Shown here piece after piece: positions 1 to 64,000 of a stretch of 64,000 nucleotides of DNA; position 1 is the first letter of the stretch, and each line of letters opens with the position of its first letter. The notes beneath the pieces were generated by a model. That model searched no databases. It was not told the DNA's origin and worked only from the letters and a program-made list of their open reading frames with translations. The position numbers were made by a program, and so were the translations under genes. Source of the DNA: Podarcis pityusensis (lineage: Eukaryota); assembly GCA_964106645.2 (NCBI GenBank), contig OZ067045.1, one strand, 5' to 3'.

Positions 1-1944
1 GCAAATGACAGGCTGCATTTGCTGCTGCTCAGTTTCTCTGCCAATGGCAAGAACATGGATGCAAGGAGGTGGTTCTCCACAGCAAGGGAAATCAACTGAA
101 GCCACAGGTTCACCCATGGCAAAGTCCAACAATCCTTTGACCCTCTGGCTTTCTGCAGGGTCATGACCTGCCAACAGTTCTGCCCCATACTCCTCTATCT
201 GACTAACTAAGGATGAGAGTGATTGTTGGGATACAGCATCTTTTTCAAGTGGAGGACTGGAAGACGTCACCTTTTCAGAGTCACCAGAAGTTTCCCGTTC
301 AGAGTAGCACTCTGAAAGGGTAGCTTCTGCTGTACTTACTGCTTGAGAACCACATGTGGCATCAAAGTCCTCCAGATCTGAGACCACAGCAGAGTCTGCC
401 ATGCTGACTTCAAGGTGAGTCAAGGGCTGGGAGGCTCCCGCCAAGTCCTTCTGCATGTCCAGCCCTTCTGAACACTGATTAGCATCCTGCACCTCCAGAT
501 CACCTGGAGCCACTCCATCCCCTCCTTCTTCGAGCATGCAAAGCTTTTCTAGTTCAAGGAACATCTGCACAGAATCCGTGTCAGAGAACTGCTCTGGGGC
601 AAGAGAGCTGGCACAGGCTTCTAGGCCAGAAGCAAATTCCTCCTCTTCCACTTCGGCTGCTACAGCTTCAGCATTGCAGGCACCAGCCTCCTCCTCCTCC
701 TCAAGAGTAGCGTTTAAGTCTTGGTGCGTTTCCTGGGGAACGGGAGCAGAGTTGACAGCTCGCAGCTGTGAGTCATCCCACAGCTCTTGCCAGTGAGATG
801 GATGGTTAGAGGTCTCTTGGACACCAGCAAAACTCTCTACAGCTTCCGTAACTGTCACGGCTGGAACACTTAATTGTTCCTTTTCTTCAGAAATATCTGT
901 CAAGTAACAACTTCTTTTCTCAGCAGCCTTCCCTGACAGCAAGCCTTCCTCCCACTCCTCCCCAGCCTCCATCATGATCAATCGCTCATCCTCCTCAAAC
1001 CTCAGCTCGGACTCAGTCTTTTCCCGGAGGTTGGGGGCGATGAGAATGCTCATTCCTGGGTCCAGGAGCTCTTCACTCAGGCAAGGAGACAGTGGCACCG
1101 TTTCTATGACACAGTCTGTGTTGTCTGCCTCCAAGGTGTCATGATGCCCACTGCCAAGGCCTGCTCTGATGGCATTTTTCATCACCCTTGGCCACGTGGC
1201 GCTCGAGAGCCTGTGGTCCCGCCGCCTGCCGCCGGTCTGGTCAACTACCATGTCCTCTGGCCCCAGAAGAGGCTGGCACTCATCCTGAGACAACTCACAG
1301 AAGGCTTCACTTAGCTGCTTCACTTCCTGAATTTCTGGAACTCCAGACAGTTTGGGAATGTGCTCCAGGGTCAACGGCTCTGACATGCATTCCCCCTGGT
1401 CGGACTTCCTAGGGCTCTCTGCCAACATGGCAGTGGACTCCTGCTTCTCTTGCAAGGATGGGTTAGAAACTCCAGCTTCTGAGACTTCACTCAAGGAGGC
1501 CTCAATTCTCTCAGCAAACTCAGGGAAATTGGGTGGCATAAAGGACTTCCATGACCGCCTGTTGACATTCTCCTTCTTCTCTGGATTTGGCCGCCGCCTT
1601 GGGGGTGCCGGTGCTGACTTGGAAACATCACTACTAAGTTTCAAGGCATCAAAAATGACCCTCTCGTCTAACTTTTTGCTCTCTGGTGCCTTTGATTCAA
1701 AGACACTGGGTGCCCCTAAAGTTCCATTGCTAGAGATTGTGCTGCCATCCCCTTTTTCAAGAGTACTCTTGGAAGGCTGGCTAGTCTTGGACCCCTGATC
1801 AATTTGCTCATTTATCCTCATGGTGTCGTAGATGGACCTCTGAGGGACGTAACAGTCTTCTATATACCCATCCTCATCCTCTCCTTTCCCCAAGCAAGCA
1901 GGACTCTGCCTTAAACAGTCAGGCCTGCTGAGTGGCTTGCCCAT
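1..1944 (-). CDS. KIAA0754: KIAA0754-type large alternative first coding exon of MACF1 (ORF open to the window edge, at least 648 codons)
   Basis: ATG at 1944-1942 in strong Kozak context (aaaagtATGg). It translates MGKPLSRPDCLRQSPACLGKGEDEDGYIEDCYVPQRSIYDTMRINEQIDQGSK...KKLDERVIFDALKL...NRRSWKSFMPPNFPEFAERIEASLSE...FSDTDSVQMFLELEK, matching recalled human KIAA0754. I checked frame 1944->1 and found no stop codon. Confidence 0.93.
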   Translation of the reverse strand, partial: MGKPLSRPDCLRQSPACLGKGEDEDGYIEDCYVPQRSIYDTMRINEQIDQGSKTSQPSKSTLEKGDGSTISSNGTLGAPSVFESKAPESKKLDERVIFDALKLSSDVSKSAPAPPRRRPNPEKKENVNRRSWKSFMPPNFPEFAERIEASLSEVSEAGVSNPSLQEKQESTAMLAESPRKSDQGECMSEPLTLEHIPKLSGVPEIQEVKQLSEAFCELSQDECQPLLGPEDMVVDQTGGRRRDHRLSSATWPRVMKNAIRAGLGSGHHDTLEADNTDCVIETVPLSPCLSEELLDPGMSILIAPNLREKTESELRFEEDERLIMMEAGEEWEEGLLSGKAAEKRSCYLTDISEEKEQLSVPAVTVTEAVESFAGVQETSNHPSHWQELWDDSQLRAVNSAPVPQETHQDLNATLEEEEEAGACNAEAVAAEVEEEEFASGLEACASSLAPEQFSDTDSVQMFLELEKLCMLEEGGDGVAPGDLEVQDANQCSEGLDMQKDLAGASQPLTHLEVSMADSAVVSDLEDFDATCGSQAVSTAEATLSECYSERETSGDSEKVTSSSPPLEKDAVSQQSLSSLVSQIEEYGAELLAGHDPAESQRVKGLLDFAMGEPVASVDFPCCGEPPPCIHVLAIGRETEQQQMQPVIC

Positions 1945-2229
1945 ACTTTTCAAAACAATAAAAGAAAACAGAACAGAATAGAATGGGGGGGGGGGACCCC
2001 CGCAGAGAAGAGTCCCACAACGACAAAAAAAACCCTCCCCTGCCTCACAAGCTCTCCATTCAAAGCAAAATGAAATAGATTATGGTGGAGCAAGGTGTCT
2101 TTTGAAAATCCCTAATAACCACTTGGGAGGCCACAATTTTGTATTCCACAGAAGTTACAGAGCTTTCCAGAGAGAAGTCATCTTCCACCGTGGAAGTCCT
2201 TGAAAGAGGCAAGACATTCCATGGCTCCT

Positions 2230-4010
2230 GCGGAAACGCTAGCAGTCCAAGGCCAACACATAAAGCCGTTTCTGCCGATCGCTATTTGCAAGCCCTCCGC
2301 CTCCTCCGGTTGCTCGGTAGGGCTGCTCTCCTTAAGGCAAGTCTTCCAGCCCGCTCCGACAAAGCCTCTTCCAGAGGGCGCCCCGGTCGGAAGCTCAGCA
2401 GCGGCGGCGGCGAGGAAAAGGCCAGCTCTCGGGAAGGCGGCCGCAGAGCGCGCTCTCCTGGCGGAACAAAGGCCCGGCCTCCCGCGCGCCTCCATGCCCG
2501 GGCAGAACTGCGCTTTGCAGAGGCTGCTTCGTCGGCCCCTCGGCGCGGCGCGGCTGGCTCGGACTGCGCCCGGCGGCGGAGATCCCTCGCGGTCCCAGCG
2601 CAGGAAGTTCTTCATGCCGGGCGACGTCGGGCGCCTCCAGTCTGCCCAGCATCCTCGGCCGGCGGGCGGGATAGCTGGTTCAGCACCGCTAGCAAAGGCC
2701 CCGGAAGGTAGGCGGGCAGCTCTCCCCGTGCAGTCTGGGAATCTCGTGGCGAAGTCCGCTCGGCGTTCCTCCCTCGCTCAAGGGCGGCGGCAGCCGGCGG
2801 ACAGAAGCAGAGGCGCCTCCGCAGGGGACGGGCTGGGACAGCCGGCTGCCGGTGTCCTCGCCGGGCGGCTCTCGGCTCCTACCATGCTCGGGCCGCGCAG
2901 ACGGAGCTCTCCCCGCTTGCTTGCTCGCTCTCCAGGAGGGAAGTTTAGTTGGAGCCTTTTGTGCGTCGCGGCGGCGGCGGCAAGAGCGGGGCCCGCCTCC
3001 CCCGGCAGCCGTCCCCGCCGAGCCGAGCCGTGGGCTGCATGTCAAGCGAGCAGCAGGAGCCGGAGCCGCCGCCGCCGCCCCCTCTTCTGTGCTCCCTAAC
3101 GGGGCTGCAGCTGTCACGGCCCTTCTCAGCGCACAAACTTCTTGCCGGGGGAACAAAAGGCTGCGCGGCGAGGCTCGCTCGGATGGAGGGATGCAGAGCG
3201 CGCGACGGCTGGCTGGCTGGCAGGCCGCTCCTCTTGCTCGCCCTTGGAGGACGGCCGGCGGGGCGAGACCAAGCAGCAGTCCGCCCCCCGCCCGGGAAGC
3301 CCAACTCCGGCAGGAGAGCTCCGGCCCTCAGCGCCAACGGCTGCGAGATTCCGGCTGGGCCACCGAGCTGCCAACTCCGAGGGGAGGGGACGCGCCGAGT
3401 GGCGGGGAGGGAGAGAGGGGAGGGAGGAAGGAGGCGGGGACCAGCAGGCGAGGCGAGGCGGAGCGGGGAGGAGGTAGGATGGGGGCGGCCTTAGTGAGCC
3501 CCGGGCGGGCTCGGCGAAGCCAACGGCCACGGGCGGATCGAGGCGCGGAAATCCAGCCCCGCCAGTCAAGACCCGGCCGCTCAGCAGCGGGAAACGCGGC
3601 TGGGCGCTGAGCCTGGTCCGCGGGGGAGAAAAGGAATCTTGCTGGTTCAAGGGGAGAAACAACCCCTCCCCCGCCTTGTCTGGGTCTCCCCCTCCTCCTC
3701 TGCCCCCTTCGCCTGGGGCGGAGGTCGCAGCGCAAATCCCTTGACAAAGAGCAGCGGCGCCCTGCTTCCCTCCAGCGCGCCCCTCCGCTGACTCCGGTTC
3801 GCGGAGGCCAAGACTTTTTGGGGGGCGGGGGCGGGGAGAGACGCCTTGCGATCAGCAACCGCCCGCACGACTGCCAGCGAATCTCTCTCCACCCTCTCTC
3901 CGGCAAACAACCGTCCCCCAAACCAGAGAAATATAAGGTTCTGCCTCGAGTAGCACACTGGAGCCGCAAAGATGGTAGAGACGTTTCGTTGGAGCGTGAG
4001 AACGCGCCGT
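2230..4010. promoter_or_regulatory. CpG island / internal promoter and 5' leader of the KIAA0754-type exon
   Basis: Abrupt GC- and CpG-rich block in otherwise CpG-poor DNA. Contains GGGGCGG GC boxes (~3482, ~3715, ~3822) and lies directly upstream of the ATG at 1944 on the minus strand. Confidence 0.88.
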
Positions 4011-4893
4011 TTGAACATGTGCAGAGTGCAGAGCAAACAATCTTCTCAAAGCTGCAATTTTCACTAGGGGGCGGAAATGATAGTACCTCACCACTGTCTT
4101 CCTCCTAGGCATACAAAACCACTATTCTAAATTGCTGACGTTGGGTTTTTCCAGGAGAGGGCAGGGGAAATAACTTGCAGATGAGCTTATTAATATGATG
4201 GAGCAGGGGAGGTACCTGTGCAGAGTAAATCCCTCTTCCTTAGCTCTTATTTGCTATCCAACAATTGGCTAAGGAGTTGCAGGTCATTTAAATCTCCTGC
4301 AACCTTACAGCTTTGACAACACTGTGTATGAAAGCATCCTCACTTCCATTTTTTTTAAAGCACAGGTGTGCATGTGTGAGAAAACAGCAGGACAGGGTCA
4401 AGATGTGTCTTTATGTGGAAATATCTGCACAAAGGTATGCTAGGATATTTCAAATGGGGCTAAAGTTTCATAGTTGGATTTCAAAGGCGTTTGCCTGACA
4501 TTTCCCTTGCAACACACCATTTTAGGAGGGCCATAGCGAAGACCCAACATAACCTGCTTCTAACTACATGATAGGATTAAGCCCTGTGAAACAAAGAATA
4601 AAAGAGTTCCTCTTTTGGGGGCCTTCCTCACACATATGACACCCACAACCAGCCCTCATGGTACTGTACACTTCCAAAGAAAAGCATGTGAAGAGTGAGC
4701 CTCAGTTAGTAAGGTGTAAAGCCTCACATGAAAAGCTGTGATTCTTCTCTATGCCTCCTTTAAATTTTCAGGGCAATATGAATGGAGACAGGTAAGTGGG
4801 GTCAGATGGAGAGGAAATACAGCAAGCTTCCCACTTTAGCTGTGGCTAGGGTGGGGTTGCATTAATGAATCACAGCACATTTTGGTCGTGCTG

Positions 4894-4894
<1 letters not shown>

Positions 4895-4929
<35 letters not shown>
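4895..4929. repeat. (CA)n microsatellite
   Basis: Uninterrupted CA run. Confidence 0.95.
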
Positions 4930-4930
<1 letters not shown>

Positions 4931-7620
4931 AAAGGTGGGGTGAAATGTAGGCAGCATCACCCCAAGGAGTGAAAAGAGCAGCCCTGCAGTGACATGCAGT
5001 GGCTCATCCAGAGGCTCAGTTTGGGCCATGGATCTTCACAGCGTACTTGTTTTTACTGCAAGAGCCCCTGGCTGGAGCACTTCTGACCATGTGCAAACAC
5101 TTTTTAACAAGTCACTCCCTGCCAATCTGGCTTCCCTGCAACATGACTATTTGCAGAAACAAAGCACCAAGAGCAAGCAAAGGTGAAGGTTTCTAGCTCT
5201 AGCAACACTGCAGGCGCTGGCAGGAGAAACATTGCACAGGCTTTTGCCTCAATGAGGCCCTGAATCCTTAATGCTCAATAGTCCCAACTCCTTGTAGTCA
5301 TACAGTTTTCAAGCTTTTCTACATTGAACTTTGCCCACCTTGTCATGTAGGAGGGCATCATTCTCAGCTCATACCAGGTGTCCTGGGCTTCTCCTTGGAA
5401 ACCAAAAGCACAGCCTGCAATACTCTGTGGCTGGTGAAGGGAGTTGCTGGTAGTCTTGGGGCAAACACTCTTTCAAGGAAGATTGTCTACCTTGATTTGA
5501 GGAACCCACAGTGAACACTTGACAAAGCACAGATTTCCTCATTATACGATCTGGAAATCATGGCCAAAGAGCAAAAAGCAGTTGCCTCATCTGCAACAGC
5601 ACGTTCACGCATCTTCTCCCCACAAAACCTGCAAGGTTGTGATTAAAAGCAGCAGCTGAACCCGGATTGTATGGGTGGGGGTAGAAGTGGGCGAGTGCAA
5701 TTCACTTTCCATGTAAAGATAGCTCACACTCCTACCCAAGAAATTACCCTCCTAGGAGCTTCCTCCCACAATCAACCGAAGCAGTCCAGGCCACAGGTAT
5801 AGCTGCACAGAGCAGGTGCACAATCCAGCGAGGCAATTCTGGGGGAGGAGCAATTCTTGTCAATCAAATCAAACTTTAAATATGATTTCCTCCCCCAAGG
5901 TGAGGGAGAAAACTTGGCAAACAGTTAAGGGATGGGCCAAGTAAAGTTGATCCAGATTATCTGCTTGGATTCTGGTGCCACAGAGCATTCATCTCATTAA
6001 CCAACATTTCATTGCATCATTTATACCAAACAGGAAATTTCACCACCAAAAAGCCCTATAGCAATGGCTGCATACAGGGTTAGAGAGATTGCCCAGCCTC
6101 CTCTCTTCCCAGAGCCCCACCAGCCAATATACTGTTTTGTGTGCACACAGAGACCCCTTTCCTGGCCTTTCCCTTGCTTGGCTCAAGAGCGCAGTAGACA
6201 GCCAGACATTACAGTCACAGAAGAACGTCTAGGCTAGCTGTAATAATTGGATGCAGCTGCAACAATAATCTGGCCAGTAGTTTCACCAAAGCAGGCCCTT
6301 CATGTGCCACCGCCGCCTTCGCTGTTCAAACTGCCTTCAATTGCGCAGGGCAAGTTTTTCTCTTTTAACGGCTCTCCCAGCTTCCTGCAGGAAGAATCTG
6401 AGGAATTCCATGTGAGGTTTCCCCCCTCACTTATAAAAGGACGATGTGTTGAGTTTGCAGCCAGGAATTCTTTGGCTATTTCCTCATCAGGTCACATGCC
6501 AACAAAAGGAGTGCCAATATACATTCATTCCCCTCCTCCTTGGAAGAGGGAATGTGGGCCTATCCCCTTCCCCACTAAAATCAAATATGCACATAAAGAT
6601 AATGACATCGAAATTGGTCTGTCCTTCATCACATGAACTGACTCTCTTGAAGCTGAAATATTTGCTTTGAACTGGCATTACTTCAAGCCTGCTTGACGGT
6701 CTTGGAAAAATTCCAAGTAGCAAAAACTCACACAAGATGCCCACGTATAAGAATGGTAACATTTCTTCCACTCCACCCACTTCCTTGAAATGGTCTCTAA
6801 AATTTCAGCGCTGGCAACTAAGAATCTGAAATATCTCTTCCCCTGCCCCCAACTGATTCTTTAAGATAGGGGTAGGGAACCTGGAGTCTAAATACTGCAG
6901 ACCTCACTTTCTGGTCCTTGGGAGACTCCACAGGCCACACCTTTCACTGGCCCTGCCTAAAACCACTATCCTAGAGCAGTTGTGCCTGGCTTAAATGTGT
7001 CTTCGAACTTGGATAATGCCTCTTCCTTGCCTGGAGAGAGAACAGGGAGGGGGGGGTGTAGGAACTAATGCCTCCCTGCTCCTATATATATTTTTCAAAA
7101 ACCTGGAGGGACATTTTACCTGGTGGGGGGGGGGGAATCCTTTTGGGTTCATAACAAGAGGGCACTCCTTTAAATGAATAATGGCTACTTCCTTATGACT
7201 GTCTTCAGCACTTTGAGTGTTCTGGGGTCCTTCCAATAAGATGCTCTGAGCACCCAGAAAATTGGCCCAGGTGTAGGAGATGGGCGGAGTACAAGATTTC
7301 TGAGGGATCCATGGGGACCATGGTTCCTTTTGCATTTCTTGCAGTGTGATGTAGAAAGACCAGCCAAGCAGCCAGCTGTGGCACTGAACTATATTTACCT
7401 GATGATGGAACTTCCAGACTCTGTATCCCCTAGCGACAATTTAGAAGGAAGGGCATGAGAGAGAGGGAGAACAAGCCAAAGGCACGTCTGCTAATTTCAG
7501 TTTATTTGTGGGATTACAGTATGCCTGGTGAGCAAAGAATCCCAAGGCAAATTCAAGCAAACTCCCAAGCCCACATGCACAGCAAAGGTTTGTTAGCTCA
7601 AGAGGCTCATCCTTTCGAGT

Positions 7621-7745
7621 AGCCCCAACCTGACACCTTCCAGATGTTTTGGACTACAATTCCACCAGCATGGCCATGTGATGCTGGGGCTGCTGGAAGT
7701 GGTAGTCCAAAATGCCTGGAGGACAATAACTTGGGGGGGGGGGCA
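7621..7745. mobile_element. Palindromic ~130-bp MITE (hAT-like)
   Basis: ccaacctgacaccttccagatgttttggactacaattcc ... ggaagtggtagtccaaaatgcctggagg; inverted arms, same family as the 17180 and 39812 copies. Confidence 0.7.
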
Positions 7746-8097
7746 CTTTTAAGCCAAAGTTGGTTTCCTTCTGTAGCCAGCAGCTTTTCACAAAGCATTT
7801 CTTTAAAAGGAGGAGCTGGGACTTTGCCCACTGTTGCACCTGGGTCCCCGCCTTGTTAAACTGATTGCAGGGTTTGCTGTAGTAGCTCAACAGTGGATGG
7901 AAAGCAGTCTACATGCTCAGAAGTACAGTGTTAATCCACATGTTTGGGGAATGTGGCTTGTAGCCACAGAGCTACAAGCAGATTCCAGGACTGTGCTCTG
8001 GTGAGCCACTGAGCAAATTAATCCTACAAACTGATCTTAAGTAGGGCTGTCGAGCAATTAATGAATGGCAGTTGATAACACACAAGGCAGGTGGTAT

Positions 8098-8200
8098 GAG
8101 GCCGCTTCCTATGTTCCTGACTCAGACCCTTGGACCCATCTATCACAGTACTGTCTACACTGACTGGCAGGGACTCTCCAGGGTTTCAGGCAGGAGATCC
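8098..8200 (-). mobile_element. Fragment of a tRNA-derived SINE with CR1-like tail
   Basis: ctcagacccttggacccatctatcacagtactgtctacactgactggcagggactctccagggtttcaggc; also seen at 35316-35440 and, in reverse, at 45566-45732. Confidence 0.6.
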
Positions 8201-9009
8201 CAAAGTCTAAAATATTTGTACTGTATTGAGACAGCAGCAGTGGCATTTTAAAGCACACTATTAACAGGAAAAGACCACCTTCAATGTTTTCTTTTTGTCA
8301 TTTTTTTATGGCAGTGGCACACTGTACTCAAAATAGCCTCAGAAAATAGGTAAGTGGTTTTTTTTAACTCTGCTAATTAAAATCTGTTCCCATGGATTCA
8401 TCAGCAAAAGATTTAGTTGATTGATCTACTGATTAAATCAATTAAAGCTTGAAGCTCAAGTCTTAAACTATGGGTTGTGTTTCACAAACAAGGCATAAGA
8501 AGACTGTTGATGGTTAAACAGCACCAAGGATTACAGCAAAACTCCCTATTTTTCCTTCAGAAGGCAGAGCACCTCCATATATGGGGCTTGCTGGGCATGC
8601 AAAAGTATACAACACAGCCTGTATTTTGCTTATAGGCCTTGCCTCGTGCACCCCCCTCCACACTGCCCATTTGTAGACTTCAGCACCCTCCTTACCCCTA
8701 TCTGCTAAACAACTGCACAACAGCTCCTCCAGGCAACAACACAAACTGCTTGCACGGGCAAGCCACATCAGGAGGCTATTTGGATGGGTATTTTTAGGTC
8801 CCTCGTAATGCAACTTAGCAGCTGGAAGTAAGCAGCAAAGCAAAGCACTTTCCTCAAGACTTAATTTCTAAAATGTGAGGGGCCCAGACCCAATATTGGC
8901 CTAGAAGGCATTCTTCACTATTCCACCTTGGTGTGTGAGCGGCTTGAGGCTGCTCAGTGGTGAGAATTCACTCAGCACGTGCCCAGTAACATGTTCACTT
9001 CTTTAGAAT

Positions 9010-9345
9010 GAAAGAACGTAAGAACAGCCTACTGGATCAGGCTCACCTAGTCCAGCATAGGTGGACATCCTTTTCTCATAGTGGCCAACCAGATTCCTGT
9101 GAGAAACCCTCAAGCACAGCTCATGCACAATGGAAGCATTGCTGCTTCCAACTGTGGAGGTAGAGCATAGGCATCGTGGCTAGTAGCCAATGATAGCCCT
9201 CCCCTCCATGAATTAGTCTAATCTTCTTTCAAAGTCATCCACGTTGGTGGCCATCACTGCCTCCGGGGGGAGCGAGTTCCATAATTTGACTATATGCTGC
9301 ATGAAGTACTTTCTTTGATCTGTCCTGAATCTTCCAGCATTAATT
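9010..9345 (-). mobile_element. CR1 LINE 3' fragment
   Basis: aagaacgtaagaacagcctactggatcagg...gtggccaaccagat...ctgtcctgaatcttccagca resembles the reverse complement of an amniote CR1 3' end. A further piece lies at ~9500-9600. Confidence 0.7.
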
Positions 9346-12300
9346 CACACACTCCAAGGCTAAGCCCATGACAGTGGAAGCAGGCTTTGGTTCAAACAAC
9401 ACCCCCTGATTTCCTAGGCCCATTCAGTGATCTTTGACTGGACTATGACGGGGTTATTGGGGAAAGATTGGGGGGGGGCAGTTTTGGCTAACAGAACTAT
9501 GATGTAAGGAGACACCTGCTGAGTCAGGCCAAAGGTCCATCTCAGCCCAGCATCCTGTTTCCAACAATAAGCAACCAGAGGCATCTTGGGAGGCCACAAG
9601 CAGGTCAGGAGGAAAATAGACTGATCCTCACAGTTTGTCCCAGGTTTCTGGTGTTACTGGTAGGCTGCCTCTGCACTTGGAAGTTCTAGTTAGCCATTAT
9701 GATTCTTGGAAGGTCATAAATATACAGCACCTTTTTTTGCTTTTTTGTCAGAGTCCAGTGACCTTACAATCTTATCTGCTTCTTCTTTTTAAGGATAGTT
9801 ATGGAGATTTTGCAGCAATCTTCCTCAAACTGGTACCCACTAGATCTCTTAAGACTACAGCTCCCATCAACCTGAGCAAGGCATGGCTGATTTACAGGCA
9901 CAAAGTTTTTCACAGGGAGGTGCTCCTCCACAACCACAGCCAGGAGCATTAAAGTTATCCCAGTGATGAGCGATCAGTGATTATGCTAATTCAGAACTTA
10001 ACACTGCACCTTCGCACAAGCACACACCCTCCTACGAAAGAAGCGGGATTTGTATAATTTATTTTAAAGCCCCTCCTTCACTCACGCTCGGCTAGTACTT
10101 ACGAAACACAAGGGATTTACTTTATCTTTCCTCCTCCATTCAACCTCTTCCAGCCTAGATCCAGCAGTTCTGCCTGCACCAATCTTTGAGGGGAGGAAAT
10201 TACATTTCTGTGGACATAGGGGGTAGCTGTGACACAAGGCTAAACCCTCAGCTCCAAACGTGCTCTAGACAAAAGCTGCCAGGCTAATCCCACCCAACTG
10301 CACTGCACTGGGCAATTCCTTTTATCTGCTTTGCTCATGACAGACTTCAAACTGATTTCATGTCAGGTCTCAGGCACCTTACAATCCTGCTTTCCTAAGA
10401 AGAAAAGCCTCTTCTCTTCTTGCAGACTGTGGTTAAAGGAAGGTGGCCTTGTCCCAACAGCCAGAGTTAGCATTTCTGCAAGCGATGCAACAGAATTTCC
10501 TAGGATGCACTGCAGAAAATTGCTCCCCACAACAGCCCAACCAGGCCATGCCTGGCAAAGTGCCTGGATTAAACCTGCTCACCAAACTGACTGAAGCCCA
10601 CCAGGCACAGATCAAGCCTTGCTAGATGCTAAGCAACCACCAGACAACAAAACCAGGACGTTTCTGGAGCCCTACAGTCTGGCATGGTCCATTTAAGGAG
10701 CATATTTCATCCACAGAAAATAAGGAAGCACAACACCACTGAAAGAAAGTTGCAGCTCCAATACAAGCTTCTCTTTCTGCCATTGGAAGGAATATCATCT
10801 CACACTGGTGGTGGCAAGCCCTTGTTCTAGCTCCTTTGGGGAATAGTGGAAGAAAACTGGTCTATATATTACACCAACCCATGCCCTGCAATCCTGGTTA
10901 CAATACCATTCAGATAGAGTGTTTTCAGTGTCCTCAGATATGACATTTGGCACCAGCAAAGGTCACTTTAAGTGACAGGATTAGGGCCACTCCATCAACT
11001 CAGCTGTGAACTGCCATAGTTGGGCTTTCCACTTGCCCAGAACTCACCCTCTCAGTGGCCATTCCTCCTGGTTGCGCAACATTTACTTTTTTTGAAGAAT
11101 TTGTACCTAAAATTGCTTATTCTCCAGCACTAGATGCTACACTGAAGAGTGGCCCTCACTTCAGCCATCCCAGGGAGTGGTGGATCCTTCCCACTGCCAT
11201 GCCTTCATCTATTCCTCAAACTGAAACCCTGCCTGGCCTGATTGGCTGGGAGACCCCTATGTAAGCTTCCCACCTTTGCAGCTCATCCAGTCCTTGGGCA
11301 TTCTGCTTGCAATCTTCCATCTGCACTTCAGGCCTCTCCTGGGTCTCCCACCTGATTAAGAGTCCCCTCTGATGCTTCATCTGGGTTGGCACTCAGCTGA
11401 GCTAAACCCTGGGCTTGTTTCCTTAAGGTTAATTTTCTTTTAAACATGTACCAAGTGCATTCCTCTTGCCACTAAGTAGCTTGCTTTAACATACTGGAGA
11501 TTTTGGAACAGAGCTTCCAGGCGAAAGATGCCAAATTTGAGCCCTGGGCACCCAATTGTACGTACAACATACACTCTTCTATCTCCTTTTCCTTTTCTTA
11601 AGGAAAATAACCTCTGTTGCCAGCCTCCAGCTCATGAGTCACCTGCTTACTCTTAGTCTCTGAAACTGTGTTGCCTCAAATTTTGGGAAACTATGTAAGT
11701 GGACATAAATGACTAGTTTGTTGTCGGGAACCGAAAGCGCCCTGGTGATGCCAACCTCAGATAAAGCGGGTATTTTGCAGAGCTGCTAAGTAAACAGCCT
11801 CTTGGCTTGCCATGCCAAACACTACAGTGCTCACAGCTGCTGCCCATTCTGGGACGCACCCTGCAGGAAACACAACTCTCCCTCCCTACTCTGCTTGGCA
11901 AACCCAGCTGCTGATTGATTTCCACAACAGGAAGGTGTGGCAAGCAATGGGAGCTGATGAAGCATCCTTTTATGCTGTTTACCAAAGGGTCAAACCAGAT
12001 ACGCACACATTGCCCCAAACACAAGGCCAACTTGCCTTCCAGCACAGGGCAGCTTGAGAGCTGTTAAGAAGGCAAATACAAATGCCCACCCATCTAAAGC
12101 AGCCTTTGCCAACCTGGTCAGACTACATCTCCCATCAGCCTCAGCTACCACAGAGGCTGCTCTAAAGTGCTGAAATGCTAGCAATCATCAACCAGTGGAC
12201 AGGTGCTTGGCTCACACCCTCCAGTTACTGAATCTGCATCTGCCTTCTCTCAACGTGGGGCATTCTGTGCTCTGAACTCTATGGGGAATGGCCCTGTTAT

Positions 12301-12759
12301 ATGATCAGGTGGTCCTTCCAGGATTCACACTCCTCCTTTTCACTCTTCCCAGCTGTGCATGAGTGCTAACTGTGGTTAGCCATTGGAGAAACATTCAGCA
12401 CATAAGCAGAAGCAATCTTGCTTATTGCTACTTCGCATGTTGAACTTTGCACTGCAAACAAGTCCTGGGAGAAGACTCTAGCCTGGGTACCTGCTCCCTC
12501 TTTGTGGGGCACTAGTGGTTTGGACTGGGTACACTGCTCTGCCATGGGGACAGACCTGTCTTTTCATCACTGATAATGACTTAGAGCTTTCTACCTTGGC
12601 ATTATTTGCTTCCTTGCACTGGCAAGGGAACATTGATGAGGAACTACTGGCTTCCTATACTGATGCAGCCAGAAGAAGAATCCGAGGCAAAACTGCACAG
12701 CATCCCTTTTACAACAGCCCTTCCCCCAAATAGGACATTCTGGGCCTGGAAAACTTATT

Positions 12760-13130
12760 AGCACAAGTTTGATCAGAAGGGGAAACCCTGTTGATTGTGG
12801 TGCTGCCCAGCTCATATTTCTCTGTAACAAGGCCTCCTTGGTGGTGGATCCCCATTTTTGGAATGACCTCCCTAGTAAGGTGTGTCCAATTTACATTCAG
12901 GGGGCATTTGCTGACTGAAAAGATGCTCTTCCCAGCAACTTTGTAATTATTTGCTGTGAGGATATGCAGCTGTTTTAAAATGTTTTTAGGTGGCCTTAAA
13001 GTTTATAAAGAGGTTTTTATTGTATTGTAATTGCATTGTTTTACTACCTTGTTGCTTACTGCCCTGGGCTCCTTTCAGAGCAAGGGTTGGGCAGAAAATT
13101 AATTAACAAATAAGCAAACAAATAAGCAAA
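12760..13130 (+). mobile_element. L2 LINE 3' fragment (degraded)
   Basis: aggcctccttggtggtggatcccc...tggaatgacctccc...ctgccctgggctcctttcagagcaagggttggg with an A-rich tail. Confidence 0.55.
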
Positions 13131-16100
13131 CAGGGGAGAAACTGAGTTCAGCATCAACTCCCAAGGGAGCCAGATTGCACCTCATCCTGAGAGCGAGAGA
13201 GAGGTAGAAAGAGAGAGAGAGCTCAAACTGCAAGACTGACCTCCCACCAAAAGGCCAAGGTCATGGTTAATCAGGGTTTTTTCCCCAGTCTTCCGCAGAA
13301 CGAACAATGGCAAGATTCTTTGGCCAATGCTGCTTTTGGCAAGCAAAGGCTGTCTGGGTTCCTGCTGGCTTCTCTTCCAAAGCACTTTTATTCCTTGAGT
13401 AAGAAGGGTGTTGCCTGACACAACACATTAAGACTTCTTACTGGAGCTGGAGAACATCTCTGCTTGCACACAGATCTATTTGCAGCACCTGCACATTCAC
13501 ACATTAGGAAGGGGCCTGCCACCCTCAGCGCCATCCCCTTGTTACTTATGTGCACAGTACCTAGGTGTATGCTGGCAAGAAGGGGGAGGAACCATAAGCA
13601 AACATTTAAATACAAGGAGTCTAAATATAAAGTGACTTAATTAATTCAGTCTAATTTGATTAAAGTTTAAGCTAAAAAAATTAAACCTTGCTGATAATGC
13701 CAGTGCCTCTGCACTCATTGGCCAAGGCATTGGAAGGGATTTGAGAGCAAGCTAGCTTCTTCCTGAACAACCAGAGAAGAACACAGATGGATTGCATTAT
13801 GCACCTCCCTTTCAGAAGCAGGCACACCAAACCCTTTTGCCTCCTCTCTTTTTTTTCCATGAGAGCATTAATGGGAGACGCTTGAGGCACCCCCCCCAAA
13901 AAAAAACACTTCAGGGGGCCCGGGGGCCCAGAGCCCTTCCCTTGCCCCCCAATTCAATTGGCTTCTAAGAACAGCAACTATTTCACATGGGAGAGCCCCA
14001 ACTCAACCACAGTTTTAACTCTGCAGTCAATTACATTGATTAATGCCTAATTCATTTCAGTCTTCTGTTATAAAGCACTATTAACATGCAAGGCACATCT
14101 TGTTTGTCCTCTCACTTCCATTTTGCAGATGGAGAAGACCAGGGGCCCTTTTTTCTGCATGGAATCCCCCCGCCACACACACAGAGCCTTCCTTTTCTTG
14201 AGCTCACTGGGTCAGGTAACTGGAAAACAACAACAGATCATTTTTTCACCCTTATATACACCTCTACAGGCACCACCCATAGAAGCAGGGCGGGTGGGTT
14301 GCATGCAAACCTTAATCTTGACAGCATTTCCACTGTCAGAAGAAATACATCATCACCACCTTGCCACCCCTGGAAAAGCCTGACATCTATTGTTAGGATG
14401 GATGAATATGTGCATATTCTGTGCTATTTTATGAGAAAGAAAAGGCTTTGATGAGAGAAGAGTAGCAACAGTGGAGTATTTTGGGTGAGGGGCAGTACAG
14501 GATGTCCATCCAGCCAAGAACAGAGGTGCAGAGGTTAGTGCCTGCTTAATGAGGCACTATGTTGGAAAGTCATGAATGGGAGGCACAGGTAGGAACCAAC
14601 AATGCAAAGCACCTGGAGGAAAGAAAAACACCCTAAGGGCTGAGCACTAGATGCTGGTCCAAGGCCACCCAGCCAAATGGGTGTCTCTCTGGCCCAGGTG
14701 CTGCTGCTCTCTAATCACTGGATAGAATTGCCCACAGCCCCAGTTCTAACGTTGCCCCCTGGAGGTGCTGGTGCCATGACTTAAAGAAGGTTAGGCAGCT
14801 GGGGAAGAGGAAGCATTCTGCTGGGTGATGCTGGCCGTCAAAACAGCAAGGCAGTGGCAGCAACAGCAACAATTTAAGTGGGCCTGGAAAGCATCCAACA
14901 AGGAAAACAAAATAGCTACCCTGTTCACCTCCCTCCCACCCCCAGCTGTTCAGAGCTGGACTGGAAGGAGCCAATGCACATCAGAGAAGGGTTAAAAATA
15001 TTGCCAGCTGGGCCATCCGATCTGGCAAGGCAGAGGAATGAGCAAGGGTGGATTTATCAGCATCACAGCATCCAGAGAGACACCAGGATTACAGAGGAGA
15101 CGATTCCTCTTCCTGCTACCCAGCAGGGCCAATGCAGCCACACAGAGAAACTAGGATTTCAAGTTACAGGCATAAAAATGTCAACCACGGGTGCTGGTTC
15201 AGATCCCTACTATGCCATGAAACTCACTGCCTAACCTATTTCAAAGTGTCTTGCATGGCCATCGTAAGGTTTAGGTATGTGCAGTGCTTCACACATCCTC
15301 AAGCATCCTTTCCCAACTTCAGCCACTTTGGACTACAGCTGTGCTGGGGGGCACCAGGTTGATAGGGCTACTTTAAAGGACTACCTTATGGTAATTGAAA
15401 TGATGGTAACCAGGCCTGCTGCATTCTGCACAATTGCCCTGACAAAGTCAGCCTTGGTTCTCTATGGCCAAAATCGGCACCCAAAGAATGTCAACTTTAT
15501 GAAGCCTCCTTTTCTAAAAAAAGCCCTGGCAACTGTGGGGATAAGTGCAGGGCAGCACCCAGGGCTAAACCAACCACAGAAGCAACCATCCAAAGCACTT
15601 TGGAAAGGTCCACCCCAACATCATCTTCAACACTGGAAAGGCACTTGTTTTTGGTGCAGGATGTAGATAATTTCCCTTAAAACATCAGCACAGATCGACC
15701 TTTAGATTTAGGGGGCGGGGGAGAGGAAGGAAGGGATGGAGAAAGCTGCAAAATAATTATTCTCCTAGGCACATCTAAGTTGCAAGGTGTTAGAAAGGTG
15801 GGGAGATGATTGGTTCGGAAGTGTTAATTCAGCAGTAAAATCCCTTCCATTCAAGTGTAACTAAATCCTATATGAAAGGTAAAGATCATTTACAAGAGGG
15901 AAAAGGATCACCACTCCTAGCTTTGTGGACAAGGAAGACAGGGGTAATGACTGGTGAACTAGTGGGCATTTGCAACCCTCTTAAAGCACATGAAAGCCTC
16001 ACCTCACACCAGGGTTTGCACATTTGATCACAGAGGCAAAGGAAGGCTTTGTGTGCAGACTAGACTAGCCTCACTCATGGTCCATTTCAAGCTGGAATGA

Positions 16101-17179
16101 TGGGTTATTCTGTCCTACATCACCATTTGTGCCTTTTTGTTTCTTAACACACAGGAGCCCCTATCTGCCTCTTTTGCATAAAAACTGAAAAGCACAAACC
16201 ATTCAGAATAAAACAACAACCACTCAGCCTGCAAAGGTGATGATGTTGGTGTGTGTGATGGATCTAGCCTTTCTTCCTTCTCCCTCATGGCCGCCCCCAC
16301 AAAGCGGCTCTATTGTTAGCCGAACTCCCGTTCTGCCAAGAGCACGCAGGTGCTTTTCAGCTTTTGGGTGGATGAAACCACCTGGAAAATCTGCATTCAA
16401 TTTCATCCCCCTTCTGGCCACAGTGCCTTTGTTCCTGCAGTTATTACACAAAGCTGGCAAAGGATGGCAGCCAGACAGACAGCAAAAAGGAGAGAGGACT
16501 TGGGGGCGGGGGAGAGGGGGAGGAGAAGGAGGAGGCTATGGTTCTTTTAGGGTTGCCAATATGCAAAATCCCATTTCCAACAGGGCACTGGCTTCTTTTC
16601 TCCCCCAAAACAAAAAAGGCCATTGTAGGGAAAAGGAGCTCATGAACAGGAAATCCTTGAATGTATTGTCATCATCGCCACTAATACATTTCTTGAATCC
16701 CACCACTAGCCAGACCACAGGGGCAGCTTGGGCCGTTTCCGGTGGGGTTACAATCTGCACAAAGCAGGTGACGCTGGGGGGGGGGGGAGGATAAGGGACA
16801 AGTGCAGGGCTCAGTTTCAGTGCCAAGACTCCGCAACATACAAGGGTGAGATATTCATCCACTGAAATGGATGTTGGCTGGCAAACAGGTTGGAAGGGAG
16901 AGTACCTCTGAGCATCTGCAGAGTTTCTTTCAGTCATAGGTATTTATTTCTTGGGCTATGAAGCAGGCTGATTAACAGGCCTTGTTAGATGGAGCAAGAG
17001 AGATGAATCTGAAGGTGAAAAGTGAAGGGGTGTGCTTGTTTTTGCTATAGTTTGAACATTTCATCATCTTGGAACTTTTCTGAAATGTTTTGCTGATTCT
17101 TATTGTTCTCATGATCCCACTCATGCCACCCTGGCAAATATACATAAGTAAAGGGTGGGATTAAAAATATATTTTAAAT

Positions 17180-17308
17180 CGGCCTTCCCCACCCTAGTGC
17201 CTTCCAGATGTTTGGGACTACAATTCCCATCAGTGCCAGCCAGCATAGGGAATTCTGATAGGAACTATAATTCAAAACATCTGGAGGGCACCAGGTGGGT
17301 GAAAGCTG
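17180..17308. mobile_element. Palindromic ~130-bp MITE (hAT-like)
   Basis: gccttccccaccctagtgccttccagatgtttgggactacaattccc ... ggaactataattcaaaacatctggagggcaccaggtgggtgaaagctg. Confidence 0.8.
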
Positions 17309-19444
17309 CTTTTAGCAAATAAGCAAGCCTCTCTCTTAGTAACGATTGGAGTCTCTTTGGCATCCTGTATGGTGCCTGGCACATTCCTGAGGCTTATTAA
17401 GAACCAGACAACCATATTTCTGGGTGTGTAGCAGCAAGCATGGAATTACATTGGCATACGTGTAAGTGTGGAGGGGGGCAACTGAAGATGAACATCAGCC
17501 TTGCATGAAGTCCTTTCTGGGTCTGGCTGGATGCTTTAATGTATTTCCTGGTAACCAGTCATAGTCCCATCCCCCTACGCTGCGCATGGTAATTTGCACT
17601 CTTAATCAAATAATTGGAGTGATTAGGCAATGGATGGTTTGACTGCAGATTAAAAACAGAGCTCCAATAGACTGGAACCAGCCATCTGGTCTCTCTGTGT
17701 GTCTCTTTGCTACCTCTCAATGACTCTTCAGAAGCTTCTGCTGGGGAACACCAGGGCAGCTCTGCTTGCAGGCACCCATCCCAGTGTAAACCTACCCTCC
17801 TCCATAACTTTCTACCTACAGGGTTCAGGTTTTAAGGTCTGCACAAGCCACAAGCCCTGTCTCCTCCATAGCATCTCACCGACTGTGATCTTCATCACAG
17901 ACCAAGCACACCTTTTTGACTGCACCAACCAAGTTCAGACAGCAGAAGCAGTGTTAGAAACTGAAATACTGTATGAAAGCTAGGAGCTAAATGGCACCTT
18001 AAACCTAGGTTATGGGCGCAACAACGGAATGCCTAGGTGCGCTTTTTTATAACAAGAATACAAAGCTGAAAATGAATGAACTGCAGCTAAAATATTATGT
18101 TCATTTTTCACATGGTTTAGTCCTTCCCCTGCCCACCCCCCTAATATTCTTAAGAGGGTCTCTTCTCCAGTCTTCAGAGAGAAGCTGGAAGTGTGGAGGC
18201 AGAAAAAGGTCCTCCTTTCCTTCCACTCTGCAGTTTTAATCTGAAATTTTAGGTGCAGTACTACGCCCAGAGCTCAGAAACTGCTGGCACTAATGAAATT
18301 CCCTGTGACAAAATGCGCCTAGAACAATGGGAGTTTCAAACACTGAGCAGAAGCACTCACCAGGGACATCCTCAGTAGCTGTCCCTCTCTCACAAAACTC
18401 ACCACGAGTCCAAGCCTGAGCACTTTCCATGAATCATATCAACACCATTTGGGCTGGGGTGGATTTGGTGGGCTGAGATTAAGCCAGCAGCAACCCACCT
18501 CTGCCCCTATCTCATTAGCCGGCATTAAGCAAAGCATAATTCTCCCCTTCCTCTCTGCTCCACATCTGCAACATGGGGCAGTAACAAAGGCATATATTCC
18601 TGTGACATAATTTTTTCCTTACCACTTTTAATACTGAATTCCAAATTGTTGCAATTGTTGGTGAAGGGCAGATAATTCTAATATACTAGCACTAATTATA
18701 CCACTGGACTGGTTTAAAGATTACAGAGATAATGTGCTTTGAAAATACAAAAAGTGTTGTATAAATGCTATTACTAAGTCAGTATTGGCAGTTTTCATTT
18801 GAGAAGCAATTTTGCTCTGGAGTTATTGGCTGCAAGTCTTTGCAGAAGACGTGACTTGACTAAGCTGCCAAACAAAAACAAAACTGAATTTGATGCTCTC
18901 CAGATCTGGTGAGTCCCAGGGACATTCATGACTCTTTCCCCTAGCAAAGATCCCCCTTCATGCCATCACTTCACCTGAGGCATCACAAACATGAAAGCAT
19001 ACAAAAGGCTGTGCCAGCAGCAGCCTTCTTGCTCTGTGTCCTGGCTGTCCTTGTGGTGAGTGAGCCGCCCAGGGATGCAGGCCATGTATAAAGGACAAGT
19101 GTTGCCCTCTCAGGGCCCTAATCGAGTATATTGGTTCGGGCTATAAATATTTCCAGGTGAGGCCTGACCTATTGCACCTGAGCAAGAACCAAGCTCTGAA
19201 CTTCTGAGTTTGTCTCCCTGCCACTGCTGCACTTCTGCCTGCACACACATTCCAGTCCTTCCCCTTTGGACTAACTCTGGAGAGCAACTGGCTTTGCCTT
19301 TGGCTCTCCAGTGAATCTGCCCCAGTGTTTTCTCCAAGTCTGGCCCCAAACCTATGAGGACTTGCAATAGGTGCTACAGATGCTCAGCTGCCCACAGTCA
19401 GGTGCTAGCAGTTGGGGATAGGAGAGGTCAATGAGCAATTGAGA

Positions 19445-19592
19445 GGATCAGCACAGTGTACTGGTCAGAGTGCTGGAGACTAGAGTTCAAATCCCTGCTG
19501 CGTCATGAAGGTCACAGGGTGACCTTGAGCAAGTGACCAGCTCTCAGCCTGGCCTACCTCACAGAAGCAGCTTGGAGGATAAAATAAGGAGG
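19445..19592 (+). mobile_element. MIR/Squam3-like tRNA-CORE SINE
   Basis: Box B-like gagttcaaatccc followed by gggtgaccttgagcaagt...cctacctcacag...aggataaaat. Confidence 0.65.
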
Positions 19593-20925
19593 GGTCAGCT
19601 CACCCATAAAGCAAGATGAGGCAACCGTCTCAGGTGGTAGGATTCACAGGGCAGCAAATGCAGCCTCCAAGGAATGCACCCTTGCAGCTGCTGTCATGGT
19701 GGCATCAACAGTTGAAGCTTACACCTTAGAGACAAAATCTGCCCCCCACCCTAGGTTGCCTCTATAGCATCCTCTTGGTGAATGGGTGCTACTGCTGGTC
19801 TCCTCTACTCTTGTTCACTCACCCCTTCTTCCCTGGTGGTGGTGGGTGCCATTTTGTGGTTCACCTCAGGTGCCAAAATGTATTGGGCCGGTCCTGGGGC
19901 CAGCCTTCAAAGAATATAAAGAATTCTCTCCAGGATAGGAATAACAGAGCGCTCAGTGACTGGGAACAGCACTTGGAAGGCTGCACGTTGCTCACACCAC
20001 CCACTAAGCACCTGCCTCATATCTATACGCTAAGAAATGTACGGCTATTTTGATAGTTTGGGGGGTGGGACTGCAAATTGTGTCAAGGATAGCCTTTTCC
20101 TTCCCTTCTTAACACTTCCCTCTGCCAATCTGCAGCCTCTCTTTTGCAGCCTCGACAGCAGCAGCGGGGGCAACAGCTCAGAGCAAAAAAAGCAACAGGA
20201 AGAAAAATCAGATTGTGAGGGCCCTCTTGTCTTACACAGGCTGATTCTGATGGGAGTTGCAGCACCAAACATCTGGAGAGCACCAGGTTTGCAAATGCCG
20301 CAATAGGGAACTCAAGGTAAAAAGCAAGCTTGGGGTTTTTATTTAAGGGTGGTGAAGGTAAACTCAGGAGAAGGTAAACCGATTTTGCACCCACAGGATG
20401 TTTGAGAAGGGGGATACTCTGCTCTCCAAGCTATAGAAATGAGCCTCAGGAGAAAGCTCTGCCCAGTCACAGACCCTCTTGGGGGTATAAATATAGCCGA
20501 CAGAGACAAATCCTTTCCTCCCATTGTTCTAACTTCCTGTGAGCTCAGCACAACACAGATCCCCCTTATCAGCCAGCCGGCTGCCAATCCCGGTTTCTGC
20601 AACATGAGAACAGCGGAAGAAAGTCACAGAATTGCTGCAAGCTCTGGGAAGAGAAGCATCTGAGTTGGCGCCTTTCCAGTCTCTGTCCCAAAGGAAAACA
20701 TTTACAAGCCCAGGGTGTGATTTCATGCTGATGAGGGAAACCATTCAAAGTTCCTTCCCCTGCAGCAAGTTCAGGAGGCACCTGAACTCTCCCTTTTTTG
20801 TGAGGAAGGACAACTATCATAGTGACCCTGCCCTCATATCACCAACTCTGAGTGAACTGCTTTATGCGTTAAATTGCTTTATGTGTTGTTATTTTGTCAA
20901 ATCAATTTGAAACTTTTTATTGCAT

Positions 20926-21121
20926 AAAGGTAAAAGGTAAAGGACCCTTGGATGGTTAAGTTCAGTCAAAGGCGACTATGGGGTGCAGCACTCATCTCAC
21001 TTTCAGGCTGAGGGAGCCAGCATTTGTCCACAGACAGGTTTCTAGGTCATGTGGCCAGCGTCACTAAGCTGCTTCTGGAGCAACGGAACACTGTGACGGA
21101 AACCAGAGCGCATGGAAATGC
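20926..21121 (-). mobile_element. 5'-truncated Sauria SINE
   Basis: (aaaggt)n tail, then a body aligning with the 24586 copy (cgactatggggtgcagcactcatctc...gggagccagc...ggtcatgtggccagc); ends abruptly at ~21121. Confidence 0.85.
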
Positions 21122-21295
21122 AAGAGACCACCACCAACATCATCACCAGGAACAAGCAAGTTATACAGTCCTTCTGTATTACTGGTAATTACCAGGACTT
21201 CTTCTTTGGTTAAAAAGTGTGACACTTACTGTAACAACTTCATGGTGAGTACCGGCAGGTACCAGCACCAATTTTTCTAGAAAAAACACACACTG
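21122..21295. mobile_element. Probable non-autonomous DNA transposon end abutting the truncated Sauria SINE
   Basis: Ends ...gagtaccggcaggtaccagcaccaatttttctagaaaaaacacacactg, resembling recalled squamate hAT-type MITE termini. Confidence 0.45.
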
Positions 21296-22017
21296 CTAGT
21301 GCTGAACAGAATTTCAGACACTTTCTAGACCTTTCAGAGACCCTTTTGTGAAGTGGCCTGGTGAAACCTAATAAGGACTTCCAGAGATCAGGTAGGAGTG
21401 AGATGTGGAAGGGCAGGGGAGCCTTAGGTGACCTGCAGTGATCTCAATAGTTTATAGTCTTCATCCTACAGCTCCCATCAGCCCCAGAACCAGACAGGCT
21501 ACCCATAGTTAGTCAACATAATCTCCCTCCTCTCTATCCTTTGAAAACTTGAAATCTTGGAAGCACAACAAATTTCACATAATGTTCAAATGATGCATAC
21601 ACATAATGTTTTAATCCTGTTTTTTTACAAATATGATCACTTTTTAGATTTTTCTTCATTTTGTTTCATGCCAGTTTTAATGTAGGTGTTTATTGTGAGC
21701 TGCTTTTGTCAAATAAATAAAAATTAATAAGTTTAATAAATAATAATAATTTATTCTGATTGAAGGGTTAGGATTTCCTTGGTGCAGACGATATACATTA
21801 CCAGTTACTAGAACTGGAAAAATTGGGGAGTCCACTCCCCAGGTTCTGCATGCCATCAGATACAGCCATGCAGTTCAGTATTGTGGACCCTGACCCTGTC
21901 AAACTTGCTCCTGACTGAGATTAGACAGGCCCCCTCCCTGCTGAACTTGAGGTGATTGACAAACACTTTCCTGTTTCAGCAAGCATTTTAAGGTAGGCAT
22001 TCTAGGATGAATGATAA

Positions 22018-23593
22018 CACTGGGCAACAATTTTTTACTTTTTGAATGTTGTCTAGATTTCTACAACTGATTTAGGGTATTTTTGCACTGCTGAATCAGG
22101 AAATGGCATCCGTTTCTCTTCATCAGGTCAGGTTTTTGTGCTATGTTGATTTGAAAAAAAATCAGATCTTGTGACAAAATCGATTACATTTTTGTGGCAT
22201 TATCAGCTGATTTTCGTCAACACATATCATCCTAAATATGTTTTTAAGAGAGAAAAAATGTTTTTCCAACAACATATATTGATTATCCGATAGAAACATC
22301 GATTACTGTAAATTGAATGGTGGACATTGATAAAGGTAAGTACACGTAAATTGCATGTTGCTTCACCATTTTTCAGACTTCAGGGCTTGAACTTCCGTTT
22401 CTTGGAACTCCTGGAATGCTCAGTGGCAGGGAGGTCTCTCTTCAGAGTCCAACAGTAGTCAGCCATCATGACTGCATCCCAGCGACCCTGATACCTGGTC
22501 TCCATCTCTTTCATGTCCTGATGGAATCTCTCCCCCTGCTCGTCACTCATTGAACCCAGGTTCTCAGGAACCGGTCCATATGTGAAAATAGGTAGTGCAT
22601 CTTGACGCTCATGTTGCAGCCCAGGTTTCTGAAAGCAGTCAGCATGTTGTTGACAAGTTCTGCGTAGTTTCTGGCCTTATTGTTGCCAAGAAAGTTCTTC
22701 ACTACCAGAACAAATGCATTCCACGCTTCCAGTTCCACTTTGTTCATTGAGTTTCCGAACTCTGGATCTCTGATGAGCTGACGGATCTGAGGACCATCAA
22801 AGATGCCAGCTTTCAACTTCTCCATGGTCAATCCTGGAAAAGCCTGGCACAAGTAAGTGAAGCAGTCACCATCCTTGTCCAGAGCCTTGGTGAACTGCTT
22901 GATTAAGCCGAGCTTGATGTGCAGCGGTGGGAAGAGTATTCTGTCTCTGTCCACCAGAGGGTCGTTGATGACGTTCCTTTTTCTGCAAGGCACCAATTCC
23001 TCCCTCACAGGCCAGTCCTTCTTTGTGTAAAGCTGAGCACGGTCCCTACTATCCCACATGCACAGAAAACATGGGAACTTGGTGAAGCCAGACTTTTTGT
23101 CCCAACAAAAAGTTCACCATCTTCAGGTCAACACAGATAAACCACATATGCTGATCATAACCAATTTTCTCCAGCACATACTTCACCGCTTCATAGTTCT
23201 CCTTCAGTGTACTCGAGTGAGCCAGGGATTTTGATCCCCCAACTTTATGCTTTGCCGCACCAATTTATGGAAGATTTCGAGGTTTTATGACTTCAAACTG
23301 ATCCCTTTTCGACATAATCACCCAGAACCATCGGACCTGAATACTTCTTGTCATTAAAATAATCATTTCCAATCAAAACAATTATTCGACATGGCATTTT
23401 ACCCCCACCAACTTCTTCTAAAATGCTCCACACAAGCGTACATGTGAACAAAAACGTAAAAAAATGACATGTGGCCATAGCTCAAAAACTTGACCTGATT
23501 GAGCAAAACCAATGTGATTTTTGGATTCAGCGCATCAGATTCGTCCTAAATCAGCTGAAAAAACGCAGACAACAAATTTGTTGTTGACCAGTG
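22018..23593 (-). mobile_element. Chapaev3 (CMC superfamily) DNA transposon, internally deleted
   Basis: Termini cactgggcaacaa... / ...ttgttgaccagtg, with longer imperfect subterminal inverted repeats. 3-bp TSD TAA at 22015-22017 and 23594-23596. Carries transposase remnants. Confidence 0.9.
22380..23250 (-). pseudogene. Chapaev3 transposase pseudogene (C-terminal catalytic half)
   Basis: AHSSTLKENYEAVKYVLEKIGYDQHMWFICVDLKMVNF..SGFTKFPCFLCMWDSRDR...PPLHIKLGLIKQF...KAGIFDGPQIR...MSVKMHYLFSHMDRF/ENLGSMSDEQGERFHQDMKEMETRYQGRWDAVMMADYCWTLKRD...KRKFKP*. Stop at 22380-22382; frameshift near 22568 and apparent compensating indels near 23100. Confidence 0.88.
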
Positions 23594-24585
23594 TAATTGT
23601 TCTTATTCTTTGTATGGCTTAAAAAAATCATTTTATGTACATAACTTAGAAATTCTAAATATTAACCAGTATAATAAGCAAATGGCTATTTTAATTGTCT
23701 CTCACTGCAATTGCAATTTTACTTGTTAAAATGCACCCATCACGGCTGGGCAGAAATTATTAAATAGATAAACATATCAAGGGTGAAATTACAGAGGGTC
23801 CTCAAAGCCTTCTACTCTCCACACAGAAAACCCAAGTCACAGTCCTTGCCCCTTCCCAACTTTTCCATATCAGCCAGGACAGCTAGAGGACAGCTCCTTC
23901 TCAATGTAAAGTTTGCTCAATCTCAGTTTCCAATCAAAGGCACTCAGGCTAGGAGGAGTCCAGAGCCTTATGCTTAAATGAGTCAGCACCAGATGCCCAA
24001 CTGAGATCAATTCATGGTGTGATTCACTGAGATTGTTAAAACATCCCCTGTCTTTCCTGGCAAGTGGAAAAGTTGTGTGTTCAAGTCAGTTGCCACAAAC
24101 AGCAAGCCCAACAAGGCAATTGGCTCAGAATTCTTACACAACAATACATCCTCAAGAGTAGAGTTTCTCAGACTTCTGAAGCACAATTCACTTTTGCAGC
24201 CAGCAAGACTTTTGTTTAAAGTAGAAAAGACACACCCTCAGAGGATGTTCCTCCATGATTTGTGATTCATTGATCTGCATCCGGGCTCTGCAGTGGGACA
24301 ACAGCCAGTCTGTTTCCTCAGAGGAAACTGTGGCATCTCTGCATTGAGAACGGTTCAACAATTCGAATTACGTCCAGTGCTGGGATGTGGCAGAAACTCC
24401 TGCCCCCACTGGATGAAGAAGGTAAGGTCGGAGCACCAAGTCATACAAGGAAGCCTCTGGCAACCTCCCCATGGAGTGAGCAGAAGAATACAGAATTATT
24501 TGATGATTTAACTGATTCACTTCTCATTCTGTGGTGTAGGAGTTACTATTACAAAAGTAATAAAAATGCAGTTCATTATGTCTTA

Positions 24586-24933
24586 AAGGTAAAGGGACCC
24601 CTGACCAATTAGGACCAGTCACGGACGACTCTGGAGTTGCAGCGCTCATCTCGCTTTACTGGCCAAGGGAGCCGGCGTACAGCTTCCAGATCATGCGGCC
24701 GGGATGACTAAGCCGCTTCTGGCGAACCAGAGCAGTGCACAGAAACGCCATTTACCTTCCCGCTGGAGCGGTACCTATTTATCTACTTGCACTTTGTGCT
24801 TTCAAACTGCTAGGTTGGCAGGAGCAGGGACTGAGCAACGGGAGCTCACCCCGTCGCGGGGATTTGAACCGCCAACCTTCTGATTGGCAAGTCCTAGGCT
24901 CTGTGGTTTAACCCACAGCGCCACCCGCATCCC
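24586..24933 (-). mobile_element. Full-length Sauria SINE
   Basis: Minus-strand head GGGATGCGGGTGGCGCTGTGGGTTAAACCACAG, box B GGTTCAAATCCC and ACCTT(T) tail. Perfect 13-bp TSD tcattatgtctta at 24573-24585 and 24934-24946. Confidence 0.95.
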
Positions 24934-25238
24934 TCATTATGTCTTACATGATTCTAAATATCAAGAGCCTTTTCACAGAATACCTGTGGCAGCTGAGAGC
25001 TGTTAAAATATTCAAAGCAAATTCAAGTTAAATATTTAGAATAAGTAATCCAAATAAGGGGAGAGTCATTGACCGCTGTGGGTTGTGAGGGACAGATGTT
25101 TTTTAAGCACAACATATTAAGTTTTTAGTGTGTTGCAATACATGTACACACTAAGATTTAATGAATGAAGAGCCTCCTAAATTGGACCACACAAGTTGCT
25201 CATGCGAATGAAAGAGTCACCCAGGGAGAATGACACGG

Positions 25239-25441
25239 ATGGAAATTCACCCTGTGCTCTTTGTTTTCTGCCCAACCTGGCAGTGTTTATACAAACAAGT
25301 GATAAAGGTCTTTTAAAAATAAGATACTATTTCTAGAACTCTTTTATCTCCCTCGTTTGTATAAAAACTGCTAAGGTAAGCTGAAAGATCATATATGGCA
25401 AAAAGAAAAAAAGAATGAGCACAGGGTGAATTTTCACCCAT
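25239..25441. repeat. ~200-bp imperfect palindrome (probable MITE relic)
   Basis: Outer arms aattcaccctgtgctc / gagcacagggtgaatt; inner arms gcagtgtttatacaaac / gtttgtataaaaactgc. Confidence 0.8.
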
Positions 25442-25556
25442 GGAGCAGTGCAGGCCCTACACTCCAAGGTCCCAGGGTGGGTTACAGCATTAAAAACAAC
25501 TCATCAGTAGATTCAGCATTAGCCAGAAGCCACCTGCAGCATAGCCAGGTCCTTAC

Positions 25557-27028
25557 CTTGAAATCTGCCAGCTGCTGACTGATAACCTCCACTTCTGTCC
25601 CAACGACCCACTGCAAAGCTTCGCTGTCTTCTGCTGTGGCTGTCATGTAGTTCAGCTCCTTTAGTTTGTCATAGAAGTCCTTGACGCGAGCCAGCGTTGT
25701 GTCCACCTGCTCCAGGCGACTTTTGCCTCTTTCGTTCAGTTTGCCACATTGCTTATTTAAAGTCTCCAGCTCACGTTTCAACCCTATGAGGTCGGGGCTT
25801 CCTTCATCATCCAACATCTGCCTGCATTTCTCTTCAGAAGCTTGGATATCCAGCCTCAGCCTCTGAAGTTTGCCCAGGAATTCATGGACATCCTCTGCTT
25901 GAGACTGCAGACTGTCCATGTCTCTCCCAACAGAGCCCATGCTGTCCAACTCGTCATCTAGGTCAGCCAGCTGAGAGAACATCTCCCGAACATGATTATT
26001 AAATTGACCAATCCCTTCAAGCTTGCTCTCCATAAGTTGACAACATTCGTTAACTTTTTGCTTGACTGCTTTGAAGTCTTGCTGGGCAACCTCAGCTTGA
26101 CTTAAGAGATGGGAGGAGTCAGACCCATCTGGAGCATCTTCCACCAGGCCCCGAGTGAAATTCCTCAGGTAATCCACCTGGGGTTCCAATGCCTGGATAA
26201 CCTCCTGTTGGGCTCTCAGCTTCTCCAAGTTCTTAGTGCTGCAGGCCTGTGGGCCGAGGGCGTCATAGATTTCCAGCTGATGCTTTGTCCCATCTAGTTT
26301 CTTCTCAATGTTCCTAAAGCTTTCTTGGAACTCCTTCAGCCTTTGCGACATTTCTTCCAGGGAACCGGTCTTTGCTTGGAGTTCCTCTGTGATAGCGTCC
26401 ATCTTCTGGTTGATCCCAGCTTTCTCATCCCTAACATCATCCTCATCCATTTCTGATGCATTGATGAGGATATCAGCGGCGCTGTTCAGCATCTCCAGAA
26501 GGGAGCGGCGCTTCTCCACATCGCTCAGCATAGCCTTTGACCTCAGGAGTGTGGCTTCCAGTTGTACTGGATCCAGAGTGACTTCCAGCTCTAGCATCTT
26601 TGACCTGCAGTCCTCCACCCACGGGAAAAGGTCTTCCACATGACGCTGGTATTTCTGAGCCTTCTGTAAGCAGTCCTTGAGTTTAGCATGTCGGTCTGTG
26701 ATCTGTTTGCTAAGCTCCTCCCAGTTTGCTTTCAGGTTGACCAGCTGGCTTTGCAAACTGGCTCTCTCCTCGCCGGGATGAATGGAGTGAAGCAAAGACT
26801 CACCCTCTACCACAATCAATTCATAGGAGCCCCTGTGCTGGTTGAGGCTCTTTTGGAATTCTTCCTGCTCCTGGATCTGAGACTGCAGCCTCTCCAGCTT
26901 AGCTGAGATCGGCCCACTCTGTGCCTGCTGCCTCAGCTTGTCATCCAGCCAAGTGTGGAGCTCATCAAACATCTGTTGGAATTGCTGGGAGCTGGCAAGC
27001 ACTGTCTGCAATCGATTCATCCGGTCAC
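25557..27028 (-). CDS. MACF1: MACF1 spectrin-repeat exon, 1472 bp (phase 1->0)
   Basis: ttttcag|GT GAC CGG ATG...TTC AAG|gtaagg; GDRMNRLQTVLASSQQFQQMFDELHTWLD...SQQLADFK. Confidence 0.96.
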
Positions 27029-27696
27029 CTGAAAATTGGAGGAGGCAGGAATACATTGTTAAGACATGCATTTCATAAAGCTAGGAACCTCTCCTAATGT
27101 TCCTGATGCACAAATCTACATTCCAGTCTTCGCCATATAAGCACCTTTCAGTGAAAAAGCAAATTGGTATACCATTAAAGGTAAGGCAATCTTATACATC
27201 TAGAAAGCCACAAATCACAGAACATAGGGTCTATTCAGGGGAATTTAATTGATTCTGTAGGATCCCCAGAACATCTGTTTCCTTAAAAAATGGTTTCTAG
27301 GTCTTACATTTACATAGAGGCAGTGGTCAAAATGGGATGGGGTGGCATTCCAATTCTTTTCAGGCAGACAAAATGGAGCCCAGCTAACCATCCCACTTCT
27401 TCTACACATGCATTAGGGAAAAATACACCTGGGAGATGGCATTGGCTGGGGCTTCCTATTGGGCCTGTGTTGGTGACACACTGAGTTTGCTTCATAATGT
27501 GTGGAGTGGCCCTGAGATTAAGCCTTTCACCACATCTGGTGAGCCAAGGATCTATTGGGTCCTTATTGCCCACACAACTTTCCTGGCTGTTGGGAGCCCT
27601 CCTTCTCGACTAAATGCTGTCTGTGTTTCTAAATTCTGCAAATGGTGTTATATAGCACCTGATGACCCCATGTTTTCAAATGATTCATTTCCATAC

Positions 27697-28192
27697 CTGC
27701 CAAATCCTCCAGCCCTTTGAGAGGGAGGGCCACCGTCTCCAAGCGCTTCTTCAGCTCATCCTTCAGGTACTGCTCCCCAATGAGGACTGAGAGCTCATCA
27801 CATAGGACCTGAGCCTCCGTGATCTCCTCTTCCAGCTGTGCCAGGTTGGACCGGATTTCACTCGTTTCTTCCAGCTGCTGCTTCACAGCCTCTGGCTGGG
27901 TGCTGATGGTGGACTGGGTGCTCAGGCACTGCCCAGCAGCCTTCACCTTCTCAGACAGCCCCTGGAGCAGCTCTTGGTACTGGGTGCTCTTGACAATGGC
28001 CTGGTCGATTTGGCTGGAGCGTGAGTTGAGCCTCTCTGTGAGTTCCGTCCACTTCTGGTTGACAGCCTGGAGCTCCTCCTGCATGTTGCTGATGGATGGA
28101 GACCCTTCGCTGGGGCTGGTGAGTATCCCTTGGGCAGCCTCATTCAACTGATCATACTGGGGCTTGCGGGACTCAAACTCCTTCAGCATGAA
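27697..28192 (-). CDS. MACF1: MACF1 spectrin-repeat exon, 496 bp (phase 0->1)
   Basis: cattttag|TTC ATG CTG...GCA G|gtatgg; FMLKEFESRKPQYDQLNE...LPLKGLEDLA. Confidence 0.96.
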
Positions 28193-30319
28193 CTAAAATG
28201 GGGGAGGGGGTGGAGAAACAGTGCGTATGTTTTTTAATGAGAGACCAAGATGGTTAACAAAAAGATTAAAGAAGCCAAGGAGAATGCAACCATAGCACTG
28301 TCAGTCTTGGTTGCATAATAAAAAACCTTTTTAAAAGGACCAAGGGAACGGCTGCCTTCTTAAACCTGATGAAAATAATGACTTGGTGTTACTACTGGGC
28401 CATTTTCAAGGTGTTACTATTATATACTGGCATTAACAGCCAGGGACCAGTTTACTTATAGGATCACCCTATTTGTGCCCACTCAGCTGCTTCGAACTGT
28501 GGAACTGATACTGTTACAAGTGCCACATAATGCTCATTCTGCAATAAATCAATTTTTAGAGTGGCAGCACTTACACTTTGAAATTCCCTGTGCATTGACA
28601 TCAGGCTGTACAATTTCTGGTGCCTCCTTACTTGCTTTTAACTGCTTTTATTGATAACTTTAATGTTTCTTTTAATTTTTGTAAAACCACTTAGAAGGTG
28701 CTTTGTTTTTTACAATCAAGCAGCACATATGTGATGTGATGTGATGTGATATAATGTACGCAATGCCTTTCCTAGAAATATCAGTGGTTTCCAAACTTCC
28801 CATTTTCACATTAATTAATCTGAAAACACGTTCTACCCCACAATGCACTGCAAAGGATTCTAGGGCGGAGGTGGACTTCAGGCTTGTTGGATCTAACCCC
28901 AAGATCTACCAATGAGAGCCGGGTGCAAAAGACATGCAGGGTGCCTCCAGACCATCACTATTTGGGGCATTTCAACTGGATTAAAGGGTTCAGTCACCCA
29001 AGTGCAACAAATCCATTTTTTACACAAACTCCAATTTATAAAACAAGTCCCACTTTGCAGCACAGAAAATGATGAGTGCTGAATAAATGGAATGTCTAGA
29101 GGAGCCCATAGTTAGAATTAAATACCAGGGTGCCTCTGAGCTCATTCTTTTCCGAGCTCAGTCCTTTTGCACAAAAAATCCACTCCCTGTTAGCCATCTC
29201 CATTTCAGCAGCCTAAATTAGGTGAGAAAAGTCATTTTGTTGTTGCTAATGTTGAACAACTGAGAGATCAACCAGCCTACCTCCTGCCCACCCCTGTTCG
29301 CCAGGACACACTCTTGGTTCTTGCAAGTGTTCCAGATGGCCTCACATGACCTGAGTGGGTCCTAGAGCACACCCAACATTTCCCTGTGTGTGCACACTGG
29401 AAGGGAAGTGGTAGACAAAAGCTTGCCTGCCATGCCTGATTTGATTCTGAATGAGAAACCCCTGATAAGCTTCCAAGGAAGTCCAAGGCTCCTTGGAAAG
29501 CTGAGGTCTGAGCAATGAGGCAGCCAAAGATGAACTGTCCTCTTCATTGAGGAAGATACATCCAATGAGCTGCAAAGGAATGTGATGTCAGCTGATGAAT
29601 CAATTAAACAAGTTAGTCTGCTGCAAGAGTTTAGGTTGGCTGACACACAACTAAAAGCATATTGAGTTGCTATAAACCATCTGTAGAGTTTCTGGAAAGA
29701 AGCTGTGGGAAGTCAGCTTGAAACAGGATTTCATCTTTAAAAAAATGTCAGGGATGATGATGACATTCAAAAGACATTCCACTCCCCTGCCTTATTTGTC
29801 CTGCTGCTGCTACAGTTCATATAAACAAGTTGCAGACTGAGAGTCAAACTGTATAAGCATGAAGATCTCCCGACAATCCTACCCTCTCGAGCGTTTGACT
29901 GCTTACAGGCCTCTTCTTAGCAGCATGATTCATAATCCAAGGGAGAGGAAGGCAAATGCAAGAGATGGGGCTGCTGCTCAATGAAACTGAACATTTCTAC
30001 ACAAGCACCCCTTCTGTCAGGGCTAGTGATCTGGAGCTGGAAAGCAGGTAGGCAAGGACAGGCACCCTGTGCTGCTCAAACTGATGAGCCAGGGGACAGG
30101 TGGAAATATATCAGGCCCTTGTACCTACTAATCATTGCTGGGCTAGAAGCTGCGATTGCTCAGGCCATCTGCAGTGGTGACAGTGCAGTGCAAAAGGTCA
30201 ACAGTTCCCTCTCACTGGCAGATGACCAGCATGGTGCACTCTTGTAGTCACTTCCACCTGCATTGACCACCATACTCTTTTCAACCTGTTTGCATAAAAT
30301 GCCTTTGCTGGCTTCTCAC

Positions 30320-30519
30320 CTGAACTTGCTGCTTCTGTGCATTCAGCATGTTGGGATCGATGGAGAGTGGGCCCAACACGCTCATCATGAGCTCCTTCTC
30401 CATCAGCCAGGGACGCAGCTGGCCCTCAGCCACCTGGAAGCTGGCCAGCTCGCTGGCTGATTTCTCCAACTTCTGCTGGCGCTCTGCTGTCACCTGGTTG
30501 GCATGTGCCCACCTGGAAT
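30320..30519 (-). CDS. MACF1: MACF1 exon, 200 bp (phase 1->0)
   Basis: cattcag|AT TCC AGG TGG...GTT CAG|gtgaga; [18 protein letters not shown]...[13 protein letters not shown]. Confidence 0.95.
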
Positions 30520-30644
30520 CTGAATGCCAGAAATACCATGACTGGGTACATTCCCTCCACAAAGGCTTCCATAGGACTCATTGGCTACGGGTGAATGCGG
30601 ACCTCTAAGGGAATTTTTAGGACTTACCTGATCAGGTATTTACA

Positions 30645-30843
30645 GCAGGAGTGGGAAAACTCAGGCCCGTGGGCCAAATGAGGCCAGGTCTCCCCTCCCC
30701 AGGTGACATGGACCTAGGTGGTTGGGACATGGTCGACACAGCATGCAGGCACGTGTGTTTGAATATGGGTGTGGTGTGAGTGTGGGGTGGCCTTGCCTGT
30801 ATGGCTAGAATGTGGCCCCCTGAGGTTAAGTCTGTCCCTCCTG
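30645..30843. mobile_element. hAT/Charlie-like MITE
   Basis: caggagtgggaaaactcaggcccgtgggccaaatgaggcc ... gtggccccctgaggttaagtctgtccctcctg; CAGG..CCTG ends. Confidence 0.55.
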
Positions 30844-32410
30844 ATTTAACTGAAGATACTGCAAACTGAACCCAAAATTTAACGCAGGTGCACACTATGT
30901 CCTACCCCCACGCTACCCACAAAATGAGGTGGTGCACCTGTTCTCAGCTGAATGGCAGAGCCTCCTCCATAAACTTTTGGAAAGATTCCATACAATGCTT
31001 TTCATTGGCCCAGTTCCTATGCAAACAGGGAGTGTCTCCTCTCAACAAACAGAGGTGGAACTGCTCTTAAAACTGCTCTTAAAAAAAAGGTTTCAGGGGA
31101 AAATTTTGGCAAAGCAGTTTCAATATTCTTTTGCAAATATGAATTACAGTTTCAGCAAACATTTAAAATGTCAGGTTTCATCTTTCTGGGGGTGGGAAAT
31201 CACACAGCATTCCTCCAAAATAACAACAGTAAGACTGCAGTAGCTTGGGCAAGCTGACAGGCACAATCAGCTCTGACACCCATTCAAAAACCAGATCATG
31301 CTTTGTGCTAACTAATGATTTCTGGCTGCTTCAGAAATAAAATGTCATTATAAACTGGTCAGGACATGAGCCTGTTCTACTCAGATTTGGAGTGGGCTGT
31401 GCAAGGGAAAGTCTGGAAAAGGAAACACAACCAAACATGAGGGTAAGGGAACTCTTGACTATAAGGCATGCCCACAACTGCAGGCTTCAGGGTCTGCAAC
31501 TGCTACACACTACTCAGGAGGGCCTTGTGCAACTCCATCTCTCTGGCCAGGGTGGATCCTCTGTTGCATGCAGAACAGGGAGTGGGGTGGAGAGAGACCA
31601 TGCACTCAGCCTGGGAGGGGCTAGAACTCCCAAATGGAAAGAGCTGCACATTCCTGTGGGATAATCCACTGGGCCAACCCTGTGGGAAATGAATGCACAC
31701 CCACACACATGCACTTAGGATGGCCCCTTTTCTCACACCAAGGATAACTGCCTAAGACACACCTCCTCTCTCAGCCTCTCCACCCCGCCCCCCCCCCGAT
31801 AGCTGAACCCTGCCTGCTGCACATGCTTTCTCCACTTAACTCTGTGATAGCCTGCTTTGTTCAGAAGCAGGATGTGCTGGCCTGCTTGCCACTGAAGAGG
31901 TTTATCTGATGATACCCCAAGAATGTCAGTAACACAATTTCTAAATGACTCCCCCTCCCCAGCCAGCACAAGCCATTTTGCTTCTACAGGCAAGGACAAG
32001 ATGGCACCCCTCATTTCATACCCAGATGCTGACTGGACTGGTAGCTGAATCTTATTTTGATACTGGTGATAGGACAGCATCGCCCTGAGCATAGCAGGCT
32101 TCTTTAGGGGGCATAGAGGAGGCTGCTGTCCGCCATCTCACTGACATTCCCTGGCCTTCAGCATCTGCCATCTGATGCAGCCAGCTCTCATTCACTTCCA
32201 CAGCACTAGAGTTAAGAGAACTTCCTGGACCTTTGGCTTCCTTGTCCTGCTTTCCACACTTTCCCCTTAGTCTACAGTCCTTTCCCGATTGCCACGGCAC
32301 CACCCACCAGACAGTCTATATTTCAGCTAGATGGAGGCTTCCCCTTTCTAGAACTGGCCCAGTCTTGGTCAGCCCCAGATGACTTTCTCAGAGGTCTCTG
32401 GGTCACATAC

Positions 32411-32540
32411 TTAAGTCCTCCAGCATCCGCTTCCAATTTCCTGCTTCTGGCGATTCGGGATATTTCTCCAGGAGTCCAGAAAGAGACTCTTTTGCTTTCT
32501 GGACTTTCACAGCGTTCTGCTCCAGCTCAGCCAGGAATGC
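32411..32540 (-). CDS. MACF1: MACF1 exon, 130 bp (phase 0->1); not in ORF track
   Basis: ccctgtag|GCA TTC CTG...TTA A|gtatgt; AFLAELEQNAVKVQKAKESLSGLLEKYPESPEAGNWKRMLEDL. Confidence 0.95.
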
Positions 32541-33449
32541 CTACAGGGTCATGGGCGGGGAGGGGAGAGAGCCACAAGAGACAATTGCAATATTATTATT
32601 TTTCTTAGAAACAGAATATGGTTTGTTTGTGGATTTGATGAAGCAGCAGAAATCTCAAGGTGTGGGGTGGACGGGTGTGTGGGAAGAAAAACAGCTGCCA
32701 TTTCCAAGGGATTTAAGTGCCACATCCATTTCAAGCTGGGCCTGTTCATGAAGGGCAGAATCTAGAAAATACTGTAAAATAAGCACACTTTGAACTTTTC
32801 TGAAAAAGACAACACACCCAATAACACTTCCACTGATAACTAGAAATATATTACAGGCCATAACGCAAAGCCACATAATGAACTCTCAGGGCAAGTCAGT
32901 TTGAAAAATGCACAATAATTTTTCACAACACATAAAAATGGGTTTATAAATTCAGCTTTGTAAAGTATCACCAGTCAGATCAATTCTGACTGATTGCCAA
33001 TCCTGAGAGACAGTACTTCATTCTCCAGTTTTGTTAAGTCAGTTACAGTAGCAGATTTTCAAATTTGGACTCTCAGGGCTGCAAGGCACCGGGTGAGCCT
33101 TTAGGTCAGCATTTAAGGGACATGTTCTCTTTAAAATACATTCATCAGTTTCAGGTGGCTCTTCAGAAGTGTTTGTTAGCATTGAACCTTTTGTCTGCTT
33201 AGGGCCACACTATGTTATTTTGGCCAGGCCTTCCTCTTTGACAGATCAGATGAACTTTGCTCAGTTACTTCCTTCATGTCCGGTGTCAGGAATTCACCTT
33301 CTTGTCCTCAGATTACTGCAACACGTTATAAGTATGGCTGCCTCTGAAGACAGTTTGGCAACTTCAGCTGGTGCAGAATTCAGCACCCAGGTTACTGACC
33401 GGGGCAGGATGGTTTGAGTATATTACATAGATACTGGCCTGACTGTACT

Positions 33450-33942
33450 AGCTGCCAGTTAGTTTTGGGGCCCAATTAAAAGTGCTGGTTTTAACCTATA
33501 ACCTTAAACGACTCAGGACCACAATACCTCCAGGACCGCCTCTCTTCATATGAACCTAACTGGGCCCTGAGATCACCATCTGAGGCCCTTCTTCATGTGC
33601 CTCCTCCATGATAGGAACTGAGGGTGGGAACATGAGAACAGGCCTTTTCTTTGGTGGCTCCCCGCTTGTGGAATGCTCTCCCCAGGGAGGCTCACCTGGC
33701 GCCTTCATTATATACCTTTAGGCGCCAGGAGAAAACAATCCTTCTCATCCAGTCCTTTGGCTGATTACACCCAATACCCTTTTAAATGTGTTGTGGGTGG
33801 TGGATGCTTAGTTTGCTCTTGCTTTGATTATGCATTTTGTATTTTTTTTGGTCTTGCATTTTCATGTTGTGAACTGCCCTGAGATCTGTGGATGAAGGGT
33901 TGCCTACCAACTTAAATAAATAAATAAATAACAAAATAAAAA
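33450..33942 (+). mobile_element. L2 LINE 3' end
   Basis: ctgccagttagtttt..gcccaattaaaagtgctggttttaacctataa...ggccttttctttggtggctccccgcttgtggaatgctctccc...(taaa)n tail. Confidence 0.8.
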
Positions 33943-34296
33943 CACTTCCCCTTCTGTACTCCCTTTTTAATGCTACGTCTGGGGCCCTGCTTAGTTTTTT
34001 GGATTGCGCATAAAGGCCTTAAGCCACCTGTGGTTGTCATGGTGCAACTAGATTTTTGCCATTAAGCTCAGTGGCTGGCCATGCACCAGCACCAACAGTT
34101 AGATCAGCCTTATAAAAGAGTACCTCCTGTGCCAGAGCTATAAAAATGACCACTTCCAAATTGCGTATCTTTGTGATATCCCCCCCCCCCCGAAAGCTAT
34201 TTCATATATGGACGTTCTCCCCTTATATTATCACAAACTGCTGCAAACAAGGTGAGGAAACAGGATATCAAGGTATGTATGAATAACAATAGGAAC

Positions 34297-34538
34297 CTTG
34301 TTATGGTCCGCCTGAGCCCTCATTGTCTCCGACTTGGTAGGTGAAGAGGAAGCTTCCAGCGCAGTCAAGGCCCGCTCCTTTGACTCCAGCCACTTCAGCA
34401 CGGAGCCCACCTCCTCCTGGACATCTCTCATCTTGGCCAACATGGAGGACAGCTGCTCCTGGTGCCCCCGTAAGGTGGCACCAAGCCCCTCATACTGCTG
34501 GTTGACATCTGACACGTCACACTGGATCTCTGTCAAAT
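34297..34538 (-). CDS. MACF1: MACF1 exon, 242 bp (phase 1->0)
   Basis: tgtttag|AT TTG ACA...AAC AAG|gttcct; DLTEIQCDVSDVNQQYEGLG...ETMRAQADHNK. Confidence 0.94.
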
Positions 34539-35315
34539 CTAAACAAAACAAAAAAAAGAGGGGGAGGACTGAATCTGAGCTGGAGAAATGATTTCATTTC
34601 CATATTGATGGTAATATAAAGATCAAAAGTTAGAGATGTGTTCATATGGACAAAGACAGGACACCTAAGCAGATCAGCTGAGGTGATTCCAGGGGTACCT
34701 GTGTGGTTCTACCTGTGCGGTTCACAGGCATACCAGCTATACATACAAATGTGTGCTTTCCATACATTCTGATGGAAGGCAGGGCCAATAAAGCCACAGA
34801 AACAGGAAATGCCAAGTTATTCACCACGCATTTGACCCATGCATTACTTCCCTTGGAGAGAACAGACCAGACATGAGTTCCAAAAGGCACTTGAAATAAG
34901 CCAGTCTTCCCTACCCTGGTGCCCTCCATGTGTTTTAGCCAACAACTTCCATGAGCCCCACTTGCATGTAGTCCAGCAACAGGTTGTGGGAAGGCTGTTC
35001 TAAACCCTCTCCCAAAATATTCACCTCACACAGAAAAACCTTTTGCTCTTCTTCTGCAAGTTCTCAGTATTTGCTCTGACTCCCACCATCTTGGCCTGAG
35101 GAGCAGCAGGCAGGCCTCACAATTTGGTGTGAGGTAAAGCAGTCAGACTGTTGTGAGAAGGTATCCTCCTTGGACACCAGGTGAGGCTTGGGAGGGGGAG
35201 GGAAAGGACCCTTGCAAAGTTTTTACTCTGCAGCATGCCCTCTCTGCTCCCCACACTTCGAACAGAGGGGACACATGCTCTGGGGTTAGAGCAACACCTT
35301 CTTTTCTCCAGCTGC

Positions 35316-35440
35316 TTTATATCAAGTCAGACCATTGGTCCAGCTCAGTGTTGCTTGCACTGACTGGCAGCAGCTCTCCAGGGTTTCCGACAGAGGACAT
35401 TCCCACCTGGAGATGCTGGGGATTGAACCTGGGCAGGTGC
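35316..35440 (-). mobile_element. tRNA-derived SINE fragment
   Basis: agtcagaccattggtccagctcagt...ggagatgctggggattgaacctggg (reverse box B). Confidence 0.65.
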
Positions 35441-35524
35441 CCTACCAGTGATATTTTGCCTTGAATACAGGGGACAATAGTGGGCACCCAAACACAATCT
35501 CCATCCATAAGGGATAGAGGATGC

Positions 35525-35692
35525 ATTGGAATACCAGCTGCTGGGAATCACAAGACAGTAGGAGAGAGCTGCTGCTATACTCAAGTCCTGCTTGTGGGAT
35601 TCCCATTGGGGCATCTGGTTGGCCACTGTGAGAACAGAGGGCTGGACTCGATGGGCCCCCTATGGCCTGATCCAGCAGTCAGGCTCTTCTTC
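35525..35692 (+). mobile_element. CR1 LINE 3' fragment
   Basis: ggggcatctggttggccactgtgagaacagagggctggactcgatgggcc...ggcctgatccagcag..ggctcttctt. Confidence 0.7.
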
Positions 35693-35816
35693 AGGCCAAC
35701 CAACAACATGTGCCTCAGCCTTACCAACTTCCCTGTTACTTTGAGAGAACAACAGGACAATACCAGCCACAGGACACAACTCACACAAGCACGCACAACA
35801 GTCTGGGCTCTCTCAC

Positions 35817-35879
35817 CTTTGCAGGTGTGATATCCATTAACGCTGCCTACAGAACTTCCCCCAGCGGGCAGCACAGAAC
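35817..35879 (-). CDS. MACF1: MACF1 63-bp symmetric (phase 1->1) cassette exon
   Basis: tcgctcag|GT TCT GTG...TGC AAA G|gtgaga; GSVLPAGGSSVGSVNGYHTCK, matching a recalled MACF1 linker insert. Confidence 0.92.
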
Positions 35880-36094
35880 CTGAGCGAAACAACAGGGAGA
35901 CAAGACAAAACGACAGAGACAAAACATGTTAGAAATACGGGTGTCTGAAAACACATGTAAGCTGTGCCCTTTGCAGCCATAATGCAGCCCTTTCTAGGAG
36001 GCCACAACGGGGCTATGTGCAAACACAGACCAACATCTGAGAGGGATGTTGCTGTTTTTACAGCATCTACAGGACAGCTTCAGCAGCATCAAAG

Positions 36095-36477
36095 GGGCAG
36101 CCCAAACTTTTGAAAACAGTGGGTCCCAAAGTAGGCAATACTGCCCTGGGAGCAGGATTGCTTAGTGGGGTCCCAAGAGGCAAATGGGTGGGGGGTGAGG
36201 GGGACGCTGGAGGTGCAAATGACTACCAAACATTGAAAAGCTGGCATTACTGGATCAAGTTCATCAATTTTGCTGAATTAATTAAACTAAATAGATTTAA
36301 TTGGATTTTGATTAAATGTGCAATTAATTGTTCCTGTTTTGAATTTTATTATGCTATTAGTGGGTTGTGCAAACTGCTATCCTGAATAATGCTTTTTATA
36401 AGGTAGGGTACAGGGCACTGAGGATGAGTTTATGGAGTCAAGGGGGCAGTGGCCTAAAAAGGTGTGGGAACCATTGT
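36095..36477. mobile_element. hAT-like non-autonomous element (same family as 47160-47401)
   Basis: Shares tgggttgtgcaaac.gct.t.ctgaataa and gatgagtttatgga...gggaacca(t/c)tg with the 47160 copy. Confidence 0.6.
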
Positions 36478-37219
36478 TGTAATATGGTTAGAAATAACTC
36501 ATTATCCTTCTGCAGTGATTGCTGGTGTGGAAGATCGTTAGCACATTTTTTGCTGTGGGTGTTTCATCGGGGGGGGGGGGATGTTTCCATGGAAATTGTC
36601 TATTGCGACAACCTGACTTCTGCTGGATCCTCACCCAAGTGCAACTCTACCAGCCTGTTTCCGGCAGCCCCCAGTACCAAACAAAAGGCCCTCATTTCCA
36701 CTGATGGCCAAATGCCTGGTTCAGAGGAGATATTCTCTCAAAAGCTCTGCAAGCAAGAGACTGTGATTGTAGTACACATATCAGGCCTAAAGAATCCATA
36801 ATAACAATGCAGAACTCTTGCACAATACCTTTTTATCACCCTTGCATAAGACTTTATTATTTAAAACAAAGCAAAACAAACAAACAAACAAAAAACAGAT
36901 GGAGATGAATATTTCTCCCCACAAGACAAAAAAGCACAAGCCTCCATTATGCCCATTGCAAAATATGAAAACTGGCTGAAAACATTTGCTCTAGTGCACT
37001 TCCCGGTTTGTTGTTTGTTTTTAATTTAAAGTTGTGCACTGGTACAAAAATATCGCCACACATGCCCAAATGTGGGCCATTTCACGGAACCTCTCTATGA
37101 TAATGGCTGTGTGTAAATAAAATCCCAACCCCAAAGGTGGTTCATTGTTGTCTCAGTAGCCGGTAGTGACATGCCACAACCTTAGCTTTGGGTGTTTGCC
37201 TGACGCTCAGTTCCTTGTC

Positions 37220-37233
37220 GTTGCCTAGGTAAC
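37220..37233. promoter_or_regulatory. RFX X-box palindrome
   Basis: GTTGCCTAGGTAAC fits GTNRCC(N0-3)RGYAAC and sits in a 28-bp near-palindrome (37213-37240). Confidence 0.55.
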
Positions 37234-38839
37234 AACAAGGCAGACACGAAAGAACAATCTCCATGAAGTCATGTGGCTTGGTGCTGCAGCAGGAAGTAAT
37301 CCTGTCACCTGGGAAACCAATGTGACCGACCTTTGCATATATTAACACTGTAAAGTGCGGGGCCAACAACACAAAAGCAGTATTTGGGTGGCTATTATGT
37401 TGCCCAATTCATGCACAAATTGAGCCACAATTCATTTTAGAATGATGGATGGGACAAGGAGAAAAAAGCCTCAGCATAAACAAAATTAGCACAGCACAAG
37501 ACCACACAGCTTTCTCAATACTTCTTCCCCCGCAGTTTATTGAGTCCTGGGAACCAAATACCAGGGAGAGCTATATATGGTTCAGAGAACAGGAGGGCAG
37601 ACTTCAGGTTTGTGAGGTCTACTAAACCCCCCAAGATCTACTAACAGAGACACTCAGTGAGACCGAAAGAGAAGCATATTCTGAGCTAAGGAATTTGCTT
37701 TCAGAGCAAAGGCTGAACTGAGTTCACAGTCCTAGTTGCCACAAGCACAGCAATTCAGACAAAGGGCATGTCCAGGACTCTGTCTGCTCGGGTCTTGTGG
37801 GTTCATTGGAACAGAGGAAGCTACCTTATAGAAAGTCAGACCATTGGTCCATCAGCGGGCTTTCCGTGGTTTCAGGCAGGAGCGTTTCATCAACCCTCCC
37901 TGGAGACACCAGAGATTAAAAATGGGACCTTCCGCACACTAAGCATTTATTTAGTTATTTTAATTTATATACATACTGCCCTTCTCCCATAGATCTCAGA
38001 GTGGTTCTACCACTGAGCAGCAGTCAGCTGCTGCAACCTGAAGATTCAGACAAGGGGTGTGAAGAGATGTGGCCTAAGTCATGCTTGCTCAGCCCTTGCC
38101 CTTCATGGATAATAACATCTAGGAGAAGAAGAAAATGAACTGCCTGCATCCAGGTGGCAATTGATAGCTTTTAGGAGAGAAGGTCTCTTGAAAACCAAAG
38201 TCACCTTAGGCCTCAAGGATGGATAACACCTGTTAGACAGTAGGGAACATCCTCTTCCTGAGCAAGGTGCTTGAGCAGATGGTGTCCACACAACTGCCAC
38301 ATTTGAGTATTATTTAGCTGTTAATCCACTCCCCCACCTCATTCAAATCAAAGCAGAGTGGTCCACACCTGCACACATTTGAATTTGTACTTGAGGAACA
38401 ACTTCAGTCATCCCCATTCATACCCAAAAGGCATTCCCTTTTGTGGTCATCCCTGCCTTCTAATTTGTTGATTCTATTATGCTAATTAAGTACCAACAGG
38501 GCATGTTGATGATAGCTGCATGGACACCATGTTCTTAAAAAAAATAAATACCCCACCCAAGAAGTGTGCAAAAGTACAGTCAGGCAATTGTAAATTCTCT
38601 CTCGCAGTTTTCTGGTTTTGTGCAATTGAGGGGACCAAAAGGAAAATAGGGAGAGAGGGAGAGAAGGGGAATATATAGGGTTAAGCTCTTGACATGCCCT
38701 TACCAGCAGGGTGGAAAAGAAATGAAAGCCATTGATAATTCTCAGCACACACTTTTTAGGTTGCTGCACAATATATCTGTTGCAGCCATTTTTAATGTGG
38801 TTTGCTTGTGCAGTTTTCTGGTTTTGTGCAAATCTGACT

Positions 38840-39037
38840 AAGCATTCGGAAAAACTTTCTGACAGTAAGAGCTGTTTGGCAGTGGAACAGAATGCCATGA
38901 AAGGTGGTGGAATCTCCTTCCTTGGAGGTTTTTAAGCAGAGGTTGGATCTGTCATGGATGCTTTAGTGAAGATTCCTGTATTGCAGGGGGTGGACTAGAT
39001 GACCCCTGGGTCACTTCCAACTCTAAGATTCTATGAT
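38840..39037 (+). mobile_element. CR1 LINE 3' end
   Basis: aactttctgacagtaagagctgtt...ctccttccttggaggtttttaagcagaggttgga...ggactagatgacc...ttccaactctaagattctatgat. Confidence 0.85.
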
Positions 39038-39811
39038 CAAAAGAAAAAAAGTTCCCTTCTGGAGTTTTCTGGGGAAAGTTGCAAAAACAGCTGGAAAAGC
39101 AACAAAAACACTGAGGAAGTTGTGGGCATGGAAACGGGAGTAGCAGAAAGTGACAACTGATCTAACCACCCAAAAATACCAAAACAAATGGCCAGCGACC
39201 TCAAGTGGAGTGGTTGGGAACCTAATTTCCTGCAAGGGAAGAAGCATTGAATTTAGTCTTGTCCAATGGCTACACGTATTAAATGGAGATGCAAACAGCT
39301 GTAAAAACACTGTTTGGGTGGACAAGCCCCCAGTTCGATTTGGGTCTTGGCATAGAAACCAGATTGGTCACTCGGATAAATGATTTATGTCAAGAGAGTG
39401 GTGGAAAAGTGCTACTGTACTGAATATCCAGGACCACTCAGTGACTTCCAGTATGTTCTAGGTTGCCTCTGTAGGTTAGGAGTTGTGGGTATGGCCATCC
39501 AGTGGCTTCATTCCACTTCTGGTGATTTCCAGAAGATGGCGCTGGGGGACAACTGCTCAGCCCTGTGTCATTTATACTATGGGGTCATGCAAGTCTTTAT
39601 CTTTTTTTCTTTTTAGTCTGCTAGGCTTTTAAAACGTTTTACTACTTGAAATTCTGGTTTTCTGCTGCTCTGCTTATTCTTTTACTGATTTTTATTTGCT
39701 TTTTATAGCAACTTGCTGTATTTTGCTGCTTTATGTGCTGCAACAATCCCTGGAATAATGGATGAAGGGCAGTATAAAAATCCCAAAATGAGTATAATTA
39801 AATAAATAGAG

Positions 39812-39940
39812 CAACCTTCACCTACCTGGTGCCCTCCAGATGTTTTGGACTAAAACTCCCATCTGCCCCAGCTAGTATGGTGGGGGCTGATGGGAGTTGT
39901 AGTTCAAGACATCAGGAAGGCAACAGGTTGGTGAAGGCTG
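39812..39940. mobile_element. Palindromic ~130-bp MITE (hAT-like)
   Basis: caaccttcacctacctggtgccctccagatgttttggactaaaactcccatc ... gatgggagttgtagttcaagacatcaggaaggcaacaggttggtgaaggctg. Confidence 0.8.
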
Positions 39941-40312
39941 CTCTACTTGGAATAGAGTACTACAGCTGAAGTTTCAGGCAGAAATGGGTCTTCTTGAGAT
40001 TCTTTAACAAAGGTAGCCTGGGGACTGAAGTGCTCCACCACATCGCCTCTGACCATCAATGTGAACACAAAACAAGAATGCCAGAAATGGGCGAGATCTT
40101 CCAAGATGTTATGCAGAGTGCAGAATTGTTGAATCAGGACAAGCCTTATGGCTTATTCCCCAATCCATCCCCTGCCACACACCTCAAGTTTCTATGGTTT
40201 GGACAAATCAGCAACTGAAGTCAGGAGGGCTCCCAAAGTGGAGGAAGGACTGTGCTGTCTCTGTGGTCTCCAAACAGCTTTGAAGACACGTGCCCCTGTC
40301 TCTCTCACCCAC

Positions 40313-40430
40313 CTGATTTGGACTGGGCATCAGGAGCTGTAATCTCAACTATCAGGCTCTCCAAGGCCGTCCCCCTGCGGTTGATCTCATCCACAAGAAC
40401 TCCTTTCCCTGTCCATTCTTCCAAGATCAC
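40313..40430 (-). CDS. MACF1: MACF1 exon, 118 bp (phase 0->1); not in ORF track
   Basis: ttaacag|GTG ATC TTG...TCA G|gtgggt; VILEEWTGKGVLVDEINRRGTALESLIVEITAPDAQSKS. Confidence 0.93.
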
Positions 40431-41737
40431 CTGTTAAGAGATCACAGTCAGGCATCAGAAGGTGGCCAAAGGCAAGCAGGGCATGCCAAGACTTGGCTGG
40501 CCCTGGTGCACATTTATATCTGATCTATCCTCTTAACATCAAGTGAATACTTACAGCGGCTTACAAACTTGTCAGAACAACAAATGACATAACGTTAGAA
40601 CATGGGAAACTATCAGAACAGATTTAAAGCATTTAAAATGCCCAGTAAAACAAGTGTGTTTTCAATGCCTGCCTAAGGCTGGGCAATCAAGGGACCAGAC
40701 ATGCTGTAATCTGGATGCCGCAACCCAAGAAAGACCTCTCTCTTATCCCTACCTACTGATGGGTGAAGGGGGAGCAGGAAACATAAAGAAGGGGCCACAG
40801 CAGAAAGTTCTCAGGTAGTTTTCTATGGAAGGAGGCAATTCCTGAAGCACGAGGCTGGGCCCCAAGCAAAGGTATCCTTCGCCAGTTCCACTGCACAAAG
40901 TACTATTGGATGCAAAAATCCAACATCTGGAGAACTTCAGCTTCCATGTTTTCTTTCAAAACCCATAATGATGTGAAGACAGGCCTGAATAGATGGCCAT
41001 AATCCTGCCAAGTCTCAACAGAAAAGCGGGGAGGAGCAGAGCAGCTTTTGCCAACCTGGCGGTCTCCAGATGTCTTGGATACTGACACCCCTCAGTCCCA
41101 GCTATCAGGTTGGGAAAGGGCAATCAGAATTTCTAGTACTCAGGAACTGGAGCCTGGTGCTCTGCATATCTCTTTGCCTCAGGTCAACCTCAGAAGCAGA
41201 ATATATTTTGCAAAACAAGCAAACTGATATAAACCTGCTATGGCCCAGGGCACGGCCTGAAGGGACACAATGCATCAGTCTTGCTGATGCTTAACAGGTG
41301 TGTCTGCCCAGCACTTGGGATGCACCACCCACCTGGGCAGCCCTTTGGGTTAATTTAATTAGTTTATTGCAAAATTTATAAACCGCTCTGCATTCAGAGG
41401 CTACCTGATAGAGCAAAAGACAAATATAATTTGCACAATGCCACAACCCAGATCTCAAGATTAATTTGGGGGGAAGTGCAGAATTGTGATTTGTTCGTTC
41501 ACAGAGTACACCACAGCTCTGGCTACAGGAATCCAGTTAGACTAGGGAAAGCCTACAAGAGAGGGCCCCCCCAAGAGCTTCCTGTATTTGTTGCAGTTTC
41601 AGAGGAAACTAGCCCCTATTCAGACCATCAACCCAGATGCAGTGAAGCTCTTCTGTTTATGTTGTTGTGATCTCCCTCCCTCAAGAGCACATCTTCCCTA
41701 GCAGGCTCTGGGACTCTTTCCTTCTTTCTCTGCCCAC

Positions 41738-41894
41738 CTCAATTTGCTGCATCCGCTTCTCCAACTCATGGGTGCCCAAAGAAGCCTCTGTGGCTGGGAT
41801 AGTCGCCTCTGTTTCTTTCAGCCACTGCTTGGTGGATTCAACCAGTTTTCGGAATTCGTCCAACTGTTCTTGGCAGGAGGATGCGCCCTTCTCT
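41738..41894 (-). CDS. MACF1: MACF1 exon, 157 bp (phase 2->0)
   Basis: ttcccag|A GAG AAG...ATT GAG|gtgggc; EKGASSCQEQLDEFRKLVESTKQWLKE...MQQIE. Confidence 0.94.
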
Positions 41895-42775
41895 CTGGGA
41901 AGTGGAGAGAAAGAAGGTAGGTAAAAAAGTGGGTCAGCTCTGCTAGCCCTTTTCCTAGCATGCATTCTATCAGATGAATTCTAAGTCGCCAAGAAGTCTG
42001 CAACCACAGCAGGCTCAACCTCAGCTCCTGCTCCCAAAATGTGTTAACATGGCCTGCTTTGCAGGGCTGCTGTGTAAGGAATTATGAGAAAAGTGCACTT
42101 AACACCTGCATATATGCCAAGTATTGTTACTGCTCCTTCTGCAACACTGGACCACCTATTTGGGACATTGTTGCTCAGTCCAATGGATTAAGGACTGAAA
42201 GGAAATATCAGCCTCTTCACGCTCTGTTCTTCGTTCCTGGCTGATCAGGCCCTAAGAAGGTTATCCACCCACCACAGAAAAGTGAGCAGACATTTAGACC
42301 AAGTTCTCCTGTTAAGTAAATTCTGCAAAGCCAACCACCACCTCCCAGTCATGCTGAGAAAACACTGAGGCAGAGATGGCCTACACCCTTCCCAAAACCT
42401 TCAAGTTATCAAAATGTCAGTTTATGACAGCTTTGTTCTTCAACCTTCTCTCTGCCTCTGTCTCTGGTGTGAGGTAAGTATGTTTTAACTCACTACCACC
42501 AGCAGAGAAAGAAAATAAACTTGGTGTTCCCAGGAAAAGCATTGCCTTGACAGGTCTTTGTCAGGCTGTGAGTTTAGACGGGGGGGGGGGTCCCCCTCCA
42601 TCTTTGTAGTCCCTGGGACACATTTGGAAATCTAAGAAGCTATCACAGGCACGAGAAAACACTCATTCCAGACATCCTCCACTCCAAAGAACAGACAACT
42701 CGTGTCCCCCCCAAAAAACCAGACAACTCCCTCCAAAACATGACCTCTGCAAAAAAAGTCAAAGCAGCCCTCATT

Positions 42776-42816
<41 letters not shown>

Positions 42817-42817
42817 C
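42776..42817. repeat. (AAC)n microsatellite
   Basis: About 14 perfect AAC units. Confidence 0.95.
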
Positions 42818-43171
42818 GGAGAACCAAGCTTTAGACACATGTTGGTTTTGACATTCCTTCTCCAACTGCTGTGAATTTCTATTGAGCAAAAATTCACGAC
42901 TAAGCACCAGCCACATTGTTTGGAAACCACACTGGCAGGAAAGGAATTAAGTTGTAAAAGGAGCCATATTATGAAGCTGGATCTTGGCTCCCTTCCAAAC
43001 ATGCCCTCCACCTCCACAAAGGACAAGATGCAGGGCCACTTGCACTGTCTCTTGTGCATGTGGCACAACCCTCGGTCCTTCTGCATGCAGAGCAGATGCT
43101 CTACCCCTGAGCTGCAGAGTGTCTGCTCATCACCACCTTTGTATCACAGAGCAGCCAAGAGCACCCCTTAC

Positions 43172-43341
43172 CGTTCCCTTGCTGCTTTCTGCAACTGCAT
43201 GAAGTCTTTCCGCAAACTGTGCACCTTCTCCTGGTGTGAGGAGGAGCTTGCTGCTGCAAAACCACAAGAGCTCAGCTCCGTGGTCAGATGCTCCAATGTG
43301 TCCAAGTCCTCGTGGTGCTGCTTCATCTCAGAATTCAGTTC
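43172..43341 (-). CDS. MACF1: MACF1 exon, 170 bp (phase 0->2)
   Basis: gttgccag|GAA CTG AAT...GAA CG|gtaagg; ELNSEMKQHHEDLDTLEHL...LQKAARER. Confidence 0.94.
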
Positions 43342-44241
43342 CTGGCAACAAAACAGGGGTGGATGGAATGTCGCCATTAGAACAAAGAGCAGTGCCCAAC
43401 ACACAGGTCCAAGTTGGTCCTCTGGGACAAATTCACTACAGAAAGCCGCCAATAAAGACTGCACAGCTCATACCAGCTCCTGGAAGCCATGTGGTGTGGG
43501 GAGTGGTGTGGGGATGCAGAAGGGATATGCATGTGTGTGTGTGAAGAAATTTTATGCAGTTCATGCTGAAAGGCAATTCTAAAAAATTTGCACTTCCCAA
43601 AACAACACACAAGCCAAAATGCAGTCATCCTTTGAAATCCACACTTCTCTAAATTTTGCAGTTAGCTACCCAAGTGTTCAAATTGCATATACCAGGTAAA
43701 GTGTGCATTAAAAGGCTCCTATTAGTGAAAGTCAATTGTCAATATATGGTTTGATTGTACTGTTAGCCATTTTGAGCTTCCAACGAGGAAAGGTGGAGTA
43801 TAGAACTTTTAAGTTAAGGGCAATTTGAGGGCCATATTCCCTCCTTGTTAACATTGAAGGGCCACATGCTAGCAACGGGCAGGGCCAATGCAAAAGGCAG
43901 CTGGGTGGATCCACCCCACTCTCCCTCACTTACACACCCACCCACATAAGAGACACCCACTTATTCACAAACTCCTTACCTCCTTCATCTTACTCTCTCA
44001 CACACATTCTCCCCAGCAATCAGGATTACAAACGAGTCCTCGTTTTCAGTGTTCAAACTCTGAGCATGCTGCATTCCCATGCATGTAAAACCTGCTTTAT
44101 TCTGAGCCAGACCTTTGGTCCATCAAGTCCCCAAAGGCCTTTCCCAGCTTAGCACCTCAAAGTGCCAGGGACTGAACCTAGGCCCCTGTGCATACAATCC
44201 TCTCTGTCTCTCTCCACCACCATCATTCTGCAGCTTCTCAC

Positions 44242-44559
44242 CTGGATCTGTTGGGAGAAGTGAGCAATGTCACGATCGGGCTGGTTTCCCGAGGCCAACA
44301 GCCGCATCCTGCTCTCCATGAACTGATGCAGTTTCTCAGAGAGGTGCTCGTACTGCTCCACCTTGGGGAGGAGATCCTTCAAGGCGTCCTCCTTCTGCTG
44401 CTGCTGCCGGCAAAGGCTGCCAAAGCGCTCCGTCACCTCAGCCAGCTTGCTCTGCAGAGCGGCAGCTGTGGCACTGTCGGCGGTCTCCATGAAGCGGGTC
44501 ACCATCTCCCGGGTGGCTTCGAGGCTGCTCTTTTGCCTGGCAATGTCCTGCTTCAGCTT
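44242..44559 (-). CDS. MACF1: MACF1 exon, 318 bp (phase 0->0)
   Basis: attaacag|AAG CTG AAG...ATC CAG|gtgaga; KLKQDIARQKSSLEATREMVTRFMETADS...HFSQQIQ. Confidence 0.95.
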
Positions 44560-44827
44560 CTGTTAATGGACACACAAGGGCAGGCAGGCAGACATAAGGA
44601 CTGGGGGGAAGGAATTCTGTTCTGCTCGCTTTTCACAGCCGACTGACCCAATCCTGAACTTCATTGTGGATTGGAACGCAACTCCCAGTTGGACTATGCA
44701 TGTCTCTTGCTTTTGCGTGCAGTTTTGGTGCATTCCAAAGTGTGCATAAAAATACTTTAGTCTATCCTGCACAGAAATATTTGGGAAGAAAACCATGGAC
44801 AGAAAGCAAAGACAAACCCCGGCTTAC

Positions 44828-45036
44828 CATGTTTGTGGCGAGGGTCTCCTGGATGGAGGTGGAGGAGAAAGCAGCCACGTCTTCCCTCTGGAGGTTCCTC
44901 TCTACCTCAGCCACGGACTGAAGGAGGCTCTCCAGCCCCTCCTGCACACTCTGGGACTGGGCGATGGACTTCTGCAAGAGGTCTGAGCGTTCCGCCATCT
45001 GACAGGATAGGTTCTGGAAACGGCTCACGAGGGAAT
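44828..45036 (-). CDS. MACF1: MACF1 exon, 209 bp (phase 1->0)
   Basis: ccctcag|AT TCC CTC...AAC ATG|gtaagc; DSLVSRFQNLSCQMAERSDLLQKSIAQSQSVQEGLESLL...LATNM. Confidence 0.95.
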
Positions 45037-45323
45037 CTGAGGGAGCACCAAATCCATTACAAACTGGGTGTGGAAAATTAAAATGGGTGGAGGGCTTCCA
45101 GTACAGTGCCCCATAGATCGTGTGGGGTCCAGCTGCCACAAATCACTCAGCCGTGTAAAAGGCCAACTAAGGAGGTTGAGAAATGTCATTTCTCAGAGCC
45201 GGGCCAGCCCAAGGCACTTTTGTGCTGGAGGTGGTGAACTCAAACAACATCTTCCCATTTCCAGAACCCCCTAGGAAGTCCACAGAGCAACAAGGGCCAG
45301 AGAGCAGCTCTTTCCATCCTTAC

Positions 45324-45447
45324 CTGTGGTTTCCTGAATGCCTCTGTGATCAGGTAAGGGCGCTTCGTGTATTTCCAAGAGGGACCGAGCTGCCTTCTCA
45401 AGCCTCTCTACAGGCACTTGGTGCTCTGCAAGGTCTTCCTGCAGGTG
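45324..45447 (-). CDS. MACF1: MACF1 exon, 124 bp (phase 0->1)
   Basis: gcaacag|CAC CTG CAG...ACA G|gtaagg; HLQEDLAEHQVPVERLEKAARSLL...IQETT. Confidence 0.92.
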
Positions 45448-45565
45448 CTGTTGCAATCGACATGGCAGTGAGAGGAGAGCAGGAATTAGAGCAGGGACAG
45501 ACATGAAGAATAACCTGCAGCTCTTTTATATAATATCTCAATAAATCCTGGCTGTGGTTAAGGAA

Positions 45566-45732
45566 GGGCCATTTGTCAATGGCAGGGCATCTGTTTTGCA
45601 CATGGAAGGTCCTCAGGTCAATCTTGGGCATCTTCAGGTAGGGCTGGGAGAGACCCCTACCTGAAATCTTGGAGAGCTGCTGCCAGAGACCAACCAGTGG
45701 TCTGACTCAATAGAACACAGCTTCCTATGTTC
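45566..45732 (+). mobile_element. tRNA-derived SINE with CR1-like tail
   Basis: Degraded tRNA head (gggccatttgtcaatggcagggcatctg...), ending gtggtctgactc...cagcttcctatgttc. Confidence 0.6.
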
Positions 45733-46518
45733 ATAATATACTTAATCATCATGGACACTCTGTATTTTTAACCATCATTGATCTTGCCAACTTGGATGGC
45801 AACTAACTGGGCCAAGCTTTTGGGGGGTAGGCAGTGCTTTACGGGCAGTGAACTGGACATTGGTTATTGACATACGTTGGTCACGTTGCACTGATTTTTT
45901 TTGTTGAATTGTTGCTGGGTGGGTTTAATTGGTTTATTCCTGAATCATAAGTTTTTATTTTGTTGATATCACTTTGTAAGTCACCCAGGGAAATATTTTC
46001 ATTATGAGATGAATAAATGGAATGAATGGATGAATGAAATATTCAGTGTAGAGGAAAATGTACTTTGCACACGTCTGTGCTCTTTTGGGGACTACATATT
46101 CTATGACTGAGATCAAGCAAGGCAGCATACTTGGCTTCCCCATGTGATTGCCCTCTGAATGTTGTTGGACTACAACTCCCATTATCCTTGGCCACTGCCC
46201 ATGCTGCCTGGGTCTGATGAAAATTGGAATCCAACAACATCTAGAGGGTAGCAGTTTTGGTGAAGGCTGCTATATATGTAATGTACAACCCCATATGCTA
46301 ACCCAGATTCCTAACTGGCAGCCTTATTCCAGTAAGCCAGGATCTTTTCAGTAAGGACAGGATCTTTTCAAGCAAATCCCCAGCAAAAAAATGGGAAGAC
46401 AAAAAAATGGGAAGACTTGCATCACTTGCTCTTCCTTCTGTGATTAATGAGTAAAACCATCAACCATCACCTCAATTCCAAGACTAAGCCAGGGGAGCCA
46501 TGAGCCCTGTTCACTTAC

Positions 46519-46695
46519 TTTGGCACTGGCAAGCTGCCTCTGTAAAATGGCTGGATCTGAAGAAACAGGCTCCGACAGGAGAGTTGCCATAGCCTCTTCG
46601 CTCTCTTGTAGCCACGTCCGGAGAGATTCTGCTATGTCCTGGAACTGCTGAGAGCGATCCAGGAGCATACTCAGATGGGAACCAAGTGCAGTGCA
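46519..46695 (-). CDS. MACF1: MACF1 exon, 177 bp (phase 0->0)
   Basis: cttgcag|TGC ACT GCA...GCC AAA|gtaagt; CTALGSHLSMLLDRSQQFQDIAESLRTWL...QLASAK. Confidence 0.95.
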
Positions 46696-46884
46696 CTGCA
46701 AGATAAGGAGACACTTGTCACAGATGATTCTGTGGTAAGTATAAGGCTACGGTGCAATATTAAGGTTCAGGTTTTGCCCAACCCCACACAGATGGATAGC
46801 CAAGATGGCAACCATGGTCAGTTGTAGAGATCATAAGGGATTAGAAAGCTCACCTTCCAATTTCCCACAATCAGCAGCTTATAA

Positions 46885-47085
46885 TTATATTTCTATCCCA
46901 CCTTCTCTCCAAAGAGCTCAAGTGGCAGACATGGTTCTCCCCTTCCTATATTTTATCATCGTGTTAACTGTGGGTCAGGCTGAGCTACGAGGCAGCAACT
47001 GGCCAAGGTCACCCAGTGAGCCACATAGATTTGAACCCCCGGGCTCCCAGAACGTAGTCCAATACTCTGTCACTATGCTATACCA
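46885..47085 (-). mobile_element. MIR/Squam3-like SINE
   Basis: tatttctatcccaccttctctccaaagagctcaa...actggccaaggtcacccagtgagc...gatttgaacc. Confidence 0.7.
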
Positions 47086-47159
47086 AGACTATGTACAAAT
47101 CATAAAAATAGCAACAACACGGGAGGCCCACATTAAGCTCCAGGAATGAAATCATATCA

Positions 47160-47401
47160 CAGTGGTTCCCAAAGTTCCCACCTTCCATGCTTTGTATTTA
47201 AAATTTTACTGCTATTTTATTTTTCATGCAAAATTTGTCTCTGAATTTTATTGTGTTCTTATCTTCCTTAGTGGGTTGTGCAAACAGCTCTTCTGAATAA
47301 CGTGTGTGTGTTTTTAAAAAAAGGTGGGGTAGGGGACATTGGAGATGAGTTTATGGAACCGGGGGGGGGGGGGGTTGGCCCCAAACTTTTGGGAACCACT
47401 G
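47160..47401. mobile_element. hAT-like MITE with TIRs
   Basis: cagtggttcccaaa ... tttgggaaccactg perfect 14-bp TIR. Confidence 0.8.
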
Positions 47402-47471
47402 TCCTATGGCCTGCTTGTTCTAGATCCAGAGGTCCTAGATCTAGACCTTCTTTTTATCACTGTTCTTGTAC

Positions 47472-48014
47472 CTTGGAATGGAGAGAACTGTATCGTTTGG
47501 TGGCATCGTCCAACTTGTTCTTCACCAGCACCCCAGTAGCTAAAACCTCAGGCCTTGGAGGCGCCCCAGCAGTCCCACCTTCTGCCGCCACCTTCTCTGC
47601 ATCCAGCACTTTCTGCCCGGACATTGTCACAAAGCGCAAATCCCCCTTGTGTGAGATTACATCTTCCGCAAAGCTGCTCTGCCGCTGGAGCAGGGGCTGA
47701 AGGGACTCGAGGCTGCCGTCTCCTGCACGCATCCTCTCCAGCTCTTGCTCGGCCTGCTCCAGCCAAGCCTCAAACTCCACATGGTCCCGGAGGAATTTCT
47801 GCAGCTCATCCCGGAGCGCCTGTGATTGCTTGAGCTGCACCTCAGACTGAGACAAGGTGGTGGCATACTGTCCCTTCAGCTCCTCCAGCCTCCCCTGCAG
47901 CCTCTGCTTCTCCTCCGGGGCGAGATTGTGGCCTTGCTTGTCCAGGAAGGCCTGGGCTGACTGCGTAGCTAGAATGACTTCTTGCTGCTGAGAGAGAAGC
48001 TCTTGGTGGCGGAC
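47472..48014 (-). CDS. MACF1: MACF1 exon, 543 bp (phase 0->0)
   Basis: gttccag|GTC CGC CAC...TCC AAG|gtacaa; VRHQELLSQQQEVILATQSAQ...EDVISHKGDLRFVTMSGQKVLD...YSSLHSK. Confidence 0.96.
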
Positions 48015-48445
48015 CTGGAACAACAGCAGCAAACAACCAGGCTGTAGTACATCCAAGTCCACACTGACTCCGTGAAATTAGAACCTGGGCCCTTTACAAG
48101 GCTAGGGAGGGAAACTGCAGCCACCTTCAAAAATTCAAAGCCTTCATACAGTTCTGCAATATCGAGCCCATAGGGCTAGCCCTACTGTTAGGCAGCATGA
48201 GGCAACTGCCACAGGTGGCAAATGTTGGGGGACAGCAGGGGCAGGCCTCCCTCCCTCAGCTGTTCTTTCTGACTATCCTGATTTTACCAATTTCTGCCAG
48301 AAAACAGAGCTCCCCACAAAGGAATGCGGTCCTTGGGGATGAAAAAGGTTCCCCACTCCTGACTTTGAGCAAATGTGTTCTTAGCTTAGCTGGATTTCAC
48401 ACCTAGATCTTTAACTCAACCCTTCATCCAGCAGACCCCACCAAC

Positions 48446-48658
48446 CTTCAAGCTCTCATAGTGCAAAGTGAGATCTTCTTCAACTCTGTCCGCCTCCTTG
48501 AATCCACCATCAGGGTTATCTTGGACTCTTCCAGTCACTAGACCCACTCGGTGGTGTTCAGCTTCTGTGAGCTCCTTGGGCTGCTCTAGTGATGCCACCC
48601 AGTGCAGAAGAGATTCAATCTTACTCTTATTTTCTTCAAAGTCTTTGACAGCTCTAAT
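48446..48658 (-). CDS. MACF1: MACF1 exon, 213 bp (phase 0->0)
   Basis: tttccag|ATT AGA GCT...TTG AAG|gttggt; IRAVKDFEENKSKIESLLHWVASLE...LHYESLK. Confidence 0.93.
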
Positions 48659-48895
48659 CTGGAAACAGAGCAGAGTGCATAGGAAGCTGATAGATTACAA
48701 AGCACAGAATGGGCAAATATGGGCTAGAATTTTGATGTCAATAATGTCATGCAAATTTTTTTGCATGCCTCAGAAACATCCCACTACAATTCTCAGAGCA
48801 CTGGACAACACACAGCCTCTTATAAGTTTACCCAACTCCCTCCTAATGCGAAGGAGGGATCTTCCACACCAGTTCCAGGTTGTGTGGTGCTGTAC

Positions 48896-49129
48896 CTTTT
48901 CTGTTTGCTGTTGCACCACAGTGCTCACAGCACTCTCAAGCTCCTTCTGCGCAGCCTCCGTCCTCTCTTGCAGGGACTGGTACTGCTCCTTGGCCTGGCA
49001 GAGCCTTTCCTGCAGGGATGCCAGTTCCTTGGGGTCCAGCTTGGTCCGGTTCTCCTCCAGGAACTCCTCTGTCGCTTTCAAGACACCGGCAAAAGAGGCT
49101 GCTCGGCTGTGCAGGCTTCTCTGCAAGTC
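48896..49129 (-). CDS. MACF1: MACF1 exon, 234 bp (phase 0->0)
   Basis: ccactag|GAC TTG CAG...GAA AAG|gtacag; DLQRSLHSRAASFAGVLK...QQQTEK. Confidence 0.94.
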
Positions 49130-49581
49130 CTAGTGGCAGAAATCAAAAGAGCAGCAAAGAGAGTGACCATCTTTGGCATAACTGTTAGCTGGTATTCACA
49201 GACATGTAATGATGCTGAGTTCTTGAGGCAAGAGGCCACTGATTTCTAAGCAGAGATTATGCTGATTAGATTTCATGCTGTCCTGTTGATTTTATTAGAA
49301 CTGTTGAATTATTAGTTTGCTTTTATATATGGTGCACCTACTCTGCCCTGGGATTACCAGCTTGAGGGGTGTGTTACAAATGAAACAAAGCAAATAAACA
49401 AGCCACACGCCTTGCATTGTAACAAAGACAGAACAAAACATGAGTGCAGATGCTGGAGTGTGGAAAGAAGAAACACCCAGCAACCCAGCCTGGTCACAAG
49501 ATGTGTTTTGCCACCTAGCCTACCAGCTCCATCAAGGGAAACACAGTGCAGTGGTCCAGCCTCCTGTAATTGTGTTCTCAC

Positions 49582-49731
49582 CTTAACGTCGCTCTGGCTC
49601 TGTTGCAGTACAGAGAGGTCCCCTTCCCTCGCTGCTCCCTGTGGATCCACCAGTCTGTGCTCAGCCTGGTTCATCCAGGTGCACAACTCCTCCAGTTTCT
49701 GGCTGCGTATTGCCTGCTGTTCTTGAAGTGT
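49582..49731 (-). CDS. MACF1: MACF1 exon, 150 bp (phase 0->0); first exon shared by a- and b-type isoforms after the b cassette
   Basis: ctaaacag|ACA CTT CAA...GTT AAG|gtgaga; TLQEQQAIRSQKLEELCTWMNQAE...QSDVK (cf. recalled human TLQKQQNTCHQQLEDLCSWV). Confidence 0.93.
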
Positions 49732-52700
49732 CTGTTTAGATTTTGGATTGTTTAACAAAAACAAAGCACCTGTTAATGCCTGTCAATTCAACTGTTAAAA
49801 CCACAAATGCAAGCCAAACAAGTTGCAAAACAGAAAGCACTTAAGCAGATGCAGTCAATGGCTCGCAAGAGGCATCGTCTCTCTCTCACATACACTGTCT
49901 CGCTTCACCCTTTACTTTTGCTCTAGACGGTCATTTAGGTCCATTGTCTGGCACATCAAAGCGTATATGGTTTAAAATGGAGTCATTTGCCATCTAGGTT
50001 CTTTCTTCTGCCTTTAATTCCCTCTCTTATTCCCATTGAGCAGCCCACTTATCAAGGACTGATGTTGACCTGATGGCTTTTTCCTTGAAAGATGACTTAT
50101 CAGAGGGAAAATGGATGGCAAAATCTGTGTGGCTCTTGCAGGAAAATTGGAGGAAGGAAGAATCTGGTTTTCTCCTTGAAGACCTTTCCTGCAAAATCCT
50201 TTATTTTATTTTATTTTTCCATTCCAATGTAACACTTTTCATGCCTCTTTCTCCCACTGAGTGGTGGGGGAAACACATTCACTGAACCCAAACATAAATC
50301 ATTTCCATGGAGGCAGTTATTCTGGCTTATGCTGTCAGGGCTAGAAAGCAATTAACCCAACGTTTGCTTGAAGCCCTGTTTTTGCATCCCAGTCTCAAGA
50401 ACAAAAGATACCTGGGGAATAACAAGCTGTGCTGAATGACCTTGCACAACTGCTATAAACCCAAAAAATGTTATTTCTGGGAACAGTGGGAGAGATAAAG
50501 AGAGACAGAGTGAGTGTGAGTGAATTTTGGACACTGCACCAAACCAAGTCCCAGATTATCCTCTTGGGAGTCTTGCAAATAGGGCGTCATTGAGCATGAT
50601 GTGTGACCCTGGGCCATCCTTCTTTCAACCAGTGTGCAATTTGTCTTTCCCTTGGTGCCTTACGATCAAAACATACAAACTTCTGCCAAATGAAAAACAG
50701 GGCTTTTTTTGTTCATTTTCAGACATTCCTTAAGCCAAATAACAGAAGCAGTTTGAGGAGGAGGAGAGGGGGAAAGAGCACTGCTAAAAAAGCACTCTTC
50801 AGCAGCATAACAAGATCTTCTCGCATTAGGGATGGGAGCACACTGAATCTGAAAAGGCAAAGCAAAACAGTTAATACACACAAACACACATACACAAAAA
50901 GAAGAGAGGCAGAATAGGCACACATTACAAGGGGACAATTGTTAAACAAAACCTTACTTGTATTAGCAGTGTCTGAAGGAAAAAGAGAGGCAGGGGCATG
51001 CAGTTATGGGGGCTGCAAAAGCACACCTTTATTGAGCATCCTTGTGTGCACTTCTTAAGGGCCAAAGTGGATGCATTGCTGAACTCAGAAGCACAGAAGG
51101 GTCTTAGTAGCAGATATTCTTCCTGTTCTTAGAATATTCACTCTACATTCTCTAGATCAGTGGAGGGCAGAATTCAAGCTTGCTGAATCTATTTTGTGCT
51201 TTGCTAGAACCCAAAGATCCACCAACTGGAGCCTGCGAGTGTCTCTGACATGGGTTCTAAACACCAGAACTGAGCTGAGCTCACAATACTTCCACATTTA
51301 TATTTATGCTTCCTAAGGATAGTCTTCTAAAAAAGGGCAGGGGTAAGCAATGGTAGGCTGGACCTGCTGGGTAGATCTTTGGATGATCTGCAATGGATTG
51401 GCAAGGATTTCTGCTCCCAATTATTTAACAACAGCATCAAAATTGGGCTGCTAAAGTGAGGAAAGCTTGAGGGTAACCAAGAATGTGTTTATATCTGCTG
51501 GTAAAAGTACACAGAGGGCGAGTGCACCCGGCACCTTTAAAACACCAGTATGCATATCAAAACCCCATTCTTTAAATATAAGACAGAACAGGGGCTGGAA
51601 GGGTAACTATGTTTGCAGAGACTGTACTCATTTTTCACAAAAGACTTTCTCCAGTCTGAGAAAAGTCAGAGGAACAACGGGGGGGGGGGGGGAGGTGGAT
51701 TTTGATTAAACTGCTGCCCTGGGTGGGCCTTGTGTGCAACTGTGTATAGCAATTCTGCACTATTTCCACCATGTTCAAGCATTGTGTTAAGTCCTAAACC
51801 AGGGATAGGTAACGGTGATCCCCTTTGACCAGCAGGTTGGAACCACCCAAAATTTAAACAGTTACCAAAAGCAAGCACTGCTTGCAAAGGTTCTCCCTTC
51901 GTACCCACAGATTTTCTTGACACACCTGAAATCAGATGAGGGAGGTGAGAGAAAAGTGGGCATGGCTGGAGGAAAACAGACTTGCAGACCAAAGGTTCCA
52001 CCTACCTGCCACAAACCATAACATACAAACCAGCACTCCTGGTTTGTTCCTCTACAAACAAAGCTTGGTGCTCAGTCTCTTGGCTTACTAAGTGTGACTT
52101 GTTTGGAGATAAATAAGCCACGAGCAGCATTTTGCACAACACATTAAAGCAGGGCTCATGGTTTGTTGCTCCTGACTCAACAAAGTGAGGAGCGCAGTAG
52201 ACACAGCTCTGAAGCATAAACTAGCAGGCTGCTTGCTCATGAGCAAAATTGGACCACTGTGACTGTTGCACTCATACTGTGCATCTGCACATCTATTACG
52301 GCTAAAAACCACAGTTAGCAACAAGTCCCCCAGACCCTGGGCTAACGCTTGAGTCACAAATGTGCCGCTTTTAATGCGCCACTTTCTCCCCTCTTGCTCC
52401 TTCCAGGTCATTACTTTAGCCTTCCTTATTGAGAGGCAAGATTCAGCCCCACCGCCATGACATAAACCAGCTTAACTGGTGTCCCCCATTGTCCTTAGAA
52501 CAGCCACCTATTTGGAGTCCTGACTCACTCTGTGAAAGGGAGGATGGAAGGAGAGAGACACAGAAATGAGGCATCTCTCTGCTTTGAAGCAGCAGCTGAC
52601 GCGCTCTATGATGCCACAACTTAATTGCAAAAGGATGCGTACAGAAACTGTAGGAAGGGCAGCTTGGTTAAAGAGGAAAAGACACACATCCTGCTCCTTG

Positions 52701-52744
52701 TTAAATACGACACAGCAAAGAGGTTGCCACTCCACCACTGTCAC

Positions 52745-52972
52745 CTGATCTGTCTGCTCCGCTTGCTGAAGACAGACCTGAAGGACCTCTGCCCGCATGG
52801 CCAGCCTCTCTGAAAGTTCCCGGAAGGATGTCTGCAGCTCATTCAGCAGCCTCAACAGCTGCCTGCTTTGTTCTGGGGACAAGTCTTGAGCGTGCTCAGA
52901 AATGAAGAACTGAATGTCAAGGGCTGTTGCATCAAGCTGAGCTTTGGTATCTGCAAGGGGCCTTTTCAGCTC
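52745..52972 (-). CDS. MACF1: MACF1 b-type exon, 228 bp (phase 0->0)
   Basis: tggccag|GAG CTG AAA...GAT CAG|gtgaca; ELKRPLADTKAQLDATALDIQFFISEHAQDLSPEQSRQLLRLLNELQ...EQTDQ. Confidence 0.94.
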
Positions 52973-53269
52973 CTGGCCATGTCAAGAGAGGGGAAGAGGG
53001 AGAAAATGTAGCCACTCTGAGACTTCAGTCACCCGCAGGATACCTTTGCAAGTTTCACCTGCTTGAATGATCAAGTGACCAGAGACTTTAAAACAAAAGA
53101 GGCTTAATGGTCCTTCATCGGGGCAGGAAGCTTTCCCCGATAGCCTGAAATTGACACACTTAGAGCTAGGGAGAAGGGCAGAGAAATAGCTCAGAGCCAG
53201 TCTGAATTCATTCTCTGCCCCTCTGTCTCTCACACACCATGAATTTGTGAGTGGATGAAGGTGAAGCAC

Positions 53270-53670
53270 CTAAGGATGGGTCAGTCTGTCAATTTCAGTT
53301 TCTCTCAGTTTCTTATTTTTCCCATTCACATTTTTGCACCGGATTGTGTGTGGTTTTTAAGTCCTAATGAAAATTAAACAGCATTTTAGCATACAATTCA
53401 ATTACACACGTTTTTGTTATGTAATTTTGCCCAATAAACATATTTTTGCAGGCCATTTCCCCCTTATATAAAGCATTTTAATGTGTTATTTTCATTAATA
53501 TATGCATTTATGTATGCATTCCCCTAGTATATGCATTTCTGTACTAATTCTTTGCTTGGAAAGGAACACAAAATTCAGAGAAGTGTGAATTTCAGTTCAC
53601 ATATTGTTTCAGGACATGCATAGCTGGTAGGTTCGCCTTTAAATGAGAACTGAAATCAATTTTTCCCACA
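53270..53670. mobile_element. AT-rich non-autonomous DNA element; inverted partial copy at ~43540-43710
   Basis: 53571-53665 is a degenerate reverse complement of 43545-43660 (gaaatccacacttctctaaatttt / aaaattcagagaagtgtgaatttc). Confidence 0.6.
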
Positions 53671-55014
53671 CAACTTTAGAGACACCCCAGGGTGCAAGCT
53701 CTTTCTCCCTGAGAACCTAATGTGGAATTGCAGCCTGATGCAGAAGTCTTGGTTTGCTTCTCAAATGCTCTCCTTACGTTTGTTATATCTTAAAATATAC
53801 ATTACAACTACACCCTAAGACTTCAGGGTGTAGTCTGGTTTCCCTTCCCATCCCAAAGAAACTAAACCCCGCCCACCCTTCCCTGGGGAGCTTCTCATCA
53901 CCCAGAAAAACAAATGCCTGGCAATGTTACATTCTAAGTCAAACCAAAGTTGGCTGGGGCTGATGGGAGTTGTAGTCTGAAACATTTGGAGGTCACCAGA
54001 TTGGCAAAGGCTGTTCTAAGTAGAAAGGAATTGGCTGGCAGCCCTGCCACTTCCCCCAAATAGCAGGTCATACAGCTTAAGGTCTGGCTTCCCAGCCATA
54101 TTATCTTGGGAGGAGCCAGTAGCAAACTCAGGCATGCCACACACCCACAAAAAGCTCTCAAGAGCTCCAGGCAGAGAAGAGGAAATATTTGTTTTTTTCA
54201 AATGCCAGATCATAAAGCTACACAATTCATAGCCATAAATGGTTATAACTTACAACACTCACAGTGTTGCACAAACGGTTGTGATGTCTACTGGCGCAAA
54301 ATGCATGGGTGATGCTAACTGCCATCACAGATCCATTTTTTGAGCATAATGCAGACCACCCCCTGGCATGGTGTGTGTGGGGGGGGTAAGCTTTGTCTAG
54401 ACAAGCAAGGAGTCTCCACTAAGCAGAGTTCTTGAATCTTGCCAAAAGGTGTGGGGTGGTGGAAAAAACAGGAGTAAAAGGAGGACAACTCAGGGCAATG
54501 AAAGAAAAGTGGAGGGTGCGGGGGTGGGGATGAGTGAGGGAAGGAAAAAGAGGCCTATCAGCCTCAATCTGGCCCTCCTAATTCATCCACCAGAATTTCC
54601 ATAAAGGCAACCTTTGGTGGTCAGGATGCTGGCTAGCAACTAGCAGGAAATGGCTACCACCATAACAGCCCTGTTTGTGAAATACCCTGAAGCATCTGGC
54701 TCCATAAGGGAGCAACACTCTCAACCATTCTCATGTGGCTAACTGTTATTTGCAGAGCTGGAAAGGTCCCAGTATTTGTAAATACTGAGGACAACTTTCT
54801 AAACATATGCCTTTTTACAAATATTGAGTAGCTGATAGGATAATTGCATTCATGGTTGAAATGAAGTGAGCCAAGGCAGAAGGCCCAAAGTGACTGGTCC
54901 CAAGGGTGCTCTCAGCAAAGAGTATAGGTCCCCTAGTTAGCATGTGGACAACCAGGAACTCCCCACCCCCTCCGTGGGAAGTTACCACGCTCCCAGTCAG
55001 GCTTAGCCTGTGAC

Positions 55015-55028
55015 GTTGCTATGGCAAC
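55015..55028. promoter_or_regulatory. RFX X-box palindrome at intron positions +4..+17
   Basis: GTTGCTATGGCAAC (minus strand GTTGCCATAGCAAC), adjacent to a TGACG half-CRE. Confidence 0.55.
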
Positions 55029-55031
55029 TAC

Positions 55032-55181
55032 CTTGTAGCTCTGGAGGCAGGAATTCAAGCTGCTGGCATCAGTTTTAGTGTGGGACTCTAGATGCTTGAG
55101 TAACTCTGTGGTGTCAGATGCCCAGCTCAGCAGCTCCTGGAGCCTGCCCTGCAGCTTCCCATGCTGCGCTAGGATTTCAGC
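55032..55181 (-). CDS. MACF1: MACF1 b-type exon, 150 bp (phase 0->0)
   Basis: cattttgag|GCT GAA ATC...TAC AAG|gtagtt; AEILAQHGKLQGRLQELLSWASD...CLQSYK. Confidence 0.88.
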
Positions 55182-56456
55182 CTCAAAATGAAACAACAGC
55201 AGAGAAATAATAATTAAAACCAGAATAGGAACAAAAGGGCAAACCAAGGTCAGCCAAAGATGCCAAACCTTAACAAATATTGGCATTTTAGCTGACAGGC
55301 GCAAAACTCTGGCCTATTCTTGAAGCAAAAGTGTCTCCACAAGGTGACTCTCCCCCTCAAGATCCATGTGGTAGGAGAGCTCTTGTGAATGGGCTCACAT
55401 ATAGCAGCAGTAGGAATAGCTGCTTTTTAAACAATGCTTGCCACTTGGAGGTGGGGGCACACAACAAAGGAAGTCTTATTCAGTATGCAAGAAATTCCTA
55501 TTGCTGCATGGGGAGTCATTGTGCAAGAGAACAGAGAAAAGAAAAACTAAGGGGGGAAATTATGCATGGGTGAATCTTCCCCCACAAAAACTGTTGCATG
55601 AAGTGGCCCCTGAAACTCAGATGCACACACTCCACACAGGCAGTGTTCAGAGGTGGGACAATGTACGGTTGAGGCCCAGGACATCACTTAATTATTTGAC
55701 ATTTCCCCCAAATCATCTGCTGGCCACAAAGAGAACAAGAACAGGATGGTGGAATAGATGGGTGTAGGTGTGATCTAGCAGGCCTGTTCTTATATTCTTA
55801 TGCTGTTAATGGCACGTTAAGGACAAACAGGGGTTAGAAAGTTGATGTGAGTATTAATCTGCTTTTAGTCTACTGTGAATAATGGTTGATTTTTCTTACT
55901 GATAATTTTATTGTTTATCATTTTTGTAGACCACTTTGAGGTCTATTTTTACTATCAAGTAGTATATAAATTTTGTGAAATGAATGAATAAAACAAACCT
56001 CCACTTGTACAATGTGTGTGTGTGGGGGGGGGAACATTCAGACATGAGACCTTTGCAGCTCCATTTTGCTTGCATACAATGACCCATTTTCTACCCCTTC
56101 TAGGAAAGATATGGGTTGTTTCCAGACAGGAATTTAATACTGTAAAAAAAGTTGTTCAGATATTGCAACAGGATTATTTTTTAACACTGTATTTTCCCCA
56201 GGAAGCATAGATCCAGATTAAACGGGGGAAAATACAGGCTGGCATTTTGATGCCAATGATGTTGTGTAGATGCTGCAAAAACAACTCCTGCATGCGCGAG
56301 GAGCAGTCACCCCACAATAAACACCTGCCTGGAAGGACCCTGGAAGGGTGGGTCCTGTGCTTCCCAGAACATTCCTTTTCCATAGAATTGGTAAGCACCT
56401 TCTTTGAACAAACATGGAGCCTCCTTGCCAAAGGAAGGCTGTAAGGAGTGCAGTAC

Positions 56457-56672
56457 CTTTTCTGCTTTTGTCGCAGCACGAAGGTTCAGTAGCCAAGAGT
56501 CCAGGGCATCGCTGACGGAGCCAAAAGACTTCTGAAGGTTCTTGGCATCTTTCTCCAAAGCCTTCAGTAATTGCTCAGGGACTTCCCAGGGAGGGTTGGA
56601 TACAATTCCTTTCACTGCCTCCAGCTCCTGATTCATTGGAGCCGACAAGTTCCTCAGCTCTGCGTCCAAGGC
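56457..56672 (-). CDS. MACF1: MACF1 b-type exon, 216 bp (phase 0->0)
   Basis: ccccttag|GCC TTG GAC...GAA AAG|gtactg; ALDAELRNLSAPMNQELEAVK...PEQLLKALEKDAKNLQKS...KAEK. Confidence 0.92.
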
Positions 56673-57113
56673 CTAAGGGGCAAAAGGTTACCTATAAGCA
56701 GACATCTAAGCAAGACAAATGGTCCTGCCAAGGCTGGAACGAACTTGAGCCTCACACTCCCCCTGTCTGCTGTTAAGGCTTCTCAACTCTTTTCAGGTCA
56801 TGGTAATCCTGTCCAAGCAGCAGAACCCAAGAAGCTCTTGTACATGTGTCATCGTCCAAGCATGAAGCAAGATTTGGTCCAAATAGTTCAATCCAGTACG
56901 AGTAAAAACAAAACCAACAATTGTAATCTGGTTCAAGGGTGTAGACCAGGGTTCAATTCTTACAATGGCCCTGAACTCCCTTCTACAGCTTTCAGCATGC
57001 GTGCACACACACAATATTCTCTCAGCCTCATTTGCCCAGTGTGATCTACATCACAGGGGTAGATCAGACCAAAGGCTAAAAACTACAGAGAATGAACAGC
57101 AACAGTAACTCAT

Positions 57114-57189
57114 CTGATTGTGGACTGTAGTCCACAAAAGCTTACACCTTAACAAATGTGTTAGCCTTTTGAGGTGCCACAAGACTCTT
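57114..57189 (+). mobile_element. Penelope-like element terminal fragment with degenerate hammerhead motif
   Basis: ctgattgtggactgtagtccacaaaagcttac...aacaaatgtgttagccttttgaggtgccacaagactc resembles recalled reptile Penelope pLTR sequence. Confidence 0.65.
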
Positions 57190-57322
57190 CAGAAGTCCCT
57201 GAGAAGCTTACAGGCAGAGCAAATTGACAAGGAACAAAGGTGCTCTCCTGTGAATTGCCATAGTGGCCAGCCCACTGTGGAAAGTGACCTTTAGGTGTGA
57301 AAACCAAAGCCACTCCTCTTAC

Positions 57323-57472
57323 CTCAGCCTGGCGAAGCAGTTCCCGCAGTGCTGCTGAACTCAGATCTGCAACTTGAACCCGCTGGATGCGCATCTCAAT
57401 GTCACGCACTCTGGACAGGAGCACAACCAATTTCTCATCGTAGCTGAGGCAAAGCTGTTTGCTGTGTGGAGC
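57323..57472 (-). CDS. MACF1: MACF1 b-type exon, 150 bp (phase 0->0)
   Basis: ctccatag|GCT CCA CAC...GCT GAG|gtaaga; APHSKQLCLSYDEKLVVLLSRVRDIEMRIQRVQ...LLRQAE. Confidence 0.9.
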
Positions 57473-58879
57473 CTATGGAGTCAGAGGCATTAAAACACAG
57501 GTTTTAGACAGAATAGGAGAGGGATTCAGACAAAGCACAACAATCTTGGACTTTTCTATTTGCATGGTTCTAGCTTATTTCATCTAAAAACTGCATTTCT
57601 TGTTGGGCCAGATTTCATTTTTTAAATAAAATACTAATTTCTGAAAAGACTGTAAGGTTTCCCTGATAGTGGCCCGTCTTCTTGAGACTCTCTCCCAGGA
57701 GGGACTCACCAGTCTACCTGACTATCAACCTTCCAACATCTGGTTAAGAAATCTTTACATTTGGCACCAAATGCTTTCTGGCAGGACCATATCCACTCAA
57801 GACCCCCTGAGACAAGCAAGCGCCTCATGACACCAACAGGGCACCTGACACCATGTGGTGTCAGCTGAATGCCTAGAGGTCGTAGTGTGGCCAGAAACAG
57901 CTGCAGAGGCCTGTCTGGGCTGCCTGGTGGGCCTAAATTGGCCTGAAGACTTGAGGTTCCCCACCTCTGACTTTCAGGCTGTATTTCAGGGGCAGCCAGC
58001 TGCCATAATCACTGAGCATTGGTCATACTGGTTTGGGTTGATGGAAGTTGGAGTCTAAAACATCTGGAGGGTACCCTATTCCCCCACCCACTATATCACA
58101 TTTATTGGGCATGTAACTTCCTCTTGCTTGCACTCTTAGGGGGCAAGTCAAGCTCCAAACTATGATGGGGAAAGAGCCACCTCTTCGCCAACTATAAAGG
58201 AAGACATAGGCAGGGCTGCACCAAAGGGAAGGGGGCCTGGTTTAGCTTGCTCCTTCACTGCTGACTACATGGCCTCCAGAGCAGTGGTGTAGTGGTAGAA
58301 TTTGAAGTGCATCATGACAGCCCCCACAGCTATCCATGCCCAAGTCATCAAGATAAGCGTGACTGCATTCATGTCCACAGTTTCCTGGGGAGCCAGCTCT
58401 CCTTAAATGTAGAGGTGCTCCCTCCTGACTGCATAGATTCAATGGGTAAAATATACTAAGCTTCAGCAAAAAAAAATCTTCCAGAAGCTGAAATGCAACT
58501 GTTAGCATTTCACCAGGAATGCAAACCACCTCGGCAAAGGGAAAATGCCACAATTTCAACTGCTTGCATGAAGTTAAAAGAGAGAAGCATTTAGCCTCTT
58601 GCTTATTTTTTCTCATGTTCCTGACTTCCTCTATGTTTATCTGTCACAAACCCGAAAGCCTCATTAGTGCCTCATTTACTCACCAGAGTGAAGAGGCTCC
58701 ATACATTATCCCGGTGTTCCAGTAGATGCTGTTGCTGCTCTGAGAGAGTCCCAGAGGCGCACTCCCCTGTGTCCCCCAACTCACCCTACACCACTGCTCA
58801 AGAGATATACTTTCATTTCAGCTGTCCAGCTAGCTTCACAATATGAATAAATGTCTCTGAGATTAATAAGTCCACTTAC

Positions 58880-61800
58880 CTTGGCAAGTTTGGGGGCATC
58901 TTGGCATCTCTCTTCCCCACTGCCTTCAACCACACAGGTGGGTTCATCAGCATCCTTGCTTTCTCTGGTCATTTTTGAGGTTTCAGTGTCTTGCACAGGT
59001 GCTTTTCGCCTAGAGATATCCCTCTTGCTTTCTGTAAACTCTTGGTCTTGCAGCATCTGTGCCTCTGGCTCCATTTTCTTGTCTCCCATAGAACCAATGT
59101 GCCCCATCTCTTCTGCTTCTGCATCCACAGGCACTCCTTTGGCAACAGCACTTCCATAGTTTCTAGTTAGTTCCTGGACAGCATCCTCTTGTCTGAGCAA
59201 AGGCACAGAATGATAATGACTTATCTTGTCCTCTAAGATCTCTCTGTTTTGCACAGGTTCTGTCTTGAGTGCAGAAGGCCCTGAGGATTCTGTGTCATCT
59301 ACCTTAGTAGTAACATTAGCTTTTTGGACCTTTGAGATAATTGGTTCTTTGGCCTTTTCTTGAGATACACTTTCTTCCAGATTATCTACCTCTACCAAGG
59401 AATCTTGGTAAGTTCTAGTCTCTTGCTCTGTTAACTCTCTGGGTGAATCTGTCTTTGGGGTAACATTCACTTTCTGATCATCTGTGATGTTTGCTTTAAT
59501 TCTGTCTTGCTTGTTCTCTTTTCCAAATGCCTGTGGATCTAGTCTCTCAACCTCCACTTGTTCTATTGTGGTCTGGCTGCTGGTCACCCTGTCAGATATA
59601 TTCTCCTGGAATGATTCTAGAACCCCAGAGGCCAACTCCTCCTTGATCCTTCTCATCAAAGTTTCCTTGGAATCTGGGGTAGGAGGGGATGGCCTTTCTT
59701 GGGAAGAGTCACACACCCTAAGTGGTTCTGTTGGGGCAGCAGGCTGCTTTTTATTCTTTTTTGTTTTCTTCTTCTTGGTGCTTTTTAAGTCAATACTTTC
59801 TGAAGTGAGAAGATCCGAGGGTCTTAATTGAGATCCAGGGCTTGGTAGTTCAGTCTTGATGTCCACACACAGCAGCTCATCAGAGGCCTGTTTCTTGGGC
59901 TCTACAACTGTAGGAAGTCCTTCAGAATTTATGAAATCATTTTCTTCCTCCGTCTGACCTACAGAACTGAATTTCTTGGGTGCTGACACCTCCAGAGGTT
60001 CCAAGTGTACGATACCCTGAGCTTTCTTCTGGAGGACAATGGCTGCAGCATCACTCTCTTCCTGAGTAAATCTCTTGTCTTGTTCCTGGTCCCCATTAAT
60101 TGTCTGGTTCATCATCAAATTCATCCCAAACTTCTCCTCCTGAGACACAATTCCTTCCAATTTCTTTTCAATCACCTGATCGTTTCCTCCTTGCTTTTCC
60201 AATTCGCCTTTCTGGAGTTCTTTCCCTCTGAACTTGCTTTTCCTCCTAATATTTTTTTTCTGGGCTTTAACTTTCAGGGCATCAGCTGGGTCTAACATAT
60301 AGGCAAGCTCAGGTGCCAGCCTGCCTTCTGCTAAAAGCTGACTAGCCAAACTATCCAGTGCAGTAGGAAAAGGAAAGGAGGCTGGCACTGATTCAACCAT
60401 TTCTTTTGCCATCTCTTGAATCCCTTTTGAAGAGTTGTTAGTGGCATCACCAGTTAGGCTGCTCTCCATAGCTGAAGGCACTGGAGTCTCTTTCTCATCA
60501 TGATTCTCAGCAACATATTCACAAAAGCCTAACACTTCAGACATGGAGGTCCCATTCTGCAGCAACAGCTGAGGCTGCTGCTCTTCATGTTCTTCCAGGT
60601 TCTCACATTCAGATCTATTGTTGCTTATTGAAACACTTTCTTTAACTGTGCTGGCTAACTCCTCACTGACTAAGCCCCTCTCAACGGCCTCTTTTAACGT
60701 CACTCGTTCTCCACTCTTAGTACCAATAATTCCTCCAGCCAAGAGCTGATTAACAGCAATGGCTTTAGCTGTATCTTTATCTAGCACTTCTCGCTCCAAA
60801 GCAGATGCCAGTGTCAACCTTTGGCAAGTCGAAGTCTCCATGATGCCACCTGTGTCTGCTTGAGCCTGCAACAACCTCAATGCAAGCATGGGGTCTACCT
60901 TGTCAAGCTTAACTGCTTGTGGATATGAGAGTACATTCCCAGTCACTTCATCTTTGAGGTCTCGAAATGGAACAACTTCCAAGTATCTCTGCCCTGACTC
61001 AATGTCAATTTTGCTTTTCCTGACCAGTTCTGGATAGGAGACCAACCTACAGCTCTCTGGATCAATTATTGCATGCTTCATTTCAGAGGATGCAATGGCT
61101 TTTTCCATAACTGCTTTGGGCAAGAGTCCTTCCTTCACAGCTTTAGCCAATATAATCTTCTGGCCAGAAACAGGGTCGAATATGCTTCCAGTTGAGGCTT
61201 GTATTTCTTGAACATTTTTTTGAAAATCTGAGTTGACTAATCCCAGGGATACGGCTTGAGGCAAGGGCATAGGTTCCTTTGTTTCTGGATGAATGTACTG
61301 ATGCAAGCATATACTTTCTGCCTTTCTGAGATCTTCATAGAAGCCTTGGTCAATCAATCCATGTTCCACAGCATTCTCCACAGAAAGTCTCAAGCCTGTC
61401 TTGTGGTGAATAATCCCTCCATCAGCTATCTGCTTGGTCAGGAGTTGGAAGGCTTTCTCCTTGGCGAGAAATCCCTTTTCCACAACCTGGGTGATTGTCA
61501 AAGGTTCTTTAGTTTTAGGATCTAAGATGCCTCCTATTTCAGCCTGCAAAGTGATTAGCTTCTCTTTGGTTGCATCGTCAGCACCTTTCCCCTTAGATGC
61601 TTTCTCTAGTTTCTTAAGATCTTCTTGGGTAGATTGCTGTATGAGGCCATGGTTAGAAGCCAATGTGACTGACATTTTCTTGCCACGCTTGAAGTCAACA
61701 ATCCCACCGGTAACAACTTGCCCTTCCAGGATTCGTGCAGCGGTTTCTTTGTCCAGCAGACCAACCTCGGATGCATCCTTGATGGAGAGAATGGTTTTTT

Positions 61801-64000
61801 GAAGTGGATCTATAACACCACTTATGGCTTGATCAGATGCTAGCACCTTCTGCATAAGTTTCTCATCCATCAGTCCTTCACCAATTACTTCTTCGGTGGT
61901 TAATGATTCACAGGTCTCAGCATCAAAGAAGCCACTGAATATTTTCATCTTGTCCATCAGTTTGATGGCTGTATGGCTGGGTACAACTCCACAGGCAATG
62001 GACTCATCCAGGAGCATCTTCTTCCCTGTCTGTTCATGAATTATGCCACCATCCTGAAGCTGCATCAGCAATATTTTAAGGGTGCTGTCTTCTCCCAAGT
62101 CTGTGGACAGTTTTGGTGATGCAGAACTATCAGTTTGATGGAAATGATCCATTTTTCCTTCCGTACTCAACTGTTCTTCCATAATATGGTCATCTGTAGA
62201 TTTCCCTTCAGCTTGAAAAAGACTTTCAACTGATTCATTTCTCACTTTTCTAATACTTAGCCAGTTCACAGAGTCATCACCTGCTGCATCTTCTGCTGCA
62301 AGAGTGACATTTTCAATAGCATTATCCTTCAAATTTTGAGATTCCTCTAGTTTCTCCAAATCAACTGTGGATATAACAGTTTCTTTTTCAACAGGATATA
62401 TTTCAATACCAGTCTCCCACTCTTTGAAAACCATCTCTTCTGCCTGCATTTTTGCAAACATAACATTTTCACACAAGATCTCCACATTTGTGGATTCCAT
62501 TTCAAAGCTGGAGTCCTTGATGGATTTGGACTCTGGCAGTTCAATTTCATGCCTGCTCTGGTTCATTGTCAGGTTTTGCTCTCTTCTGGAGTCATCCATT
62601 TCACTTTTAAGGTTTCCTACAGAATCCTCTTTCATCTCTGGCATCTTTACATTCACACATTCTATTTCTTTCACTGGAAGTTTTCCAATTTCTATTTCAA
62701 GTGTTTTGTTAGATGGACAAATTTCTGAGGGCATATATCCTTCAAGCTCTTCTTTGGACACTGATAAATTAAATTCAAATTCCTTCAAAGCGAATTCATT
62801 ATGGGGTTTAGCAACCACAGTTATTGTCTTCCCATCCTCAAAATCATCCCATTGTTGGGGTTGGTTTTCACTAGTTTTTAAGGGATGGGCATTAGATCCA
62901 TTATCTTGAGCTGTAACAAGCATTTCAGCAAGGTTACTTAACTCCCCATCTACAAGCAGCAATTTTTGGCCATTGCTGATGTTGACATAGCTGTGAGTCA
63001 TCAAATGAAACAATGTCCTTTCTTCACAGCTTCTTAGTGGACATTTGCTTTGGTTCTTAAGGTCCCCTGGGCTATCTGAGGGGGGGATACTCCTTTCCTG
63101 CCTGCTTGGAGAATCTGCAAGGGGCATGTTTGGCATGACATCAGGAAGGTGGATTGATTTCAGTTTCTCAATGGCATCTCTGTCCAGAATCCCACGATCA
63201 GCAGCTTTCTTCCAGGTCAGGATCTCTCTGGTTTGGGGTATGAAAAGTGCCTCAATGTGTTGCCGTTTGCTTAGAATCTTATGGGCTAGCTCAGAAGACA
63301 AAATGCCCTGCTCCAGGGCATCTGTAACAGGGAGAATCTCACCTGACTTGGGCTGCAGAAGACCCATAAATGACCAAAGGGATTCTAGAATCACTACAGC
63401 AATTCTTGATGCTACTAAGTCTTTCCTCACTGCTTCATCCAGCGAAAGCCTGTCTCCTGTAACCGTATCTATAATGCCACCTGTCTGCAGCTGTCGGACC
63501 AGAAGGGCACAAGCCAGATCTTGGTCAATCAGATTATGTCTTATGGCTTCATCCACAGTCAGCCGGTGGCCGCTTTTGGGGTCCACAATGCCACCAGCAA
63601 AGAGCTGTGCTTCCAGCAACCTCACAGTCACCTGCTTCTCTATTAGCCCTTCCTGAACTGCACGGAAGATGCTCACTTTTCGGCCTGAAGTTAAGCTCAC
63701 CATCCCACCTGCCAGCTGTTTCACTGGGAGCAGCCTCAATCCTGTCTCCTGGTGAAGGATGCACTGCTCCATCAGGTCGCTCAAGCTAATTTTCTTGGCT
63801 GAATTGGGGTCAATCAAGTCCTTGCAAGACCTCAGACGGGAAACCAACTTCCCATGAAGGCGGGTGGTAATGCTTCCTCTTTGAAGAGCCTCTTCTAAGC
63901 TGATCCTGCTTTGACTGGAAGAGTCTATAAACCCACCAGTGAGAATCTGCACTTCTGCGATTTTCAGCCCAACGCTTTCACTGATGGTTCCATCTTCCAT
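58880..64000 (-). CDS. MACF1: MACF1 giant plectin-repeat exon (MACF1b-type), 5' part outside window
   Basis: At least 5121 bp open frame ending GCC AAG|gtaagt. Two clusters of plectin repeats (RLLEAQLFAGGIVDPKSGHRLTVDEAI; ~64000-63150 and ~62090-60650), separated and followed by acidic low-complexity linkers. Confidence 0.96.

What the first reader, a model, noticed from the sequence alone, without database searches (positions are those of the whole stretch)
1..1944. Hidden 648+ codon alternative first exon gives MACF1 a predicted lipid-anchored N-terminus
Seen: an ORF absent from the ORF track starts MGKPLSRPDCLRQSPAC in strong Kozak context, in the phase-0 intron after exon 25557, under its own CpG island. 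Established: MGxxxS is the N-myristoyltransferase consensus, nearby Cys residues are often S-palmitoylated, and KIAA0754 is a poorly characterised ORF nested in mammalian MACF1. Inference: this exon makes a spectraplakin lacking the actin-binding and plakin domains. It would tether the distal spectrin rod, EF-hands and GAR microtubule-binding end directly to membranes, i.e. a membrane-microtubule rather than an actin-microtubule linker.
Basis: partly seen in the sequence, partly recalled or inferred. Interest (0 to 1): 0.72.

Follow-up and report, generated by a model that had tools for sequence, protein, structure and literature searches.

The report
Ancient short MACF1 isoform, dystonin twin
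A second start inside the giant cytoskeletal linker gene MACF1 makes a shorter protein that lacks the actin-binding end and begins with a likely fat-anchor signal, so it would tie microtubules to membranes; databases already list the human form, and the sister gene dystonin carries the same start at the same place.

Summary
The minus-strand ORF at 1944 starts MGKPLSRPDCLRQ and runs 1106 codons to a phase-0 donor 1373 bases beyond the window edge. Contigs from four studies of relatives (RNA by guess, but spliced) join that donor to the next MACF1 spectrin exon, with only 26-28 letters on the short side. Three are colinear from the CpG island through the ATG. It is a ~4.8-kb alternative first exon. 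It is not hidden: it is the orthologue of KIAA0754, curated as Swiss-Prot O94854 'MACF1 isoforms 6/7' (3514 aa). A 2017 review legend probably already mentions it. Myristoylation is predicted only. GKxxS and L5 fit, while K3, P4 and R7 are less favourable, and three myristoylation datasets show no isoform-specific evidence. The proposed G2A control is unsafe, because NMT can move myristate to K3. Verdict: known but unstudied isoform; the membrane-microtubule tether is plausible (about 0.55) and directly testable.

The parts
1..1944 (-). First 648 of 1106 codons of the alternative first coding exon of MACF1 (KIAA0754 orthologue). It continues beyond the window edge to a phase-0 GAG|GT donor at G000:C8:32486627, which joins the spectrin exon starting at C8:32478505.
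   Evidence: joint in 4 of 4 runs
1894..1944 (-). Residues 1-17: predicted N-myristoylation signal (G2, S6) with C10 and C17 as candidate palmitoylation sites
   Evidence: MGKPLSRPDCL in 113 of 120 listed MACF1-type hits and 120 of 120 listed dystonin-type hits; M1-S6, P8, C10, C17 invariant in 72 aligned sequences; lipidation untested
1792..1866 (-). Residues 27-51: most conserved block (CYVPQRSIYDT..NEQID), predicted helix 38-49; likely a partner-docking motif
1534..1671 (-). Residues 92-137: conserved LDExxIFDALKL helix and RRSW motif; no Pfam family and no globular fold
1945..3397 (-). Unspliced GC-rich 5' leader of the same exon, with 10 upstream ATGs (3040-2059), all of whose frames stop before 1944
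   Evidence: contigs colinear to 3389, 3323 and 3397 in 3 of 4 runs, no joints listed; uATGs
2001..4200 (.). CpG island, likely internal promoter; the only one in the window
   Evidence: contigs cannot show a true start
25557..27080 (-). Open frame holding the last canonical MACF1 spectrin exon upstream of the host intron; phase-0 donor at 25557; absent from the short isoform
58781..64000 (-). Open frame holding the large plectin-repeat exon of MACF1 (MACF1b type); absent from the short isoform

Best explanation
This is an alternative first exon of MACF1 that splices in frame onto the distal spectrin rod, EF-hands and GAR microtubule-binding end, giving a ~3,300-residue isoform without actin-binding or plakin domains whose conserved N-terminus is predicted to be myristoylated and would likely tether microtubules to a membrane. 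Shown: the exon, its phase-0 splice, the downstream exon chain, and a paralogous exon at the equivalent intron of dystonin. Inferred steps: (1) the CpG island acts as the promoter; (2) Met removal and NMT myristoylation of G2; (3) S-palmitoylation of C10/C17 as the second signal for stable membrane binding; (4) residues ~27-140 are short helical docking motifs, and residues 151-1106 (net charge -147) are a disordered spacer; (5) the retained rod and tail still bind their known partners (CAMSAP3, Rab21, ELMO, GolginA4, EB1, microtubules); (6) lacking the ABD, it would escape the EF/GAR-to-ABD autoinhibition described for Drosophila Shot.
For: Joint L021 1305-9427 (CT..AC, exactly the predicted donor and acceptor) in 4 of 4 runs from 4 studies. 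Contigs of the same length and depth, with matching record positions, run on to window 3389, 3323 and 3397, so one contig appears to span leader, ATG and junction. The same junction position appears in annotated human, snake, gecko, bird, shark and teleost proteins and in chimpanzee and orangutan. 36 of 43 stand-alone amniote-ranked ORFs carry the E|V donor read-through signature. Swiss-Prot O94854 is 3514 aa (supplement row of PMC12955691). 38 colinear blocks cover 2096 of 2212 downstream residues of a bird model; the two large gaps were found; the chain ends in GAR and SKIP. 18 of 23 listed differences to relatives inside the ORF lie at third codon positions. The dystonin paralogue has identical residues 1-13, with 6 of 13 codons silently different. 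28 of 29 long dystonin-type hits start MGKPLS, three of them as 2636-2690-aa frames on 9-10-kb Logan contigs. MACF1-type and dystonin-type exons fall on opposite sides of a 100/99 branch, each with a shark. Hagfish has the exon. GKXXSX with a hydrophobic residue 5 is a stated NMT substrate pattern (10.1101/2021.06.22.449375, section 5). Partner-binding repeats are from the table in PMC8012552; that repeats 18, 19 and the last one are retained is inferred, not mapped.
Against: No direct lipidation evidence. There is no KIAA0754, O94854 or N-terminal peptide entry in 6 supplements of PMC4200515 or 3 of PMC10696250, and O94854 has 0 unique peptides in PMC12955691; expression of the isoform in those samples is unknown. 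K3 is less favourable for NMT and makes S6K7 more crucial, but this N-terminus has R7. A P4 peptide (AKPTSKDS, which also lacks G2) was not myristoylated, perhaps because of P4. Invariance of P4, R7, P8, D9 and L11 exceeds what NMT needs. The junction's short side is 26-28 letters, under the tool's 31-letter bar for bridging. The runs are relatives and are RNA by guess only. No single record links the first exon to the GAR exons in MACF1. Ten upstream ATGs may suppress translation.
Confidence: 0.55

Rival explanations
1. The isoform is real, but its N-terminus is mainly a protein-binding signal (residues 1-50 docking on a partner) and is not lipidated or only weakly so; the protein is then a partner-targeted, actin-independent microtubule scaffold.
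For: All of residues 1-12 and 27-51 are conserved, far beyond the NMT consensus. K3, P4 and R7 are suboptimal. The isoform is absent from three myristoylation datasets.
Against: G2, S6, C10 and C17 are invariant in 72 of 72 aligned sequences. Divergent teleost copies keep MGKPLSRP and gain cysteines while other motifs drift. Spectraplakins already use an N-terminal myristoylation motif in BPAG1a3 (PMC3352950, passages). The two roles are not exclusive.
Confidence: 0.3
2. The main product is the stand-alone, unspliced KIAA0754-type protein (1120 aa, read through the donor to the intronic stop), and the spectrin fusion is minor.
For: Human isoform 7 / NP_055853.1 (1427 aa) ends this way; many annotations are stand-alone.
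Against: Contigs join across the intron in 4 of 4 runs. The donor position is conserved while the read-through tails are unrelated in sequence and length, as expected of intron sequence. The same holds in dystonin.
Confidence: 0.08
3. The transcript is made but little protein results, because the 1.45-kb GC-rich leader with 10 upstream ATGs represses the main ORF except under special conditions.
For: 10 uATGs; O94854 is at evidence level PE=2 with 0 unique peptides in one dataset.
Against: Protein-level conservation from hagfish to human and third-position bias show that a protein is under selection.
Confidence: 0.07

Closest known systems
Human MACF1 isoforms 6/7 (Swiss-Prot O94854, formerly KIAA0754; NP_055853.1)
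   Same: Orthologous exon (81% identity over residues 1-200 to human KAI2516368 model P0032), same junction position; curated full-length form 3514 aa.
   Different: Only the species and the divergent acidic spacer differ (1106 versus ~1404 residues). No functional study was found in the searches made.
Dystonin (DST) short isoform, human cDNA FLJ26213 / Q6ZP91 and automated ~2,600-2,700-aa dystonin models
   Same: Equivalent intron, phase-0 donor, identical residues 1-13, 61% identity over 152 aa.
   Different: Shorter exon (429 codons); no CpG island in this genome; YDTV instead of YDTM and KMIF instead of RVIF.
BPAG1a3 / dystonin-a3 and MACF1a3 type N-termini
   Same: Alternative first exon with an N-terminal myristoylation motif (PMC3352950; 10.1101/122010). 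An MG-Cys-starting frame lies 119 kb along the same strand here, downstream of the CH1-like exons; its identity with MACF1a3 is recalled.
   Different: a3 isoforms keep CH2, plakin and the whole rod; this isoform starts mid-rod and has an unrelated N-terminal sequence.
MACF1c and MACF1-4 (ABD-less isoforms)
   Same: No actin-binding domain (PMC4914211).
   Different: Both are listed with a plakin domain; the 2021 review calls the plakin domain a feature of all known isoforms (PMC8012552), and this isoform lacks it.

Membership tests
MACF1 isoform 6 (O94854) orthologue | First exon homologous to KIAA0754 | tested here: met
MACF1 isoform 6 (O94854) orthologue | In-frame splice to the distal spectrin exon at the human position | tested here: met
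   short side 26-28 letters, in relatives' contigs
MACF1 isoform 6 (O94854) orthologue | Intact downstream chain to EF-hand, GAR and SxIP | tested here: met
   genomic exon chain; two blocks each hold one stop that I did not place (likely intron overhang); no single transcript shown
Canonical spectraplakin isoform | Plakin domain | tested here: not met
   Bird model P0009 has only spectrin, EF-hand and GAS2 families; the exon has no Pfam hit. It is a product of a spectraplakin gene, not a canonical isoform.
Canonical spectraplakin isoform | Spectrin rod, EF-hands and GAR | tested here: met
N-myristoylated protein (NMT substrate) | Gly2 after the initiator Met, Ser6 (GKXXSX) | tested here: met
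N-myristoylated protein (NMT substrate) | Favourable residues 3, 4 and 7 | tested here: inconclusive
   L5 is favourable; K3 is less favourable; P4 is suspected unfavourable; R7 rather than K7
N-myristoylated protein (NMT substrate) | Myristate detected on the protein | tested here: inconclusive
   not listed in three datasets; expression there unknown
Dually acylated membrane anchor | S-palmitoylation of nearby Cys and membrane localisation | not testable with these tools
   C10 and C17 invariant; no assay
PP1-docking (RVxF) protein | Conserved extended RVxF motif | tested here: inconclusive
   Matched in 111 of 113 MACF1-type but 1 of 120 dystonin-type sequences; modelled as helix; motif definition recalled

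The most novel reading that the evidence does not exclude
All vertebrates carry an overlooked class of 'mid-rod' spectraplakin, older than the MACF1/dystonin duplication: a dually acylated, actin-independent, non-autoinhibited membrane-microtubule tether whose invariant CY[VI]PQ-RSIYDT block is a tyrosine-phosphorylated signalling dock. It is made by both genes and is spared by mutations in their 5' halves, which would help to explain position-dependent phenotypes of MACF1 and DST alleles.
Probability: 0.35. Interest if true: 0.78.

Novelty: new member of a known kind. Interest (0 to 1): 0.5.

Why it matters
Reviews from 2016, 2021 and 2026 list six MACF1 isoforms, and this is not among them in the passages read. 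Yet it is conserved from hagfish to human in a duplicated pair of disease genes. If it is lipid-anchored, it gives a direct route for attaching microtubules to membranes without actin. It also means that knockouts, antibodies and patient variants in the 5' halves of MACF1 or DST leave a GAR-containing product intact, while GAR/EF variants hit it too. A short reporter experiment would settle the anchor.

Tried and rejected
(1) No RNA holder is listed on record; the 18 'RNA?' rows are guesses, and I laid 5 of them (X1, X4, X9, X10, X14). (2) The pyrimidine tract and AG just before the ATG suggested a splice acceptor; no joint was listed in 1-5000 and three contigs run straight through, so a separate non-coding first exon was dropped as the main form. 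(3) No contig covered the bin just past the donor (L021 9019-9352) in the 4 runs; contigs show presence, not absence. Contig depths were not used to rank isoforms. (4) Folded domain: no Pfam family; AlphaFold on residues 1-157 with 72 sequences gave pLDDT 58 and pTM 0.20, with four short helices, so no fold search was run. (5) RVxF and YxxM motifs (definitions recalled) are not kept in the dystonin twin (RVIF 1 of 120, SIYDTM 0 of 120). (6) Invertebrate relatives: 52 hits among 1.84 billion representatives; of the 10 divergent ones looked up, 9 are named and all are vertebrates. This is weak evidence of absence. (7) The ESM Atlas gave no result. (8) Paper searches showed no study of this isoform by title or abstract start; most hits were seen as listings only. 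(9) Whether Ensembl MACF1-226 is this isoform is unresolved; Dekker 2025 is not held. (10) Earlier scan notes held nothing. (11) No complex prediction was run, as no specific partner is claimed.

Full report
Observation. The window is G000:C8:32488001-32552000 and holds part of MACF1 on the minus strand: a plectin-repeat frame at 58781-64000 and a spectrin frame at 25482-27080. The nearest named relatives of the ORF are squamates. The frame from 1944 starts MGKPLSRPDCLRQSPAC and has no stop in 648 codons. With neighbouring stretches it is 1120 codons long and has A at -3 and G at +4. 200 shuffles of the region gave at most 262 codons. The only CpG island of the window is 2001-4200. The upstream exon ends at 25557 in phase 0, and no spectraplakin exon was found in 4000-25400.

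Exon structure. Homologues fused to spectrin repeats all switch at one point..DNE or ..SDE followed by xFQKEQVDP. Here this predicts a GAG|GT donor after 3318 bases (1106 codons, phase 0) and an acceptor 8121 bases further on. Laying four runs from four studies on that stretch gave the joint 1305-9427 with CT..AC ends in 4 of 4, beside an ordinary neighbouring intron joint with 167 letters on its short side. The short side of the key joint is 26, 26, 26 and 28 letters, below the tool's 31-letter bar. That is expected for a contig ending where two isoforms merge (inference), but it is a limit. The runs are relatives and are RNA by guess. On window 1-5000, records of the same length and depth (4800, 4736 and 4777 bases) run colinearly to 3389, 3323 and 3397 with no joints; the fourth run covers 1-1105 and 1126-2414. 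The exon is thus about 4.8 kb with a 1.45-kb leader. Contigs cannot show the true start. The leader has 10 upstream ATGs whose frames all end before 1944. Of the 40 difference rows shown (118 not shown), 23 lie in the ORF and 18 of them are at third codon positions. Downstream, 38 colinear blocks cover 2096 of 2212 residues of a bird model; its two larger gaps were matched; two blocks each hold one stop that I did not place. The chain ends in EF-hand, GAR and SKIP exons. The estimated product is about 3,300 residues.

What is known. Hits are named 'KIAA0754 homolog' or 'MACF1, isoforms 6/7-like'. P0139 is human 'Isoform 7 of MACF1, isoforms 6/7' = NP_055853.1 KIAA0754. A supplement row of PMC12955691 lists O94854, 'isoforms 6/7', 3514 aa, PE=2 (only that row seen). 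So the fused isoform is curated. The passages read in three papers (PMC4914211, PMC8012552, PMC12918444) list six isoforms without it, and the 2021 review names the plakin domain as present in all known isoforms. Ten paper searches showed no functional study; most hits were seen as listings only, and subscription journals are largely missing.

The dystonin twin. A search of this genome with residues 1-157 found a second copy, G000:C3:32838259-32838735, 61% identical. It lies in the other spectraplakin gene (dystonin by the names of its homologues), between the paralogues of the same two flanking exons. It has a predicted phase-0 donor after 429 codons and no CpG island. Residues 1-13 are identical while 6 of 13 codons differ silently. 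All 120 listed hits (of 194) carry MGKPLSRPDCL, including human cDNA FLJ26213. 28 of 29 long hits start MGKPLS and most run to the dystonin C-terminus; three are 2636-2690-aa frames on 9-10-kb Logan contigs, which implies spliced transcripts. A tree of 19 chosen rows splits MACF1-type from dystonin-type at 100/99, each side with a shark (midpoint root only). Hagfish has the exon. The exon therefore likely predates the duplication. The Fig. [quoted passage not shown] That is probably this exon; I could not see the figure.

Anatomy. MGKPLSRPDCL occurs in 113 of the 120 listed MACF1-type hits (of 167); the other 7 are gene models that start later or elsewhere. These sets were found by N-terminal similarity, so the counts lean high. 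Among 41 further representatives, 33 have MGKPLS, 1 has a different MG start and 7 lack the motif; divergent teleost copies keep it and gain cysteines. Conservation is confined to islands within residues 1-160, 247-253, 284-355 and 453-470. Residues 151-1106 have net charge -147. There is no Pfam family and no predicted globular fold (pTM 0.20; helices 38-49 and 94-104 are the most confident). CY[VI]PQ is present in 113 of 113 and 120 of 120 sequences. SIYDTM and RVIF are MACF1-specific. Their likeness to YxxQ, YxxM and RVxF motifs is recalled and only a lead.

Mechanism. The best reading is an internal promoter making an ABD-less, plakin-less linker in which a predicted lipid anchor replaces the actin-binding end. 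Section 5 and passages of 10.1101/2021.06.22.449375 give GKXXSX as the rule for K3 substrates, favoured by a hydrophobic residue 5, which is met here. They also call K3 less favourable, make S6K7 more crucial (R7 here) and suspect that P4 disfavours the reaction. Myristoylation data gave no support: nothing in 6 supplements of PMC4200515, where MACF1 appears only as a post-cleavage substrate; nothing in 3 supplements of PMC10696250; and 0 unique peptides for O94854 in PMC12955691 (file cut when stored). Expression in those samples is unknown. Supplements of the two bioRxiv papers were not seen and may bear on this. Retained partners (Rab21, CAMSAP3, ELMO, GolginA4, EB1) come from a review table, and autoinhibition by the ABD is described for Shot. 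Applying these to this isoform is inference.

Verdict. Real, expressed in relatives, database-known and functionally unstudied. The exon and isoform are near certain; the lipid-anchored membrane-microtubule tether is about 0.55. The added value lies in the twin in dystonin, the depth of conservation and a corrected test. Interest 0.5.

Noticed in passing
G000:C3:32837449-32838735 (L042, L044): Paralogous alternative first exon in the equivalent intron of dystonin with the same first 13 residues; no CpG island there.
   Followed up: yes
window 1945-3397: 1.45-kb GC-rich leader with 10 upstream ATGs; possible translational control. Conservation of these uORFs was not checked.
   Followed up: partly
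window 3436-3651 and 3895-4112: Low-depth contigs in X1 and X4 extend beyond the main contig ends: possibly further start sites, divergent transcripts or DNA.
   Followed up: no
119125 bases from the window start (L027), minus strand: 403-codon frame starting MGNTLGC downstream of the CH1-like exons, probably the MACF1a3-type first exon; MACF1 would then have two predicted acylated N-termini.
   Followed up: no
proteins P0305, P0306: Dystonin-type models with a different N-terminus joined into the twin exon downstream of the MG motif: a possible non-acylated variant or a model artefact.
   Followed up: no
proteins P0297, P0298, P0301, P0302, P0304, P0307, P0309-P0311: Divergent teleost copies (one named si:ch73-305o9.3) keep MGKPLSRP and gain adjacent cysteines; no spectrin junction motif was matched in them.
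   Followed up: partly
L021 3341-4008, 5011-6012, 7349-7682: High-copy repeats inside the intron between the new donor and the next exon, heavily covered in all four runs.
   Followed up: no
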